Assembly: GCA_043745805.1 (NCBI GenBank)
Contig: JAYTSD010000037.1
Span: 1 to 64,000 of the forward strand
Reading direction: 5' to 3'
DNA from: Fibrobacteria bacterium
GTDB lineage: Bacteria; Fibrobacterota; Fibrobacteria; UBA11236
DNA: 64,000 bases
Shown here: piece after piece, positions 1-64,000 of the stretch
Position numbering within the stretch: the first letter of the stretch is position 1
Layout of the letters: each line of letters opens with the position of its first letter
Notes under the pieces: generated by a model
Told to the model about the DNA's origin: nothing
The model's input: only the letters and a program-made list of their open reading frames with translations
The model's database searches: none
Position numbers and translations under genes: made by a program

Positions 1-103
1 AGAATTAATTACACCGATAGCCATGGCTAAGGATTTGCGTTTCGCTATTCGCGAAGGCGGTCGTACCGTGGGTGCTGGTGTTGTTTCGGAAATCATAGCT
101 TAA
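1..103 (+). CDS. tuf: Elongation factor Tu, 3' end (partial)
   Basis: Frame 2 reads [33 protein letters not shown], the canonical EF-Tu C-terminus, upstream of tRNA-Trp/secE/nusG. Confidence 0.97.
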
Positions 104-115
104 ACTGGAGATTTT

Positions 116-188
116 AGGTCAGTAGCTCAATTGGTAGAGTGCCGGTCTCCAAAACCGTAGGTTGTGGGTTCAAGTCCCCCCTGGCCTG
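116..188 (+). tRNA. trpT: tRNA-Trp (CCA)
   Basis: Acceptor stem AGGTCAG/CTGGCCT, D arm AGCTCAATTGGTAGAG, anticodon loop CT-CCA-AA, T loop GTTCAAGT; usual position before secE; CCA end not encoded. Confidence 0.95.
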
Positions 189-199
189 GAAAGATAAGG

Positions 200-382
200 A
201 TGCGAAGATTTCAGAAGTATATTAAAGATGTAATAGCTGAGTTGAAAAAAGTAACTTGGCCAACAAAAGAAGAACTAAAGGGTTCCACCATCACGGTGGT
301 AATCTTTAGCTTAATTGCTACAACCTATGTGTTTAGCGTTGATTTTGTATTAAGCAAAGTCATGCAAATGTTTTTGCAGTAA
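200..382 (+). CDS. secE: Preprotein translocase subunit SecE
   Basis: ELKKVTWP motif plus one TM helix. Start moved to ATG 200 because the ORF-track start lies inside the tRNA. Confidence 0.95.
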   Translation: MRRFQKYIKDVIAELKKVTWPTKEELKGSTITVVIFSLIATTYVFSVDFVLSKVMQMFLQ

Positions 383-395
383 AAAGGGATAGCTT

Positions 396-923
396 GTGAA
401 AAAATGGTATGTGGTGCATACGTATTCTGGGCAGGAAGCCAAAGTGAAATCCCACTTGGAAATGGTTGTGGAAAAAAACAGCCTTCAAGAAAGCATTGGC
501 AATATTCTTTTGCCTATGCGTGAGGTGACCACGGTTCAAAAGGGTAAGAAGACGACGCGGGATAAAAAATTCTATCCCAGTTATTTACTTATCGAAATGG
601 AAATGAACAAAGAAACTATGCATTGTGTCACCGACATTCCCGGCGTCACACATTTCGTAGGTGTGGGTAAACCACAACCTTTGCGTCGCAGCGAAGTGGA
701 GCGCATTCAAGGACAAACTAGTCCGGATGTTGCTGAAATTGGTTCGGTAGAAATCCCCTTTATTTCTGGCGACAAAATTCGCATCAAAGATGGTCCTTTC
801 AAGGATTTCGATGGTGTGGTAGAAGAAATCAATCAAGAAAAAGGCAAGCTGAAAGTCATGGTCAGCGTGTTTGGCCGCTCCACACCTGTGGAATTGGATT
901 TCGTACAGGTAGATGCGGTTTAA
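396..923 (+). CDS. nusG: Transcription termination/antitermination factor NusG
   Basis: WYVVHTYSGQE N-terminus, KOW motif GPFKDFDGVV, VSVFGRSTPVEL. Confidence 0.98.
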   Translation: MKKWYVVHTYSGQEAKVKSHLEMVVEKNSLQESIGNILLPMREVTTVQKGKKTTRDKKFYPSYLLIEMEMNKETMHCVTDIPGVTHFVGVGKPQPLRRSEVERIQGQTSPDVAEIGSVEIPFISGDKIRIKDGPFKDFDGVVEEINQEKGKLKVMVSVFGRSTPVELDFVQVDAV

Positions 924-948
924 AAAGAATAATATTTAGGAGTAAGCA

Positions 949-1374
949 GTGGCTAAGAAAATTACTGGATACATTAAGTTACAAGTTCCCGCTGGATCGG
1001 CGAACCCTTCCCCGCCTATCGGTCCTGCTTTAGGTCAACGTGGCTTAAACATTATGGAGTTTTGTAAAGCATTCAATGCACAAACTCAAGATAAAAAAGG
1101 CATGATCATTCCCGTCGTTATCACGGTATATGCAGATCGCAGCTTTACTTTTATTACTAAAACTTCTCCTACTCCTGAGCTCATAAAAAAAGCGATTGGT
1201 TTGGAAAAAGGTTCCGGCGAACCTAACCGTAAAAAAGTTGGCAAAGTAACTATGGCGCAAATCACAGAAATCGCCAAAACCAAAATGCCCGATTTGAATA
1301 CGACCAACTTGGAAGCCGCTTGCCGTATGGTTGAAGGTACGGCCAAGAGTATGGGCTTGGACATTATTAAATAA
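949..1374 (+). CDS. rplK: 50S ribosomal protein L11
   Basis: [26 protein letters not shown] motif; synteny. Confidence 0.99.
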
Positions 1375-1410
1375 TTTTAGAGACAAAGATCACGAGTACA
1401 AAGGTTCACG

Positions 1411-2103
1411 ATGAAACGCAGTAAAAATTATCGCAGCCTGTCTGAGAAAATCGACAGAACGAAAGAATACGGCTTACCAGAAGCTGTAGGCATATTGAAA
1501 GGTGGAATCAAAACCAAATTTGATTCTTCCTTGGAAGTACACATGCGCCTTGGCGTGGATCCTAAATATTCGGATCAAGTAGTGCGCGGAAACGTAGTAT
1601 TGCCGCATGGTACAGGTAAAACCATTAAAATTTTAGTATTCGCAAAAGGTGAGCTTGAAAAAGCGGCAACTGCTGCAGGTGCTGATTTTGTTGGCGCCGA
1701 AGAATTAGTAACAAAAATTCAAGGTGGCTGGATCGACTTTGATCAAGTTGTAGCTACTCCTGATATGATGCCTTTAGTAGGACGTATCGCTCGCGTACTT
1801 GGACCTCGCGGTTTGATGCCAAGTCCAAAAGCCGGTACTGTAACTATGGACGTTGCACGTGTGATTAAAGAATTAAAAGCTGGTAAAATTGCTTATCGCG
1901 TTGACAAGGGCGGTAACGTACACGCTCCAGTTGGCAAAACTTCTTTTACCCCCGATCAGCTGGTAGAAAATGCCAAGTCTTTGATCGATGCAGTAGTTAA
2001 AGCCAAGCCTGCCACCGCTAAGGGTGTGTATGTGCGCAGCATCACTTTAGCAGGTACAATGAGCCCAGGCGTTCGTATTGACCGTGCCTTGGCTAGGATT
2101 TAA
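1411..2103 (+). CDS. rplA: 50S ribosomal protein L1
   Basis: [29 protein letters not shown]. Confidence 0.99.
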
Positions 2104-2112
2104 GAGGAAAAA

Positions 2113-2640
2113 ATGGTAGTACAAAAATCTGATGTTGTAACGAATCTGTCGGCTAAAATTAAGTCCAGCTTGGGCTTTTATGTAGCTGATTTCACAGGCC
2201 TTACTGTTGAGAAGGTAACCGCTTTGCGTAATACTTTCCGCAGCAAAGGGATGTATGTAAAAGTGGCAAAAAACACATTGATTAAACGTGCTTTGCATGA
2301 AAATGATATCAATGGTTTGGATGCTCATTTTGTTGGGCCGACGATGATTATTTTCTCGGATGCCGAAGACCCATTAGCACCTGCAAAAGTGTTTGTGGAT
2401 TTTCACAAAACCAATGAAAAATTATTGTCCTTAAAAACTATCCAAATTGACGGACAAGCTTATCCTGGTACCCAATTGGTTACTCTTTCCAAAATGCCGG
2501 GAAAACGTGAACTGCAAGCGCAAGTAATTTCTTTGGCCATGGGACCGTCTGCGGTACTCATCGGACTTTTCAAAGGTCCTGGTGTGAAGCTGGCCGGTCA
2601 AGTAAAAGCCTTGGTAGAAAGGCTGGAGGGTGCAGAGTAG
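2113..2640 (+). CDS. rplJ: 50S ribosomal protein L10
   Basis: DFTGLTV..LR, VAKNTLIKRAL, GPT motifs; synteny. Confidence 0.96.
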   Translation: MVVQKSDVVTNLSAKIKSSLGFYVADFTGLTVEKVTALRNTFRSKGMYVKVAKNTLIKRALHENDINGLDAHFVGPTMIIFSDAEDPLAPAKVFVDFHKTNEKLLSLKTIQIDGQAYPGTQLVTLSKMPGKRELQAQVISLAMGPSAVLIGLFKGPGVKLAGQVKALVERLEGAE

Positions 2641-2739
2641 GAATAAGGAATACACAATTAATTAAACAAACGTTTCTTCGGAAACAACAAATAAAAAACT
2701 TTAAACAAAAATCAATAAACACACAGGAAGGATTTTTCC

Positions 2740-3129
2740 ATGTCAGAAGCAACTTACTCCACAGGCATTAAAGAAATCGGCGACAAGATTGTTGCACTCA
2801 GCCTTTTACAAGCTAAAGAACTTTCGGATTACTTAAAGAACGAATACGGCTTAGAAGCTGCCGCTGCCGCTGCTGCTCCAGCTATGGCTGCTGTTGCTGG
2901 CGAAGCCGCTGTTGAAAAAACCGAATTCGACGTTATTCTCGAAAACTCGGGTGCCAACAAGATTAACGTAATCAAAGTTGTACGTGCAATTACTGCCTTA
3001 GGTTTGGCTGAAGCTAAAGCCTTGGTAGACGGCGCACCAAAGCCAGTTAAAGAAGGTATTCCTAAAGCGGATGCCGAAAAAATCAAAAAAGAACTAGAAG
3101 AAGCCGGTGCTAAGGTTACCTTAAAATAA
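2740..3129 (+). CDS. rplL: 50S ribosomal protein L7/L12
   Basis: Ala-rich hinge, [29 protein letters not shown]. Confidence 0.99.
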
Positions 3130-3167
3130 TCTTTGCTCGAAGGTAATCCTTCATAAATCGCAAGCGT

Positions 3168-3205
3168 GCCTGCTTGTTTCTACAAGCAGGCCTTTGGTTT
3201 TTTTT
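3168..3205 (+). terminator. Terminator/attenuator hairpin between rplL and rpoB
   Basis: Perfect 10-bp stem GCCTGCTTGT-ttct-ACAAGCAGGC followed by a T-rich tract. Confidence 0.7.
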
Positions 3206-3242
3206 CGCTAAAAAAAGCGAGTCAATTTAAGGGAATAAATAA

Positions 3243-6200
3243 ATGGTGCAAAGAAGAACATATTCCTCCAGTCGATTCAACTTTGATCTGCCCTATCTAC
3301 TTGATGTGCAAGTCAATTCATACAATCGCTTCATCCAAGCCGGAGTTTTGCCTAAGGATCGCAAAAACGAAGGTTTACAAAAAATTTTCAGTGAAGTATT
3401 TCCGATTACCGATGTAAAGGAACAATACTCTTTGGAATTCGAAGGTTACTCTTTGGGTGTTCCCAAGTATTCCCTCGTAGAAAGTCAAAAGCGTGGTATG
3501 ACTTATGCCGCTCCTTTGAAAGCCACCTTAAGCCTACATATTTTTGAAGGCGAAGGTAATGATCGCAAGTTTAAAGAAAAAATCACCAATGATGTATATA
3601 TCGGTGATTTGCCTTTAATCACTCCCAATGGAACTTTTATTATCAATGGCGCGGAACGCGTTATTGTATCGCAATTACATCGTTCACCTGGTGTGAGCTT
3701 TGACGAAGAAACCCATCCTAATGGTAAGCGTTTATTAAAAGCGCGCGTGATTCCTTATCGCGGTTCATGGGTGGAGTTTTTAGTTGATGTGAATGAAGCC
3801 ATGTATATCAATATCGATCGTCGCCGTAAAATTCCGGCTTCGATTTTGTTGCGTGCCATCGGTTTTTCACGCAATATCGATTTACTCAAGCTTTTTTATG
3901 AAGCGGAAGAAGTAAATCTTACCCCTAAAACTTTGGAAACCTTAGAAGAAAAAGTGCTTTTCGAAGATGTGGTAGATAAAGATTCCGGTGAATTAATTGC
4001 CGAAGCAAATACTGTGATAACAGGCCCACTCATTAAAAAATTCAATGAATTGGGAATTAAAAAAATTCGCATCATCAAAGATGTGGAAGCCAATCCAGTC
4101 ATGCATAATACTATCGCTGCGGATCCCACAAGCTCGGAAGAAGAAGCGCTTTTCCGTATCTATAGCTTGATTCGCCCAGGAGATCCTCCGAATGTACAAA
4201 CCGCCCGTACGTTGCTCGAAAGATTGTTCTTCGACGACAAGCGTTATGACTTAGGCGAAGTTGGCCGCTATCGCATGAATAGCCGTCTTAAGCTCACGGT
4301 GCCTATGAGCACCATGATCATGACCAAAGAAGATTTTATTGCCATTATTAAATATTTGATCAGCTTGTTTGCACAAGAAGGTTTCTTGGATGATATTGAT
4401 CATCTTGGCAATCGTCGCGTACGCTCGGTAGGTGAATTATTAGGCAATCAATTCTCCTTAGGGTTAACACGTATGTCACGTACTATTCGGGAACGCTTAT
4501 CTTTGCGTGACACGGAAGAAGTGACTCCGCAAGATTTAGTGAATGCACGTACAGTATCCACTGTGATTTCGACATTCTTTGGCAGTTCGCAATTGTCCCA
4601 GTTCATGGATCAAATGAATCCATTGGCTGAATTGACTCATAAGCGTCGTATGTCCGCCTTAGGCCCTGGTGGTTTAACACGTGAACGCGCCGGTTTTGAA
4701 GTACGTGATGTGCATCATAGCCATTATGGCCGACTCTGCCCAATTGAAACACCGGAAGGCCCGAATATCGGTTTGATTTCTTCTATGGCTGCTTATGCCA
4801 AAGTAAATCAATTCGGTTTTATCGAAACACCTTATCGCAAAGTGAAAAACGGCGTGGTAACCGATGATGTTATTTATTTAACAGCGGATCAAGAAGATGA
4901 TTATCATGTGGCTCCCGCTTCCACAAAGATCAATGAAAAAAATGAATTTGTAACGGATCATGTCATTGTACGTAAACAAGGTGAATTTCCTTTAGTTCCC
5001 AAGGATACCGTACAATTAATGGACGTATCTCCTAAGCAACTCGTGTCCATTGCCGCCGGACTTATTCCTTTCTTAGAACATGATGATGCGAATCGCGCGC
5101 TCATGGGTTCTAATATGCAGCGTCAAGCGGTGCCTTTATTAATTACGGAATCTCCTTTTGTAGGTACGGGTTTAGAAGGTAAAGCGGCTTATGATTCTGG
5201 TGCTATGGTGATTGCCACCCATGCGGGTGTGGTTTTTTCTTTAGACGCACAGAACATTAAAATTAAACGCGAAGAGAGTGGTAAATCGGTTACGGATTTC
5301 CTTGATGTTCCTGAATACGACAATTATATATTGCGTAAATTTGAACGCTCTAATCAAGACAGTTGCATTAATCAAAAACCTTTGGTTAGTGTTGGTCAAA
5401 CGGTGAAAAAAGGCGAAGTCATTGCCGATGGAACCAGTACTCATAATGGAGAATTGGCTTTAGGTAAAAACATACTTGTCGCTTTCTTGCCTTGGAATGG
5501 TTATAACTACGAAGATGCTATTATCATCTCCGAAGAGCTTTCCAAGAAGGACACTTTCACCTCCATTCATATTGAAGAATATGAATTGGAAGTACGTGAT
5601 ACCAAACGCGGCCCTGAAGAATTAACTCGTGAAATTCCAAATGTAAGCGAAGAATCCCTTCGCAACCTCGATGAGAACGGAATTATTCGTGTTGGTGCTG
5701 ATGTAGACGCAGGCGATATTTTAGTGGGTAAGGTAACTCCTAAAGGCGAAACCGAATTATCTCCAGAAGAACGTTTATTACGCGCTATTTTTGGTGAAAA
5801 GGCCGGCGATGTACGTGACTCTTCTTTAAAAGCGCCTCCAGGCATGAAAGGTATCGTGGTTGAAACCCGTACTTTCTCTCGCAAGGAACGCGATAAAAAA
5901 ACCAAGAAAAGCGACAAAGATCGCATTGACGAATTACGCGAGGCCATGAGCACGCGTATTCATGAAATTACTGCTGCACGTGACAATAAGCTGCTCGAAT
6001 TACTCGACGGTAAAGAAGCACAAGAAATTCGTGATGGCTCTACCAGCGAATTGATTATGGGCAAAGGCAAGAAGTTCTCGGAAAAACTTTTACAAAAAAT
6101 CAATTTCTCCGATGTACATCTCGAAAATGGTTTAACCCTTGATGAGAATGCTAATACCCAAGCAGAGCGCGTTTTACATAGTGCCAATGAAATGATTTCT

Positions 6201-7013
6201 CGTCTCGAAGAAGAACTCGATAAGGAAATCGACAAGATTGTACGTGGCGATGAATTAAAACCTGGTGTGTTGCAATTGGTAAAAGTCTATATCGCTAAAA
6301 AACGGAAAATTTCCGTGGGTGATAAAATGGCTGGACGTCACGGTAACAAGGGTGTTATTTCTAAAATCGTTCCGGTTGAAGATATGCCTTTTATGCCAGA
6401 CGGCACACCTGCGCAAATCCTTTTGAACCCACTGGGCGTGCCTTCGCGTATGAACGTAGGACAAGTATTAGAAACCCATTTAGGTTGGGCCGCAGCGGCT
6501 CTCGGTATCAAAATCGCTACGCCAGTATTTGATGGTGCAAGTTATGAAGATATTGTCAAAGCTTTGGTGGAAGGCAAACGTCCTCCTTCAGGAAAAACAA
6601 AATTATTCGACGGACGTACCGGCGAAACTTTGGCGAATGAAGTTTGCGTAGGCTATATGTATATGCTTAAACTTGGCCATTTAGTGGATGATAAAATTCA
6701 TGCACGCTCGATTGGGCCTTATTCCTTGGTTACACAACAACCTTTAGGTGGTAAGAGTCAATTTGGTGGCCAACGTTTTGGAGAAATGGAAGTTTGGGCT
6801 TTGGAAGCGTATGGGGCAGCTTATACCTTACAAGAATTACTTACCGTTAAATCCGATGATGTTATGGGTCGTTCCAAGATTTATGAAAGCATTGTGAAAG
6901 GTGAAAATGCACCACGTCCTGGTGTGCCAGAATCTTTCAATGTGCTTATTAAGGAAATGCAGGCCCTTTGCCTCGATGTCAAATTCATGCAAGAAGAAGA
7001 GGAGCTGATTTAG
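3243..7013 (+). CDS. rpoB: RNA polymerase beta subunit
   Basis: [44 protein letters not shown]; 1256 aa. Confidence 0.99.
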
Positions 7014-7078
7014 CGCATAGGCGCCAGCTTCCTTCATTTCATAAAGATTTTAAATAAGCAGTTTGGAGAGCAAAAGCA

Positions 7079-10000
7079 ATGGATGAGATTCAAGAAACAC
7101 ACGTCGATTTAAAAGATAAAGAAGCCATCAGTATTCAGTTGGCCTCTCCCGATGTAGTGCGTGGTTGGTCTTATGGTGAAGTCACCAAACCGGAAACAAT
7201 TAACTATCGCTCCTTTAAACCGGAAAAAGACGGTTTGTTTTGCGAACGTATTTTTGGACCCGTCAAGAACTGGGAATGTGGTTGCGGTAAATACAAACGT
7301 ATTCGTTATCGCGGCGTAGTTTGCGATCGTTGCGGCGTAGAAGTTACCCATAGTAAAGTTCGTCGCGAACGCATGGGCCATATTGAATTGGCTGTTCCTG
7401 TAGTACATATTTGGTTTTTCAAAAGCTTACCATCTACCATTGGCTCTTTGCTTGGTATGTCGGTAACCAATTTGGAACGCGTAATTTATTATGAATCGTA
7501 TATCGTACTCGATCCAGGTGACACGGATTTAAAACCCGGTCAACTCATTGGCGAAGATGAATATATCGATCTTGAAGATGAAGGCCGTCATTTCGACGCC
7601 AAAATGGGCGCTGCTGCTATTAAACAATTATTGGCTGAACTCGATTGCGATGCTGCTTCTCCTGAAATGCGTCGTCGCATTAAAGAAGAAACTTCTGGTC
7701 AACGTAAAGCTGATTTATTAAAGCGCTTGAAAGTGGTAGAAGCTTTCCGTAAATCGCCAAATCGTCCCGAGTGGATGGTTCTCGACGTATTACCAGTGAT
7801 ACCTCCAGACTTACGTCCTTTGGTTCCTTTAGAAGGTGGACGTTTTGCCACTTCCGATTTAAATGATTTATATCGTCGCGTTATCAATCGCAATAATCGT
7901 TTAAAGAAATTGATCGACATCAAAGCGCCTGAAGTTATTTTGCGTAATGAAAAACGCATGTTACAAGAAGCGGTAGATGTGCTTTTTGATAATGGTCGAC
8001 GCACCTTCTCCGTTAAGGGTGAAAATCGCCGTCCACTTAAATCATTATCTGAATTGCTCAAAGGTAAACAAGGACGTTTCCGTCAAAACTTATTGGGTAA
8101 ACGCGTAGATTATTCCGGTCGTTCGGTAATTGTGGTGGGACCTGAATTAAAAATTCATCAATGCGGATTGCCTAAACCTATGGCTTTGGAATTGTATAAA
8201 CCTTTCATCATTCAAAAATTGGAAGAAAAAGGTTTTGTACATACCGTAAAATCTGCGAAAAAATTCGTGGAAAAAGAACGTCCTGAAGTTTGGGACATTC
8301 TCGAAGAAATTATCGATGATCATCCAGTATTATTAAACCGTGCACCTACTTTGCATCGCCTAGGTATTCAAGCTTTCTATCCTAAATTGGTAGAAGGTAA
8401 AGCCATTCGTTTGCATCCCTTAGTATGTACGGCTTTCAATGCGGATTTTGATGGTGATCAAATGGCTATCCATTTACCACTTTCTTTTGAAGCACAATTA
8501 GAATGTCGTGTATTAATGATTGCCGCGAATAATATTTTGCATCCTGCTTCGGGTCAACCGATTGCTGTGCCTTCGCAAGATATTGTGCTTGGCTGTTATT
8601 ATCTCAGTGCAGTAAAAGCCACAGGTAAAGGCGCTGGCAAAATGTTTGCAGATGCGCAAGAAGCTATGACTGCTTACGATGCGGGCGTAGTAGACTTGAA
8701 CGTGCTTATTAAAGTGCGTATCGATGGCCAAATGATTGAGACTTCGGCAGGACGCGTATTCTTAAATCAAATTATTCCTAAAGAACTTGGTTTCTTAAAC
8801 AAAAACTTTGACAAGAAAACTATTTCCGCAACTATTGATAAATATTTCCGTATCGCGGGTAATGAAAGAACTTGTAAGTTCTTAGATGCTATCAAAGAAA
8901 CTGGTTTTAAATGGGCAACTCGAGGTGGTTTAAGTATTGCCATTGGTGATATGGTTATTCCTCCTGAAAAAAACGAGATGATCGAAAAAACCAAGGGTAA
9001 GGTCGATAAGGTTCTTGAACTCTATGAAAATGGCGTGATCACTGATGGTGAACGTTATAATCAAATCATCGATTTATGGTCACATACGACTAATGATGTG
9101 GCGACCTTGGTGTATGAAAAATTAGCACTGGATCGCGATGGTTTTAATCCTGTATATATGATGGCTGTGTCTGGTGCTCGCGGCAGCCGTGAGCAAATTA
9201 AACAGCTTTCTGGTATGCGCGGTTTAATGGCCAAGCCTCAGAAAAAAATTACCGGACATGAAATTATTGAAAATCCAATTCTTTCTTGCTTCCGTGAAGG
9301 CTTGAATGTGTTGGAATATTTTATTTCCACGCATGGTGCTCGTAAAGGTTTGGCGGATACCGCTTTGAAAACGGCCGATGCCGGTTATTTAACGCGTCGC
9401 TTAGTAGATGTAGCGCAAGATTTAGTTGTGAACGTGGCTGATTGCGGCACCGTTCTAGGCGTAGATATGACCGACACCTTAGAAGGTGACGATATAGTTG
9501 TTCCGGTACAAGAAAAGATTTTGGGTCGTGTGGCTTGTGATGATGTATTTCATCCGATAACCGACGAGTTACTGCTCAAAGCTAGCGTAGTAATCGATGA
9601 AGCCATCGCTGAAAAAATTGCCCAAGCTGGGGTAGATACAATTAAGGTGCGCTCGGTATTAACTTGCGAAGCTGTTAAAGGTATTTGTGCGAAGTGCTAT
9701 GGCCGTAATTTAGCCAATGGTCGCTTTATTGATATCGGCGAAGCTGTTGGTGTTATGGCAGCTCAATCTATCGGTGAACCAGGTACGCAATTAACTTTAC
9801 GTACTTTCCATATTGGTGGTGCCGCTTCTCGCATGACTGCGGAATCAGTAAAGAAATCAAAATGGGATGCAAAAGTTTCTTTGCAAGACGTAGAAATTGT
9901 AGAGAATCGCAAAAAAGAAAAAGTTGTTGTTAGTCGCTCAGGTGAAATTTCCTTAGTAGACGAACACGGCATTGTTAAGGCGCGTTACGTTGTACCTTAT

Positions 10001-11170
10001 GGCTCTTTATTAAAAGTTGTGCATGGCCAACAAATTAAAGCCGGTACATTAATGTTTGAATGGGATCCATATAATACTTTGATTATTACGCGCGCCTCGG
10101 GTAAAGTGGAATTTGATGCGCTTAAAGACGGCGTAACTTATATCACGGAATACGATGATACCACAGGTATGGAACGTTTACGCGTTATTCGCGACAAGAA
10201 AGCTAAACTTCATCCGCATGTGAATGTGGTGAATGAAGCGGGCGATAAACTTGGACGTTACCCTGTTCCAGAGAATGCTTATTTGCAATACAAACATGGC
10301 GATGAAATTTTTGCCGGTGAAGCTATTGTGAAAATCGCTCGCGCTGCAGGTAAAACTCGAGATATTACCGGTGGTTTGCCTCGCGTGGCTGAATTGTTCG
10401 AAGCACGTCGTCCTAAGAGTCCATCGGTAGTTACGGCTATTGACGGTATCGTCGCTTTCGGCGAATTAGAACGCGGCCAACAACGCATTGTAATTGAAGA
10501 TAATGGCGCCAAAGAATCGTATTTGATTCCTCGCGGTAAACATGTTACGGTACATGCAGGTGACCGTGTACGTTCTGGCGATAAACTTTGTGATGGACCT
10601 ATTGATCCCCATGATATTTTGGAAATTGCTGGTGAAGCCGCAGTGCAAAAATATTTAGTGGAAGAAATTCAATCAGTGTATCGTCTTCAAGGTGTAACTA
10701 TTTCGGATAAACATATTGAATGTATTGTACGCCAGATGTTACGTAAGGTAACTGTGGAAAATTCCGGTGAAACCGAATTACTCGAAGGCGAAGAAATTTC
10801 CAAAGCGCGTTTACGTGCGGAAAACACTCGCGTTTCCGATTTAGGCCAACAGCCGGCTTCCTTTAGCCCTATGCTCTTGGGTATTACCAAGGCCTCTTTG
10901 GCGACGGATAGTTTCATCTCGGCAGCTTCTTTCCAAGAAACGACTAAAGTACTTACGCAAGCTTCTATTGCAGGTAAGATTGATACTTTAGAAGGTTTAA
11001 AAGAAAACGTTATTATGGGTCGTCTCATTCCTTCGGGAACGGGCAATGCAGAAGTAACCAAAATTCGCATCCGCGATTTGGATGTGGAAAGCGAAGATCA
11101 GGGCGAGTCGGACTTGGTTTCCGAAGAAGACTCAAAAAACCAACCCTTAGTTTCCTCAGAAATCGTTTAA
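7079..11170 (+). CDS. rpoC: RNA polymerase beta' subunit
   Basis: NADFDGDQM catalytic motif, N-terminal Zn finger, [12 protein letters not shown]. Confidence 0.99.
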
Positions 11171-11296
11171 TGATTTCTGTTAGAAATAAATTCAATCACC
11201 TTGTGTTAAAGCAAAGTGATTTAGGGTCTAAATCCTTGACAACAATAGACTTATTTAACTACACTTAACGGCTTATTAAAATATCGGAGAACTGAA

Positions 11297-11722
11297 TTGC
11301 CTACTATCAGCCAATTGATCCGCAAGGGCAGACAAAAACAAACGGCCAAAAGCAAAGCGCCGGCCCTAATCGGATGTCCACAAAAACGCGGTGTATGTAC
11401 TCGTGTATATACGACTACACCTAAAAAACCAAATTCTGCATTACGTAAAATCGCACGTGTACGCTTATCCAATAAAATGGAAGTTACATGTTACATTCCT
11501 GGTGAAGGCCATAACTTGCAAGAGCATAGTATTGTGCTTATTCGCGGTGGTCGTGTAAAAGATGTACCTGGTGTACGTTATCATATCATTCGTGGTACTC
11601 TCGATACTTCCGGTGTGGAAGGTCGTAGACAGAGCCGTTCGCTTTATGGCGTGAAGAAACCCAAAGCTGGCGCTCCCGCCGCTAAAGGTGCAGCAGCTCC
11701 CGCCAAGGGCAAGAAGAAGTAA
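11297..11722 (+). CDS. rpsL: 30S ribosomal protein S12
   Basis: TTG start; [25 protein letters not shown]; Ala/Lys-rich C-terminal extension. Confidence 0.99.
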
Positions 11723-11744
11723 GAAAGTTTAGTAAGGGTTTAAT

Positions 11745-12221
11745 ATGTCGAGAAGAAAAAGAGCAGATAAACGTAAAGTCTACCCAGACCCGAAGTTCAA
11801 TAGCACCTTAATTACTCAGTTTATGAACGTGGTAATTTCATGTGGAAAAAGAAGTTTGGCTGAAGACGTAGTATACCAAGCTTTGATAGAGTTCAAAAAG
11901 AAAGTCGGCGGTGAAGACGACGAATTAACTTTGTTCAAAAATGCTTTGAACAATATTAAGCCTTCTTTAGAAGTAAAGTCCCGCCGTGTAGGTGGTGCAA
12001 ACTATCAAGTGCCTATAGAAGTACATCCCACTCGCCGCACCGCTTTGGCCTTGCGTTGGCTTAAAGATGCGGCTGTGGGCCGAAATGAAAAAGATATGGC
12101 TCGTCGCCTATGCGCCGAACTCGTGCAGGCTTTGAACAATGAAGGTAATGCCGTTAAAAAACGTCAAGATATTCATCGTATGGCTGAATCGAATAAAGCC
12201 TTCGCCCATTTCCGCTGGTAA
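11745..12221 (+). CDS. rpsG: 30S ribosomal protein S7
   Basis: [30 protein letters not shown]. Confidence 0.99.
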
Positions 12222-12242
12222 CTTAAACGTTACTTTGAATTT

Positions 12243-12272
12243 AAAAGCCTCGCTACTAGCGAGGCTTTTTTT
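12243..12272 (+). terminator. Rho-independent terminator after rpsG
   Basis: AAAAGCCTCGCTA-C-TAGCGAGGCTTTT inverted repeat followed by a T run. Confidence 0.9.
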
Positions 12273-12288
12273 ATAACTGTTTAAAAAA

Positions 12289-12564
12289 TGATCTGCGCCC
12301 TTTTTCATGGACACTTAGTTAAACAACACAAACCCTCTTCTCAAACTCGGCTGGGCTAACATGGCCGATAGTTGAATGTTGTCGCTGAGTGTTATCCCAA
12401 CATTCTGCTTTACGACTCATGCTACAAACCATGGAGTATTGACGTAACAACTTTTGGAATTCCAAGCCATAACACTTTTTCGTTACTTTTACTTTCATAG
12501 ACACCTCCGGTCAATTGACCTAATTTATTTTTAGTAAGATGTCCGTTAAACGGGGCGAAGATCA
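12289..12564 (-). mobile_element. Internally deleted IS3-family element (276 bp)
   Basis: Ends TG...CA. Terminal IRs TGATCTGCGCCCTTTTTCATGGACA and TGATCTTCGCCCCGTTTAACGGACA match at 20/25. GGAGG RBS and ATG at 12498 lead into an orfA-like start fused to an IS3 OrfB C-terminal signature (NTQRQHSTIGHVSPAEFE). Confidence 0.85.
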
Positions 12565-12573
12565 AATAAAGGA

Positions 12574-12954
12574 TTATCCTACTTTGCGAACAATCCACGT
12601 CAATAAAATGAATCCGGTACAAAGCGATAATGCTACGGCATTTTCAAAAAGACGCGGGGAAAAAATTAAAACAAACCCGCGATCTTTAACAAGGGAAGAA
12701 AAACTGGATACGCAAAAAGGCATCAGGAAAAGTCTGAATATTTGCCAAAAATTAGGGTTCGACTTCACCGCCGGAGAAGATACGCTTAACACCAAAGCAA
12801 TGCCAATTACCCCGCTTATCCCCAGGGATGTAATCCAGAGGCGTAGAGTTGGGTCGAAATAAAAAACTCCAATGGTTAAATACCAAAGCAAGTAACACCA
12901 TAACACGCTACGACTTAACGGCAGGTTTTTTAAGTAGAATCGAATGACGTTCAT
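12574..12954 (-). CDS. Small multi-TM membrane protein of unknown function
   Basis: 126 aa with about 4 hydrophobic segments; protein-like composition (WCYLLWY, WQIFRLFLMPFCVSSFS). Confidence 0.7.
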   Translation of the reverse strand: MNVIRFYLKNLPLSRSVLWCYLLWYLTIGVFYFDPTLRLWITSLGISGVIGIALVLSVSSPAVKSNPNFWQIFRLFLMPFCVSSFSSLVKDRGFVLIFSPRLFENAVALSLCTGFILLTWIVRKVG

Positions 12955-13650
12955 AGGTTCTCTTCTAAAATATGTTGCTACTGTGGTGGTTTCCTTGGCA
13001 TCTATATTAGTCTCTTGGAAGTATCAAAAGTTACCAAAAACGCTTTTTTGCCTGCCGTCAGCAAAATAACTCAGACTTATTTTGATTTGACATAAAATGT
13101 CAAATGCGGAAATATAAAATGGACCGGACTGAGAAATACAATGAAGGAAGTCCCACCCGACCCTATCCAGAAAAAACAGCGAATAGTTATGCCAGAAGAC
13201 ATAATAAAAGCCCATACAAACCCACCCCCGCTTAATTCGCAGGATGTAGTAACCAAATGGGAAATCTGGATAGTTCGCTCTATATGCGCCGTGCCTCCGG
13301 CCAGGATAGGCATGAGCAGCGGGAAAATTGTGGAGAATGCAAATCTGAAAAAAAACGGAATCCATCATTATAATATTTTCTCTCCAATTGAGAATAAATT
13401 TACTTCCAATGACCTTGAGCTGGAAACCGAGAGCAGTTGCAGGCACATATCAATTCCATTTCCGGACAGTTGCTTTATCCGCCCAGAAACCGCTTAAGAG
13501 CATAGGTAAATCGAAGCTCTTTTTCAGCCTCTTCACCAACGAGTGACTGGGCGGATGCAACCTTTGGCGGACTTATAAGGCACTCCTAGTGGTCGAAATA
13601 TAACCACCATTAAACATGGTGGTCGTAGAACAATCGCGACGAAGGAATTG

Positions 13651-13713
13651 GTCCACGTTGATTTTCAAGTTTTCCTTATCCACTACGAAATTGAAAATCT
13701 TCTGTTTATTCAT
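13651..13713 (-). pseudogene. N-terminal remnant of an SRPBCC/AHSA1-like protein
   Basis: ATG overlaps the upstream ArsR-remnant stop (ATGA). Reads MNKQKIFNFVVDKENLKINVD, resembling SRPBCC N-termini that follow this ArsR subfamily, then similarity is lost. Confidence 0.5.
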
Positions 13714-13879
13714 TTTTTTCTCGCTTTCAATTGTTTTAACACATCGTCTAGTTGGCTAAACCGCTTGCCGGCTAGTTTCGAAATGTTCAGCCATGGCGCT
13801 GGGTGTCATCGCCTGAATGGCCAAGAGCATGAGGATGGCGCGTCTGGTCGGCGATGGCTTGGAAAATGTCTCTTCTCAT
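13710..13879 (-). pseudogene. ArsR/SmtB-family regulator pseudogene
   Basis: MRRDIFQAIAD, frameshift, then RRAILMLLAIQAMTPSAMAEHFETSRQAV*, then an internal deletion and the C-terminal QLDDVLKQLKARKK*. Confidence 0.8.
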
Positions 13880-13900
13880 AGGGTCCAGGTAGTTAATATA

Positions 13901-13930
13901 CAACCAATCTATTGCGCAATAGATTGGTTG
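13901..13930. promoter_or_regulatory. Perfect 30-bp palindrome, probable ArsR operator
   Basis: CAACCAATCTATTGC|GCAATAGATTGGTTG, about 20 bp upstream of the ArsR remnant ATG. Confidence 0.65.
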
Positions 13931-14054
13931 CTGAAATCACACGGAGGCCTACGTTGAGTGATATGTCTCTCGGAAGGTGACTCATCGTGCCAACGAATTG
14001 TAAGTATTTTTTGGGAACGGGAAATCAAACAAATTGTTTAAAGAAAGCAAGAAA

Positions 14055-14459
14055 ATGAAAAAGGCAAAACGTTTTGGAATCGGTCTCTTTTTAATTTGTT
14101 CCAGTCTATTCGCTCAGGATCCTGTCAAAACAGATGGCGACAAATATAAAGTGATCTTGGAAAATGAACGCGTAAGAGTGCTCGAGTACAAGGACAAACC
14201 GGGAGACAAAACTACCAAACACCATCATCCTGATTTTGTTTTATATGCTCTCGACTCCTTTAGCCGTAAATTAACAATGGGTAACGGAAAACAAATAATT
14301 AAGGATCTTAAACAAGGCGACGTTATATGGATGAAGGACCAGATACATATTGGTGAAAATATTGGAAAAACAGAAACGCACGCATTGATCATAGAATTGA
14401 AGGAATCACTACATGCACAGCCCGATGATAGTTCAAAAATTAACCAAATCAAAAAATAA
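14055..14459 (+). CDS. Secreted cupin-fold protein
   Basis: Signal peptide ending SLFA-QD; ENERVRVLE..KPGDKT..HHHPD cupin-like motif; second motif WMKDQIHIGENIG. Confidence 0.75.
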   Translation: MKKAKRFGIGLFLICSSLFAQDPVKTDGDKYKVILENERVRVLEYKDKPGDKTTKHHHPDFVLYALDSFSRKLTMGNGKQIIKDLKQGDVIWMKDQIHIGENIGKTETHALIIELKESLHAQPDDSSKINQIKK

Positions 14460-14584
14460 GAGTCCAAAAAAGATGATATAAAAGAGTTGCATAATAAGGC
14501 CAATTAACCATACTGAGCGCGGGCGTGCTCGCAACTTAAAACCACTTTATCCGGACTAACTTTAAAAAAGGAATAAATACAAAA

Positions 14585-14623
14585 ATGAAAAGAGTGCACA
14601 TAGCTATTGGTGTTGCAAACATT
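14585..14623 (+). pseudogene. Possible N-terminal remnant of a VOC/glyoxalase-family gene
   Basis: AAGGA RBS followed by MKRVHIAIGVANI, a VOC beta1-like start; resemblance ends after about 13 codons. Confidence 0.35.
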
Positions 14624-14647
14624 ATACGACATTTTGCCTTTTTAGTA

Positions 14648-14678
14648 TTGCCTCCCAAGCTTTGCAGTTGGGAGGCAA
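14648..14678. repeat. Inverted repeat/hairpin (11-bp stem)
   Basis: TTGCCTCCCAA-N9-TTGGGAGGCAA. Confidence 0.6.
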
Positions 14679-14959
14679 ATTTAAATGATTATGTTTTAGC
14701 GGGAAGAACCATCAATAACTCATGATGAGTCTATTGTAGATAAGTTGCTCCGATATTATTCGAGTACAAAAAGGTATGACGACGATCAGAGAGCTAGCGT
14801 TTCCCTTATTATGAAAACGAATACTATATCAGGAGAGGCATTATAGGCATTGGTAGAATTCAAATAATTGATAGAAACTTAAGAATTACTGAATGAGCTT
14901 CCTTCCCTGAAGAATTTAATCCAATTAAAATCAATGGGGATACCCTGCTATCGAAAATC

Positions 14960-15283
14960 TTGTCGAGCCTAATCTTCAATATTTCTGCAGGAGATAGTCC
15001 AGGTGGGATATCTTGGCAGGAAGCAATTCAAATTCTGGATTGGAAAAATGTTTATGGGTATCAGGTTCATGAGATCCATGCAGGTTACAGGCATCTAGAT
15101 TACGCTAGTGGAAATACTAAATCCATTAGTAAACAAATTACTAAATATTACTCTATAACTAGCAATCATGACGACTCTTGGTTTCTTTTTGTATTTCCAG
15201 ACTATCGTAAAAGTACGGAAGACTTGGGCAAAATAGTTTCTGGAATGAAAATCGAAAAAATTCGAGGAAAAGTTCAAAAATAG
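14960..15283 (+). pseudogene. C-terminal fragment of a degraded hypothetical gene
   Basis: 107-codon open frame with TTG start and no RBS; the upstream sequence looks coding-like but is interrupted by stops. Confidence 0.3.
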
Positions 15284-15373
15284 AAACTTACCCGCTCACA
15301 ATGCACAATCGTTGGCGGTCGTTGTAAGGTTACCAAGAACCAATTAACAAACTGTAAAATTAAAAACAATCAT

Positions 15374-15835
15374 ATGAACAAAACAAAAAAATCCGAATTC
15401 AAATTAATTGGACTTAAACTCCACAACAAGACAACTAATGAAGGCGGACAATCAAGTATTGACCGCGGAAGCCTTTGGCAAAAATTTGAGAAAGAGAATT
15501 TTACAAAAAGGATACCGGACAAGTTAAGCGAAGAAATTTACGCAGTCTATTTTTACTATGAAGGCGACCATACCAAACCATTTTCATATTTTATTGGCTG
15601 CCCAGTAAAAATGGATACGCCAGTACCACAAGGAATGGAAAGTTTACTTATACCGACCAAAAATTACTCTAAGGTGATTGCAAAAGGAAAGATGCCGGAC
15701 TGTGTTGCCAATTCTTGGAAGGACATTTGGAGTTGGAACATTGACAGAGCCTACAACTTTGACTTTGAGAAATATGATGAAAGAAGTAAAGATTGGTCCA
15801 ATGCAGAAGTGGAAATTTTTGTTTCGACTAACTGA
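15374..15835 (+). CDS. GyrI-like small-molecule-binding (AraC effector-binding) protein
   Basis: LIGL..KTTN, SLWQKF, IYAVY..YEGD, YFIGC, WKDIW, RAYNFDFEKYD, VEIFVS. Confidence 0.85.
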   Translation: MNKTKKSEFKLIGLKLHNKTTNEGGQSSIDRGSLWQKFEKENFTKRIPDKLSEEIYAVYFYYEGDHTKPFSYFIGCPVKMDTPVPQGMESLLIPTKNYSKVIAKGKMPDCVANSWKDIWSWNIDRAYNFDFEKYDERSKDWSNAEVEIFVSTN

Positions 15836-15952
15836 CGAAATGATTATTTGTTAATCATCATATCAGCCGCATGGAAAACCTCTTCAATATCGGCGAGGTT
15901 CCCATAGATTTTACTGTCTCCGGCCCTTTCGTGAAAATTGCATAATTTAAAT

Positions 15953-15980
15953 CCGATCCGAAACTCCACTTACTCCGTAT
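15953..15980 (+). promoter_or_regulatory. Putative ECF sigma promoter, copy 1
   Basis: CCGATCC-N15-CCGTAT, 9 bp before ATG 15990; same motif and spacing at 19085 and 20948. Confidence 0.7.
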
Positions 15981-15989
15981 ATAGGATTA

Positions 15990-16622
15990 ATGAGACTAAA
16001 TGCAGCGATTTTTAATTTTTTCGCATTAATTGAGCTTTCGGGTAGTTTGTGCCAAGCGGAAACCATCGGGCAGTACCTAAGCCAAAACGGCCGCTATGCC
16101 CAAGCCTTCGATTTGAATTTGGGTTTTCTTGCCAGCGTCCCTCACGGCGTCAATCAAGCCGAAAGTCGCTTGGGCGCGCGCTTTGGGCTTGGCTATGAGT
16201 TTAACCCTTTACCTTTACCCCATTTACTCCTTCCTGTAAATGTGGCTCTTTTGTACTCCACACGAGCTGTGCAGATTGGAAATATCCGCTGGACTTTTTC
16301 AGAAGCGAAATTCCAAATCTTGGTCCATCATTCCGTGATACCTGGTTTCACATGGGCTGAACCGGCCTTATTCATGTCCCCGTTTTATACCACCGACTTG
16401 ATCTTGTCGGGGGCTGGGGGTAACTTCCCCGCTATCAAGAGTCTTCAGGATCTTTTCTCTCTAGATGCCGGAGCCGCCTTACTTGTAAATATTTCTATTT
16501 TACAGGCTCGCTTTTATTATGCCCAAAACTTATTGAAACAAGTGGAATCGACTCCACTCACCGTTTCCACTTTTGGTGCGGATTTGCTATTGCCGATTAG
16601 TCGCAAGAGAAAAGTGCCGTGA
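15990..16622 (+). CDS. Putative outer-membrane beta-barrel protein
   Basis: Signal-peptide-like N-terminus (CQA-E) and alternating hydrophobic strands (FDLNLGF, RFGLGYEF, LDAGAAL, LQARFYY); stop overlaps the next start. Confidence 0.55.
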   Translation: MRLNAAIFNFFALIELSGSLCQAETIGQYLSQNGRYAQAFDLNLGFLASVPHGVNQAESRLGARFGLGYEFNPLPLPHLLLPVNVALLYSTRAVQIGNIRWTFSEAKFQILVHHSVIPGFTWAEPALFMSPFYTTDLILSGAGGNFPAIKSLQDLFSLDAGAALLVNISILQARFYYAQNLLKQVESTPLTVSTFGADLLLPISRKRKVP

Positions 16623-17752
16623 ACAAACTTTATTTTTTAAGGAATATTTTTCCGATCTGGGCCCAATTAGTATCGGTCCGTATAGTGTTAGCCGCCATTC
16701 TCATAACCGCCTGCAGCCAATTGCCGACGCCGCCAGCCAATACTTTTGTTTTAAAGGGCCTAGTGCAAGATCCCTTGACCCGTATTTATACAGACTCTAC
16801 TGGCAAAGAAAAATTCGCCGATATCCCCGAGCCCTTCCGGGGATTCTATGCGGCATGCAGCGCTTGTCATTCGAATCTCGCGCCCAATACCGATGCCATA
16901 TTGCGGGCCAAGGCAAAGATGAATCTTAATACCTGGGCAGAGATAGTTGCATTCGGGCCGGATAGGCTTTTAACCGCAGCAAGCGGGCGCGCCATGCCAC
17001 CCGCACCAGAAAAAACGGTTCCCGATTCTCAGCTCGTAGCCGTGTTGGGTTTCCTTTCCTCTTGGTCTTCGGGCGGGGTTGCATTACAGGGTACGGATTT
17101 CAAGCAAGGGAAATTTTTGGTGGGACGTTTTTGCGCAGATTGCCATACCGCTGCGGGGAAAAACTCCGATCAAGCGCGCGCTTGGAATATCCTTCCATTA
17201 GATACTTATGCGGAGTGGATTAAATACCCTAGGCTCCTCTCTGGTCGCTTAGCCGAAAATCATCCTGGGGGTAATCCAATGCCGCCACCTAAATTCTCAC
17301 TGCAACCCACTGCAGCCGAGCGGAATATCCTGCTCGACTGGATTGCACGTAATTCTCCGAATAACCCCGATGGTATCGGACAAGGTACCGTAATAAATAT
17401 GTTACCTGACAGTATTGTTTCGGAGGGAGCTTTACTTAACGTGGCTTATGCACCTGCGCGACGCATAGTAAATCGTTATTGCGCCGATTGTCATACAAGC
17501 GGCGGCAAAAATAAAGATAAGAAGGATGCTTGGGGGAATGCCGATGTGAAGCTAGATGCTTATGCAGGATGGTTGAAGGCACAAAACACTTTAAAAGTAC
17601 GCCTTAATCCAGCCTTAGCTATTTCCCAGCGCCCATTCCCATTGGATTCTATGCCCAAGGGGAGTTTCTCGCGCCAACCGACTCAGGCCGAACGAGATAC
17701 CTTGCTCACATGGCTAATGCGCGGCTCCCCCAATACTTCGAACGGAGAATGA
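16619..17752 (+). CDS. Tri-heme cytochrome c lipoprotein (three tandem monoheme domains)
   Basis: Lipobox ILITA-C; CSACH, CADCH, CADCH, each followed by an MP(P/K) motif (AMPP, PMPP, SMPK) and a C-terminal Trp-containing helix. Confidence 0.85.
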   Translation: MNKLYFLRNIFPIWAQLVSVRIVLAAILITACSQLPTPPANTFVLKGLVQDPLTRIYTDSTGKEKFADIPEPFRGFYAACSACHSNLAPNTDAILRAKAKMNLNTWAEIVAFGPDRLLTAASGRAMPPAPEKTVPDSQLVAVLGFLSSWSSGGVALQGTDFKQGKFLVGRFCADCHTAAGKNSDQARAWNILPLDTYAEWIKYPRLLSGRLAENHPGGNPMPPPKFSLQPTAAERNILLDWIARNSPNNPDGIGQGTVINMLPDSIVSEGALLNVAYAPARRIVNRYCADCHTSGGKNKDKKDAWGNADVKLDAYAGWLKAQNTLKVRLNPALAISQRPFPLDSMPKGSFSRQPTQAERDTLLTWLMRGSPNTSNGE

Positions 17753-17755
17753 ATC

Positions 17756-18610
17756 ATGATCCGGCAAACACTTAGCTTGGTTCTATTATCAATTGCATTT
17801 GCATGGTCTTATTATCCTGGTAGTCCCGATCGCAATTTATCGGTTTTACAAACGGCCGAAATCACTCCGAACAAATATTTATACATGCGATTCAATCATC
17901 GCTTCGAAGATGCGATAGCACCTGAAGGGGAGAATAACCCGTTCTATGGTCTGCTAGGCATGGACGGGCCGGCAAATATTTATGTCGACTTGGCAGCGGG
18001 TATAGCAAACCTTTGGGAGGTAACACTTGCTCGCGAACGTCAATATAAAACCTATGCACTTGAAGCCAAGTTGCAGATGTGGAATCAACGTATCGATCAT
18101 CGTCCATTGTCAATTGCACTGACCTTGAATTCGGAAATCCGCACTGAACATCAGATCGAAGATGACAAAAAAATTTCGCTCGGGGGCTCGCTAATTTTAA
18201 CACGCAGTTTTTTCAGCGATCGAATGGAGCTGCTCTTCAATGGCCTCGGACAAACCAATACTAATGTTGCCGATCGCGGAATGGCATCCGATCACAGTGT
18301 GGCGGTGGGCCTCGGAATGATTTTGCGGCATGAGAGGATTTCATTTTGGGCAGAGGGATTTTTCCCCGTTGCGATCGGCGATTATGGTTATGTGAATACT
18401 TATTCCGGACTTTACCCAAAAGGGATTCCATTACAAGGATATGGTTTCACCTATCGCATTTACAACCATGCTTTCGCGGTGACGATCACTAATTATTCTG
18501 ATTTACTTGCTGCGAATTTTATTTCCGGCGCGCATGCACCTGGTGCGACGCGCATGAATGAATGGCGGCTGGGCTTTAACCTGACTCGCACTTTCAATGT
18601 GGGTCACTAA
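17756..18610 (+). CDS. DUF5777-like outer-membrane beta-barrel protein
   Basis: Signal peptide; LQTAE..., RFNHRF, FYGLLGMDGPANI, HAFAVTITN, C-terminal WRLGFNLTRTF beta-signal-like strand. Confidence 0.7.
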   Translation: MIRQTLSLVLLSIAFAWSYYPGSPDRNLSVLQTAEITPNKYLYMRFNHRFEDAIAPEGENNPFYGLLGMDGPANIYVDLAAGIANLWEVTLARERQYKTYALEAKLQMWNQRIDHRPLSIALTLNSEIRTEHQIEDDKKISLGGSLILTRSFFSDRMELLFNGLGQTNTNVADRGMASDHSVAVGLGMILRHERISFWAEGFFPVAIGDYGYVNTYSGLYPKGIPLQGYGFTYRIYNHAFAVTITNYSDLLAANFISGAHAPGATRMNEWRLGFNLTRTFNVGH

Positions 18611-18621
18611 GAAAGGGTATT

Positions 18622-19050
18622 ATGGAAAGACGTAATTTCTTGAAAACAGCTTGCTGGGCGGGCGTCGCGGGCTTAGCGGGTTGCGCGAAAACATATCGTT
18701 ATACGACCTCGAACTTACCAGGCGGCGAAGGCAAGGACGGATTTCTCGCTAAGGTGGATGAGATTCAGGAAGCAACATCCAATCTCTTTTATACCAAGAC
18801 GGGACCGGTATTATTGGTGAAATGGAAAGGCGAAATTAAAGGTTATGAATCGGTTTGCCCGCATACCATGTGCGAACTCAATGACGGCGAAAGAGTCCAA
18901 CCCATGAAAAACGGGGAAGTCCGCTGCTTCGTACATGATTCTTTTTTCAAACCCGCAGATGGCGGATATATTTCCGGGCCGGCGAATCCGACGGGAAAAC
19001 TTCCTGCATTCAAAATTCGGATTGAGGATGGAAAGGTTTATCGCGCATGA
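18622..19050 (+). CDS. Tat-exported Rieske [2Fe-2S] lipoprotein
   Basis: ERRNFLK twin-arginine motif, lipobox LAG-C, Rieske boxes CPHTMC and CFVH, GPA..L loop. Confidence 0.88.
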   Translation: MERRNFLKTACWAGVAGLAGCAKTYRYTTSNLPGGEGKDGFLAKVDEIQEATSNLFYTKTGPVLLVKWKGEIKGYESVCPHTMCELNDGERVQPMKNGEVRCFVHDSFFKPADGGYISGPANPTGKLPAFKIRIEDGKVYRA

Positions 19051-19084
19051 GGCCTTCACTTTCGATGAAAAAAAATATCTCCCT

Positions 19085-19112
19085 CCAATCCGATTCCTTA
19101 TGACCTCCGTAT
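19085..19112 (+). promoter_or_regulatory. Putative ECF sigma promoter, copy 2
   Basis: CCAATCC-N15-CCGTAT in the intergenic region before the His-repeat lipoprotein. Confidence 0.72.
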
Positions 19113-19183
19113 ATGGAACAGATGAGTCGAAAATTCATTCCTTACCAAAAGTACCTAACCCATTTCTCAAGGAGAAATTTGAT

Positions 19184-20800
19184 ATGATGCAATCTAAACA
19201 GATTTACAGAAAAGCAAAGCACTGGGCCATACCTGGATTGATTGGCATGAGCCTTTCATTTATGGCCTGTAACGAAGATAAGAGTACAGGCCCTGCAAAG
19301 GCCACGCCCACCATAACAATCTCGAGCCCTACCAAAGGTGCGGTGATTTCCTTAACAGGCTTCCAAGTGAAGGTAAAGACCACCGATTTCACCTATGGCA
19401 AAATAGGCGATGCGAATATGGATGGATCGGGCCATATGCACGTTTACCTAGATAAGCCCGCTAACTCCGGCGCAGCCTATACCGCGGTGATCACGGACGG
19501 TGACACCGCGACCGTTGCAGGGCCATTGTCGGCAGGAATTCATTATGTCATCGTGACGCTACAGAAAAACGATCATAGCCCATACAATATCCAAGATTCA
19601 ATGAGTTTTTTAGCGAGTGCAACCATTCCTACAACCACCTCTTCGGTTGCATTTCTATCTCCTACGGAAGGCTCTATGAATGGGACTTCGGTCACTATCA
19701 AATTGTCTCCGATAAATTTCAAAGTAGTCGCACCAGGTGCAGCAAAATCTGGAGAAGGCCATTTTCATTACTTCCTAGACGGCGGAACCTATGTGCCTCT
19801 CGCCGATACAGTATTGACATTAGACAAGCTTTCGGTAGGCGAACATAGCTTGCGGGTTACCTTACAGAACAGCGATCATAGCGACTTGAACGTTGAAAAA
19901 ACTCTCAAGTTCAAGGTTGTCGCAGGCATGCCCAATTTCACTTTCGCTTATCCATCAGAAGGCGCGACGGTAGGACCGGTCGTCAGTATCCAGCTTTCCA
20001 CCACCGATTTCAAATTGGCGGCTCCGGGCGATTTGCATCACGATGAAGGCCACTTCCATTATTTCTTGGATGGTGGACCTTATAATGCCCTCGTGGACAG
20101 CACCATCTACCTCACAGATCTAAAGGAAGGCGATCATAATATCCGTGTTACCCTGCAGGATAATAAACACCAAGACATTGCACTTGAACGCACCTTACAT
20201 TTCAAGGTGGGAAGTTCTAACCCGTCCTTCACCTTTGCCTCACCTGCTACAGGAGCCATGCTAGGCTCTTCCGTCACCATCCACATCTCGCCGATGAATT
20301 TCAAGGTCGCTGGCCCTGGTCCAAACCTTGTCACCGGTGAAGGCCACTTTCATTATTTCGTAGATGGCGGCACCTACAACGCACTTGCAGATACCATCTT
20401 CACCTTGAATAACCTTTCCGTTGGCGAGCACACGGTACGCGTTGCTATGCAAGATGACAAACATGGGGATCTCCATGTAGAACGCTCCTTGAAATTCATC
20501 GTCTCCGCCACGGCACCTTCCTTCACGATCAGCTCGCCAAAAGAGGGAGATACAGTCTCTTCTCCAGTCGTTTTGAAAATGGCAGGAAAAAATTTCACCG
20601 TTGTCGCACCAGGGACTGTGAAGCCCAATGAAGGTCATTACCATTACTTTATTGATAAAGGGACTTACAATGCCTTAGCCGATACCATGGTCAGTATCCC
20701 TGCCTTAACTCCCGGTCTTCATACCCTTAGAGTGACCATGCAAAAAGGGGATCATTCGGATTATGGATTAGAGCAATCGGTGTCTTTCACTGTGAAATAG
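19184..20800 (+). CDS. Lipoprotein with five His-rich beta-sandwich repeats (DUF4399/DUF6130-like)
   Basis: AAGGAG RBS before ATG 19184 (538 aa; the ORF-track start overlaps the Rieske gene). Signal peptide ends SFMA-C. Five ~95-aa repeats with GH[FMY]H[YV][FY][LVI]D ... G.H...V.[LM]Q..[DK]H. Confidence 0.85.
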   Translation: MMQSKQIYRKAKHWAIPGLIGMSLSFMACNEDKSTGPAKATPTITISSPTKGAVISLTGFQVKVKTTDFTYGKIGDANMDGSGHMHVYLDKPANSGAAYTAVITDGDTATVAGPLSAGIHYVIVTLQKNDHSPYNIQDSMSFLASATIPTTTSSVAFLSPTEGSMNGTSVTIKLSPINFKVVAPGAAKSGEGHFHYFLDGGTYVPLADTVLTLDKLSVGEHSLRVTLQNSDHSDLNVEKTLKFKVVAGMPNFTFAYPSEGATVGPVVSIQLSTTDFKLAAPGDLHHDEGHFHYFLDGGPYNALVDSTIYLTDLKEGDHNIRVTLQDNKHQDIALERTLHFKVGSSNPSFTFASPATGAMLGSSVTIHISPMNFKVAGPGPNLVTGEGHFHYFVDGGTYNALADTIFTLNNLSVGEHTVRVAMQDDKHGDLHVERSLKFIVSATAPSFTISSPKEGDTVSSPVVLKMAGKNFTVVAPGTVKPNEGHYHYFIDKGTYNALADTMVSIPALTPGLHTLRVTMQKGDHSDYGLEQSVSFTVK

Positions 20801-20841
20801 ACTAGTGGGAGTTTTGCTTCCCCGTTCCATTTTATTTCCAT

Positions 20842-20878
20842 GCCCCCTCTCCATTCGGAGTGGGGGTTTTGTACTTTT
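20842..20878 (+). terminator. Probable terminator after the His-repeat lipoprotein
   Basis: GCCCCCtCTCC-attc-GGAGtGGGGGT stem followed by TTTGTACTTTT. Confidence 0.6.
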
Positions 20879-20947
20879 AGGTGAATATCATTAACAGGTA
20901 ACATTTTCCAGCCAGGCCAGATAAAACTTCGAAGATTATGAAAATCA

Positions 20948-20975
20948 CCAATCCGTCTTCCCAAATGCAGCGTAT
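20948..20975 (+). promoter_or_regulatory. Putative ECF sigma promoter, copy 3 (autoregulatory)
   Basis: CCAATCC-N15-GCGTAT directly upstream of the sigma gene. Confidence 0.68.
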
Positions 20976-20987
20976 CTATTTACAGAC

Positions 20988-21668
20988 ATGTTTAAACTGG
21001 AATACGCGGCCAATAGGTCTCAATGCGCAATGCACCCGAAGGCTAGGAATTTTTTCCGGTCCTCGGCGCATTATTCAAAATGGATTCTGGAATCGAGCCC
21101 TCCCTTGACCTTGCCCGTAGAAATTCCTTTGCTCATGGAACAGATTGCCAATCGCGATTCTAAAGCTTTGAAGGAATTGTACCAACGCTTTTCCAAGGTC
21201 ATTTACAATATCATTTTCTCCATTCTGAAGAAGAAGGAAGACTCGGAAGAAATCCTAGAAGAAGTATTTTTCCAGGTATGGGAAAAAGCACCTCAATATG
21301 ATATTACAAAAGGCTCGGTTTATACTTGGATGCTGACCCTGGCCCGCAATCGTGCGATTGATCGTATTCGCTCCAAAGGTTTCAAAGGCGAGAAATCCAT
21401 GGACATGGCTGCCGATGTGGAAGCAATGTGTAACAATGATCACACTAGTCAATTAGATCAAGTGGTCCTCTCGGAAAGGGCCGTGCATGTCAAGACGGCC
21501 ATGAACAGGCTTTCTTCGGATCAACGCCAAGTATTACAGACCGCATATTTCGAGGGGCAATCTCAAACAGAGATCGCAACATCTTTGGGCATTCCCCTCG
21601 GAACTGTTAAATCTAGGGTTCGCGATGGCATGAAAGCGATGCAATTCTTTTTGAAGGATGTGCTGTGA
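20988..21668 (+). CDS. ECF RNA polymerase sigma factor (SigK-like)
   Basis: Region 2 EEILEEVFFQVW..WMLTLARNRAIDRIR; region 4 YFEGQSQTEIA..LGIPLGTVKSRVR. True start may be downstream. Confidence 0.92.
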   Translation: MFKLEYAANRSQCAMHPKARNFFRSSAHYSKWILESSPPLTLPVEIPLLMEQIANRDSKALKELYQRFSKVIYNIIFSILKKKEDSEEILEEVFFQVWEKAPQYDITKGSVYTWMLTLARNRAIDRIRSKGFKGEKSMDMAADVEAMCNNDHTSQLDQVVLSERAVHVKTAMNRLSSDQRQVLQTAYFEGQSQTEIATSLGIPLGTVKSRVRDGMKAMQFFLKDVL

Positions 21669-22468
21669 TGACCATGGATAAAAAAGAATTCCTAAACTTG
21701 GCAGAAGTTTTTGCCCTCGGTTTGATCGATGGCCAAGATTGCGTCCGTTTCAGACAAGCCCTAGCATCAGCCGATGAAGAAATGCTGGAGGCCTACAATG
21801 CAGCCGTACAGTCCACTGTAAACCTTTCCTTGGCCGCGCCCGAAATGCCACTCTCGTCTTCCGTTCTCGATAAACTGATGACTCGCATCGAACCGGTTCA
21901 AGTTCCCGCTCCCAAGGTGCGCATCGCTTGGATCATGCCTTTTCGCATTGCTGCTTTTACGACCGCATGCTTGGCTCTCGTGACGGTAGGGTTAGTGAGC
22001 TATGTCAATTATCTACGCGCCGGCAAGGAAAGCCTTCAAAGTCAGGTCGCCGTGAGTCACGTTAAAATCCAAATGTTACAAGACTCACTATCGCAGAAAG
22101 AAGCCATGTTGGACGTAATCCGTTCCAATCAAATGCAGGTCGTGGTCATGAATGGCCAAGAAGTGAATCCCACCGGTTACGGGAAAATCATTTGGGATCC
22201 AGTCGGTAAAAAAGCCATTTTACATGTTTCGCATTTGCCCAAGCAATCGTCGGATAAAGATTATCAGCTTTGGGTGATTCGAGATAAGGTACCAGTCGAT
22301 GCAGGAGTATTTCAAGTGGCTGACAATTCCAAGAATGGCCAGCTCTATAAAATCGATCAATTAGCGGAAGCGGATAAAAGCCATATTAATGCCTTCGCTA
22401 TTACTCTCGAACCTAAGGGTGGCGTGAAGCAACCATCGGGCAAGATGTATCTTTTAGGTAGTATTTAA
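21665..22468 (+). CDS. Anti-sigma factor, RskA-like
   Basis: Overlaps the sigma stop; N-terminal anti-sigma segment (FALGLI), single TM, coiled coil, RskA-like C-terminus (DKDYQLW, PVDAGVF, AFAITLEPKGG...PSG). Confidence 0.88.
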   Translation: MMTMDKKEFLNLAEVFALGLIDGQDCVRFRQALASADEEMLEAYNAAVQSTVNLSLAAPEMPLSSSVLDKLMTRIEPVQVPAPKVRIAWIMPFRIAAFTTACLALVTVGLVSYVNYLRAGKESLQSQVAVSHVKIQMLQDSLSQKEAMLDVIRSNQMQVVVMNGQEVNPTGYGKIIWDPVGKKAILHVSHLPKQSSDKDYQLWVIRDKVPVDAGVFQVADNSKNGQLYKIDQLAEADKSHINAFAITLEPKGGVKQPSGKMYLLGSI

Positions 22469-22579
22469 AGAAAAGAAATTTCGACAACGTAAAGAATTTC
22501 TTTAACACGATTTAAGATTCCAATGCATTCTTTTTGTCCTACGCTTAGCTTAGCGCAAGAACAGTTACGCCTCCTATAC

Positions 22580-22900
22580 TTATTTACCTACCACGCAGAG
22601 ATAGGCGCACCAATGGAGCACGGTGCCGGCAGGCCAACGGAGCCGTTGTTCAAGAGCGCCTGCGAAGCGATCGATGATTTCCGCATTAACGCCTTGCAGC
22701 AACATGCTTAGGCGTAAACGCCCGATCTGCTGTAACATGCGTAAGAAACTCATGGGTAGATGTGCGGTCCAGTCTTCGCAGCGAATAACCGTAAATCCAG
22801 CTACTTGCAAGTCCCGTTTATAATCCTTTAGGGTTCCTAAATTCTGTACCGCATTTACAGGAGATAATATCAAAACCGATGTGCACAGGAGATAAGTCAA
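22580..22900 (-). pseudogene. C-terminal fragment of a SAM-dependent methyltransferase-like gene
   Basis: LGTLKDYKRDLQVAGFTVIRCEDWT resembles class I methyltransferase C-termini; no SAM-binding N-terminus present. Confidence 0.45.
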
Positions 22901-22988
22901 TGGAATTTAATAGGAAACATACATGTTACCTAGATTAGGCCCTACTCCAAAACCCAAGTCATCCTCGACAACGTTGGACGAAATATAC

Positions 22989-23059
22989 TGATCTTCGCCC
23001 CGTTTAACGGAAATTTTACTAAAAGTAAATTAGGTCAATTGGCTGGAGGTGTCTATGAA
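22989..23059 (+). mobile_element. Isolated IS3-family left end (IRL, RBS and ATG)
   Basis: 66/71 identical to the reverse complement of 12494-12564; similarity stops just after the ATG. Confidence 0.85.
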
Positions 23060-23096
23060 CAATCGCGTTTGATGATGCTACCTTAAAAGTAAATGC

Positions 23097-25184
23097 TTAT
23101 CCAGTTGAAAAGTCGATACCTATTGGTGGCAAAGAGCCGTCATTCTTTTTACTGAAAAAATCTTGAGCGCTAAAAAATTCTTCATCTGTAGCTTTATCAC
23201 AATGTGTATAATTTCCATCGCTACGCATTAAGCGGTTTTGCTTATTATCCGCCCAATAAATCGAAAGTATGTTTTGAATTTGTGATAAAATGATTGGATT
23301 TTTTAGCGAAACCAAAACTTCAACTCTTTTGCGCATATTGCGATCCATCCAATCGGCCGAACCCATATAGACTACGGGATTATTATTATTTGCAAAGAAA
23401 AAAATACGACTATGTTCTAAAAATCGTCCGATTAAACTTTTTACTTGAATATTTTCACTCAAGCCTTTTATTCCAGGACGTAACGCACAAATTCCACGTA
23501 CAATTAATTTAATTTGTACGCCAGCTTGTGAAGCACTATATAAGGCCTCAATGATTTCGGCATCGAATAAGGCGTTCATTTTAGCAACAATTAATGCAGG
23601 CCGACCATTTTGGGCATGTTCTTTTTCACGCCGAATAAATGAAAGGGTTTCAGATAAAAGATTTACCGGACCAACGAGTAAAGAATTAAAATCAGGACTT
23701 TTACTTTGCGAAGTTAAGAAATTAAAAACTTCACTTACGCCATTAGTAATTTCACTATTCGCCGTGAGTAAGCTTAAATCGGTATAATTTTTTGCGGTAT
23801 CGGGATTGTAATTACCGGTGCCAATGTGAGCATATTGGCTAAAGCCTTCTTCTTCTTTACGCACTACTAAGGCCAATTTGGAATGGGTTTTCAAGCCTAC
23901 CAAACCATATACCACCGTTCCACCATATTCTTCCAATTCACGCGCCCAACCAATATTGGATTTTTCATCAAAGCGTGCTTGTAATTCTACAACCACGACT
24001 ACTTCTTTTCCGAGCTCTGCAGCTTCGAGCAAAGCATACATAATCTGCGACTCTTGATTGGTACGATAAAGGGTTTGCTTTATCGCTAGAACTTTTGGAT
24101 CGCGAGCCGCGCTTTGAATGAACTGTACCACGGGATCGAAAGAATCATAAGGATGGTGAAGAAAAATATCTTGTGTTTGGATGCTTTTAAAAAAAGCGTC
24201 CCAATCACTAAATTTTATAGAGTGATTAGCTATTAAAGGTGAATATTTTAATAAATGATGTGGCAATAAATTATACAGACTAACTACTCGATTTAGGTTA
24301 ACAGGATTGGGTACGCGAAAAACTAAATTAGGTTCAATATCAAAGTACTTGATAAGTTCATCAACACTTTTTTTCGGCGCATTCTTATCGATTTCTAAGC
24401 GTACCACATTACCCTTACGGCGATTGTGTACTACGGCCTCCACGACATCAATCAAGCTGGCGCCTTCCTCTTCTTCCACATAAAGATTGCTATTGCGAGT
24501 GGCGCGAAAGGCGGAACAGTTTTTGATGACATAGCCACGAAAAAGTTCTTGAATGTAGTGTTGTATTACATCATAAATAAAGATAAAGCTATGATCTTTA
24601 TCTTTAGAGGGTAAACTTAGAAGTCGCGGTAAACTGCGTGGAATGGTGATCACGCCTAAGGCATCGTTTTTCTTGTCTTCTTTTAGAATGACTAAAAGAC
24701 AAAGACTTTTGTTTAGCACCCAAGGAAAAGGATGTGTGGGATCAAGCTTTATTGGTGTGAGTAGATGATAAACTTCTTTTTGAAAATAACGTTTTAAATA
24801 ACGAGCATCTTCCTCATTCAATTCCGCAAAGGATTTGATATGAATATTATTTTGTTGCAAGGCAGGTAACAAATATTCATTCCAGCATTTGTATTGCTGG
24901 CGAACTAATTTTTGGCATTGTCGTAATAAAGCCTCAAGTTTTTCTTCTGCATTAATTTCAGCAATACCATCGGTGAGTATTCCCGATTCAATTTTTTGCA
25001 AAAGTCCTGCAACGCGCACTTCAAAAAATTCATCTAAGTTATTTGCGACGATAGCTAAATATTTAATGCGCTCCAGAAGAGGGGTTGTGGAATTAAAAGC
25101 TTCGTCCAAAACTCTTTGATTAAAACTTAACCATGAAAATTCGCGATCAAGATAGCGATCTTTAAGTCCAGCCTGGCCTTGCAT
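23097..25184 (-). CDS. ppk1: Polyphosphate kinase 1
   Basis: REFSWLSFNQRVL, NLDEFFEVRVAGL, HPFP, HHPYDSF, ELQARFDE, KTHSK, GRFLEHSR, GSADWMDRN. Confidence 0.98.
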   Translation of the reverse strand: MQGQAGLKDRYLDREFSWLSFNQRVLDEAFNSTTPLLERIKYLAIVANNLDEFFEVRVAGLLQKIESGILTDGIAEINAEEKLEALLRQCQKLVRQQYKCWNEYLLPALQQNNIHIKSFAELNEEDARYLKRYFQKEVYHLLTPIKLDPTHPFPWVLNKSLCLLVILKEDKKNDALGVITIPRSLPRLLSLPSKDKDHSFIFIYDVIQHYIQELFRGYVIKNCSAFRATRNSNLYVEEEEGASLIDVVEAVVHNRRKGNVVRLEIDKNAPKKSVDELIKYFDIEPNLVFRVPNPVNLNRVVSLYNLLPHHLLKYSPLIANHSIKFSDWDAFFKSIQTQDIFLHHPYDSFDPVVQFIQSAARDPKVLAIKQTLYRTNQESQIMYALLEAAELGKEVVVVVELQARFDEKSNIGWARELEEYGGTVVYGLVGLKTHSKLALVVRKEEEGFSQYAHIGTGNYNPDTAKNYTDLSLLTANSEITNGVSEVFNFLTSQSKSPDFNSLLVGPVNLLSETLSFIRREKEHAQNGRPALIVAKMNALFDAEIIEALYSASQAGVQIKLIVRGICALRPGIKGLSENIQVKSLIGRFLEHSRIFFFANNNNPVVYMGSADWMDRNMRKRVEVLVSLKNPIILSQIQNILSIYWADNKQNRLMRSDGNYTHCDKATDEEFFSAQDFFSKKNDGSLPPIGIDFSTG

Positions 25185-26125
25185 TAAAAGCTCACCGAAG
25201 GAAAAGTAAGATGTCCATGCCGACTCCAGTAATAGACTACACCTTCTCTTAAACCCGATTCACTAATGCTTAAACGAGTCATTTGGAAATGGCGCATGCA
25301 AATATTTAAAACGCATAAGGCGGAAACGATAATGTTTGCGCGCTCCGGGCCAATTTCAAAAATAGCATTCAATTGCTGTGGACTTTTACCGATAGAAAAC
25401 TCTAAAAGAGTTTCAATACTACCGATGGTTATTTCCGGCATTAATTTTAAGAACGCTGGTGAATGTAGAGCCTGCACCATTTTGAAAATAGCGCGAATAT
25501 TGCCTGAGCTACCGATGGCGCGTGTCGCTGTAGGTGGCTTTGCTTTGAGGCTGGTAAGTTCTTTGGTGGTCCAATCGGAAATGGCTTTAATAGTTTCACG
25601 CGTGAATATTTTTCCTTGCGGAAAATTTTCGGTTAAACGAATTGCGCCTAAATCAAAGCTATGGCCATCGAGGTATTGCTCGCCTTTGCTCCAACTTAAT
25701 TCCACACTACCACCACCAATATCAATCGTTTTAATAATTTCGTCAGGAGTAGGATTAACTTTATGAACTATGCCCATATGAATGAGAAAACTTTCTTCTT
25801 CTCCAGATAAAACCCGAACTTGTAAATCGGTTTTTTGTTGCAGTTTTTTAACAAACATTTCGCGATTGGTGGCTGAACGAACCGCAGAGGTGGCTACAAT
25901 AAAAGTGAAATGAACCTTCTCACCACTTTTTTCTTGCGGTAGGTTTTTAATAAAATGCGCAATTTTATCAATGGCCTCATCGCTAATATGGCCTTTGGAA
26001 AATACTTGTTCACCTAAAGAAAGCGCAAGCTTAAATTTCTCTAATGCTTTGTAGGTTTGGTTTTCTACGGAATAGAGAGAGGCTTTGACTGAATTACTGC
26101 CAATATCAACAACTTTTAAAATCAT
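25184..26125 (-). CDS. ppx: Exopolyphosphatase Ppx/GppA family (short form, no C-terminal HD domain)
   Basis: VVDIGSNS, ATSAVR, LSGEEES, DIGGGSVE, GLREG; stop overlaps the ppk1 ATG. Confidence 0.92.
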   Translation of the reverse strand: MILKVVDIGSNSVKASLYSVENQTYKALEKFKLALSLGEQVFSKGHISDEAIDKIAHFIKNLPQEKSGEKVHFTFIVATSAVRSATNREMFVKKLQQKTDLQVRVLSGEEESFLIHMGIVHKVNPTPDEIIKTIDIGGGSVELSWSKGEQYLDGHSFDLGAIRLTENFPQGKIFTRETIKAISDWTTKELTSLKAKPPTATRAIGSSGNIRAIFKMVQALHSPAFLKLMPEITIGSIETLLEFSIGKSPQQLNAIFEIGPERANIIVSALCVLNICMRHFQMTRLSISESGLREGVVYYWSRHGHLTFPSVSF

Positions 26126-26450
26126 ATTACAAATTAACATCACCAGCAACACGTACTGGTTTTTGTTCTGATAAATTTAGAATTATTGGATCTTCTTTCA
26201 CTGGTTGGGATTAGGGAAAGCAGGGTTCCACAACAATATTTATCAATTAAAAACAAATTATTGCAAAAATATTTCCATTAAAGTGACTGGAAGGGCCTTC
26301 AATAAGGAGTGTGGCGATTTTACACAAAAAAAATCCAACTTAAAACACGAAGAACTTATTAATTTAAAGTTCAGTGAGATACAGCCAGATCGTTATAGGC
26401 TGACCCTACATCCACTGAGATAATTCCTGTTAGAAAGGCCTTTTTCCGAA

Positions 26451-27326
26451 ATGAAATCTAAATCGGTACCTGTAAAAACAAATCCAGAAACGCGCTGGGA
26501 GGCCCAATGGCTTTGGCAATTTGAAAATATTAAACGTTACAGAAAAAAATTTCCTCAAGCTTGGCCTGAATTAGTTACGGAATTTCCTCCGGGAAATAAA
26601 CTTGGGCAATGGGTGCAAAGACAACGATTATTAAAAACACAAAAACAAATGAGCAAAGAGCGTCTAGACCTTTTGCAAAAACAGGGATTTCCTTGGGAGA
26701 AAACCGATGCGCGAGAGATGCATTGGATGCAGCAGTACCAGCACTTACAACAATATCGCAAAAAAAATTCCATGGAATGGCCATTCGCAAGAGAAGAATT
26801 TCCTAAAGGGAATTTATTAGGTTTATGGGTATGGCGTCAAAGACAGCTTTTTCAAAAAGAGCAGTTGCCGAAAGAACGTCTTGAGCTGTTGAAGAAAATA
26901 AAATTCCCTTTGGAATTACCGGATTATTGGGAATTACACTTTAATACGCTCAAGGATTTTCGCAAAAAAAATCCTGACACTTGGCCTAAGGCACGGGAAG
27001 AATTTCCTAAAGGAAATCGTTTGGGTTTATGGTTGCATTTGCAACGTTGCGCTTACAAAGAAAAAAAACTCACTGCGGATAGAATTAAAAAGCTTTCACA
27101 AATTGGAGTAGTTTGGTTTGTAAAAGATGCAAATTGGCAGAAAAATTATGAAACGCTTAAAGATTTCAAAAAAAAGCATCCTAACTTATGGCCTTTAGGC
27201 ACAGTAGCTTCTGAGAATAATACGGTTTTGGTGGCTTGGTTGAATAGTCAGAGACAACAACGTAGACATGGTCGCCTCAATAGTGAACGTGAAGCGCTAT
27301 TAACTAAAATTGGAGTTAAATGGTAA
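26451..27326 (+). CDS. Stand-alone helicase-associated (HA)-domain repeat protein, 4 repeats
   Basis: Four ~70-aa repeats W...[FY]..L..[YF][RK]KK...WP......GN.LG.W...QR......L..ER...L.KIG..W; no helicase motifs. Confidence 0.8.
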   Translation: MKSKSVPVKTNPETRWEAQWLWQFENIKRYRKKFPQAWPELVTEFPPGNKLGQWVQRQRLLKTQKQMSKERLDLLQKQGFPWEKTDAREMHWMQQYQHLQQYRKKNSMEWPFAREEFPKGNLLGLWVWRQRQLFQKEQLPKERLELLKKIKFPLELPDYWELHFNTLKDFRKKNPDTWPKAREEFPKGNRLGLWLHLQRCAYKEKKLTADRIKKLSQIGVVWFVKDANWQKNYETLKDFKKKHPNLWPLGTVASENNTVLVAWLNSQRQQRRHGRLNSEREALLTKIGVKW

Positions 27327-27348
27327 AGTCTAGGGTTGCATTCGCAGC

Positions 27349-29106
27349 CTAAGTAACATTTTTCGGTAAGTCTAATGGAAGAATATATTTTTTCGACCAT
27401 TGGACTTTTTCTTCCTCGGAAAGCAAATTTTTCCCCAACAATAAAATTTCCTGTATGATTTGGTGTAAAGCAAAGGCATCACCTAATTGGTGAAGTGCTT
27501 GCAAAACCTTTTCCCATACTAAAGGATTAAAAGGGTTATGGATAAACCATAGTTTTAAAGTATCACGGAGAGTATCGCCTGCTTTTTGTTGTTGCAAGAT
27601 TTCAATTAAAAGCCCTTCTTTTTCCAAGGAAAAGAAATCTGTATGGGGAATAGCATTCAACGTGACAATTGCTTGGTTACTCTGCTCCAAAGCCAGATGG
27701 CATTGAGCTTGCAGCAGTAGGCACAGTCCAGTAAATAATTGTAGATAAGCCGTGGGCGCAGCATTAAATAAATCCTCCGCAAAGGCATGGTTTAAATCGG
27801 TATTCAAACCTTTCGCTAATTCAATAGGCGCATAAAAAAAACAATATCCTGGATCTGATTTTTCTATTGGAACTAAAGGGATTTTTTGTAGGGCGGAAAG
27901 ATTTTTTTCAGTATGTTCTAAGCAATTTTCATAGCGTTTTTCTATCCAAGCCATTTTTGCTAATCCAAACTCTCTTACATGCTCGGGTAATAAAGATGTT
28001 TGTAAATTTTGTAACAATAAACGACTAATAATTTCCGAAGAACTTTCAATTTCTAAGGCTTGCAATAATAGGCTAGGTATAGCTTCGGCTTTGAGTTTGG
28101 AATTATGTTGATCATTAATTTCCGACAAGGCTTCGGCAAGTGTGTACCCATAGCCTAGCACGCGAATTTTAGTGAGGGTGCTTTTATCTTGCATAGGTGG
28201 TAGGGAGCGGCGCATTTGCTGACAAGAAAACAAAAGTAAGGAATTTAATTGCGTGCCAAAGGTGTGTTTAGCAACTTCTTCACGTGCGCACATACTCATT
28301 ACAGGAAAACGATCGGCAAGGGCAAAAGCTTTTTCGATAGAGTCTTCAATTTGCGAAAGAGAATAATTTAAAAAATGCTCACCCTTGTTAAAGAGCAACG
28401 GAACCTCTAGGTTACTTTCTTCAATGAGCGGTATGGCGCCACAAGCCATAGCTTCATAGGTTCGCATATTAGCTTCACGACGAATCGCATAATTAAAAAC
28501 CAAATGGCTGCGATTTAAAATATCGAGATACTGTTCTCCATAAGCATTCCCGATAAATATTCGATACTTACTCGAAAGGCGAGCCACGCGTTGCAATAAT
28601 CTATTTCGATCACGATGTAAGCCCGTATTCAAATTACCACAAAAAGAAATATCGATATCGCGTTTTTTATCCTGATAATAAAAACACTCGGGAAAATGTC
28701 CAAATAAAGCTTGGGGGAAAATATTAGTTAAGCCTGCACCGTGCAATATTTCACAACCTGGAGCATCCGTAAAACAAAAATCAAAAAATTTAGCGACCTC
28801 AGGTAAAAATCGTAAACAAACATTCCAATCGGTAATCAGTAAAATTTTAATTCCAGAAAAATTTGCAATATCATAAGGTATGGGTAAATATTCGGGACTT
28901 TGAATGAGAACAATATCCGGAAATTCATTTTCAGGAATGGTGCTTAATATTTCTTTTAGTGATCGTCTTTCCTTATTAGCGGCATAAGGGATTTGTTTGC
29001 CCTCTCTAAATTGAGCGGGAGTGTAATGGGAAAAATCCCGAAATACAAAATCTTTTAATTGATGTGATCCAATATTCCCTAATACTCGTGGGAGTGCTTT
29101 ATTCAT
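27349..29106 (-). CDS. Glycosyltransferase (CgeB/Glyco_trans_1_2-like) with helical/TPR-like C-terminus
   Basis: DIDISFCGN, YLDILNRSHLVFN, NMRTYEAMACG, HTF motif. Confidence 0.75.
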   Translation of the reverse strand: MNKALPRVLGNIGSHQLKDFVFRDFSHYTPAQFREGKQIPYAANKERRSLKEILSTIPENEFPDIVLIQSPEYLPIPYDIANFSGIKILLITDWNVCLRFLPEVAKFFDFCFTDAPGCEILHGAGLTNIFPQALFGHFPECFYYQDKKRDIDISFCGNLNTGLHRDRNRLLQRVARLSSKYRIFIGNAYGEQYLDILNRSHLVFNYAIRREANMRTYEAMACGAIPLIEESNLEVPLLFNKGEHFLNYSLSQIEDSIEKAFALADRFPVMSMCAREEVAKHTFGTQLNSLLLFSCQQMRRSLPPMQDKSTLTKIRVLGYGYTLAEALSEINDQHNSKLKAEAIPSLLLQALEIESSSEIISRLLLQNLQTSLLPEHVREFGLAKMAWIEKRYENCLEHTEKNLSALQKIPLVPIEKSDPGYCFFYAPIELAKGLNTDLNHAFAEDLFNAAPTAYLQLFTGLCLLLQAQCHLALEQSNQAIVTLNAIPHTDFFSLEKEGLLIEILQQQKAGDTLRDTLKLWFIHNPFNPLVWEKVLQALHQLGDAFALHQIIQEILLLGKNLLSEEEKVQWSKKYILPLDLPKNVT

Positions 29107-29109
29107 AGG

Positions 29110-30912
29110 CTAAGCAAGGGCATCACGCAAAGCTTGCATATCTTTTTTCATTCTTTGAAAGGTGCTGTCTTCGGAAGGCTTAATGGCAAATTCGGCATAG
29201 TCTTCAAAAATGCCTTTACCTCTTTTGTCTTCGCGTTGTAAAGAAAGTAATACTTTATCAAGTAATTGATTTAAGCGATTTTTTTGTTGAGCAAGAAATT
29301 CATTTAATTGGGTAACGCCTAAAGCTTGTTGAATTTTTTCCAACCAACTTTTATCACTTTCTCGTATGCTAATATGCATTAAGGCAAAGATTAAAAAATC
29401 TTCATAGGCTTCTAAAGCAAGTTTTCGTCCATTTTCTGTGAGAAAGTTTTTTCCTAATCCAGGAATATCCGCTTCCAAATAGAGCGCTTTAATTTTCGCT
29501 GGCTTTAAGTTTGTATAGGCTTGTAAAACCCAAATTAAAATGGACGGCGCGAGAAAAGCATAGGCACAAGTGAAGTTGTGACGACGCGCACAATTCCGAT
29601 CTTCAAATTTATAGCCACTGCGAAATAGCGCATAAGCATTTTGACTCCATACCCAACCAGGATGAATTTCATTGAGAGCAGAAGATAAGCCGCTTTGTGG
29701 TTCGATAGGTTGATTAATCAAGGAAAACGGGAAACCCAATCTTTGTGGCAAAAGGGTGATGCCAGTAGCAAATAAAGAATAAGGCGCTTCACTAAAATTG
29801 GCGGGAAATTTTACCGAACAACCCAAACCAAAAAAATTACCTTCGCCCGGACGAATTTCTTGATCCGGTTTTTTGCCGGTATGATTACTGCCAATATTGG
29901 CACCATAACCGACATTTCCTTTTCCTTCTGGCCATAAGGCGGAGATGAGTAGTGATTGATGATGAAAGCCTACAAATGGACCTAATAGGCTGGCCTGCAC
30001 TTCGCCTTTAGCAATATGAGTATTCGGTCCAATCACACTATGCGCTACTTTGCCATGTAATTCTACTGAGCTATATTCCAATAAAGCACTTCTGGAGATA
30101 ATGGCACCGCTTTCGGCTTTGCATCCATATTGCAGTATGCTTTCTTCAATCAAAACATTTTCTCCAACATGCACTGGCTCTTCTTGCGAGGAAAGTAAAA
30201 TCGAATTTTTAATCGCGGAGGTTTTAATTAATTCGCTTCCTGCACCTATCCAGGTATTGTACAGGTTACCTATGGAAAGCATTTTAGCCTGCGCTCCAAT
30301 AAAACCAAAATCGGCACGCAAGCCAATGAATAAGTTTTTAATAAATATTTGCAAATCAATTTGTTTTTTGGGAGAGAGACGTAGCACTTCTTCGCAATAA
30401 TCAAGTGTCATGCCATCCCATAGCCATAGCGTGCGGGTTTTCATTTCACTGCCGGGATGCAAAGGCAGGGTTTGTCCAAAATCCGTGGCTAAATCACAGT
30501 GTAGAGTGCCTGCGCCTAAAATAAAAACACCGTCTTCAATCACTTGTCGGGAAAGTAAATCGATGCGATGTAAAGCAGCATTACCTATCACACAATTTTG
30601 GACACGACAAAAGCTTAATCCAGCAGGTAAATGTAAACCATTTGGCCCGTTAATATCGCCACGAAGGCCTTGTAAAAGTACATCGCCCATAAAAAAGTTA
30701 TGTTGCACGCGCTTAAAATCAAAATGACCGCCGATGCGAATGCGACTCCAGTCTTCACAAGTATTTCCTTGATTTTCTAGGCGTTCACGTTCCTCAAGGG
30801 ATAAAGATTTTCCGCTATGCAAAATTTTTGCTGTTGCTTGCAGCTTGGTGAATGAAGCTGCAAAATGACTTTCATGAAAGCCTTGCGTTAATCTTGATTT
30901 CAGTTGATCCAT
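29110..30912 (-). CDS. DUF4954-like left-handed beta-helix protein
   Basis: LENQGNTCEDW N-terminus, hexapeptide-like region, GPFVGFHHQSLLI, GANIGSNHTG. Confidence 0.7.
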   Translation of the reverse strand: MDQLKSRLTQGFHESHFAASFTKLQATAKILHSGKSLSLEERERLENQGNTCEDWSRIRIGGHFDFKRVQHNFFMGDVLLQGLRGDINGPNGLHLPAGLSFCRVQNCVIGNAALHRIDLLSRQVIEDGVFILGAGTLHCDLATDFGQTLPLHPGSEMKTRTLWLWDGMTLDYCEEVLRLSPKKQIDLQIFIKNLFIGLRADFGFIGAQAKMLSIGNLYNTWIGAGSELIKTSAIKNSILLSSQEEPVHVGENVLIEESILQYGCKAESGAIISRSALLEYSSVELHGKVAHSVIGPNTHIAKGEVQASLLGPFVGFHHQSLLISALWPEGKGNVGYGANIGSNHTGKKPDQEIRPGEGNFFGLGCSVKFPANFSEAPYSLFATGITLLPQRLGFPFSLINQPIEPQSGLSSALNEIHPGWVWSQNAYALFRSGYKFEDRNCARRHNFTCAYAFLAPSILIWVLQAYTNLKPAKIKALYLEADIPGLGKNFLTENGRKLALEAYEDFLIFALMHISIRESDKSWLEKIQQALGVTQLNEFLAQQKNRLNQLLDKVLLSLQREDKRGKGIFEDYAEFAIKPSEDSTFQRMKKDMQALRDALA

Positions 30913-30992
30913 AATTCTGCCTAGATAAATACTTTAACAGTTAAAGTAGCAAGCCACTTTAAGCTTAACTCATTTATTGTATTATTTTCATT

Positions 30993-31709
30993 ATGCCAGA
31001 GGCTTATGCTTTTTTTGATTTCGATGATACCCTCTATGAAGGAGATAGCCTTTTATTATGGTTTCGCTATTATTATCGTCATCGCCCTTGGCGCCGAATT
31101 TTCCAAATCGGTAATTTTTTGGGATTTTTACTGTATAGTTTAAGGTTAATTAAGGCCGCAGATTTAAAACGCCTATTTTTTTTACCCATGGCCTATGAGA
31201 ACTCGCAAACCTTGCATCGATTAGCGAAGGACTTTGCAGAAAAGGAATTACCGAAACGTTTTTATCCCGAGCTTATGGCACGATTAGCAAAGCATACGCA
31301 AAATGGGGATCAGATTGTGATTATCTCAGCCAGCGTGGAACTCTATTTATTGTATTTACAAATACATTTTCCGGGCGCAAAATTATTAGGGAGCAAAATG
31401 ATTTTCCCTAAAGGTTTATGGCGCTTGCCCTATTATGAACAAGGTAATCTCAAAGGCCAAAATAAAATAACCCGCTTACAATCCATGGCGGATATGCCTC
31501 GTAAGGGAAATAATTGCTATGCCTATTCGGATAGTATTAGCGATGAACCCTTATTACGTTTCGCAGAACATGCCATTGTGGTAGAGCCTGATACGAGCTT
31601 GCGCCTTTTAGCGGAAAAAAAAGGCTGGGAAAAAATAACCATCCAATGTTTGCGACCACGTTGGCGAAGGCGTTTGGAAAAGCTAAGGCTACTTCTGTTT
31701 TTCGCTTAA
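30993..31709 (+). CDS. HAD-IB family hydrolase
   Basis: FFDFDDTL motif I, IISAS, K, AYSDSISDEPLL motif IV. Confidence 0.88.
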   Translation: MPEAYAFFDFDDTLYEGDSLLLWFRYYYRHRPWRRIFQIGNFLGFLLYSLRLIKAADLKRLFFLPMAYENSQTLHRLAKDFAEKELPKRFYPELMARLAKHTQNGDQIVIISASVELYLLYLQIHFPGAKLLGSKMIFPKGLWRLPYYEQGNLKGQNKITRLQSMADMPRKGNNCYAYSDSISDEPLLRFAEHAIVVEPDTSLRLLAEKKGWEKITIQCLRPRWRRRLEKLRLLLFFA

Positions 31710-31725
31710 AATTCGTGCCTAAGGC

Positions 31726-33873
31726 TTAATTGATCATCACGATGGCCCCTTTAACGGTGGCCATAATATCGGCTTCCAAATTAGCCAATTTACCCGTTAC
31801 CTTGGTTTGCACGCCACCCTTTATATCCATATTCACGGTGGCTTCAATTTTGGTATTGAGGCCTTTCATGCTTGCTTCGGCAGTGCCTTCTAAGGTGAGA
31901 TTCTTTTTGGCTTTAAGACTTACATCTAAACCTTCGCCAATAATTTCTTTAGCGGCTTTAATATTGATGGCTCCAGATTTCGCTTCCATATTAATTTCTT
32001 TAGCCGAAATATCCAGTTTGCCTTTGGCGCTAAATTGCAAATCCCCTTCAGTAGTAATGGATATTTTGCTTCCACCGACATCAATTTGCAGAGAATGCTT
32101 GCCTTTACCATCTTGTAGAGCGATTAATTTTTTATCATCGTCCAGTTTTAATATGTGGCCATCTTTGGTTTGCACAGTCAGCGATTTAGAAGGATCATCC
32201 AAAGTGACTTGATGCCCATATTTGGTTTTCAAAACCATTTTGGAATTTTTATTATCGAGTAAAATGGTTTGTCCACTCTCTTTACTGATGATAAGAATTT
32301 GCTGTTCCTTATCATTAAAAACCAATTCATGGCCATCGGTGGTTTTCAAATGAATTTCTTTTTTGTCCGGATCATCATTCATCGACAATAAATGTTTACC
32401 CGTAGTGGTCACATCAAAAACCGTTTTACCTTCTTTATCATCTAAGCGCATTTGGTGACCCGAAGCGGTGCGAATCACATTTTCATTACGATTGCGACTA
32501 TTCACCGGGGAGACTGTATTAGGATTTGGCACAGCGCCCACAGCGATTGGTCTATCGGGATCCCCATCGACAAAGGACAAAATAATTTCTGTTCCATTTA
32601 ACAAAGGAAAATGCATTCCAAAATTAGAACCGGCATAAGGTTGAATTAAACGAATGGCCTTGGTGGCTTGACCTTTATTTTTATCTCCCAAATCAAAAGG
32701 CATTTTGGCGCGATAACGACCTTGATCATCTAGATATGCATATTTGCCTTCTTCGCCATCGACCTTTGCGGCAATCACACCATGGATAATTGGCTTTGGC
32801 GTTTTTCGTTCGGGACGAAACTGGGTATCGACGGGAATACAAGCAAAAGAATTACTGTATAAGCGATTAGGTGTTTTGTTGGCATGGGCCCCTTCGCGTT
32901 GATCACCATGATGATGCACTTCTAGCACAAGGTAATTTCCTTCAAAGGCGGGAACATGTGTGTCTTCCATCTTAAAGCGATAGCCAGAGCGCATAGGCCG
33001 ACAAACACTTTGACCTTCAAGAACAATTTTTTTGCAGGCAAAAAGTTCCGCATAAAGTTTTGCCAAACGATTTGCTTCATCTACGCTTTTAGTGTGCTGA
33101 CCAAATACATAATGTTCGCCTTGACCTTTTTGATTGGCATGGCCGATGACATTAGTGTCGGGGTAGCGATAATTATAATCTTTGACCATAGCATTACCCG
33201 TTACCATTTGTTGTTTGCGATGAACGGTAAAAATATAATCGTGTTCATCTTTGGTATTCATGTCCGTTTCGGGATAGAAACGAATAGTATCTTGGTGCGG
33301 AGTAGGTTTAATAGAAAGGGCTTGATTGGCTAAAACCAAAACACTCGCATCGCCTTCATGATTGAAAAAATAAAAAACACCTTCATCTTCCAATAGACGA
33401 TGTATAAATTGCAAATCACTTTCATTGTATTGCACCGTGTATTCGCGTTTGGGAAAATTATCCTTGGCATCGAATTTAAAATCGGCATCCGAAAAAGCAT
33501 TGTCTTTAAGGACTTCGGATACAATTTCTTTCACATCCATATTTTGGAAAACGCGGCTTTTGCTTCCATGAGCTAAAAGTTTAAATTTGGGCTCAAAAGT
33601 AATTTCATATTCCATGGCGCCATCGCCAATAGGCACTTGTTGATAATGCGTAACGATGCCTAAATGATGGGCATTTCCTTCAGATAAAAAAACCTTGAGC
33701 TTGACCGGCTTGCCCATAATTTTTTCATAATCGATATCGCCTTCTAAGCATATTGCGGTGATATGAAAGGAATAGCATTCCGAAATTTTTTCATGACCTG
33801 TCCAATCCAAAACCTTAAAAGTATCTGCAGGCAAATCGCCTACTTTTAAAGTGTAATGTGCTATTGCAGCCAT
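31726..33873 (-). CDS. vgrG: VgrG (T6SS/contractile-system spike protein), orphan
   Basis: GHEKISECYSF, SRVFQN, REYTVQYNESDLQFIHRLLEDEGVFYFF, KDYNY, LDDQGRY, GMHFPL..GTEI..SF..GDPDRP; gp5-like C-terminal repeats ending KGAIVMIN. Confidence 0.93.
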   Translation of the reverse strand: MAAIAHYTLKVGDLPADTFKVLDWTGHEKISECYSFHITAICLEGDIDYEKIMGKPVKLKVFLSEGNAHHLGIVTHYQQVPIGDGAMEYEITFEPKFKLLAHGSKSRVFQNMDVKEIVSEVLKDNAFSDADFKFDAKDNFPKREYTVQYNESDLQFIHRLLEDEGVFYFFNHEGDASVLVLANQALSIKPTPHQDTIRFYPETDMNTKDEHDYIFTVHRKQQMVTGNAMVKDYNYRYPDTNVIGHANQKGQGEHYVFGQHTKSVDEANRLAKLYAELFACKKIVLEGQSVCRPMRSGYRFKMEDTHVPAFEGNYLVLEVHHHGDQREGAHANKTPNRLYSNSFACIPVDTQFRPERKTPKPIIHGVIAAKVDGEEGKYAYLDDQGRYRAKMPFDLGDKNKGQATKAIRLIQPYAGSNFGMHFPLLNGTEIILSFVDGDPDRPIAVGAVPNPNTVSPVNSRNRNENVIRTASGHQMRLDDKEGKTVFDVTTTGKHLLSMNDDPDKKEIHLKTTDGHELVFNDKEQQILIISKESGQTILLDNKNSKMVLKTKYGHQVTLDDPSKSLTVQTKDGHILKLDDDKKLIALQDGKGKHSLQIDVGGSKISITTEGDLQFSAKGKLDISAKEINMEAKSGAINIKAAKEIIGEGLDVSLKAKKNLTLEGTAEASMKGLNTKIEATVNMDIKGGVQTKVTGKLANLEADIMATVKGAIVMIN

Positions 33874-33930
33874 AGGACCACCATCCGGTTAAGGTTTTCC
33901 TTTAAAATCTAATTTTTCCGAAGCTTAGTC

Positions 33931-33946
33931 TGTGACCACGGTCACA
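33931..33946. promoter_or_regulatory. CRP/FNR-family-type binding box upstream of vgrG
   Basis: Exact TGTGA-N6-TCACA (TGTGACCACGGTCACA), about 57 bp upstream of the vgrG start; extra GTCACA half-site at 33949-33954. Confidence 0.6.
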
Positions 33947-33981
33947 AAGTCACAAAAATATTATGCTGAAAAGGGCTCGAT

Positions 33982-35043
33982 TTAAATTTCCTCAGGAACT
34001 TGCATACTACTGCAATGAATGGCGCCTTGCCCAAATACTAAGGCCCTACAATCAATAGGGACAATTTTCCGATGGGGGAAATATTGCTTGAAGCATTCCA
34101 GCGTAGCTTGGTCACGGGCATCATGAAATACCGGAACTAATACGCCGCCATTGAGAATAAGAAAATTCAAATAGGTGGCTGGTGTGCGCAAATCGGCTTT
34201 GACCAAACGGGCTGGCATGGGAATTTCAATTACAGTTAAATTTCGTGATTGGGCATACTGTTTTAAAGCCTTTAAATTGTTTTGCAGTGGAGCATAATTT
34301 TCATCGAGCGGATCGGTTTCTACCGCACAAAAAATCGTACTTTCATTCACAAAGCGCGCTAAGTCATCCACATGTCCGTCGGTGTCATCGCCAGCGATGC
34401 CGCTTTCTAGCCACAAAACATCCGTAACACCTAGGTATCCGTTCAAAATTCTTTCAATGTCATCCCGATTATATTGGGGATTGCGATTTGGATTTAATAA
34501 ACATTGCTCAGTGGTGAGTAGTAGGCCTTTGCCATTCACATCAATCGATCCACCTTCCAAAACAAAATCAATATCTAACACTTCACGATCACGTTCTTGT
34601 GCCATGCGAGCAGGAACAGCATTGTCTTTATCCCAAGGTGGATATTTTCCACCCCAAGAATTAAAAGTCCAACTTAGGGTAATAAGTCGAGCGGTATCAC
34701 CCGTTACATTTTTAGCTTCTACGGTAATGCCACCATAATCACGAATCCAACTATCATTAGTAGGTACTTCCAATATATGCAGGGGAAAAGGTTTTTTTGC
34801 AAGGTCAGAGCCAAGTGCTTTTCGGGCCTCTTCTCGTTTCACCAAATTATTCACTAATAAATAGACGGGTTGAAATTCTAAAGCTGCGGAAATGAAGGCC
34901 ACATAAGCCATTTTTGCATCTTCCCAAACGGGCGTCCAAGTCTCTGCATTTTGTGGCCAAGTAAACCAGATGGATGCTTGTTTTTCCCATTCAGCGGGAA
35001 GACGTAAATTTTTATAAGGCGGATGAAAGGGTAAAGTTTTTAT
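33982..35043 (-). CDS. aguA: Agmatine deiminase
   Basis: RLPAEWE..WFTWP (upstream of the ORF-track start), DSWIRDYG, LEGGSIDVNG, DDTDGHVD, YLNF, GAIHC. Apparent non-canonical ATA start at 35043. Confidence 0.9.
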   Translation of the reverse strand: MKTLPFHPPYKNLRLPAEWEKQASIWFTWPQNAETWTPVWEDAKMAYVAFISAALEFQPVYLLVNNLVKREEARKALGSDLAKKPFPLHILEVPTNDSWIRDYGGITVEAKNVTGDTARLITLSWTFNSWGGKYPPWDKDNAVPARMAQERDREVLDIDFVLEGGSIDVNGKGLLLTTEQCLLNPNRNPQYNRDDIERILNGYLGVTDVLWLESGIAGDDTDGHVDDLARFVNESTIFCAVETDPLDENYAPLQNNLKALKQYAQSRNLTVIEIPMPARLVKADLRTPATYLNFLILNGGVLVPVFHDARDQATLECFKQYFPHRKIVPIDCRALVFGQGAIHCSSMQVPEEI

Positions 35044-35924
35044 ATGCCAAACCTTTGCAATATGCCGCCATAAGCATCTATGCGTCGGTCACGCAAAAAA
35101 GGCCAAATGCGACGAGTGGATTCAATATTTTCAGTTTTACATTCTTGCAGAATAAAGGCGTCTTCGCCAGCAGGTAAATGCGCGAGTACCTCGCCTTCGG
35201 GACTAGTAACAAAAGAGTTACCCCAAAATTCCAAGTGGCCTTCTTGGCCAATACGATTCGCAGCAGCGACATAAACATTATTAGCGACCGCATGGGCACG
35301 ATGCATTACGGTCCAAGCTTGCACTTGCTTTTCTTTTAAAATAACGCTTTCAGCGTCAGAAAGGCCTTCCGATTCTTTAGCGTCCCAACCTATGGCGGTG
35401 GGATAAACTAATAGCTCACAACCCTGTAATGCCGTAATGCGAGCGGCTTCGGGATACCATTGATCCCAACAAATTAAAACGCCAATTTTTCCATAGCGTG
35501 TGGTAAAACTTTTAAATCCCAAATCGCCAGGTGTGAAATAATATTTTTCATTAAAACCTGGATCTTCGGGGATATGCATTTTTCGATATAAACCTAAATT
35601 TGTTCCATCGGCATCAAACACTACTGCAGAATTATGATATAAACCCGGCGCCCGTTTTTCAAAAAAAGGCAAAATCAAAACGATTTTTTTTTCGGCGGCA
35701 AGGCTTTGTAAAGCTTTAACCAAAGGGGTTTGTAAATCATGCGCTAGATTAAAATGCTCTTGATTTTCAGTGATGCAAAAATAATTATGCAAAATAAGTT
35801 CGGACAATAAAATGATCTGCGCACCCGCTTCAGCACAAGCAGAAATCTTAGCCACTAAAGATTTAAAGCGTTCGGGTTGAGCGCAATTTCCTTGGGTTTG
35901 AATCACCCCTAATTTAAAGGACAT
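35040..35924 (-). CDS. aguB: N-carbamoylputrescine amidase (nitrilase superfamily)
   Basis: Catalytic E (SEL), K (YRKMHIP), C (ICWDQW); AAAGGAG RBS before ATG 35924; adjacent to aguA. Confidence 0.92.
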   Translation of the reverse strand: MSFKLGVIQTQGNCAQPERFKSLVAKISACAEAGAQIILLSELILHNYFCITENQEHFNLAHDLQTPLVKALQSLAAEKKIVLILPFFEKRAPGLYHNSAVVFDADGTNLGLYRKMHIPEDPGFNEKYYFTPGDLGFKSFTTRYGKIGVLICWDQWYPEAARITALQGCELLVYPTAIGWDAKESEGLSDAESVILKEKQVQAWTVMHRAHAVANNVYVAAANRIGQEGHLEFWGNSFVTSPEGEVLAHLPAGEDAFILQECKTENIESTRRIWPFLRDRRIDAYGGILQRFGI

Positions 35925-36032
35925 AGTTTCTCCTTTCGGAGGAGGAAAAGTAACAAAAAATAAAGGCCTTTTTTCGGGATTCGAAAAAAGGCCTATTACC
36001 ATTGTATTTCAAAGCGGGAAATGGGTCAGAGC

Positions 36033-37538
36033 TTAGGCGCTCGTGGGTGTGGTTGCTTTTAATTGCTCACGCTGCGCCTTCTTAATTTCTTTTACCAATT
36101 CAGCTTCCGGACGATTTTTATAATATTCATCCAGAGGGTAACATCCAGATTTCACACCATTACGCGGCGCGGTGGTACAATCCGAAAAGGTGCGGCAAAT
36201 AAATTTGGTTTCGAGTTCGCCGCGCTCCAAAGAATGCGCAATGATTTGCGGATAGGAAAGTACCATGCGACCAATACCAATGATATCCGCCCAGCCCTCA
36301 CGTACCAAGGCTTGGCCCACTTGGGGTAAAAATTCTTGTAAATAAGTTAAACCGGAACTGACCAAAGGAATACCCGGCGCACCGGCTTTTAATTCTTTCA
36401 CCACTTGCACTTGGCGAGCCAAATTAATCATGGGATCTTCAGCCGGTTGATAACCATCGGAAGGAGGATAAATGGCAGGACGTTGAATATGCGGATTATA
36501 ATATGGCGAACCACAGGAAATATTTACCGTCGCGACACCCCATGATTTCAACATATTTAAATACTGAATAGGTTCACGCAAGTCATATTCTAAAGGATTT
36601 GCAGGGTTTAAACCAAAACCATATTTATAGGGAAGCGCATGCGCAAATTCTTCCGGCATACCTGGACCTAAATTTCCTGGGGTAGCCAAAGCAGGATTAG
36701 GTTTAAAAGGCACAAAGTCAAAAGCACTTAAGCGCACACCAATGATTAAACGCGGAGCTACTTGTTGTATGCCTTGAATAATCTCGCGTGCGAAGCGCGT
36801 GCGATTATCTAAACTCTCGCCGCCATATGGGCCGGGACGGGTAAAAGCAGACAGAAATTCATGGCCCAAATAGCCATGACATTGCTTTACATCTATAAAA
36901 GGGATATTGGCTTTATCAACCAGTATTGCGGCTTTGATATAATGCTCAATTAAATTTTTAATATCATCATCCGTCATCACGGGATAATCCATAGGCAAAT
37001 TGAATTTGGGATTTAATACCGGATGCGCATACACCAATTTAGGTTCTAATTTCTTTTTGTCATTAGGACGGCAGAAGCGGCCTGAATGCGTAAGCTGTAA
37101 GCCCCAAAGTAAATCATCCGCCGTACCAAAGCGTTTAGCATGCGCTTCCAAAGCGACGTCGGCGGCTTTGCGAATATTACCTACCGTGTCAGGATTCATC
37201 ATCAATTGATTAGGATTTGCACGACCATCAGGACGCACGGCTACCGCTTCCATACCCCACAAAAACTTCGCGCCAGAGATACCAAAGCGCTCCCAGCGAC
37301 GAATCATTTCCTCAGTAGGTTGACCATCAGTAGTGGTATCCCAGCCTTCCATTGGATGAATGCAATAACGATTACCTACCTTAAATCCACCTATAGTTAG
37401 AGTTTGCGCCACAGGGGATTCGGGTGCCTTCAAAATAGTGTCATCAATTGGTAAATCGATGGCTAAAGCGGACAATCTTTCGCGCAAAGCTGCGGCTGTT
37501 TTAAAAGATGTCAGGCGTTTAATATCAGACATATTCAC
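36033..37538 (-). CDS. NADH:flavin oxidoreductase (Old Yellow Enzyme family)
   Basis: HPMEGWD, QLTHSGR, DVKQCHGYLGHEFLSA, YGG.SL.NRTRF, GIGR; C-terminal CRTFSDC cluster. Confidence 0.88.
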   Translation of the reverse strand: MNMSDIKRLTSFKTAAALRERLSALAIDLPIDDTILKAPESPVAQTLTIGGFKVGNRYCIHPMEGWDTTTDGQPTEEMIRRWERFGISGAKFLWGMEAVAVRPDGRANPNQLMMNPDTVGNIRKAADVALEAHAKRFGTADDLLWGLQLTHSGRFCRPNDKKKLEPKLVYAHPVLNPKFNLPMDYPVMTDDDIKNLIEHYIKAAILVDKANIPFIDVKQCHGYLGHEFLSAFTRPGPYGGESLDNRTRFAREIIQGIQQVAPRLIIGVRLSAFDFVPFKPNPALATPGNLGPGMPEEFAHALPYKYGFGLNPANPLEYDLREPIQYLNMLKSWGVATVNISCGSPYYNPHIQRPAIYPPSDGYQPAEDPMINLARQVQVVKELKAGAPGIPLVSSGLTYLQEFLPQVGQALVREGWADIIGIGRMVLSYPQIIAHSLERGELETKFICRTFSDCTTAPRNGVKSGCYPLDEYYKNRPEAELVKEIKKAQREQLKATTPTSA

Positions 37539-37687
37539 TCCGGAAGGAAAAAAACCTCAAATTTCAATTATACTGTCAAGCCTATATATAAGGTCATAAT
37601 ATAGCACGAAAGTATAAAAACGCATTGCATTTTTTAAAAAAGGGGTATATTTTCTTCATAAATAGTTTTTTTAAGAAAAAGACCACT

Positions 37688-39100
37688 ATGCATCAGGCTC
37701 CTAAATTAAAAGTTCAAGATATTCATGTTTTTGCGCGGCAAATTAATACTCGTATGCCTTTTCGTTTTGGAAAAGCCGTACTGACGGAAATGCCGATTAT
37801 CCATGTAAAGCTCACTCTACTGAATGAAAGTGGCGAAACCGTCATTGGGGCTAGCGCAAGTGGAATTCCTCCGCTATGGTTTGATAAAGCTCCAGGCCGT
37901 ACTCATGATCAACAAGTTTCTGATTTATTGCTTTCGTTACGCATTGCTTCCGACCTATACATTGCAAGTAAATCCGCTTCATTATGGGATTTGCATAAAA
38001 GTGTGGAATCCGAAATCCGTCAACGCTGTAGGGTGACGGGTTTGAATGCACTCACTTCTGGATTTGGTATTGCCTTAATGGACAATGCCATGGTCGACGG
38101 CCTTTGCCGCTTAACGCGTAAAACCTTTCATCAGATCTTGCGTCAAGATTTATTGGGTTTAGGGGATGACTTTACCAAATGGGTGCCAGAAGCGCCTTTG
38201 GCTAGCATTGCCTTGCGTCATACGGTAGGCTTAGCAGATCCTATTTTTACTAGCGACATTGAAAAGCCATTGCGCGATGGCTTACCCGAGTCCTTAGAAC
38301 AAGTAGCCGATCAGTATCGTGCACGTTACTATAAAGTTAAAATTTCTGGGGATACACCTGCTTCTTTAGCCCGCATGGGTCAAATTGCAAAAGTGCTTGA
38401 TGAAAAGGCAGGTGACTACAAAGTTACCCTCGATGGCAATGAACAATTCGCCACCATGGATGCTTTTCTAGAATTTGTTAAAGCCGCGGTGGCGGAAAAA
38501 TCTTTGGCGGGTTTTTGGGATCGCATTTTGTGGATTGAACAACCCGTAGAACGTAGCGCAGCCTTGGATCCTGCTAAGGTGCAAGCTGCCTTGCAGGAAA
38601 CTAATAAATATAAACCGGTCATTATTGATGAAAGCGATGGCGATGATGAAAGCGTTGCTTTAGCTCTATCTTTAGGCTATAAAGGGATATCCGCTAAAAA
38701 TTGTAAAGGGGTTTTTCGTACCTTGCATAGCTATCGCTATTTAAAAGAATCGGGACAAAGCGATTTAATTTTTTCCAGTGAAGATTTAACCAATGTTCCT
38801 ATTTATCCTTTGCAACAAGATTGTTGTGTGGCCGCAGCCCTAGGTATTACGCATACCGAACGTAATGGCCATCATTATATTCGTGGCTTTCAATTTTTAT
38901 CTGCTGCGGAACGCGATAGTGCAGAGAGAGAGTTTCCTTCTTTATATCGCCCAGGCGCTGATGGTGTTTCAGTGTTACGTATCGAAAACGGCAATCTTTC
39001 CATGATAGACATCAACCGGTACGGTTATGGCACGCGTAGCTTGCCTGACTGGCCAAGTCTCAAACCCGTCTTATTACCGGATAGACGAGAACCCCTCTAA
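37688..39100 (+). CDS. Enolase-superfamily (mandelate racemase-like) enzyme
   Basis: RMPFRFG, YKVKI (KxK), LDGNEQ, IEQP, IIDESD metal-ligand pattern. Confidence 0.8.
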   Translation: MHQAPKLKVQDIHVFARQINTRMPFRFGKAVLTEMPIIHVKLTLLNESGETVIGASASGIPPLWFDKAPGRTHDQQVSDLLLSLRIASDLYIASKSASLWDLHKSVESEIRQRCRVTGLNALTSGFGIALMDNAMVDGLCRLTRKTFHQILRQDLLGLGDDFTKWVPEAPLASIALRHTVGLADPIFTSDIEKPLRDGLPESLEQVADQYRARYYKVKISGDTPASLARMGQIAKVLDEKAGDYKVTLDGNEQFATMDAFLEFVKAAVAEKSLAGFWDRILWIEQPVERSAALDPAKVQAALQETNKYKPVIIDESDGDDESVALALSLGYKGISAKNCKGVFRTLHSYRYLKESGQSDLIFSSEDLTNVPIYPLQQDCCVAAALGITHTERNGHHYIRGFQFLSAAERDSAEREFPSLYRPGADGVSVLRIENGNLSMIDINRYGYGTRSLPDWPSLKPVLLPDRREPL

Positions 39101-39115
39101 AGAAAGGCAATTTTA

Positions 39116-40447
39116 ATGCAAGCAACATTACAAGCAAAATCTACTTCCAGCGCGCCTGCAAGTATGATGTCGGGATCCGCCAAATGGATGGCTTTAGCGG
39201 CCGCTATATTAGGTTGGATGTTTGATGGATTAGAAATGGGCATTTTTCCATTGGTAGGCCGACCTGCATTAACTGAAATGTTAGGCGGAGGCGATATTGG
39301 TCCTTGGTTCGGTCGCATTATTGCCGTGTTCTTGGTTGGGGCCGCATTGGGTGGCTTCGCCTTAGGCTGGCTTGGCGACAGAATAGGTCGTACTCGCGCT
39401 ATGGTGTGGAGTGTGCTCGCTTATTCCGTATTCTCTGGCTTAGGTGCCATAGTTACCAATCCATGGCAACTCGCAGCTTTCCGATTTTTGGCGGCTTTGG
39501 GTATGGGCGGACAATGGGCTTTAGGTGTGGCTTTGGTAATGGAAATTTTCCCCAATAAATCACGTCCTTTAATGGCTGGTCTTATTGGTGCTTCAGCGAA
39601 TATCGGCTTCCTGCTTATCGCCTTATTAGCTATTGGCCTTAGTTCTATTTTAGCCAGCCTTTCAACCGTTCTCCATGCGATATTACCTACTGCTTGGGCG
39701 ACTATCCTTTTGCAAAATGGAAGTTGGCGTTTATTAATGTTACTGAGTGCTACGCCGGCTTTACTCACCTTTGTCATTCGCGTTTTTGTTCCTGAATCAG
39801 AAATGTGGGAAGCCAATTCTAAAAAGGCTGATAGCAAAGTAGGGTTTGGTGATTTATTTACTCGAGGATTAGCCAAAAACACTTTTATTGGTGCTGGCTT
39901 AGGTGCGGTGGCTTTAATGGGTACATGGGCATCGGTGCAATGGATTCCCGCTTGGGCAGGAAAAATTTCAGCAGGCGTTCCTAATGTAGCGGCTAAAGTG
40001 CAAATCGCTTCAGCTATTGGTGCTATTGTTTTTAGCCTAAGCTTTGCCTTGATTGCTGAAAAATTTAATCGCCGCAGTACCTATTTTGCTTTATCACTAC
40101 TTTCTTTAATTGCTTGCTCCATTTTGTTTCGACTCAACATGTCCTTTGGCGGTGGATTTTTAGCATGGACTTTTTTAGTGGGTGGTATTACCGCCGGTTT
40201 TTATGGTCTGCTACCTTTGTATTTGCCCGAATTATTCCCTACACGCGTGCGCGCAATGGGTTCTGGTGTAACTTTCAATGCCGGTCGCTTGATCGCTGCA
40301 GGCGGTGCTATTTATGGTGGAACCTTGGTGAAATCTTTTGGTGGCGATATTGCTAAAATGTGCTCCATAGTGAGTCTGGTCTATGTATTCGGGCTTGTGA
40401 TCATCTGGTTCGCTCCTGAAACTAAGGGTAAACCTTTACCCGAGTAA
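39116..40447 (+). CDS. MFS transporter (sugar/organic acid)
   Basis: About 12 TM segments; GWLGDRIGR motif A, PES, PELFPTRVRA, PETKG. Confidence 0.93.
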   Translation: MQATLQAKSTSSAPASMMSGSAKWMALAAAILGWMFDGLEMGIFPLVGRPALTEMLGGGDIGPWFGRIIAVFLVGAALGGFALGWLGDRIGRTRAMVWSVLAYSVFSGLGAIVTNPWQLAAFRFLAALGMGGQWALGVALVMEIFPNKSRPLMAGLIGASANIGFLLIALLAIGLSSILASLSTVLHAILPTAWATILLQNGSWRLLMLLSATPALLTFVIRVFVPESEMWEANSKKADSKVGFGDLFTRGLAKNTFIGAGLGAVALMGTWASVQWIPAWAGKISAGVPNVAAKVQIASAIGAIVFSLSFALIAEKFNRRSTYFALSLLSLIACSILFRLNMSFGGGFLAWTFLVGGITAGFYGLLPLYLPELFPTRVRAMGSGVTFNAGRLIAAGGAIYGGTLVKSFGGDIAKMCSIVSLVYVFGLVIIWFAPETKGKPLPE

Positions 40448-40490
40448 ACCAATGCTAGCCATAAGCAAACTGTTTGATTTTTTTTTGTTG

Positions 40491-40520
40491 AGAGCCCCGC
40501 ACCAAGCGCGGAGCTCTTTT
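40491..40520 (+). terminator. Probable terminator after the MFS gene
   Basis: AGAGCcCCGC-accaagc-GCGGaGCTCT followed by TTT. Confidence 0.5.
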
Positions 40521-40598
40521 CCTTCTGAATTGCTTGGGCCAAACCCATCAGGTTTTTTTTCTCTAATCGAAAATTAACCGCTTCCCATATAGGTAAAA

Positions 40599-41135
40599 AT
40601 GTCTACCCATCAACCCCGTTACGATTTTTCTGTAATTCGCAACCTACGTAAAGCGCAGGGTTTTACCATTGCCGATATTGCTGATGCTTCTGGTATTTCT
40701 ACAGCTGTGATATCGCGTATTGAACGTAATCAAGCCGTACCAGAATTGGATACCCTAGCACGCTTGTCCAAGGCCTTTTCTATCACGGCTACCGATTTAT
40801 TAGGGCTAGCCGAATTTCGTATTGCACAAATTGCTCATGGACAACATTATGTGTCGGGCGGATTCCAATTTCAAAATATTAGTTACCCCAATGTTCAATG
40901 TTTTATGGGATCGGCCTTAGCAGGTGGCACCGTAACACGTCCGGAAGTGCATCATAATGATCATGAAGTACTTTGGGTGCTTGCAGGAAGTATTGAAGTG
41001 GTGATTAATGGGGAAGTGCATATTCTTAAAGAAGGCGAAGCCATTCAATTCGACGCGGTGCAAATGCATACCTATAAAGCCATCCAAGATTGTAAAATTT
41101 TATCCATTCATCTACGCAAAGGAAAGCGCGCTTGA
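40599..41135 (+). CDS. XRE-family HTH plus cupin transcriptional regulator
   Basis: IRNLRK..TIADIA..SGIS...ISRIERN..P HTH; cupin H..HE..VL.G, L.EGEAIQFDA..HTY. Confidence 0.9.
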   Translation: MSTHQPRYDFSVIRNLRKAQGFTIADIADASGISTAVISRIERNQAVPELDTLARLSKAFSITATDLLGLAEFRIAQIAHGQHYVSGGFQFQNISYPNVQCFMGSALAGGTVTRPEVHHNDHEVLWVLAGSIEVVINGEVHILKEGEAIQFDAVQMHTYKAIQDCKILSIHLRKGKRA

Positions 41136-42511
41136 TACATATAGACCATGCTCTAAAGGCCTCCGATCTAAATTCTAAAATCAAAAAACTCTGGGATTTG
41201 TCTGGAGAGAAAATCACAGCATTAGAAAAAGCATGGGATGTAAGCAAAGGCTCTCCCGTTTTCACGGTAGCTGGTAAATACAGTTCTAAAGGCTGGACCG
41301 AATGGACACAGGGCTTTCAATATGGCGCTGCGGTTTTGCAATTCGATGCCACGGGGGATGAAAAGTTTTTAGAAATCGGCCGTCGTCAAACCTTAAATGT
41401 GATGGCGGGACATATCACTCACATGGGTGTACATGATCATGGTTTTAACAATGTCAGCACCTATGGTAACCTTTGGCGTTTAGCCAATGAAGGTCGCTTT
41501 AATTGTGAAGAGTGGGAAAAGAATTTTTACGAATTAGCCTTGAAATGCAGTGGTGCAGTGCAAGCGCGTCGTTGGACGGATATTCCTAATAGTGGTTATA
41601 TCTACTCCTTCAACGGCCCGCACTCATTGTTCGCAGATACTATTCGCTCACTTCGAGCTTTAGCGGTGGCGCATCAATTAGGTCATTCTTTAATGGAAGA
41701 GAAAGATCGTGAAATTTCATTGCTGGAACGTATTATTCAGCACGCTCAAACCACCGCACGTTACACGGTATATTATGGCGAAGGTCGTGATGCCTATGAT
41801 ATTCGTGGCCGTGCAGCGCATGAAAGTATTTTCAATACTAATGATGGCAGTTACCGTTGTCCAAATTCCCAACAAGGTTATGCCCCGTTCAGCACTTGGA
41901 CTCGCGGATTAGCTTGGGTGGTATTAGGCTTCGCCGAAGAATTAGAATTTTTACAAACCATTTCTGATGCCGAATTAAAACCCTTAGGTGGACGTGCGGC
42001 GATTGAAGCGGAATTTTTAAAAGGCGCTATCGCCTGTAGTGATTTTTATATCGAACATACGCCAACCGATGGCATTCCCTACTGGGATACTGGCGCACCG
42101 GAGTTACATAAATTGGGGGATTATTTAAATCGTCCTGCCGATCCTTTTAATGCGCATGAACCTGTAGACAGCTCAGCTGCGGCGATCACGGCTCAAGGTC
42201 TATTGCGCTTAGGGCATTTTTTACAAGCAAAAGGCCGCACTGAAGAGGGTAACAAATACTGGCAAACCGGTCTCACGGTGCTGAATTCTCTTTTCCAAGA
42301 ACCTTATTTAAGTACCGATGCTGCACATCAAGGTTTGATTTTGCATTCTATTTATCATCGTCCCAATGGTTGGGATTATATTCCAGCTGGTTCATCTATT
42401 CCACGTGGCGAAAGCAGCATGTGGGGCGATTATCATGCTCGTGAAGCGGCGTTATATGTACAACGAATTGCAAAGCAAGAAAAATACTACACCTTTTTTA
42501 AGGTGAAATAA
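41132..42511 (+). CDS. GH88-like six-hairpin glycosidase-family protein
   Basis: WTEWTQGF, HDHGF, QQGY...STWTRGLAW, IPYWD, DSSAAAI, WGDY motifs shared with unsaturated glucuronyl hydrolase-like proteins. Confidence 0.75.
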   Translation: MIHIDHALKASDLNSKIKKLWDLSGEKITALEKAWDVSKGSPVFTVAGKYSSKGWTEWTQGFQYGAAVLQFDATGDEKFLEIGRRQTLNVMAGHITHMGVHDHGFNNVSTYGNLWRLANEGRFNCEEWEKNFYELALKCSGAVQARRWTDIPNSGYIYSFNGPHSLFADTIRSLRALAVAHQLGHSLMEEKDREISLLERIIQHAQTTARYTVYYGEGRDAYDIRGRAAHESIFNTNDGSYRCPNSQQGYAPFSTWTRGLAWVVLGFAEELEFLQTISDAELKPLGGRAAIEAEFLKGAIACSDFYIEHTPTDGIPYWDTGAPELHKLGDYLNRPADPFNAHEPVDSSAAAITAQGLLRLGHFLQAKGRTEEGNKYWQTGLTVLNSLFQEPYLSTDAAHQGLILHSIYHRPNGWDYIPAGSSIPRGESSMWGDYHAREAALYVQRIAKQEKYYTFFKVK

Positions 42512-42514
42512 TTC

Positions 42515-43288
42515 ATGGCTAATAAAGTTGCTTTAGTTACAGGCGGAGCGCGCGGTATTGGCTTAGGAATTTCCATCGCTTTAGCTAAAGAAGGTTTTGA
42601 CCTAGCCATTTGTGGACAAAAGGATGCTGAAGCCGTTCGTCCGGTTATGGAATCCTTAAACGAATTAGGCGCGCGTATTATTTATGTGCAAGCGGATATT
42701 AGTCGCCGTGCCGACAGAGATAATTTGATGGCGGCGATTAAGGAACAATACGGCCAACTCAATGTATTGGTCAATAATGCAGGCGTAGCACCTGAGGTAC
42801 GGGCGGATATTTTAGAAGCCGAAGAAGCCAGCTTCGAAAGATTGATTCGTATTAATGTGCAAGGGCCTTATTTTTTAACCCAAGCGGCAGCGAATTTCAT
42901 GATTGACTTGAAAAAGGAAAACCCTGAATTTGAGGCTACCATAATTAATGTGGGTTCCATATCGGCTACCGTAGCCTCTGTATTAAGAGGCGATTATTGT
43001 ATTTCCAAGGCAGGCGTGGGCATGGCCTCGCAACTTTGGGCGGCGCGTTTGGGTGAATTCAATATCCCTGTTTTTGAAATTCGTCCGGGCTTAATTAAAA
43101 CCGATATGACTTCAGGAGTAACTTCTAAATACGATGCCTTGATTGAAGGCGGATTATTATTACAATCCCGTTGGGGCATGCCCGATGATGTGGGTAAAGC
43201 AGCAGCCATGTTGGCGCGTGGAGATTTGGCTTATTCTACCGGTCAAGTGATTCATGTGGATGGCGGCTTAACGCAAGCTCGCTTGTAA
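42515..43288 (+). CDS. Short-chain dehydrogenase/reductase
   Basis: TGGARGIG, NNAG, YCISK catalytic motif, VDGG. Confidence 0.93.
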   Translation: MANKVALVTGGARGIGLGISIALAKEGFDLAICGQKDAEAVRPVMESLNELGARIIYVQADISRRADRDNLMAAIKEQYGQLNVLVNNAGVAPEVRADILEAEEASFERLIRINVQGPYFLTQAAANFMIDLKKENPEFEATIINVGSISATVASVLRGDYCISKAGVGMASQLWAARLGEFNIPVFEIRPGLIKTDMTSGVTSKYDALIEGGLLLQSRWGMPDDVGKAAAMLARGDLAYSTGQVIHVDGGLTQARL

Positions 43289-43375
43289 GGATGCCTATGA
43301 ATGTGTATGCAAGCAAGCGCAACCTATTTAAATTTCAACTTCAGTATTAATAGCAAATAAATTTAAGGCAAAACT

Positions 43376-44011
43376 ATGAGTTCTATTATCGATCAAATTC
43401 AGCAATTAAGAATACTTCCCGCCGTTATTTTAGATAAAGTAGAACAGGCCAAGCCTTTAGCCGAGGCTATGCGTGCTGGCGGTTTACCTTGTTTGGAAAT
43501 TACTTTTCGTACTGAAGCCGCCGAAGGCGCAATTAAAGCCTTGCAAGATGACAAAGAACTTTTAATTGGCGCAGGCACGGTACTTACGCTCGATCAAGCG
43601 AAAAGAGCTTTAGATGCTGGTTCGCGTTTTGTGGTAACACCAGGATTCAATCCAAAAATTGTGCAATATTGCCAAGATCATAAAGTGCCTATTGTTCCCG
43701 GTGCCAGCAATCCTACCGATATTGAAATGGCCTTGGAATATGGTTTAACGGCGGTGAAATTTTTCCCAGCAGAATCTTTTGGTGGCGTGAAAACTTTAAA
43801 AGCTTTTAATGGCCCTTATCCTATGATGCGTTATGTGCCTACGGGTGGCGTGAATATCAGTAACTTAAAAAGTTACTTGGAATTTAAACCGGTACTTGCT
43901 TGCGGTGGCAGTTGGATGGTGGCTCCAGAATTGATTCGTGCACAAAACTATACCGAAATCACGCGCCTTTGCCGCGAAGCCATTGAGGCGGCGGCTAGTG
44001 TGGGCCGTTAA
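43376..44011 (+). CDS. eda: KDPG/KHG aldolase
   Basis: LEITFRT, GAGTV, VKFFPA, PTGGV, ACGGSW. Confidence 0.95.
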   Translation: MSSIIDQIQQLRILPAVILDKVEQAKPLAEAMRAGGLPCLEITFRTEAAEGAIKALQDDKELLIGAGTVLTLDQAKRALDAGSRFVVTPGFNPKIVQYCQDHKVPIVPGASNPTDIEMALEYGLTAVKFFPAESFGGVKTLKAFNGPYPMMRYVPTGGVNISNLKSYLEFKPVLACGGSWMVAPELIRAQNYTEITRLCREAIEAAASVGR

Positions 44012-44078
44012 TCAGGTTAAGGTTGAAAACACTTAAATTAAACGTAACTTTTATAATACGTAACTTGCAGGAGAACAG

Positions 44079-45179
44079 ATGTCTGTATTGACAGTAAAAC
44101 CCAAAGACCAATGCCGTTTTGATATTCTTTCTTTAGGAGAGGTAATGCTTCGCCTCGATCCATGTGATATGCGCATTCGTACGGCGCGTCAATTTCGTGC
44201 ATGGGAAGGTGGCGGCGAATATAATGTGGCCCGTGGCTTACGAAAATGTTTTGGTTTGCGCAGCGCTTTAGTCAGTGCCTTTGCCGATAATGAAGTAGGA
44301 CATTTAGTAGAAGATTTTATTTTGCAAGGTGGCGTGGATATGTCCTTTGTGAAATGGATTCCTTATGATGGATTAGGCCGTACCGTTCGCAATGGATTAA
44401 ATTTCACGGAACGGGGTTATGGCATGCGTGGTGCCGTTGGTGTTTCGGACCGTGGTTTAACGGCGGCTTCACAAATGAAAAAAGGCGATATTGATTGGGA
44501 GCACATTTTTGGCGAACTGGGCGTACGTTGGTTTCATACCGGCGGTATTTATGCCGGCCTTTCGGAAACGACTCCAGGCATTATCGAAGAAGCCATGCAA
44601 GCGGCCAAGAAACATGGAACTATCATTTCTTATGATTTGAATTATCGTCCCAGTTTATGGAAAAATTTTGGTGGACAAAAAAAAGCACAAGAAGTAAACC
44701 GCAACTTAGCGCGTTATGTGGATGTGATGATCGGTAATGAAGAAGACTTCACGGCTTCCTTAGGCTTTGCTGTGGAAGGGGTGGACGAAAATCTTTCTGC
44801 ACTCGACACTTCACATTTCAAAAAAATGATTGGCGAAGTGGTTAAAGGCTTTCCCAATTTTAAAGCGATTGCCACTACTTTACGCACCGTAAAATCAGCC
44901 TCCATTAATGATTGGGGTGCGATAGTTTATGCAGACGGTAAATTTTATGAAGCGCCCATGCGTGAGAATTTGGAAATTTTTGATCGCGTTGGTGGCGGCG
45001 ATAGTTTTGCTTCAGGCTTAGTTTATGGTTTGATGGAAAAGGGTAGTGCGGAAGCGGCCGTAAATTATGGCGCAGCGCATGGTGCTTTAGCTATGACTAC
45101 TCCAGGTGATACATCTATGGCCACTTTAGCCGAAGTAGAAAGTTTAGTTAAAGGTGGCAGCGCGAGAGTACAGCGGTAA
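44079..45179 (+). CDS. kdgK: 2-keto-3-deoxygluconate kinase (PfkB family)
   Basis: GEVMLRL, GGGEYNVA, SYDLNYR.SLW, GNEED, DRVGGGDSF; adjacent to eda. Confidence 0.88.
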   Translation: MSVLTVKPKDQCRFDILSLGEVMLRLDPCDMRIRTARQFRAWEGGGEYNVARGLRKCFGLRSALVSAFADNEVGHLVEDFILQGGVDMSFVKWIPYDGLGRTVRNGLNFTERGYGMRGAVGVSDRGLTAASQMKKGDIDWEHIFGELGVRWFHTGGIYAGLSETTPGIIEEAMQAAKKHGTIISYDLNYRPSLWKNFGGQKKAQEVNRNLARYVDVMIGNEEDFTASLGFAVEGVDENLSALDTSHFKKMIGEVVKGFPNFKAIATTLRTVKSASINDWGAIVYADGKFYEAPMRENLEIFDRVGGGDSFASGLVYGLMEKGSAEAAVNYGAAHGALAMTTPGDTSMATLAEVESLVKGGSARVQR

Positions 45180-45205
45180 TTCGTTAAACTTTTTTATGAC
45201 TAATA

Positions 45206-45236
45206 AAAAAGGCCAGCTATATTAGCTGGCCTTTTT
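45206..45236. terminator. Bidirectional terminator between kdgK and the peroxiredoxin gene
   Basis: AAAAAGGCCAGCTA-tat-TAGCTGGCCTTTTT between convergent genes. Confidence 0.9.
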
Positions 45237-45251
45237 GCTGTTAGGGAAAAA

Positions 45252-45887
45252 TTATTTAGGTTGAGGCGTTAAACGCAAATAGGATTTTATTTTTTTATAG
45301 CCTAAAGGAAAGCGTTGTTTCAAATCCTCTTCATCTTGCAAAGCAGGTGCTATGACAACATCTTCACCTTGTTTCCAATTCACCGGCGTAGCCACTTTAA
45401 ATTTATCCGTTAATTGCATGGAATCAATAACGCGCAAAATTTCTTGGAAGTTACGTCCTGTGGAAGCAGGATAGGTTATGGTTAAACGAATTTTTTTGTT
45501 GGGATCAATAATGAAAACCGAACGCACCGTCATTTTATCTAGGGATTGAGGATGTAACATACCATATAAGGTGGCAACGGATTTATCTTCGTCCGCAAGG
45601 ATAGGGAAATTTACCACACAATTTTGGGTTTCATTAATGTCATGGATCCAGCCCTTATGCGATTCAACTCCATCAACGGACAATGCTAATACTTTAACGT
45701 CACGTTTATCAAATTCTGCTTTAAGTTTACTGGTTTCACCGAGTTCGGTAGTGCAAACCGGAGTATAATCGGCAGGATGAGAGAACAAAATAGCCCAATG
45801 CCCATCGATATATTGATGAAAATTAATTTTTCCTTCGCTTGAGTCTTGGGTAAAGTCTGGCGCTATTGATCCTAATTGTAAAGACAT
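45252..45887 (-). CDS. 1-Cys peroxiredoxin (Prx6 family)
   Basis: FSHPADYTPVCTTE, TVRSVFIIDP, YPASTGRNF, ATPVNW. Confidence 0.95.
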   Translation of the reverse strand: MSLQLGSIAPDFTQDSSEGKINFHQYIDGHWAILFSHPADYTPVCTTELGETSKLKAEFDKRDVKVLALSVDGVESHKGWIHDINETQNCVVNFPILADEDKSVATLYGMLHPQSLDKMTVRSVFIIDPNKKIRLTITYPASTGRNFQEILRVIDSMQLTDKFKVATPVNWKQGEDVVIAPALQDEEDLKQRFPLGYKKIKSYLRLTPQPK

Positions 45888-46070
45888 AATTAACTCCTAG
45901 TTTAAGGTTTAGGTAAAAATTTAATAAAGCAAGGATAGCTATATGCCGGCGGTATGCCATGTAAAATAACCTATAGAAAACATTATCTCTTGTTATCCCT
46001 ATTTACAAATAAGACAATTTAACTTTATGACGCAAGCCAATTTAAAAACCGGAATAAGGTGCCCTAAGCT

Positions 46071-48224
46071 GTGAAATGTTTATTCATTAATACCTATTAT
46101 CCCGGATTTATGGAGGCTCATTACGCGCGTTATGCCGATTTAGCTAATCGCTCCTATGCCCAGCAATTAACTTCACTTGAGAATTGCATGTTTGGAGACA
46201 GCGATTTTTATTCTCGCGGTTTAAAATCGGCTGGTTGGGAGGCAGAAGACATTATCATCAATTGCCCTTCACTGCAAACTGCATGGGCAAGAGAACATGG
46301 TGGCCCTTCTGGTGAATTAGAAATCATGTTCAATCAAATTTTAAGATCCGCTCCCGACATAGTATATTTTCAAGATCTCAATCACTTTACTCCTGAAATT
46401 CTCCATGCTATTCGTCCCATGGTTAAATTAATAGTTGGACAAATCGCTACACCCATGAAGCCTGATTTAGATCTACAACCCTATGATTTAATTTTTTCAT
46501 CCTTTCCGCATTATGTGGAACGATTTCGCAAACAAGGTATTACGGCCTATTTTCAGCCTCTTGCATTTGAAGAACGAGTTTGGGATGCGCTTCGTTCTGT
46601 TCGTAAAGATATTGGTTGCTCTTTTGTGGGCGGGATTTCCAGTTTGCATGTTACCTCATATCATCTTTTAGAAATGCTTGCAAAGAAAACACCCACGCAA
46701 TTCTGGGGTTATGGATGCGAAACCTTACCTGCGCAATCATTGGTAAAAGTGCGTCATCATGGTGAAGCATGGGGCATGCAAATGATGGAAATCATGGCGC
46801 GCTCATTGATGACCATTAATCGGCATGGAGAAGTAGCAGAAAATAATGCCAATAATATGCGACTCTTTGAAGCTACGGGTGCCGGAACCTTATTGATTAC
46901 GGACTTTAAAGATAACCTCCATGAATTTTTTGAAATAGGCAAAGAGATAGTCGTATTTCATAATGCTGAGGAATGTTCCGCTTTAGTTAATTACTACTTA
47001 GCACATCCTGATGAAGCCGCACAAATTGCTATGGCCGGTCAAATGCGTACTTTGAAAGATCATACCTATAAAGTACGTATGACAAAAACCGGAGAAATTC
47101 TCGCACGTCACTTACGCAATTATGAAGAGAAAAATACTTTTGCAAGTCCCGACTATAATCGAATTTCGTATAACAAACAAGCTATTGATAAAAATCAAAT
47201 AACTTCTTCCATGACCGAAGCGTGGAAGGACAAAAATATACCTATGCGACAAAGGGCTTTAACTCAACAAGAACTGGGAATGATGTACGCGGGTAAACCG
47301 ATTCGTCCCTTTAATACCTTGGTTGAGTCACTTGAAAATTTAATTCATGCTAATGATCGAGTACTAGAAATCGGATGCTCCACGGGATATTATTATGAAG
47401 TATTAGAATATTTATTGCACAAGCCTCTGCATTATATCGGTGTCGATTATTCTGAAGCAATGATTGCTATGGCGCGAGATTATTATCCCAAAACAGAATT
47501 TCACATTGCAGATGGCGCACATTTACCTTTTGAATCAAATACTATTCCTGTAGTAATTTCTTCTTGCGTATTATTACATGTACCCAATTATAGAGATCAT
47601 ATTTTAGAAACGGGACGCGTGGCGAATAAATTCGTGGTTGCCCATCGCACACCTATATGTCGTCAAAGGCCTACCCATTTTATCAAAAAATTCGGATATG
47701 AAGTGGAAATGGTGGAATTAATATTTAATGAAAAAGAATTAATTCAGCTTTTTAATGAAGCAGGGTTAGATCTTATTCGCCAAATTGAAATAGAAGAATC
47801 ATCAGATGATTTATTCTCCATTAATTATATCTTCCAAAAAGGAAAACAAACTTATCTATCTATGTCAGTCGAAAAAAAAACCTCTATTGAAGAGGCGGAA
47901 AATCTTATAAAGGCTGGCCGACTTGCAGAAGGAAAGTTCGCTTTAGAAAAATTGGAAAGTATAGCAGATACTCGCGTGCTTAATGATTTAGCGGTAGTTA
48001 ATCATCGTATGGGCGATAAACAAAAAGCCTTACAGTATTTGTTAAAGTCGGTAAAAATAAACTCCATGGATCGACTTACCTTAATGAATTTATTGGAGTT
48101 AGGGGATCACATTTCCTTATTAGAAGCTATTACGGAATTAGTAAAAGCTTATTTAGCGGAAAACTCAAATGATGTGGAGATGTGCGATCTGCTGGAGAAA
48201 GTCCAGCGCGATAGACAAATTTGA
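46071..48224 (+). CDS. Glycosyltransferase / SAM methyltransferase / TPR fusion protein
   Basis: NNMRLFEATGAG..HTY (Glyco_trans_1_2-like); VLEIGCSTGYY..GVDYSEAMI (SAM motif I); C-terminal TPR-like NDLAVV..GDKQKALQYL. Confidence 0.82.
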   Translation: MKCLFINTYYPGFMEAHYARYADLANRSYAQQLTSLENCMFGDSDFYSRGLKSAGWEAEDIIINCPSLQTAWAREHGGPSGELEIMFNQILRSAPDIVYFQDLNHFTPEILHAIRPMVKLIVGQIATPMKPDLDLQPYDLIFSSFPHYVERFRKQGITAYFQPLAFEERVWDALRSVRKDIGCSFVGGISSLHVTSYHLLEMLAKKTPTQFWGYGCETLPAQSLVKVRHHGEAWGMQMMEIMARSLMTINRHGEVAENNANNMRLFEATGAGTLLITDFKDNLHEFFEIGKEIVVFHNAEECSALVNYYLAHPDEAAQIAMAGQMRTLKDHTYKVRMTKTGEILARHLRNYEEKNTFASPDYNRISYNKQAIDKNQITSSMTEAWKDKNIPMRQRALTQQELGMMYAGKPIRPFNTLVESLENLIHANDRVLEIGCSTGYYYEVLEYLLHKPLHYIGVDYSEAMIAMARDYYPKTEFHIADGAHLPFESNTIPVVISSCVLLHVPNYRDHILETGRVANKFVVAHRTPICRQRPTHFIKKFGYEVEMVELIFNEKELIQLFNEAGLDLIRQIEIEESSDDLFSINYIFQKGKQTYLSMSVEKKTSIEEAENLIKAGRLAEGKFALEKLESIADTRVLNDLAVVNHRMGDKQKALQYLLKSVKINSMDRLTLMNLLELGDHISLLEAITELVKAYLAENSNDVEMCDLLEKVQRDRQI

Positions 48225-48283
48225 AGTAATAAAAATATTACCTCTTAAAACATAGCGGTTTTAAATTAATCCTTCTGACTCAC

Positions 48284-49165
48284 TTAAGCGCTTTGCAAGC
48301 GTGCGATACGAGTTTCTAAAGGAGGATGAGTGGACATTAACGCGAAAAACTTGCTAGGCTTGCCTGAGATTTTCATCGTGGCTAAACCCGCTCGGTCTGC
48401 TTCTTCGGGCACTCGACCGGAAAAACTTTGTAAAGCTTGTAAGGCCCCAATCATTTTAGCACGACCCGCAAATCGCGCTCCACCAGCATCTGCACGGAAT
48501 TCTCTTTGACGTGAGAACCAAGCAACTACCATATAGCCGAGTATACTCAAGGCAATTTGTAAAACGATCTCTGTGATAAAAAATACCATGCGGCGACTTT
48601 CCGCTTTTACATTTTGACTTAAGGCAAAGGCAATAATTTTTGCGAAGAACATTACAAAAGCATTAATCACCCCTTGAATTAAAGTCATGGTAACCATATC
48701 TCCATTAGCGATATGTGCAATTTCATGACCCAAAACCCCTTCAATTTCTGAACGGCTCATGCGATTTAATAAACCCGAAGATACGGCAACCAAGGAACGA
48801 CTCTTGGTAGGTCCGGTGGCAAACGCATTTACTTCAAGACTTTCATAAACACCCACTTCAGGCATAGCAGGCAATCCCGCTTGGCGTGCTAAATCATGAA
48901 CCGTACTAACTAAATCACCATATTCTCCGCTTGCATTAGGATTAATAACTTTAACGCCCATCATCCACTTGGCCATCAATCTCGACATCGCGAGAGAAAT
49001 GAACGCGCCACCCATACCCCAAACCAAACAAAATACCATAAGAGAGCTATAATCTATGCCATAGGTGGAAATATAATGACCTACACCTAATAGATTGAGA
49101 ACAAGAGAAATGGTTAATACCACCAATAGATTGGTTAATCCAAAAAGAATAATTCGCTTAAACAT
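48284..49165 (-). CDS. htpX: Zn metalloprotease HtpX
   Basis: NAFATG, HEIAH..NGD, SRQREFRAD, STHPPLETRI; ATG 49165 with GGAG RBS. Confidence 0.96.
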   Translation of the reverse strand: MFKRIILFGLTNLLVVLTISLVLNLLGVGHYISTYGIDYSSLMVFCLVWGMGGAFISLAMSRLMAKWMMGVKVINPNASGEYGDLVSTVHDLARQAGLPAMPEVGVYESLEVNAFATGPTKSRSLVAVSSGLLNRMSRSEIEGVLGHEIAHIANGDMVTMTLIQGVINAFVMFFAKIIAFALSQNVKAESRRMVFFITEIVLQIALSILGYMVVAWFSRQREFRADAGGARFAGRAKMIGALQALQSFSGRVPEEADRAGLATMKISGKPSKFFALMSTHPPLETRIARLQSA

Positions 49166-49364
49166 GTATTTGTACTCCTTGATATATAAGCTATCATTTT
49201 GTTGAATAATAGGCAAAAAAATATTGATATGGATTTCGTTTTAAAAAGAAACTAATACATCAATAATTTTCCATTTTGCAACACTTTGATTCCTTTGTCT
49301 TTCTTTAATTAGATAATGCAAAAACAAAGCCAAGAATAAATGAAATTTTTAGGAGAGAAAAAAA

Positions 49365-50105
49365 ATGTGGCATTGGGTAACTGATATGCAAATTTGGATT
49401 AGCCTAATCACTCTAACCGTGATGGAAATTGTTCTTGGCATAGATAATATCGTTTTCATTACAATTCTTGCCGGCAAGCTTCCTGCAGAGCAGCAATCGA
49501 AGGGACGCAAGCTGGGTTTAATATTGGCGTTATCTACGCGTATTTTATTATTGCTTAGTCTTTCGTATATGGTAAAACTTATCGAACCCTTATTCACCAT
49601 TTTCGATCATGGACTTTCAGGTCGAAGCCTTATTCTTATTTTCGGGGGTTTATTTTTATTGTATAAAAGTACGCATGAAATTCACGGGAAAATGGAAAGC
49701 TCAGAAGAGGGCCCAAAAAAACTTTCGCGTAACCCCAGTTTTATATCGGTGCTTATTCAAATTGCATTGCTAGATATTGTATTCTCTCTAGACTCAGTGA
49801 TTACTGCCGTAGGCATGGTTGATCAAATTGCGGTGATGGTTGCCGCCGTGATTATTGCGGTGATGATTATGGTTTTACTATCTGATCCAATCAGCCGTTT
49901 TGTAGATAATAACCCAACTGTTAAAATGTTAGCATTAAGTTTTTTATTACTAATTGGGATGACATTAATTGCGGAAGGTTTCGATAAGCATATCCCTAAA
50001 GGTTATATCTATTTTGCCATGGCATTTTCTGTGTTTGTCGAAGTATTAAATATTCATGCGGGTAAGAAAAAACTTGCCTCCAAAACCCCCAAAAGTAAGG
50101 CCTAA
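49365..50105 (+). CDS. TerC-family membrane protein
   Basis: MEIVLGIDN, DIVFSLDSVITAVG, PKGYIYFAMAFS. Confidence 0.93.
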   Translation: MWHWVTDMQIWISLITLTVMEIVLGIDNIVFITILAGKLPAEQQSKGRKLGLILALSTRILLLLSLSYMVKLIEPLFTIFDHGLSGRSLILIFGGLFLLYKSTHEIHGKMESSEEGPKKLSRNPSFISVLIQIALLDIVFSLDSVITAVGMVDQIAVMVAAVIIAVMIMVLLSDPISRFVDNNPTVKMLALSFLLLIGMTLIAEGFDKHIPKGYIYFAMAFSVFVEVLNIHAGKKKLASKTPKSKA

Positions 50106-50196
50106 ATTCAGGGTTATCTCAAAAACACACAAATAATCTTTGCATTCTCAGACCATATCCTATACATTGGAAGTGAGCGATGAATAGGAGGCCATA

Positions 50197-51738
50197 ATGG
50201 GCCAGAAAAGCAAATTCCATTTAGAAGTAAAAAATAGTTTCTTGCGAATATTCACGCTCCTATTAGCGATACATATTTGTTCCTTTGCCCAAAACTATCA
50301 AAACGATTCCTTGGCAGTAAAAGCAATATTAAATGCCATAGGTAAAAATAATGTTGCCGTAGAAAATGTTAGCACCGTACATAATGGCCGCATCGACACT
50401 TTACGCCTGGCGAAACTGCAAATCACGGCTTTGCCCTCCGACTTAGCCAATTTAACTGGCTTACAAAGTTTGAATTTAGATTCGAATTTTCTCACAACAA
50501 TACCTGCCGGAATATTTCATTTAACCGCATTGTTAAGGCTGCAAATGCAGGCCAATCGCCTAACTCAAATTCCCGACAGCATTTCTCAATTAGTAGAATT
50601 ACGCATCCTCGATTTACGCCACAATGAATTAACTTCCATCCCCACTGTAGTTAGCGGCTTAAATAAATTAGTGGTATTGTATCTGGGAGACAATCGCCTT
50701 CAAAATCTGGATACTAATTTCGCGATTATCCAATTCGATACCGTAACCTATAAAATACATCCTCTCGATCTTTCCGAAAATCGTTTATGTAATTTACCTA
50801 CCGCGCTTAAAAATTGGGCACAAGCGTTCGATCCCGGTTGGGAGAGTAAACAATATTGTGCGGAGTATTTGAATGATTCCGCAGTAATACGAAATGTATT
50901 AAATAGCCTAGGCTTACAGGACTCAAGCCTTTCCGTTTATAGTCGACCGAGTGCAGGCCGTATACAGACTTTGCGCTTAGTGAATAAAGGGCTAACACTA
51001 GTCCCCGAAGCATTAATGCAGCTTACAGGATTGACCAGTTTGTTTTTAGATAGTAATCAATTAAGCACTTTACCTTCAACATTTTCGCAACTAAGTAATT
51101 TAAAAGCCTTGAGTTTAATGAAAAATAATTTCATGACTTTTCCAGAAACGATTACCCAATTAGTGAATGTGAAAATTCTGGTTTTTTCCGGGAATCAAAT
51201 TCAAGCTTTACCCAATGGTGTGGGAAACTTAAGAAAAATGACAACGCTGGTACTTAATCACAATAATTTAACGACTTTACCCTTTGAAATAGGTGCTTTG
51301 AATGGATTACAAATACTGGACATTGCTGCAAATCACCTGAATAGTTTACCCGATGAAATAGTCACATTAAAGCCGCAAATATTAGTGTTAGCAGGAAATC
51401 CACTTTGCGCGCTTTCAAGTTTGGTTACAACATGGGCAAATACCTATGCGGCAGGTTGGGCACCGGCAAATACTTGTTCAACAGTAATATTATCACAGAC
51501 CAGTTCTAAATCAGAACAAATTTATTGGACTAAAGTGGCCGAGGGTGTTCGCGTATCTTTTCCGAAGCCTATGCAAAAGGCTACGCTATATAAAATAGGT
51601 GGCGAAAAAATAGTATTACCCATTAACGGAGTGAAAAAAGAATTTTTATGGAAAACAAGTGAATGGCAAGTGGGACTGTATTTTTTGCAACTCCAAGGGG
51701 AAAATACTAGTGTAACCTTAAGGATACCTCGGTTTTAA
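50197..51738 (+). CDS. Secreted leucine-rich-repeat protein with two capped LRR modules and a C-terminal sorting-like domain
   Basis: Signal peptide (SFA-Q), 23-aa LxxLxLxxNxLxxLP repeats, duplicated caps, C-terminal LY..GG....GLYFLQL. Confidence 0.85.
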   Translation: MGQKSKFHLEVKNSFLRIFTLLLAIHICSFAQNYQNDSLAVKAILNAIGKNNVAVENVSTVHNGRIDTLRLAKLQITALPSDLANLTGLQSLNLDSNFLTTIPAGIFHLTALLRLQMQANRLTQIPDSISQLVELRILDLRHNELTSIPTVVSGLNKLVVLYLGDNRLQNLDTNFAIIQFDTVTYKIHPLDLSENRLCNLPTALKNWAQAFDPGWESKQYCAEYLNDSAVIRNVLNSLGLQDSSLSVYSRPSAGRIQTLRLVNKGLTLVPEALMQLTGLTSLFLDSNQLSTLPSTFSQLSNLKALSLMKNNFMTFPETITQLVNVKILVFSGNQIQALPNGVGNLRKMTTLVLNHNNLTTLPFEIGALNGLQILDIAANHLNSLPDEIVTLKPQILVLAGNPLCALSSLVTTWANTYAAGWAPANTCSTVILSQTSSKSEQIYWTKVAEGVRVSFPKPMQKATLYKIGGEKIVLPINGVKKEFLWKTSEWQVGLYFLQLQGENTSVTLRIPRF

Positions 51739-53024
51739 AAGGGGTCGCGTGTCATACGACCCATATGGCCACCATGAATGCCTATATCATTTACGCTTTC
51801 GTCACGATTATTAAAACTTTTATTGACATGACCAGCATGTGTGAGTTTAGAGTAGCTAGAAAGTAAATAAGACCCTTTTCCCAAAAGCTCAAAAGGTTTT
51901 GCGGCTTTTGCCTTTCTCTTCCACCACTTTCCTCGCGCCTTTTTTTCCAACTCCGCAATTTGTGGATCTTTTACTAAATGCCCTGGAGTATCGAGATTCA
52001 AGTCATTTTGTTGTGCCAATTTAAAACCCGTGGAATTAAAAAAAAGCGGATCGGTCAACAAATTAAAATTAGCATCACAAGTATCATTATTTGGATTTTG
52101 ATGGTTTAAGCGTAAAATGTGAAATGGACATTTATAACAATGTTCTTCTCCATTATTGGCAAATGCATTATTTAATATTTGCACGTTTAAGCGACTATCC
52201 GACCAAATACCATAAGTTTTGTTTTCATAAAAAATATTATTAGCAATTTTAGGATTACTTTCTTCTGTATAAATTCCTGCACTTTGATTGCTGAGAAAGT
52301 TGTTATTGGTAATAATGGGTTTGCTTTTGTGTATCAAATAAATACCCGTATTATTGTGCAAAAAAATATTATGATGAATAAAGAAAGTGCTTTTTCGTAA
52401 ATGTAGGGCATGATGAGCATTCTTAAATGAAGCAAATCCAATTTCGACTTGTTCGGCGTTTTGGCCATAAAAACGTAGGCCATCCCATTTGGTTTTTGTG
52501 GAAAGCGTGTCCATGCTTTGAAAAATAACAGGTTGTTCTTCAGAACCTAAAACATAAAATGAACCTTCGATTTTAATACCGACATAAAGTGAATCTGCAA
52601 AGTCTTCAAATTTTGGTTTTGCCGGAACATCGGATTCTAAATCCTCTTCTGCTAGGCTTTTCTCTTCATGCTTGTCTGCAGATTTAGCCTCGATTTTTTT
52701 GGGGGAAGACTCGCCTTTATGGTATTTTTCTTTAGGGTGTTCTTTTTCCTTGGGTTGGTTTTCCTCAAGTTGTTTTTGCTTTTCGACTTCTTCGGCACAG
52801 GGTTTAGGGGAAGTAAAAAGTACCACTACACCGGCTTCAATTCTTAGCCTAGAATTTTCGGGAATAGTAATATCATTAGTGACAATATAAGGGGATTCGG
52901 CTAAAGTCCAATCGGTTGGTAAACGAATTTCGCCGCAGACTTCGGTTTTGGCAAATAATAGGGGCCACATGCCCAATGCTATAATGTTTAGGAATAGATT
53001 TTTTAACCACTTCATATCTCGCAT
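51735..53024 (-). CDS. Secreted right-handed beta-helix (pectin-lyase-fold/NosD-like) protein
   Basis: WT...SPY..T.DI.I...L.IEAGV N-terminus; repeated I.NN.F..N..GIY turns; charged low-complexity insert. Confidence 0.7.
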   Translation of the reverse strand: MRDMKWLKNLFLNIIALGMWPLLFAKTEVCGEIRLPTDWTLAESPYIVTNDITIPENSRLRIEAGVVVLFTSPKPCAEEVEKQKQLEENQPKEKEHPKEKYHKGESSPKKIEAKSADKHEEKSLAEEDLESDVPAKPKFEDFADSLYVGIKIEGSFYVLGSEEQPVIFQSMDTLSTKTKWDGLRFYGQNAEQVEIGFASFKNAHHALHLRKSTFFIHHNIFLHNNTGIYLIHKSKPIITNNNFLSNQSAGIYTEESNPKIANNIFYENKTYGIWSDSRLNVQILNNAFANNGEEHCYKCPFHILRLNHQNPNNDTCDANFNLLTDPLFFNSTGFKLAQQNDLNLDTPGHLVKDPQIAELEKKARGKWWKRKAKAAKPFELLGKGSYLLSSYSKLTHAGHVNKSFNNRDESVNDIGIHGGHMGRMTRDPF

Positions 53025-53060
53025 AGGCTACATTGTACGATGCCAAGCGGTGGTTTGCAA

Positions 53061-53792
53061 TTAAGTGGATTTAGTTTTACGCGATTTTATCCCTAAATTT
53101 TGCAGTTTCAAAATTTGCCCAGCGGCATAGCCTGCTCCAAAACCATTATCAATATTGACCACAGTAATGCCTGGTGAACAAGCATTAAGCATACTTAAGA
53201 GCGCCGCTAAGCCTTCAAAAGAAGAGCCATATCCCACTGAAGTGGGGACTGCAATAATGGGTTTATCTGTTAATCCACCGATTACACTAGGAAGCGCCGC
53301 ATCCATTCCTGCCACGACCACAATTACCGAAGCTTTTTTTAAAGCCTCAGTATGGGCTAATAAGCGATGTATTCCCGCTACACCCACATCATAAAGAGTT
53401 TTGATTTCACACCCCATCAATTTTGCGGTTAGGGCGGCTTCTTCAGCGATAGGAATGTCACTAGTGCCGGCGCAGACGAATAAAATATGGCCTTGCTTTA
53501 ATTGCCTGAGTTTTACTTGTTGAGCGCTTCCCGCATAGTAAATACAGTTTGCTAAAGGGTGATGACAAATAAGCGGAAATTTTTTTTGTAATTGCGCAAA
53601 AACTTCAGGTTGGGTTCGAGTAATAAGTAGGCGACCGGATTGTTGTAAAATTTTGAGCGCAATTTTTACGGATTGAGAAATAGTTTTTCCTTGCCCAAAA
53701 ATTACTTCTGGAAATCCTTTGCGCCTTTCTCTGTCCTGATCAATTCGGGCAAAGCGATATGGGGAAACCTTAAAAAACTCAGAAATAGTCAT
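53061..53792 (-). CDS. larB: Nickel-pincer cofactor biosynthesis protein LarB (PurE-like)
   Basis: RRKGFPEVIFGQGKT, AGTSDIPIAEEA, DVGVAGIHRL, AVPTSVGYG, VVNIDNGFGA. Confidence 0.92.
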   Translation of the reverse strand: MTISEFFKVSPYRFARIDQDRERRKGFPEVIFGQGKTISQSVKIALKILQQSGRLLITRTQPEVFAQLQKKFPLICHHPLANCIYYAGSAQQVKLRQLKQGHILFVCAGTSDIPIAEEAALTAKLMGCEIKTLYDVGVAGIHRLLAHTEALKKASVIVVVAGMDAALPSVIGGLTDKPIIAVPTSVGYGSSFEGLAALLSMLNACSPGITVVNIDNGFGAGYAAGQILKLQNLGIKSRKTKST

Positions 53793-53892
53793 AATTTTAT
53801 CTTTTAATTTAAGAAATATATGCCGCCTAACCTTGGGATAGGCATTACAATTAAATAGAGAAAAAAAATTAGGAAGGAAACCTTAGGTTTTC

Positions 53893-54921
53893 ATGGCAAT
53901 TATTGATCTAAATCAGGTTCCAGTGCGCGTTTCGGAAATCAAAAAATATACGCCCAATACTCCTTTGGGTAAAAAACTTTTGGTAGTTTTCGAGTTAAGC
54001 TTAGAGCATCCTTTTATTCCAGCCTTGATATTTGGATCTTTGGTCCATGGCATACGATTGGCGATTCATTTGTTTTTGGGCGCGTCATGGCAAAGTTTTT
54101 TTCCGCATCAATCTTTGCTTTACCTTAGTTGGTTGCCCGAATTTTTATTGCCCTATTTAGGTTTAATATTCATTAATATCCCGCATAAAAAAATTAATGA
54201 AGCTATGCATGAGCGAATTTTAGAAGGCCTAGATCGCGGCAATGAAATTCAAAAAGTAAGCATCTTTGGATTTGCAAAAATTTCCGAAGTTCGCGATCCC
54301 GACACTGGCGATCATATTGTCCGCATGAGTCATTACTCCCGTTTGTTAGCTGAAGAGGTGGGCAAACTTCCTGAGTATGAAAGTTATGTTACGCGTAATT
54401 ATTGCGATGAAATTTTTATATCGGCTCCTTTGCATGATATTGGTAAAGTGGGTATTCGTGATGACATATTAAAAAAACGCGGGGATTTGAGTTCCGCCGA
54501 ATTCGACATTATGAAAATGCACACCATTATTGGTGGTGATTTATTGCATGAATTGGAAATGAAATTAGGCTGGCGCACTTTTTACTCGCTAAGTAAACAA
54601 ATTGCTTATCATCATCATCAGCGTTTTGACGGTACAGGTTACCCTAATGTGCTAGGATCGTCAAAGGCTATGTTCATCGATTCCGGCATTGGAGCTCCTT
54701 TAAAGGGCAAAGACATTCCTCTTTCGGCTCGTATAGTCGCTTTGGCAGATGTATATGACGCATTGTCCTCTCGCCGCTGTTATAAAGAACCTTTTCCTTT
54801 AGACAAATGCCGAGAAATGATAGTTGCCGATTCCGGTAGACATTTTGACCCCGAATTAGTCCAAGCCTTTTTACGCATCGAACCTGCTTTTATCCGCACG
54901 GCACAAGAATACAGCAAATAA
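53893..54921 (+). CDS. Membrane-anchored HD-GYP phosphodiesterase
   Basis: RDPDTGDH, LHDIGKVG, HHHQRFDGTGYP, ARIVALADVYDAL, HFDP; hydrophobic N-terminus. Confidence 0.88.
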   Translation: MAIIDLNQVPVRVSEIKKYTPNTPLGKKLLVVFELSLEHPFIPALIFGSLVHGIRLAIHLFLGASWQSFFPHQSLLYLSWLPEFLLPYLGLIFINIPHKKINEAMHERILEGLDRGNEIQKVSIFGFAKISEVRDPDTGDHIVRMSHYSRLLAEEVGKLPEYESYVTRNYCDEIFISAPLHDIGKVGIRDDILKKRGDLSSAEFDIMKMHTIIGGDLLHELEMKLGWRTFYSLSKQIAYHHHQRFDGTGYPNVLGSSKAMFIDSGIGAPLKGKDIPLSARIVALADVYDALSSRRCYKEPFPLDKCREMIVADSGRHFDPELVQAFLRIEPAFIRTAQEYSK

Positions 54922-55000
54922 ACGCCCTTTACAAAACTTAAATGCACCCCTTTTGGCGAGCGGTTTTTTATCTTAATCCCGTCAAAATAAAAGAGGGTTT

Positions 55001-55969
55001 ATGCATATCGTAGTAACAGGTGGTTGCGGTTTTATTGGGGCGAATTTCGTTCGCATGCTTTTACAAAATGATAAAGGTTGGCGTATCACCAATATCGACA
55101 AATTAACCTATGCGGGGAATTTGGAAAACCTTTCTGATTTAAGCGCGTCCCCAAATTATCGTTTTGTACAGGCGGATATTTGCGATAAAGCTAAGATGGT
55201 GGAAGTGCTTTCCGACAATGTGGATGCTGTGGTGCATTTTGCTGCGGAATCTCATGTAGATAGAAGTATTGATGGCCCCGAAGTTTTTGTGCAAACTAAT
55301 GTACTGGGGACGGCTGTATTATTAGATGCCGCAAAAAAAGGTAATGTGAAACGCTTTTTGCACGTGTCTACAGATGAAGTTTATGGTTCCTTAGGCGCTA
55401 CGGGTTACTTTTCAGAAACCACGCCGCTTTCGCCAAACTCTCCCTATTCGGCCAGTAAAACCGGATCGGATTTATTAGTAGCAGCCTATTTTCATACTTT
55501 TAAAATGGATACTGTGATCACGCGTTGTTCTAATAATTATGGCCCTTATCAATATCCCGAAAAATTGATTCCACTTTTAGTCACTAATCTTATCGACAAT
55601 AAACAAATTCCAATTTATGGCGATGGATTAAATATTCGTGATTGGTTACATGTAGCCGATCATTGCTCGGGCATTCTATTGGCCTTAGAAAAAGGTCGCG
55701 CTGGGGAAGTATATAATATCGGCGGTAATAATGAATGGACGAATATTAATATTGCTAAAAAATTATTAGGTCTTTTGGGTAAAGATGAAAGCAGCATACA
55801 TTATGTAGATGACCGTTTGGGTCATGATCGACGTTATGCTATCGACGCTTCTAAAATCCGCAAAGAATTAGGTTGGGAACCGAAATACAATTTTGAAACC
55901 GGCATTGTCGAAACCGTGAATTGGTATAAGGACCAAGAAAAATGGTGGCGACCTTTAAAGAAGGCGTAA
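55001..55969 (+). CDS. rfbB: dTDP-glucose 4,6-dehydratase
   Basis: TGGCGFIG, DKLTYAGN, AAESHVDRSI, STDEVYG, YSASK, GHDRRYA. Confidence 0.97.
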   Translation: MHIVVTGGCGFIGANFVRMLLQNDKGWRITNIDKLTYAGNLENLSDLSASPNYRFVQADICDKAKMVEVLSDNVDAVVHFAAESHVDRSIDGPEVFVQTNVLGTAVLLDAAKKGNVKRFLHVSTDEVYGSLGATGYFSETTPLSPNSPYSASKTGSDLLVAAYFHTFKMDTVITRCSNNYGPYQYPEKLIPLLVTNLIDNKQIPIYGDGLNIRDWLHVADHCSGILLALEKGRAGEVYNIGGNNEWTNINIAKKLLGLLGKDESSIHYVDDRLGHDRRYAIDASKIRKELGWEPKYNFETGIVETVNWYKDQEKWWRPLKKA

Positions 55970-55984
55970 ATTGTACGCTTGGAA

Positions 55985-56347
55985 TTAAATACTGAAATCG
56001 ATTTTTAAATTTTTTGCTAAAATTTTCAGCCGTTTATCTTCTGTCCATAGTTGGGATTGAAACAGAAACGCCGATCCTAATAAATTAATATCCGTCCAGC
56101 CTACACCTTTTCCAAAAAGACTGTGATGTTGAATAAAATGCAGAGTCTCCTCTAAATCCATAGTGGGAGCTTGTGGTAAGGTTTGTAATAGATCTAAAAC
56201 TTCACTGCGGTTTTTAAGAAACCCACAAGCAATTTCTCCAACTACAAAAGGGTGGCAGCATACATTGCCATCGATTAATAATTTTTTAAGCTCGTCGTTT
56301 CCTTCACGTAAATATTGAATCCAAATGGATGTATCTACGAGAATCAT
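55985..56347 (-). CDS. vapC: VapC PIN-domain toxin
   Basis: ILVDTSIW, VVGEI, D..LLGSA, LWTEDKRL. Confidence 0.9.
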   Translation of the reverse strand: MILVDTSIWIQYLREGNDELKKLLIDGNVCCHPFVVGEIACGFLKNRSEVLDLLQTLPQAPTMDLEETLHFIQHHSLFGKGVGWTDINLLGSAFLFQSQLWTEDKRLKILAKNLKIDFSI

Positions 56348-56541
56348 TTAGGCAAAGTATTTCTACGAGGGATAGCCTTTAAATTTTTTTCACTGCCTCC
56401 TAGCGCAGCCAGTCGCTTGCGGCTTTCCATTGCAATGAGCGATTCTAAGCCCATTCGTACCAAGGCGGTTTTTTCAGCAATACCCGTTAATTGGGAGGCT
56501 TTGGCTAAAACTGCATCGTCTATATTTAATGTTGTTCTCAT
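56344..56541 (-). CDS. vapB: VapB antitoxin
   Basis: MRTTLNIDDAVL..A..LTGI.EKTALV; ATGA overlap with vapC. Confidence 0.9.
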   Translation of the reverse strand: MRTTLNIDDAVLAKASQLTGIAEKTALVRMGLESLIAMESRKRLAALGGSEKNLKAIPRRNTLPK

Positions 56542-56546
56542 ATGTA

Positions 56547-56573
56547 TTAGTATGCATAATTTATGCATACTAA
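56547..56573. promoter_or_regulatory. vapBC operator palindrome
   Basis: TTAGTATGCATAA-T-TTATGCATACTAA, perfect 13-bp arms 5 bp upstream of the vapB ATG. Confidence 0.75.
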
Positions 56574-56672
56574 GCAAGTGAAAAATAAACCCAAAAATTT
56601 AAAATCCAGAACATTTGGTTTTGCACAAGTAGAGCTTGCCTAAACGTCACGCATTAGCCAATTTTCCAGCCT

Positions 56673-57614
56673 ATGAAAATCATTTTTATGGGAACTCCCG
56701 ATTTCGCCGTCACCAGCCTAGATGCTTTGGTAAAGGCTGGGCACGACATTTCGCTAGTCATTACACAACCGGACCGGCCTAAGGGTCGAGGCCAAAAATT
56801 AGCGGCCTCCGAGGTTAAATTAAAAGCTTTAGAATTAGGTCTTCCTGTTCATCAGCCAGAATCCTTGCGTACTCCAGAATTTCATGAAATCATTAAAAAC
56901 CAAAATGCGGATTTAATGGTGGTCGTGGCTTTTCGCATATTACCCGATAGTTTATTTCCGCTCACGCGTTTTGGAGCGGTGAATGTGCATGGCTCTTTAT
57001 TGCCAAAATATCGCGGCGCAGCGCCCATTCCTTGGGCCATTGCACAAGGCGATAGGTTTACTGGAGTTACGGTATTTCAATTGGATCAACAAATTGATCA
57101 TGGCCAAATTTTAGCGCAAACCTCTACGCCTATCGGAGAGTTTGAAACCGCCGGTGAATTGTATTTGCGCTTAAAAGAATTGGGCAAAGACGCTTTACTG
57201 GACGCTTTAGAAAAAATGCAACAAGGGAAAATTCTCCCTTTAGAGCAAAGCCATGCGGAAGCAACTCCTGCTCCCAAGCTCAAAAAAGAAGATGGTCTTA
57301 TTAATTGGACCTTGCCCGCTCGCACTTTATTTAATCGTTTACGAGCTTTTAATCCTTATCCCATAGGGTTTACCCATATAGGTAACATGGAAAATACCCC
57401 GCCTAAAACATTGCGTATTTCTCGCGCACAAGTTGTGGATGAACAAAGCCCTGGTCCAGGTAAAGTATTATTGTCCGCAGATCGCTTTCCTTTAGTGGGT
57501 TGTGGTGATGTGTGTTTGAAATTATTAGAAGTGCAGCCCGAAGGAAAACCCAAAATGGCCGCTAATGATTTTTGGAATGGTTTACAAAACCGTGACGCCA
57601 TAGTGTTGGGTTAG
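56673..57614 (+). CDS. fmt: Methionyl-tRNA formyltransferase
   Basis: FMGTPDFA, TQPDRPKGRG, NVHGSLLPKYRGAAP. Confidence 0.98.
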   Translation: MKIIFMGTPDFAVTSLDALVKAGHDISLVITQPDRPKGRGQKLAASEVKLKALELGLPVHQPESLRTPEFHEIIKNQNADLMVVVAFRILPDSLFPLTRFGAVNVHGSLLPKYRGAAPIPWAIAQGDRFTGVTVFQLDQQIDHGQILAQTSTPIGEFETAGELYLRLKELGKDALLDALEKMQQGKILPLEQSHAEATPAPKLKKEDGLINWTLPARTLFNRLRAFNPYPIGFTHIGNMENTPPKTLRISRAQVVDEQSPGPGKVLLSADRFPLVGCGDVCLKLLEVQPEGKPKMAANDFWNGLQNRDAIVLG

Positions 57615-57621
57615 GATTTAT

Positions 57622-58950
57622 ATGCAAGGTTTGGAATCTCGCGAAGCCGTTTTTAATGTGTTATGCGATCAGGAAGAAAAAGGACTTTTTTTAAAAGACT
57701 TGTTTCCACTTTATCTCCATAAATTAAGCGCTTTAGACCAGGGTTTGGCGCGCGAAATTTGTTTTGGATCCTTGCGTAACAAATATTTACTCGACTATAA
57801 TTTGGATTTGTATACGCCTAAGCGCGTACAAGATTTACCCTTGCGCCTAATTTTTCGATTAGCAGCCTACCAATTTTTTTTTCTGGACACTGTTCCCGTT
57901 TTTGCAGTCATAAATACTGCGGTGGAATTGGTCAAGACGCGTTTAGGACAAAAGAAAACCGGTTTCACCAATGCGGTGCTCAAAAAAATGGCCGCAGCGG
58001 GCTTGCAGAAAATGCCCGGTAATTCGCTTAAGGCCTTATCCACAAATACCTCGCATCCCTTATGGCTATTGCAAAAATGGAATCAATCCATAGGTGCGGA
58101 GAAAACGCAAAAAGCAGCCGAAATTAATAATACCGAAGCTCCCGCTTGGCTTCGTATCAATCCTTTTAAAAGTTCACTGACCGAAGTAGAAATTTTTTTA
58201 AAAGAAAATACAATCCCGTATAGCGTAACTGATGAGTTACCTAGCTATATTCAATTACAGAGTAAGATGGATGTTGCTTTACGATCGGATTTGTTTTCTC
58301 AAGGCGCTTTTTCCTTTCAAGATCCCGCAGCGTATCTAGTGGCATGCCTCACGGCTTGGAAACCCTCTCAATCCATATTGGATTTGTGTTCGGCACCCGG
58401 AGGCAAAGCGAGTTGTATTTTAGAAATGGCGGCAGCAGCGCATATGGACATATCGAATGCAAAAATATATTGCAATGATATTTCTTTTAATCGTTTACGT
58501 CGTATCAAAGATAATCGTGAACGTTTAGGTCATACGGCTCTTTTGCCATTAGTGATGAATCCTCAACAGAATGCGTTGCGGAAAAAATTCTCGCTCGTTT
58601 TAATTGATGCACCTTGCAGTAACCTTGGAGTACTACGTCGTCGACCGGAAGCGCGCTTTGCTCAAAAGCCCGAAGCCCTAAAAATATTGGCACAAAAACA
58701 AAAAGCCATTTTGGATCAAGCCGCACAATTAGTTGAGGAAAAGGGTTCACTTATTTATGCAACTTGCAGTCCCGAAGTAGAAGAAACACGAGATGTAGTG
58801 CAAGCCTTTTTGAAAAGTCATGCGGAATGGATTTTAGAGGATGCAGCAAAGTACTTGCCTGCTATTTGGGTAAAACACAAATGCCTCCACCTCTATCCAG
58901 GTGAAAGTCATTTCGATGGCTTTTTCGCAGCGCGCCTCACTAAAATTTAA
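57622..58950 (+). CDS. rsmB: 16S rRNA m5C967 methyltransferase
   Basis: NusB-like N-terminus, DLCSAPGGK, DAPCS, YATCS; follows fmt. Confidence 0.93.
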   Translation: MQGLESREAVFNVLCDQEEKGLFLKDLFPLYLHKLSALDQGLAREICFGSLRNKYLLDYNLDLYTPKRVQDLPLRLIFRLAAYQFFFLDTVPVFAVINTAVELVKTRLGQKKTGFTNAVLKKMAAAGLQKMPGNSLKALSTNTSHPLWLLQKWNQSIGAEKTQKAAEINNTEAPAWLRINPFKSSLTEVEIFLKENTIPYSVTDELPSYIQLQSKMDVALRSDLFSQGAFSFQDPAAYLVACLTAWKPSQSILDLCSAPGGKASCILEMAAAAHMDISNAKIYCNDISFNRLRRIKDNRERLGHTALLPLVMNPQQNALRKKFSLVLIDAPCSNLGVLRRRPEARFAQKPEALKILAQKQKAILDQAAQLVEEKGSLIYATCSPEVEETRDVVQAFLKSHAEWILEDAAKYLPAIWVKHKCLHLYPGESHFDGFFAARLTKI

Positions 58951-59052
58951 TATGAATTTGCCCAAAATTTGCTTTTCGAATCTGCGGAAAATTCACTAAA
59001 TATTATAATTTTAGCCCTGAATCGAATGGCTTTAGCTTAACCAAGGAAATCT

Positions 59053-59535
59053 ATGCAAGTCTCGAAAAATAAAGTTGTCGCCATGGAATATACCCTGACC
59101 GATAATAAAGGTGAAACTCTTGATAGCTCAGTGGGCGCCGATCCATTATTGTACATACAAGGTACTGGTCAAATTGTGCTTGGCTTAGAACAAGCTATGG
59201 AAGGAAAAAGTATTGGCGATGTTTTTAAAGTAGCGGTGTCACCTGAATTAGGTTACGGGATTCGCGAAGCGAAACTAGAACAAAAGGTTCCTCGCGAGGA
59301 ATTTGAAGGCGTAGATAATTTGGAAGTAGGAATGGAATTCCAAGCCGAAACCGATGCTGGCGTACGTTTAATTACCATTATTGCAATCGAAGGAGATATG
59401 ATTACCATTGATGGCAATCACCCGCTTGCAGGACAAACTTTAAACTTTGATATTAAAGTTATTTCTATACGCGAGGCTACCAAAGAGGAGCTGAGCCATG
59501 GCCATGCCCACGGTGAAGGTGGACATCATCACTAA
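59053..59535 (+). CDS. slyD: FKBP-type peptidyl-prolyl isomerase SlyD
   Basis: DGNHPLAG.TL.F motif; His-rich tail HGHAHGEGGHHH. Confidence 0.93.
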   Translation: MQVSKNKVVAMEYTLTDNKGETLDSSVGADPLLYIQGTGQIVLGLEQAMEGKSIGDVFKVAVSPELGYGIREAKLEQKVPREEFEGVDNLEVGMEFQAETDAGVRLITIIAIEGDMITIDGNHPLAGQTLNFDIKVISIREATKEELSHGHAHGEGGHHH

Positions 59536-59563
59536 TTAATGCGGGCTTTTTTTAAGCCCTTTA

Positions 59564-61972
59564 TTATTTGGATTGCAGGAGGTAAATACCTTTTGCAATA
59601 TCCTTTTTGCTTTCGCTCTGTGAAGGTTGAGCCGACAAAATTTTTCGTCCACCCATATCATAAACCGTCAGTGTTTTTGTGCGATTCCAATCTTTAGAAA
59701 TGTTGCCGCCCCAAAAACCAATTTCCACATTGTTTTTATTTTTCAATAATTTGTTACGTGGCAGTATAGAAATGCCTTTAATTGGGCCAGTTTTGGTGAC
59801 CTGTGCTTTGGCAGGAACATCCATACTGAATCCATCATTGAAGGTTACTGTAACCGGTGCGCTACTTGGATTATACGCCGTATAACTACGCACGGCAGCC
59901 TTATCAAAAACGGCATAGCTAGGAATACTAGCCGTTACTTGGGTATTTAATAATCCAACCGCTTGCAGGCTTTTTAAGAGATAATAAGTATGCGCTGGAG
60001 TTTCACCGGCTTCAGGATTTGTTCCTGTACCATAATTAGCCACTGCTTTGTCGGGATCGGCAAAGGCAAGGTATTCATAATAAATATCCTTCCAAGAGCC
60101 TCCTGGGAAACCTTCTTCATAGTTGGGTAGGATATGATCGGGACGACGGCCTATATATAATGATCCTGCGGCAATGGGAAAGAAATTAATGGCTTGAATT
60201 TGACTGGGGTTATTAGAAAACCAAGTCGCATAAGTACCCCCATTACTCCACACCATACCCACAGATTGATGCGTGAAGGCGGCTGGGAATACTTGTTTAT
60301 CCACATCCCACCAATATTGTTCAATGGCGCGCGTTTCATTCACATACATGAATATGCCCATGTCACGTAACATTTTATTACCCGTATTCATGCCATATAA
60401 TATAAGTGCGGCATTAAAATTCATGGACTCGGAAGAGGACTCTTGATTATTTCCATCATTTTCAAAACCAATACCATCCGCCCAACCATGTCCTTCATAG
60501 GCGTCGAAATATTTAAAGCGTGCGAACATGGGATCATTATCATCCCAGCTATTAACATCACGGATTAGCATTTCCACCATACCGCCCCAATTACTCGTCT
60601 TCACCCAATCGGGATCCCAAGCTGCAATGGTGGCTGCGGCCATCAGAAAATACCCATAATGAAAATGATGATCCGCCAAGCGATCATCGGAATGAAAAGA
60701 AGCCGGGTAGCCAATTAAAGTGCTAAAACCTTTGTAGAAATAAAGTTGTTGATTGCCGCCAGTAGTGAACCAGCTTTCCAATCCTTTTTCTAAGGCTTTT
60801 ACTAATTCGGTTCGTTTAGCGGTATTTCCTCTCCCTTCTAAAATGGGAATAAGCGCCGCTAATCTTCCAAATGATTTGCCACCACTGTAGGAGTCGCCGT
60901 CTCCAGCAGAAGTAGGAATTTGACTTAATAATTTATCGAGTTGTGTGGGATCGGCGCCTACATTTGGTAAAGCGGGGAGAATGCCATTAAAAGCCATGGT
61001 AGTAGAAAAAGAAGTTCCCGTAGCCACTTTCATTTCACCACGTGCGCTTTTGTAGGTGTAATTGGTAAGCGGGGTGCTTGCAGCCATCCATTGATGCCGT
61101 AACAAAGCAAATACAGTACCTTGCTCGGTACCTTCCTTAACCTCGGTAATTACCGAATAGTTAGAAACCAAATTGGCGGTTGCTTCCACATAACCCCAAG
61201 TGACAACGGTTTTTTTCACAAAGGAATAAGCATATTTTTTATAGAATTCTAATGCAGCGGGAGTGCCTTCGGGCAAAGCGGCGATGGATAAATAATCTTT
61301 ACCTGCTAAGGAAGAGCTGAGCGTGGTGGTTCCAGTCCAAGTCGATCCCGTAGGTGCGAAAATGCCAAAGGCTTTTCCACCAATGCTCACGCCGATAACA
61401 TTTCCTTGATTGGCAAATTGTGTAGCTCCGGCGCCAAGAGTGATAACTGCGTTTCCGCCGGTAACCTTGAAGTAAACAAAGGGTAAGCCATGACCAAAGG
61501 TTGCCTCCAGTGTTTTTCCTGCCCCTTGCCAGCGCGAGGTAACCGAAAAATGCGAATACGAAGCCACGCGCGCGGCGTCAGCTGTTAAACCTTCTATGCC
61601 CACGGTGACATTCGCATTGTGTAAGGCGGCGAATCCGTTTGCCGTTGCATAGCCTGGTACTCCAGGATAACCTATTTCTAATCCCTTAGCGGAAGCTCTC
61701 ATAGAAAGAGGGTGAGAAAACATATTTCCAGAAAATTGTGAAGTCATCAAAGTGCTCCACCAATTTGGCGAGGTAATGGGCTGAGTGAAATCGGGGGTGA
61801 CCCAAGCTTTTTCACCAGGCACTTTGGTGCCATCAGCGGTTAAATAATTTCCCAAACCTACTGTTGTTTGACCGAAGGAGTGGATTGTAAAAAAAGAGCT
61901 TAAAAGTAAAGCAAGTGCCATTGTGCTTTTGAACCCAGCACTCATTTTTTCCTGAGGGTTTTTATTTTTCAC
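59564..61972 (-). CDS. Secreted GH81 endo-beta-1,3-glucanase with a C-terminal sorting-like domain
   Basis: DHHFHYGY, FDAYEGHGWA, NQESSSE catalytic motif. GTG start at 61972 after AAAGGAG. C-terminal VYDMGGR..GIY. Confidence 0.88.
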   Translation of the reverse strand: MKNKNPQEKMSAGFKSTMALALLLSSFFTIHSFGQTTVGLGNYLTADGTKVPGEKAWVTPDFTQPITSPNWWSTLMTSQFSGNMFSHPLSMRASAKGLEIGYPGVPGYATANGFAALHNANVTVGIEGLTADAARVASYSHFSVTSRWQGAGKTLEATFGHGLPFVYFKVTGGNAVITLGAGATQFANQGNVIGVSIGGKAFGIFAPTGSTWTGTTTLSSSLAGKDYLSIAALPEGTPAALEFYKKYAYSFVKKTVVTWGYVEATANLVSNYSVITEVKEGTEQGTVFALLRHQWMAASTPLTNYTYKSARGEMKVATGTSFSTTMAFNGILPALPNVGADPTQLDKLLSQIPTSAGDGDSYSGGKSFGRLAALIPILEGRGNTAKRTELVKALEKGLESWFTTGGNQQLYFYKGFSTLIGYPASFHSDDRLADHHFHYGYFLMAAATIAAWDPDWVKTSNWGGMVEMLIRDVNSWDDNDPMFARFKYFDAYEGHGWADGIGFENDGNNQESSSESMNFNAALILYGMNTGNKMLRDMGIFMYVNETRAIEQYWWDVDKQVFPAAFTHQSVGMVWSNGGTYATWFSNNPSQIQAINFFPIAAGSLYIGRRPDHILPNYEEGFPGGSWKDIYYEYLAFADPDKAVANYGTGTNPEAGETPAHTYYLLKSLQAVGLLNTQVTASIPSYAVFDKAAVRSYTAYNPSSAPVTVTFNDGFSMDVPAKAQVTKTGPIKGISILPRNKLLKNKNNVEIGFWGGNISKDWNRTKTLTVYDMGGRKILSAQPSQSESKKDIAKGIYLLQSK

Positions 61973-62622
61973 TGCTAATCTCCTTTGCCCGCAATATACC
62001 ACACGATATTTTTTTGTGCTTGAGGAATATATTTTTGAGGGTAAAATAATCATCAAGAATGTTTTTTAGCATCCGTATTTCAGGATGTTTTCGTAAATCA
62101 CATCAGTCATAGATTCATAGTATAGGGTGGAATGTTAAGAAGAAAAGCAGGTTTTTTATTATTGATCAAAGATAATGCTGAGACATTAAAATTTCGCCAA
62201 TCGAGAGGATATGGAATAATGTATTTGCAAGTTACTTGTAAAATTTAGGCCTATATAATCACAAAAAAATTTTAACTCTGCCCCAAAGGAGTTACCTGTC
62301 TATAAACCATCGAGCCAAAGCTTCATGTCTTTTGTTTGAGAATAATGCCCGGCAAAAAAATGTTCCATAACAATTTTTGTTTATCTTACCAGTATAAAAC
62401 ATGGAAATTCTAATTAAAAAACGATGTTTTTCTTTTTTTTAACAAGATTTTTTTTTAAAAGCGGATTAGATTGGGGCTTCTAGGGGGATAAGTTATTTAA
62501 GTCGTAATTTTCACTGATTTTTATTGTCAGGTAAAAAATAGATCGGTAGTCTGCTTCCCTATCAATTTTTTCAATTATTTAGGTTTAACCTTTTGGAAAT
62601 TTGTTCAAAGGTGGGTGTTCGA

Positions 62623-63972
62623 ATGTCAAAAGCCAAATTGTTGCGATTAGTCGCACTTGGTTTGCTAATAGCGTGTCCCAAAATGATTTTTTCATCAGGC
62701 ATTGAGCGCGATCCATTAAAAGCCACGGCAATTTTTGATAATGGCCAATTCGACGCGGAAGGATTTCAACAACGGGATATTCAGGGGATTCAAAGAACAA
62801 TTGTAAGCATGTTCCAATCGGTTACCATTGAAGAAAGATTGCGGTTAACAGTCGGGATTGGTGGCTTATTCTATTATCCTTGGCCTACAGAAAATATCCC
62901 TCACAAAAGAACCAGAAAATTTGCGACCGGAATTCGTGAAGCCGATGCTGTTGAACTATTAGGAGACATTTCTGACCCTTGGGGTAAACTTCAATTTGGC
63001 GCTTTTCCTTTCAAATACAATCCTGATGCCGCAAATTTGGGAGAGTATATGTATCGGTCGGGAGCTTATCCCAATTATATACAAACCGGCGGCGGTACTA
63101 TTACCGATGGTGGTGGGAGTATAATCAATTCCGCGCAAGTGCTAAATCAAGGCATAAATTTTGAGGTGAATACTTTTTCAATTAAGCATAATTTTTTGTT
63201 CACACTTGAGAGTTCGATCGAGCCAATTCACGATATAACAGCGGCTTATTTTTTCTCTTTTAAATTCCGCAATATTTTCGAAATCGGGGGCGGGAGTTTA
63301 TGGGGACATCTTATATCAAGTCGATCTTCTTATACTACACCGACAGGTCCAACAGTTATTGATCCTGGACGGAAACCATTAAATCGATATCAAGGCGATA
63401 GTGTGGTTTTTAGCGATACGGTGAAAAATTACTCCAACTATACTTTTAAAAACACAAAATTAATGGGTCGAGTTGCATTAAATCTTCGTGGAATATTTGA
63501 TTCCGAATTAATGGGTGCGGATGAAGGCAAAATATATGGAGAAGTTGCAGTATTAGGAATAAAGAATTATCCATTTTATTACACCAATGTATTTAGTCGT
63601 ACACCATTTATGTTTGGGTTCAATCTCCCCACTTTCAAATTGCTGGATAGATTGGCTATAGAGGGCGAATATCATCACTTGCAATTTGCAGATGATTTTG
63701 AAGAAGCTTATTCAAACGGTTTGCCGTTACCCCCATTGCCGCAGGGTGTATATGCTGAGGCCGTAGCCGCTCATAAAGACCCTTCTGAAAACCAAAGATG
63801 GAAATGGTCTATTTATGCTAAAAAAACCATTATGCCGGGTTTTGTTACCTATTTGCAAGTTGCCAGCGATCATATGCGCGGAATCAATTATGACAAGGCG
63901 CCGCAACCTGATTTAATTACCAAACAACCCAGCGATTGGTATTTCCTTTTCCGTATTGAGCTTGGCATTTAA
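62623..63972 (+). CDS. Putative outer-membrane beta-barrel protein
   Basis: Signal peptide; G.FPFKYNPDA.NLGEY..RSG.YP; terminal strand WYFLFRIELGI. Resembles a paralog family typical of Fibrobacterota (from recall, unverified). Confidence 0.65.
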   Translation: MSKAKLLRLVALGLLIACPKMIFSSGIERDPLKATAIFDNGQFDAEGFQQRDIQGIQRTIVSMFQSVTIEERLRLTVGIGGLFYYPWPTENIPHKRTRKFATGIREADAVELLGDISDPWGKLQFGAFPFKYNPDAANLGEYMYRSGAYPNYIQTGGGTITDGGGSIINSAQVLNQGINFEVNTFSIKHNFLFTLESSIEPIHDITAAYFFSFKFRNIFEIGGGSLWGHLISSRSSYTTPTGPTVIDPGRKPLNRYQGDSVVFSDTVKNYSNYTFKNTKLMGRVALNLRGIFDSELMGADEGKIYGEVAVLGIKNYPFYYTNVFSRTPFMFGFNLPTFKLLDRLAIEGEYHHLQFADDFEEAYSNGLPLPPLPQGVYAEAVAAHKDPSENQRWKWSIYAKKTIMPGFVTYLQVASDHMRGINYDKAPQPDLITKQPSDWYFLFRIELGI

Positions 63973-64000
63973 TCCAAAATAGGATGGATATGAAAATGAT

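Follow-up and report, generated by a model that had tools for sequence, protein, structure and literature searches.

A lipoprotein of five tandem DUF4399/DUF6130 domains with conserved histidine triads, a candidate metal-binding partner of an envelope redox module in a Fibrobacteria bacterium

The window analyzed here (the whole stretch of 64,000 nucleotides, from contig JAYTSD010000037.1 of the Fibrobacteria assembly GCA_043745805.1) carries on its forward strand a gene at 19184..20800 (+; protein P0001), which encodes a lipoprotein of 538 aa with five tandem, histidine-bearing repeats. We tentatively suggest that these repeats provide five metal centers, probably copper, that could well work together with an envelope redox module. 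The protein is a lipid-anchored rod of five FnIII/Ig-like DUF4399/DUF6130 domains, and its gene would belong to a small ECF-sigma regulon together with those for a triheme cytochrome c lipoprotein, a Tat-exported Rieske lipoprotein and a DUF5777 barrel. Within each domain, the H-x-H at the start of strand C and the histidine of an N-D-H turn between the last two strands make up an intact triad, which would form one mononuclear transition-metal site with copper as the most likely metal, and the fourth conserved histidine would pair with a conserved aspartate at the opposite end of the domain, probably in a structural role. The metal centers may exchange electrons with the cytochrome, or may hold metal ions that the module oxidizes, reduces or hands on. 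Copper, rather than Zn or Ni, is our best guess, made solely from the company that the domain keeps (cupredoxins, oxidases).

The likely true start of the gene is at 19184, inside a longer open reading frame (18935..20800, +). The Shine-Dalgarno sequence AGGAG (19170..19174, +) lies nine bases 5' of this ATG, a copy of an ECF-type promoter-like motif (19088..19114, +) is found ∼70 bases 5' of the start codon, and a terminator-like hairpin followed by a T-run (20848..20876, +) stands 3' of the gene. The initial annotation had credited the gene with its own ribosome-binding site, promoter copy and terminator, and all three could be located, the promoter copy being real as a motif. The signal peptide and lipobox (19184..19270, +) end at C29, after which the chain continues with N-E-D-K. 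The lipobox reads LSFMAC, and C29 is kept in all 12 of the 12 aligned homologues; it is the sole cysteine of the 538-aa protein, as the earlier claim of a lipoprotein lacking any cysteine beyond its lipobox requires. Signal peptide, lipobox and invariant cysteine together identify the protein as a lipoprotein. The acidic residues that follow the lipidated cysteine are like the surface-export signal of Bacteroidetes, and by this analogy the protein would be displayed on the cell surface.

The mature protein consists of five repeats of ∼97 aa, each with a GHxH, a GxH and a (D/K)H motif: domain 1 (19301..19627, +; residues 40-148) has GHMH, GIH and DH; domain 2 (19628..19924, +) GHFH, GEH and DH; domain 3 (19925..20215, +) GHFH, GDH and KH; domain 4 (20216..20509, +) GHFH, GEH and KH; and domain 5 (20510..20797, +) GHYH, GLH and DH. 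The G-H-x-H motifs occur at residues 83, 192, 289, 387 and 484 (GHMH, three times GHFH, GHYH), with G-x-H and (D/K)H following in register, so that all five motif sets and all 20 conserved histidines originally described are accounted for (84/86/120/131, 193/195/221/232, 290/292/318/329, 388/390/416/427 and 485/487/513/524). They represent 20 of the 26 histidines of the protein. The repeats are pairwise only 27-61% identical, and just 15 positions are invariant across the five, including the four histidines and the aspartate of a YxD motif; the histidine pattern is therefore under selection and is not a by-product of recent duplication. Domain 1 is the most divergent repeat, and in related genomes a domain of its type stands by itself next to a cytochrome c.

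The five repeats are diverged members of the DUF4399/DUF6130 families and have an FnIII/Ig-like fold. The whole protein matches DUF4399 (PF14347) with 51.2 bits, above the gathering score of 28, but the individual repeats reach only 13.2, 20.0, 19.5, 18.0 and 27.1 bits, so that the Pfam check proposed for each repeat succeeds for the protein as a whole and falls below the cut-off for any single domain. The motif that characterizes DUF4399 (G-H-x-H ... H on a ∼90-aa beta-sandwich) is found in all five. For DUF6130 (PF19625), domain 5 reaches 13.9 bits, short of the cut-off of 23.7, and the family is absent from the whole-protein Pfam matches. Close homologues carry precomputed PF19625 matches, homologues are annotated as both DUF4399 and DUF6130, and the orthologue in L018, a relative at 51% identity, matches DUF6130 with 52.3 bits; hence the two families overlap. 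ESM Atlas neighbors of the protein are likewise DUF6130/DUF4399 clusters, and the source genome also encodes a one-domain paralogue, a canonical DUF4399 lipoprotein. Weak Pfam matches to BiPBP_C, CE2_N and Big_7 were seen as well, and NCBIfam has no family for the 538-aa protein. When one repeat was compared with short proteins through a word index, no match was returned, and an exhaustive search with a single repeat was required; it gave 518 clusters at 50% identity, from both bacteria and archaea and mostly tandem arrays. Two to 10 domains per protein were counted in 146 of 157 relatives; among the relatives are long surface proteins of archaea, which have as many as 10 repeats and are anchored in the membrane at the C-terminus. 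Our literature search for DUF4399/DUF6130 returned incidental mentions only and no functional paper, in agreement with the initial description of the domain as DUF4399/DUF6130-like and uncharacterized.

AlphaFold2 predicts the whole protein with a pLDDT of 84.3, and domain 5 modeled alone with a pLDDT of 97.2 and eight strands. The matches listed by Foldseek against the PDB and by VIA-align against 48,161 representatives are generic FnIII/Ig/PKD domains, the best being the dimerization domain of sulfite dehydrogenase 8s5s (Z 9.9); the top matches include spacer modules of the FnIII/Ig type from glycoside hydrolases and receptors, and no metalloprotein stood out among those listed. Scores to known copper proteins with a beta-sandwich are weak, as for CopC (5icu; Foldseek rank 20, TM 0.51). 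A PDB sequence search with the whole protein gave no match at E<=1, and a profile of 13 domain sequences gave chance-level matches only (E>=0.46), so that no solved relative of the repeats was found by either PDB sequence or fold searches. We also considered a Cu,Zn-SOD-like fold: HxH is present, but no SOD chain appears among the 50 matches listed by Foldseek or VIA-align, and there is no PDB sequence match. Three known classes could be discarded. A cupredoxin or type-1 copper protein is excluded by the lack of a cysteine after the lipobox for an H..C..H..M set and of any cupredoxin Pfam match; a histidine-brace copper protein (CopC, YcnI, LPMO-like) by a mature N-terminus that is a lipidated cysteine and by the internal position of the repeats; and a multiheme outer-membrane cytochrome of the MtrC type by the absence of CxxCH and a total of one cysteine.

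To quantify how the histidines are conserved relative to each other, we used 525 domain instances from 157 proteins, numbered as in domain 5. H43 is present in 92% of them, H45 in 84%, H71 in 87% and H82 in 82%. H43, H45 and H82 tend to be lost together (odds ratios 126-531), as do D49 and H71 (odds ratio 21), and there is no coupling between the two groups (odds ratios 1.0-1.8); these odds ratios, like the locus tallies given below, overstate independence, since the instances and the loci are linked by phylogeny. A mean-field coupling analysis of 296 near-gapless domains ranked H45-H82, D49-H71 and H43-H82 highest among 3916 long-range pairs (separation >= 8). The four histidines thus fall into two independent units, namely a triad (the H-x-H plus the histidine of (D/K)H) and an Asp-His pair that contains the GxH histidine. 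Given the co-conservation over the 525 domains and the coupling analysis, a single metal site of three histidines in each domain is more probable than one of four. The earlier proposal of four conserved histidines per domain stands as to their retention in every repeat, and is refined as to which of them would form the site. Co-variation together with strand topology suggests that the three triad histidines meet at one point. HxH on one strand with a third histidine nearby also describes the ligands found in carbonic anhydrase and at the Cu site of Cu,Zn-SOD.

Upstream of the lipoprotein gene, on the same strand, lies an operon that is preceded by the motif ATCC-N16-CGTATAT (15956..15982, +), which is ECF-type promoter-like and stands before the first operon gene. 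This gene (15990..16622, +) encodes an exported protein of 210 aa with no Pfam match, of which a 71% identical copy occupies the same place in L002, a relative at 81% identity. It is followed by genes for a triheme cytochrome c lipoprotein (16619..17752, +; lipobox LITAC; CSACH, CADCH and CADCH), a DUF5777 outer-membrane beta-barrel (17756..18610, +; PF19089, 2.8e-22) and a Tat-exported Rieske [2Fe-2S] lipoprotein (18622..19050, +; RRNFLK signal, LAGC lipobox, CPH...CFVH). The second motif copy is the one in front of the lipoprotein gene, and a third, looser copy (20951..20975, +) precedes an ECF sigma factor gene (20988..21668, +), which is followed by an RskA-type anti-sigma factor gene (21665..22468, +). 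The motif is thus common to three units: the upstream operon, the lipoprotein gene and the sigma gene. We found two matches to ATCC-N16-CGTATAT in the window where 0.19 were expected, a count that was also reached in two of 100 shuffles. In the 3.95-Mb genome the strict form occurs only three times, the third being intragenic; the looser 10-base form is unspecific, with eight matches versus six for the reversed control.

All three motif sites are kept in L002, and L018 has a similar motif, with CGTAAC, before its lipoprotein gene. The cytochrome, barrel and Rieske genes adjoin the lipoprotein gene in L002 and L007; in L018 the lipoprotein gene is convergent with the cytochrome operon, so the two are not co-transcribed there. 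Among the other genes of the wider window are rpoBC, ppk/ppx and those for ribosomal proteins, and none for metal transport that could help to assign the metal. No recognized copper protein is present in the window operon, and Cupredoxin_1 has no match in the source genome, which is 99% complete and encodes one heme-copper oxidase, on a different contig.

In six of six genomes of a sister genus, the gene for a one-domain lipoprotein resembling domain 1 immediately precedes that for a monoheme cytochrome c lipoprotein, whose identity to heme domain 3 of the window cytochrome is 47-57%. In the three genomes inspected for it, this pair stands alone, with no DUF5777 or Rieske gene found within 8 kb, and none of the six minimal pairs includes a cuproprotein. 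As for the earlier suggestion that the protein is a redox partner of the cytochrome, the link between the two is supported by the shared promoter motif and by the six pairs, and the two proteins may be in direct contact. Among 20 loci from other phyla, again phylogenetically related, a cupredoxin is fused or lies within 4.5 kb in 10, a PQQ-like propeller is fused or adjacent in 10, one (Dehalogenimonas) abuts a fused heme-copper oxidase, and seven have no redox neighbor. In two archaeal proteins, a domain with the complete motif is fused to a cupredoxin that has H..C..H..M ligands, and in Chloroflexota and archaea the domains are found at the C-terminus of beta-propeller proteins; the PQQ-like propellers seen in archaea and Dehalococcoidia are perhaps not genuine quinoproteins.

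Several functions other than a partnership with the redox module were weighed against these data. The protein could be a structural or adhesive surface rod, in which the Ig-like repeats serve as spacer, as S-layer-like element or as a stalk that binds polysaccharide or the cell surface, and whose histidines stabilize the fold, directly or through a structural ion, without any redox role. The best fold matches are indeed FnIII/Ig spacer modules, and many such domains are mere spacers or adhesion modules; the weak Pfam matches to families of this kind (BiPBP_C, CE2_N, Big_7), the anchored archaeal surface relatives and the C-terminal placement in propeller proteins, as is often seen with spacers, are consistent with it. 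Nevertheless, we consider such a rod unlikely: an exposed HxH...H triad that hundreds of divergent copies retain at 82-92%, and lose in a coupled manner, is rare in spacers, and the rod leaves unexplained the promoter motif common with the cytochrome operon, the cytochrome pairing and the enrichment of cupredoxin neighbors. The same triads, intact in all five repeats and accompanied by no cysteine or Met-rich motifs, could instead serve a passive metal buffer or sponge. Controlled by an ECF stress response, it would store or detoxify Zn, Ni, Co or Cu at the envelope without electron transfer with the cytochrome or Rieske protein. ECF sigma and anti-sigma genes, such as those of this locus, are a common layout for envelope metal-stress regulons, and tandem sites, as in most relatives, would raise binding capacity. 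The conserved partners, however, are redox carriers and not efflux pumps or metal transporters, and the cupredoxin fusions point to a working partnership rather than to buffering. Moreover, the minimal conserved unit has one domain plus a cytochrome c, and capacity is therefore not the conserved feature. No observation speaks for a passive sponge over a redox or hand-over role, and we regard the sponge as decidedly unlikely.

The cupredoxins in half of the loci of other phyla, the fused oxidase that adjoins the gene in Dehalogenimonas and the single heme-copper oxidase of the source genome would also fit a copper chaperone, whose domains capture extracytoplasmic copper and deliver it to cuproproteins (heme-copper oxidase, cupredoxins) in the manner of PCuAC, Sco, CopC or YcnI. 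We give this little weight, as neither the window operon nor the six minimal pairs include a cuproprotein client, the oxidase is encoded on another contig, a fusion of chaperone and client would be unusual, and the ligand sets of known chaperones (N-terminal His brace, Met-rich motif, CxxxC) are lacking. Tandem NEAT domains and HmuY-type lipoproteins pass heme along, and a lipoprotein of tandem beta-sandwich domains with exposed histidines and heme-protein neighbors could by analogy relay heme or another cofactor along its chain. This is very improbable: neither NEAT nor HmuY is among the fold and sequence matches listed, the 97-aa FnIII-like domain has no obvious pocket, and the cupredoxin and propeller partners in other phyla are ill-suited to heme traffic.

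Our preferred reading, metal centers that work with the redox module, can be extended into a more speculative one, which taken as a whole we regard as unlikely. DUF4399/DUF6130 might be an unrecognized small mononuclear, type-2-like three-histidine copper redox center that receives electrons from cupredoxins in archaea and Chloroflexota, and from c-type cytochromes in Fibrobacterota. The window protein might then correspond to a multiheme outer-membrane cytochrome, but without heme and exposed at the surface, with five copper centers in a row at the end of a barrel-cytochrome-Rieske chain. It could be the terminal enzyme that reduces or oxidizes a small extracellular substrate, or a copper electron conduit. 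The domain is widespread, and this locus and its relatives offer a testable first function for an unstudied domain. They provide a candidate ligand set (HxH plus H) with the separate Asp-His pair as a built-in control, a minimal two-gene unit of one domain and one monoheme cytochrome that is easy to express, and fusions to blue-copper domains that occur in nature. Should the domain turn out to be a copper redox or hand-over site, hundreds of families would be annotated, and a heme-free element would be added to the poorly understood envelope redox modules with DUF5777 barrels; should it bind no metal, many "His-rich" predictions could be dropped.

The protein shares with typical DUF4399/DUF6130 proteins the GHxH...H motif and a whole-protein DUF4399 match, and differs from them in its five divergent copies on a lipid anchor and in the promoter motif common with a cytochrome/Rieske/DUF5777 operon, a context for which we found no paper. 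Porin-cytochrome conduits carry electrons across the outer membrane, as in Shewanella MtrCAB or the fused cytochrome-porin Cyc2. The layout seen here is alike in that one co-regulated unit combines a cytochrome lipoprotein of the periplasmic type, a small barrel of the outer membrane and another lipoprotein bearing many candidate redox-capable metal sites; unlike in those systems, the lipoprotein has no CxxCH, the barrel is DUF5777 and neither MtrB nor Cyc2, and a Rieske protein is included. In copper nitrite reductase, including cupredoxin- or cytochrome-fused variants, a type-1 Cu feeds a three-histidine type-2 Cu. The candidate three-histidine site is partnered with the same two types of donor, a cupredoxin (the two archaeal fusions) or a cytochrome c, although the fold, a single FnIII-like domain, is unrelated, the site is not at a trimer interface, and no catalytic Asp/His pair was identified. 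A further parallel is YcnI (DUF1775) of Bacillus subtilis, a Cu(II)-binding beta-sandwich protein found through genomic association with copper proteins, which binds copper by an N-terminal monohistidine brace (PMC8424229). As with the window domains, a formerly uncharacterized DUF, a beta-sandwich anchored outside the cytoplasm, was there first linked to copper through its neighbors (PMC8424229); the window domains differ in being internal, with no free N-terminal histidine, no sequence relation to YcnI seen in the PDB sequence searches, and HxH plus H as candidate ligands.

The five-domain gene (19184–20800, forward strand) uses an internal start within a long open reading frame (18935–20800) and encodes a 538-aa product. 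AGGAG lies 5' of its start codon (19170–19174), and a hairpin with a T-run lies 3' of its stop codon (20848–20866); the ribosome-binding site and terminator of its own that the initial annotation had attributed to the gene are thus both in place. The N-terminus bears a lipoprotein signal (…GMSLSFMAC), and C29, which all 12 aligned homologues share, is the sole cysteine of the protein, which agrees with the claim that none follows the lipobox. The five tandem repeats with four same-position histidines each (20 in all) were likewise recovered: GH.H occurs five times at a spacing of about 97 residues (GHMH, GHFH three times, GHYH), each time followed in register by G-x-H and then (D/K)H, so that 20 of the 26 histidines are positionally conserved. 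The repeats are evidently old. Their pairwise identity is 27–61%, with domain 1 the most divergent, and only 15 positions are invariant across all five, the four histidines and one aspartate among them; the best DNA-level repeat family within the gene reaches 66–73% identity.

To see which histidines belong together, we used 525 domain instances from 157 proteins, each covering at least 75 of the 96 columns of a model profile built from alignment A2. H43, H45, H71 and H82 (domain-5 numbering) are present in 92%, 84%, 87% and 82% of these domains, and the complete set in 377. Across the alignment, the losses are non-random. H45 and H82 occur together in 426 domains, are jointly missing from 81 and occur singly in 18 (odds ratio 531), H43 co-occurs with H45 and H82 (odds ratios 126 and 166), loss of H71 is independent of this triad (1.4–1.8), and H71 is coupled to D49 of a Y-x-D motif (21), although these statistics overstate independence, because the domains of one protein share ancestry, as do the proteins of one lineage. 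Mean-field coupling on 296 near-gapless domains ranked H45–H82 first, D49–H71 second and H43–H82 third of 3916 long-range pairs. The pairs that follow are ordinary sandwich-core and strand-pairing contacts, and the coupling therefore reports contacts in these domains. Taken with a fibronectin type III (FnIII) topology, the coupling contacts would bring D49 next to H71 at the domain's C-terminal end; the same topology would put the triad at the opposite, N-terminal end, where the B–C loop and the F–G turn come together with the beginning of strand C. All five window domains carry the full triad and the full Asp-His pair.

The whole protein matches the Pfam family DUF4399 at 51.2 bits (cut-off 28); taken singly, the repeats score 13–27 bits each. 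Homologues carry both DUF4399 and DUF6130 (one is titled "DUF6130 family protein [Fibrobacterota bacterium]"), and the language-model neighbors are DUF6130 and DUF4399 clusters; a search of NCBIfam found no model for the protein. To judge by these matches, it is a divergent member of the catalogued DUF4399/DUF6130 families. AlphaFold2 models were confident: the full-length protein had a pLDDT of 84.3, and domain 5, modelled alone and with eight strands, reached 97.2. PDB sequence searches with the protein and with the domain profile gave no match, and two fold searches of the domain structure (Foldseek and VIA-align) returned, among the matches listed, only generic FnIII/Ig/PKD modules, the best being a sulfite dehydrogenase dimerization domain (Z 9.9, rmsd 2.6 Å, 87 residues). 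CopC appeared at Foldseek rank 20 (TM 0.51); superoxide dismutase was absent from the listed matches of either search. An exhaustive search with one repeat yielded 518 clusters (E ≤ 0.001); the top 150 consist mostly of tandem arrays, and on re-scanning 146 of 157 proteins had 2–10 domains. Repeats in tandem are therefore usual for this subfamily, the five-domain gene being no exception. We found no literature that addresses what DUF4399 or DUF6130 domains do, in keeping with the earlier statement that the pattern is uncharacterized: in passages from papers naming them, mentions are incidental, and one remarks that functional characterization "remains scarce". What is new here is a real, well-defined feature, a fresh variant inside a known but unstudied domain family.

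Nine of 201 genomes of the phylum have a match, and the five-domain form is confined to three (G000, the window genome, G199 and G194). At loci L002 (the 81% relative) and L007, the gene is accompanied by cytochrome, barrel and Rieske genes; these are also present at L018 (the 51% relative), convergent with it. The loci L008 and L015 of G194, which are unpublished, have percentages identical to those of the public L018, and no conclusion depends solely on those two. A one-domain lipoprotein, closest to domain 1, occurs in six genomes of a sister genus. In all six, the gene immediately downstream encodes a monoheme cytochrome c lipoprotein that shares 47–57% identity with heme domain 3 of the cytochrome encoded in the window. 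In the three genomes inspected, we found no barrel or Rieske gene within 8 kb either side of this pair. Given the six pairs, a single His-triad domain together with a single cytochrome c makes up the smallest unit that is conserved. The window genome (completeness 99.2%) has one heme-copper oxidase; cytochrome bd and Cupredoxin_1 matches were not found in it. It also holds up to three further one-domain matches, a canonical 146-aa DUF4399 lipoprotein (C44:53880–54143) and two that each span a TAG stop (C47:14653–15054 and C50:34142–34513).

In the window, the upstream operon (forward strand) comprises genes for a 210-aa exported protein (15990–16622), a lipobox-bearing triheme cytochrome c (16619–17752), a DUF5777 outer-membrane barrel (17756–18610; we found no literature on DUF5777) and a 142-aa Rieske protein that carries both a Tat signal and a lipobox (18622–19050). 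The first product, which has no Pfam match even at E 0.05 and is kept at 71% identity in L002, could represent the module's second small outer-membrane protein. An ECF sigma factor (20988–21668) and an RskA-type anti-sigma factor (21665–22468) are encoded 3' of the five-domain gene. The motif ATCC-N16-CGTAT(AT) occurs 5' of the first operon gene (15956–15982) and of the five-domain gene (19088–19114), so that the promoter copy claimed for the latter exists as a motif, and a looser copy precedes the sigma gene (20951–20975). The strict form has three matches in the 3.95-Mb genome, the third within an unrelated gene, versus none for a reversed control; a loose 10-base form is non-specific (eight matches versus six). 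L002 retains all three sites, and L018 has a similar TCCGATCC-N16-CGTAAC 5' of its five-domain gene. From these motifs, the operon, the five-domain gene and the sigma/anti-sigma pair would form one small ECF regulon made up of three transcription units. The 6-kb block holding them (16000–22000) has a G+C content of 46–51%, against 34–38% in its flanks (14200–16000 and 23200–25000), a contrast which suggests acquisition as a single island; it lies between a ribosomal/rpoBC region and ppk/ppx. Elsewhere in the window, a gene for a 714-aa protein with a phage baseplate hub (GPD/VgrR-like) domain (31726–33870) adjoins peptidyl-arginine deiminase and C-N hydrolase genes, and the same deiminase/hydrolase pair adjoins the five-domain gene at L018.

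Outside the phylum, we scanned 20 loci with Pfam, 18 over 4.5 kb either side of the match and two (L004, L025) for the central gene and next downstream ORF; L005, L034 and L035 were left out. A cupredoxin is fused or within 4.5 kb at 10 loci (L004, L020, L023, L024, L025, L027, L028, L029, L031, L032), and a PQQ-like beta-propeller is fused or adjoining at 10; seven have no redox neighbor. One locus each has a directly abutting fused heme-copper oxidase (L022), a cytochrome bd subunit nearby (L027) and an ECF sigma/RskA pair (L028). Two archaeal proteins (L027, 3130–3894; L029, 7971–8768) combine a signal and lipobox, a full-motif DUF4399-type domain and a cupredoxin that retains its type-1 copper ligands (H..C..H..M) in one chain; the L027 gene lies between genes for a PQQ-like propeller and cytochrome bd subunit I. 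A recurrent arrangement in Chloroflexota (L003, L004, L021, L023, L024, L025) and Methanomicrobia (L020, L031, L032) is a PQQ-like propeller that carries DUF4399 domains at its C-terminus, in most cases with a cupredoxin gene next; at L031 a GSDH-type propeller carries a fused cupredoxin of its own. In Dehalogenimonas (L022, 7953–11561), a two-domain DUF4399 protein lies directly 5' of a 940-aa COX1, FixO and cytochrome c fusion, by its domains a single-polypeptide cbb3-like oxidase. An Anaerolineae locus (L028, 1061–5337) has a DUF4399 protein, a cupredoxin and a sigma/anti-sigma pair 24–28% identical to the window's, and the same type of regulator thus accompanies the domain in a distant phylum.

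We tentatively propose, as a reading that may well be right but falls short of an even chance, that each domain carries one candidate three-histidine metal site and that the five-site lipoprotein is a working part of an ECF-controlled envelope redox module. It would exchange electrons with the cytochrome or, alternatively, hold a metal ion that the module oxidizes, reduces or passes on. HxH with an additional H belongs to the classical ligand sets for copper or zinc. Because of this set, and because elsewhere the family is partnered by blue-copper proteins and an oxidase, copper is our best guess for the metal. The lipidated cysteine is followed by N-E-D-K, and in orthologues and one-domain forms by mostly polar, then acidic residues. 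This resembles the lipoprotein export signal of Bacteroidetes, a polar residue and then acidic ones (PMC5080379), a signal not known to operate in Fibrobacterota. The window's cytochrome and Rieske lipoproteins lack such residues, which hints that the His-triad protein faces outward and its partners the periplasm.

Other roles for the array seem less probable to us. A structural or adhesive rod is unlikely, a passive metal sponge somewhat more so, and a copper chaperone less likely again; a relay that passes heme along we consider scarcely credible. Beyond the proposed redox module, there is a slim chance, on a par with the rod, that the DUF4399/DUF6130 domain represents a small, type-2-like copper redox center of a new kind and the window protein a heme-free analogue of multiheme outer-membrane cytochromes. 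The five-domain feature lends itself to a specific, cheap experimental test. The protein lacks the defining features of cupredoxins, of histidine-brace proteins and of multiheme cytochromes, and therefore belongs to none of them. The locus resembles porin-cytochrome conduits in layout, and the protein resembles, in cofactor logic, the pairing of a cupredoxin or cytochrome donor with a three-histidine copper site; both are resemblances and not memberships.
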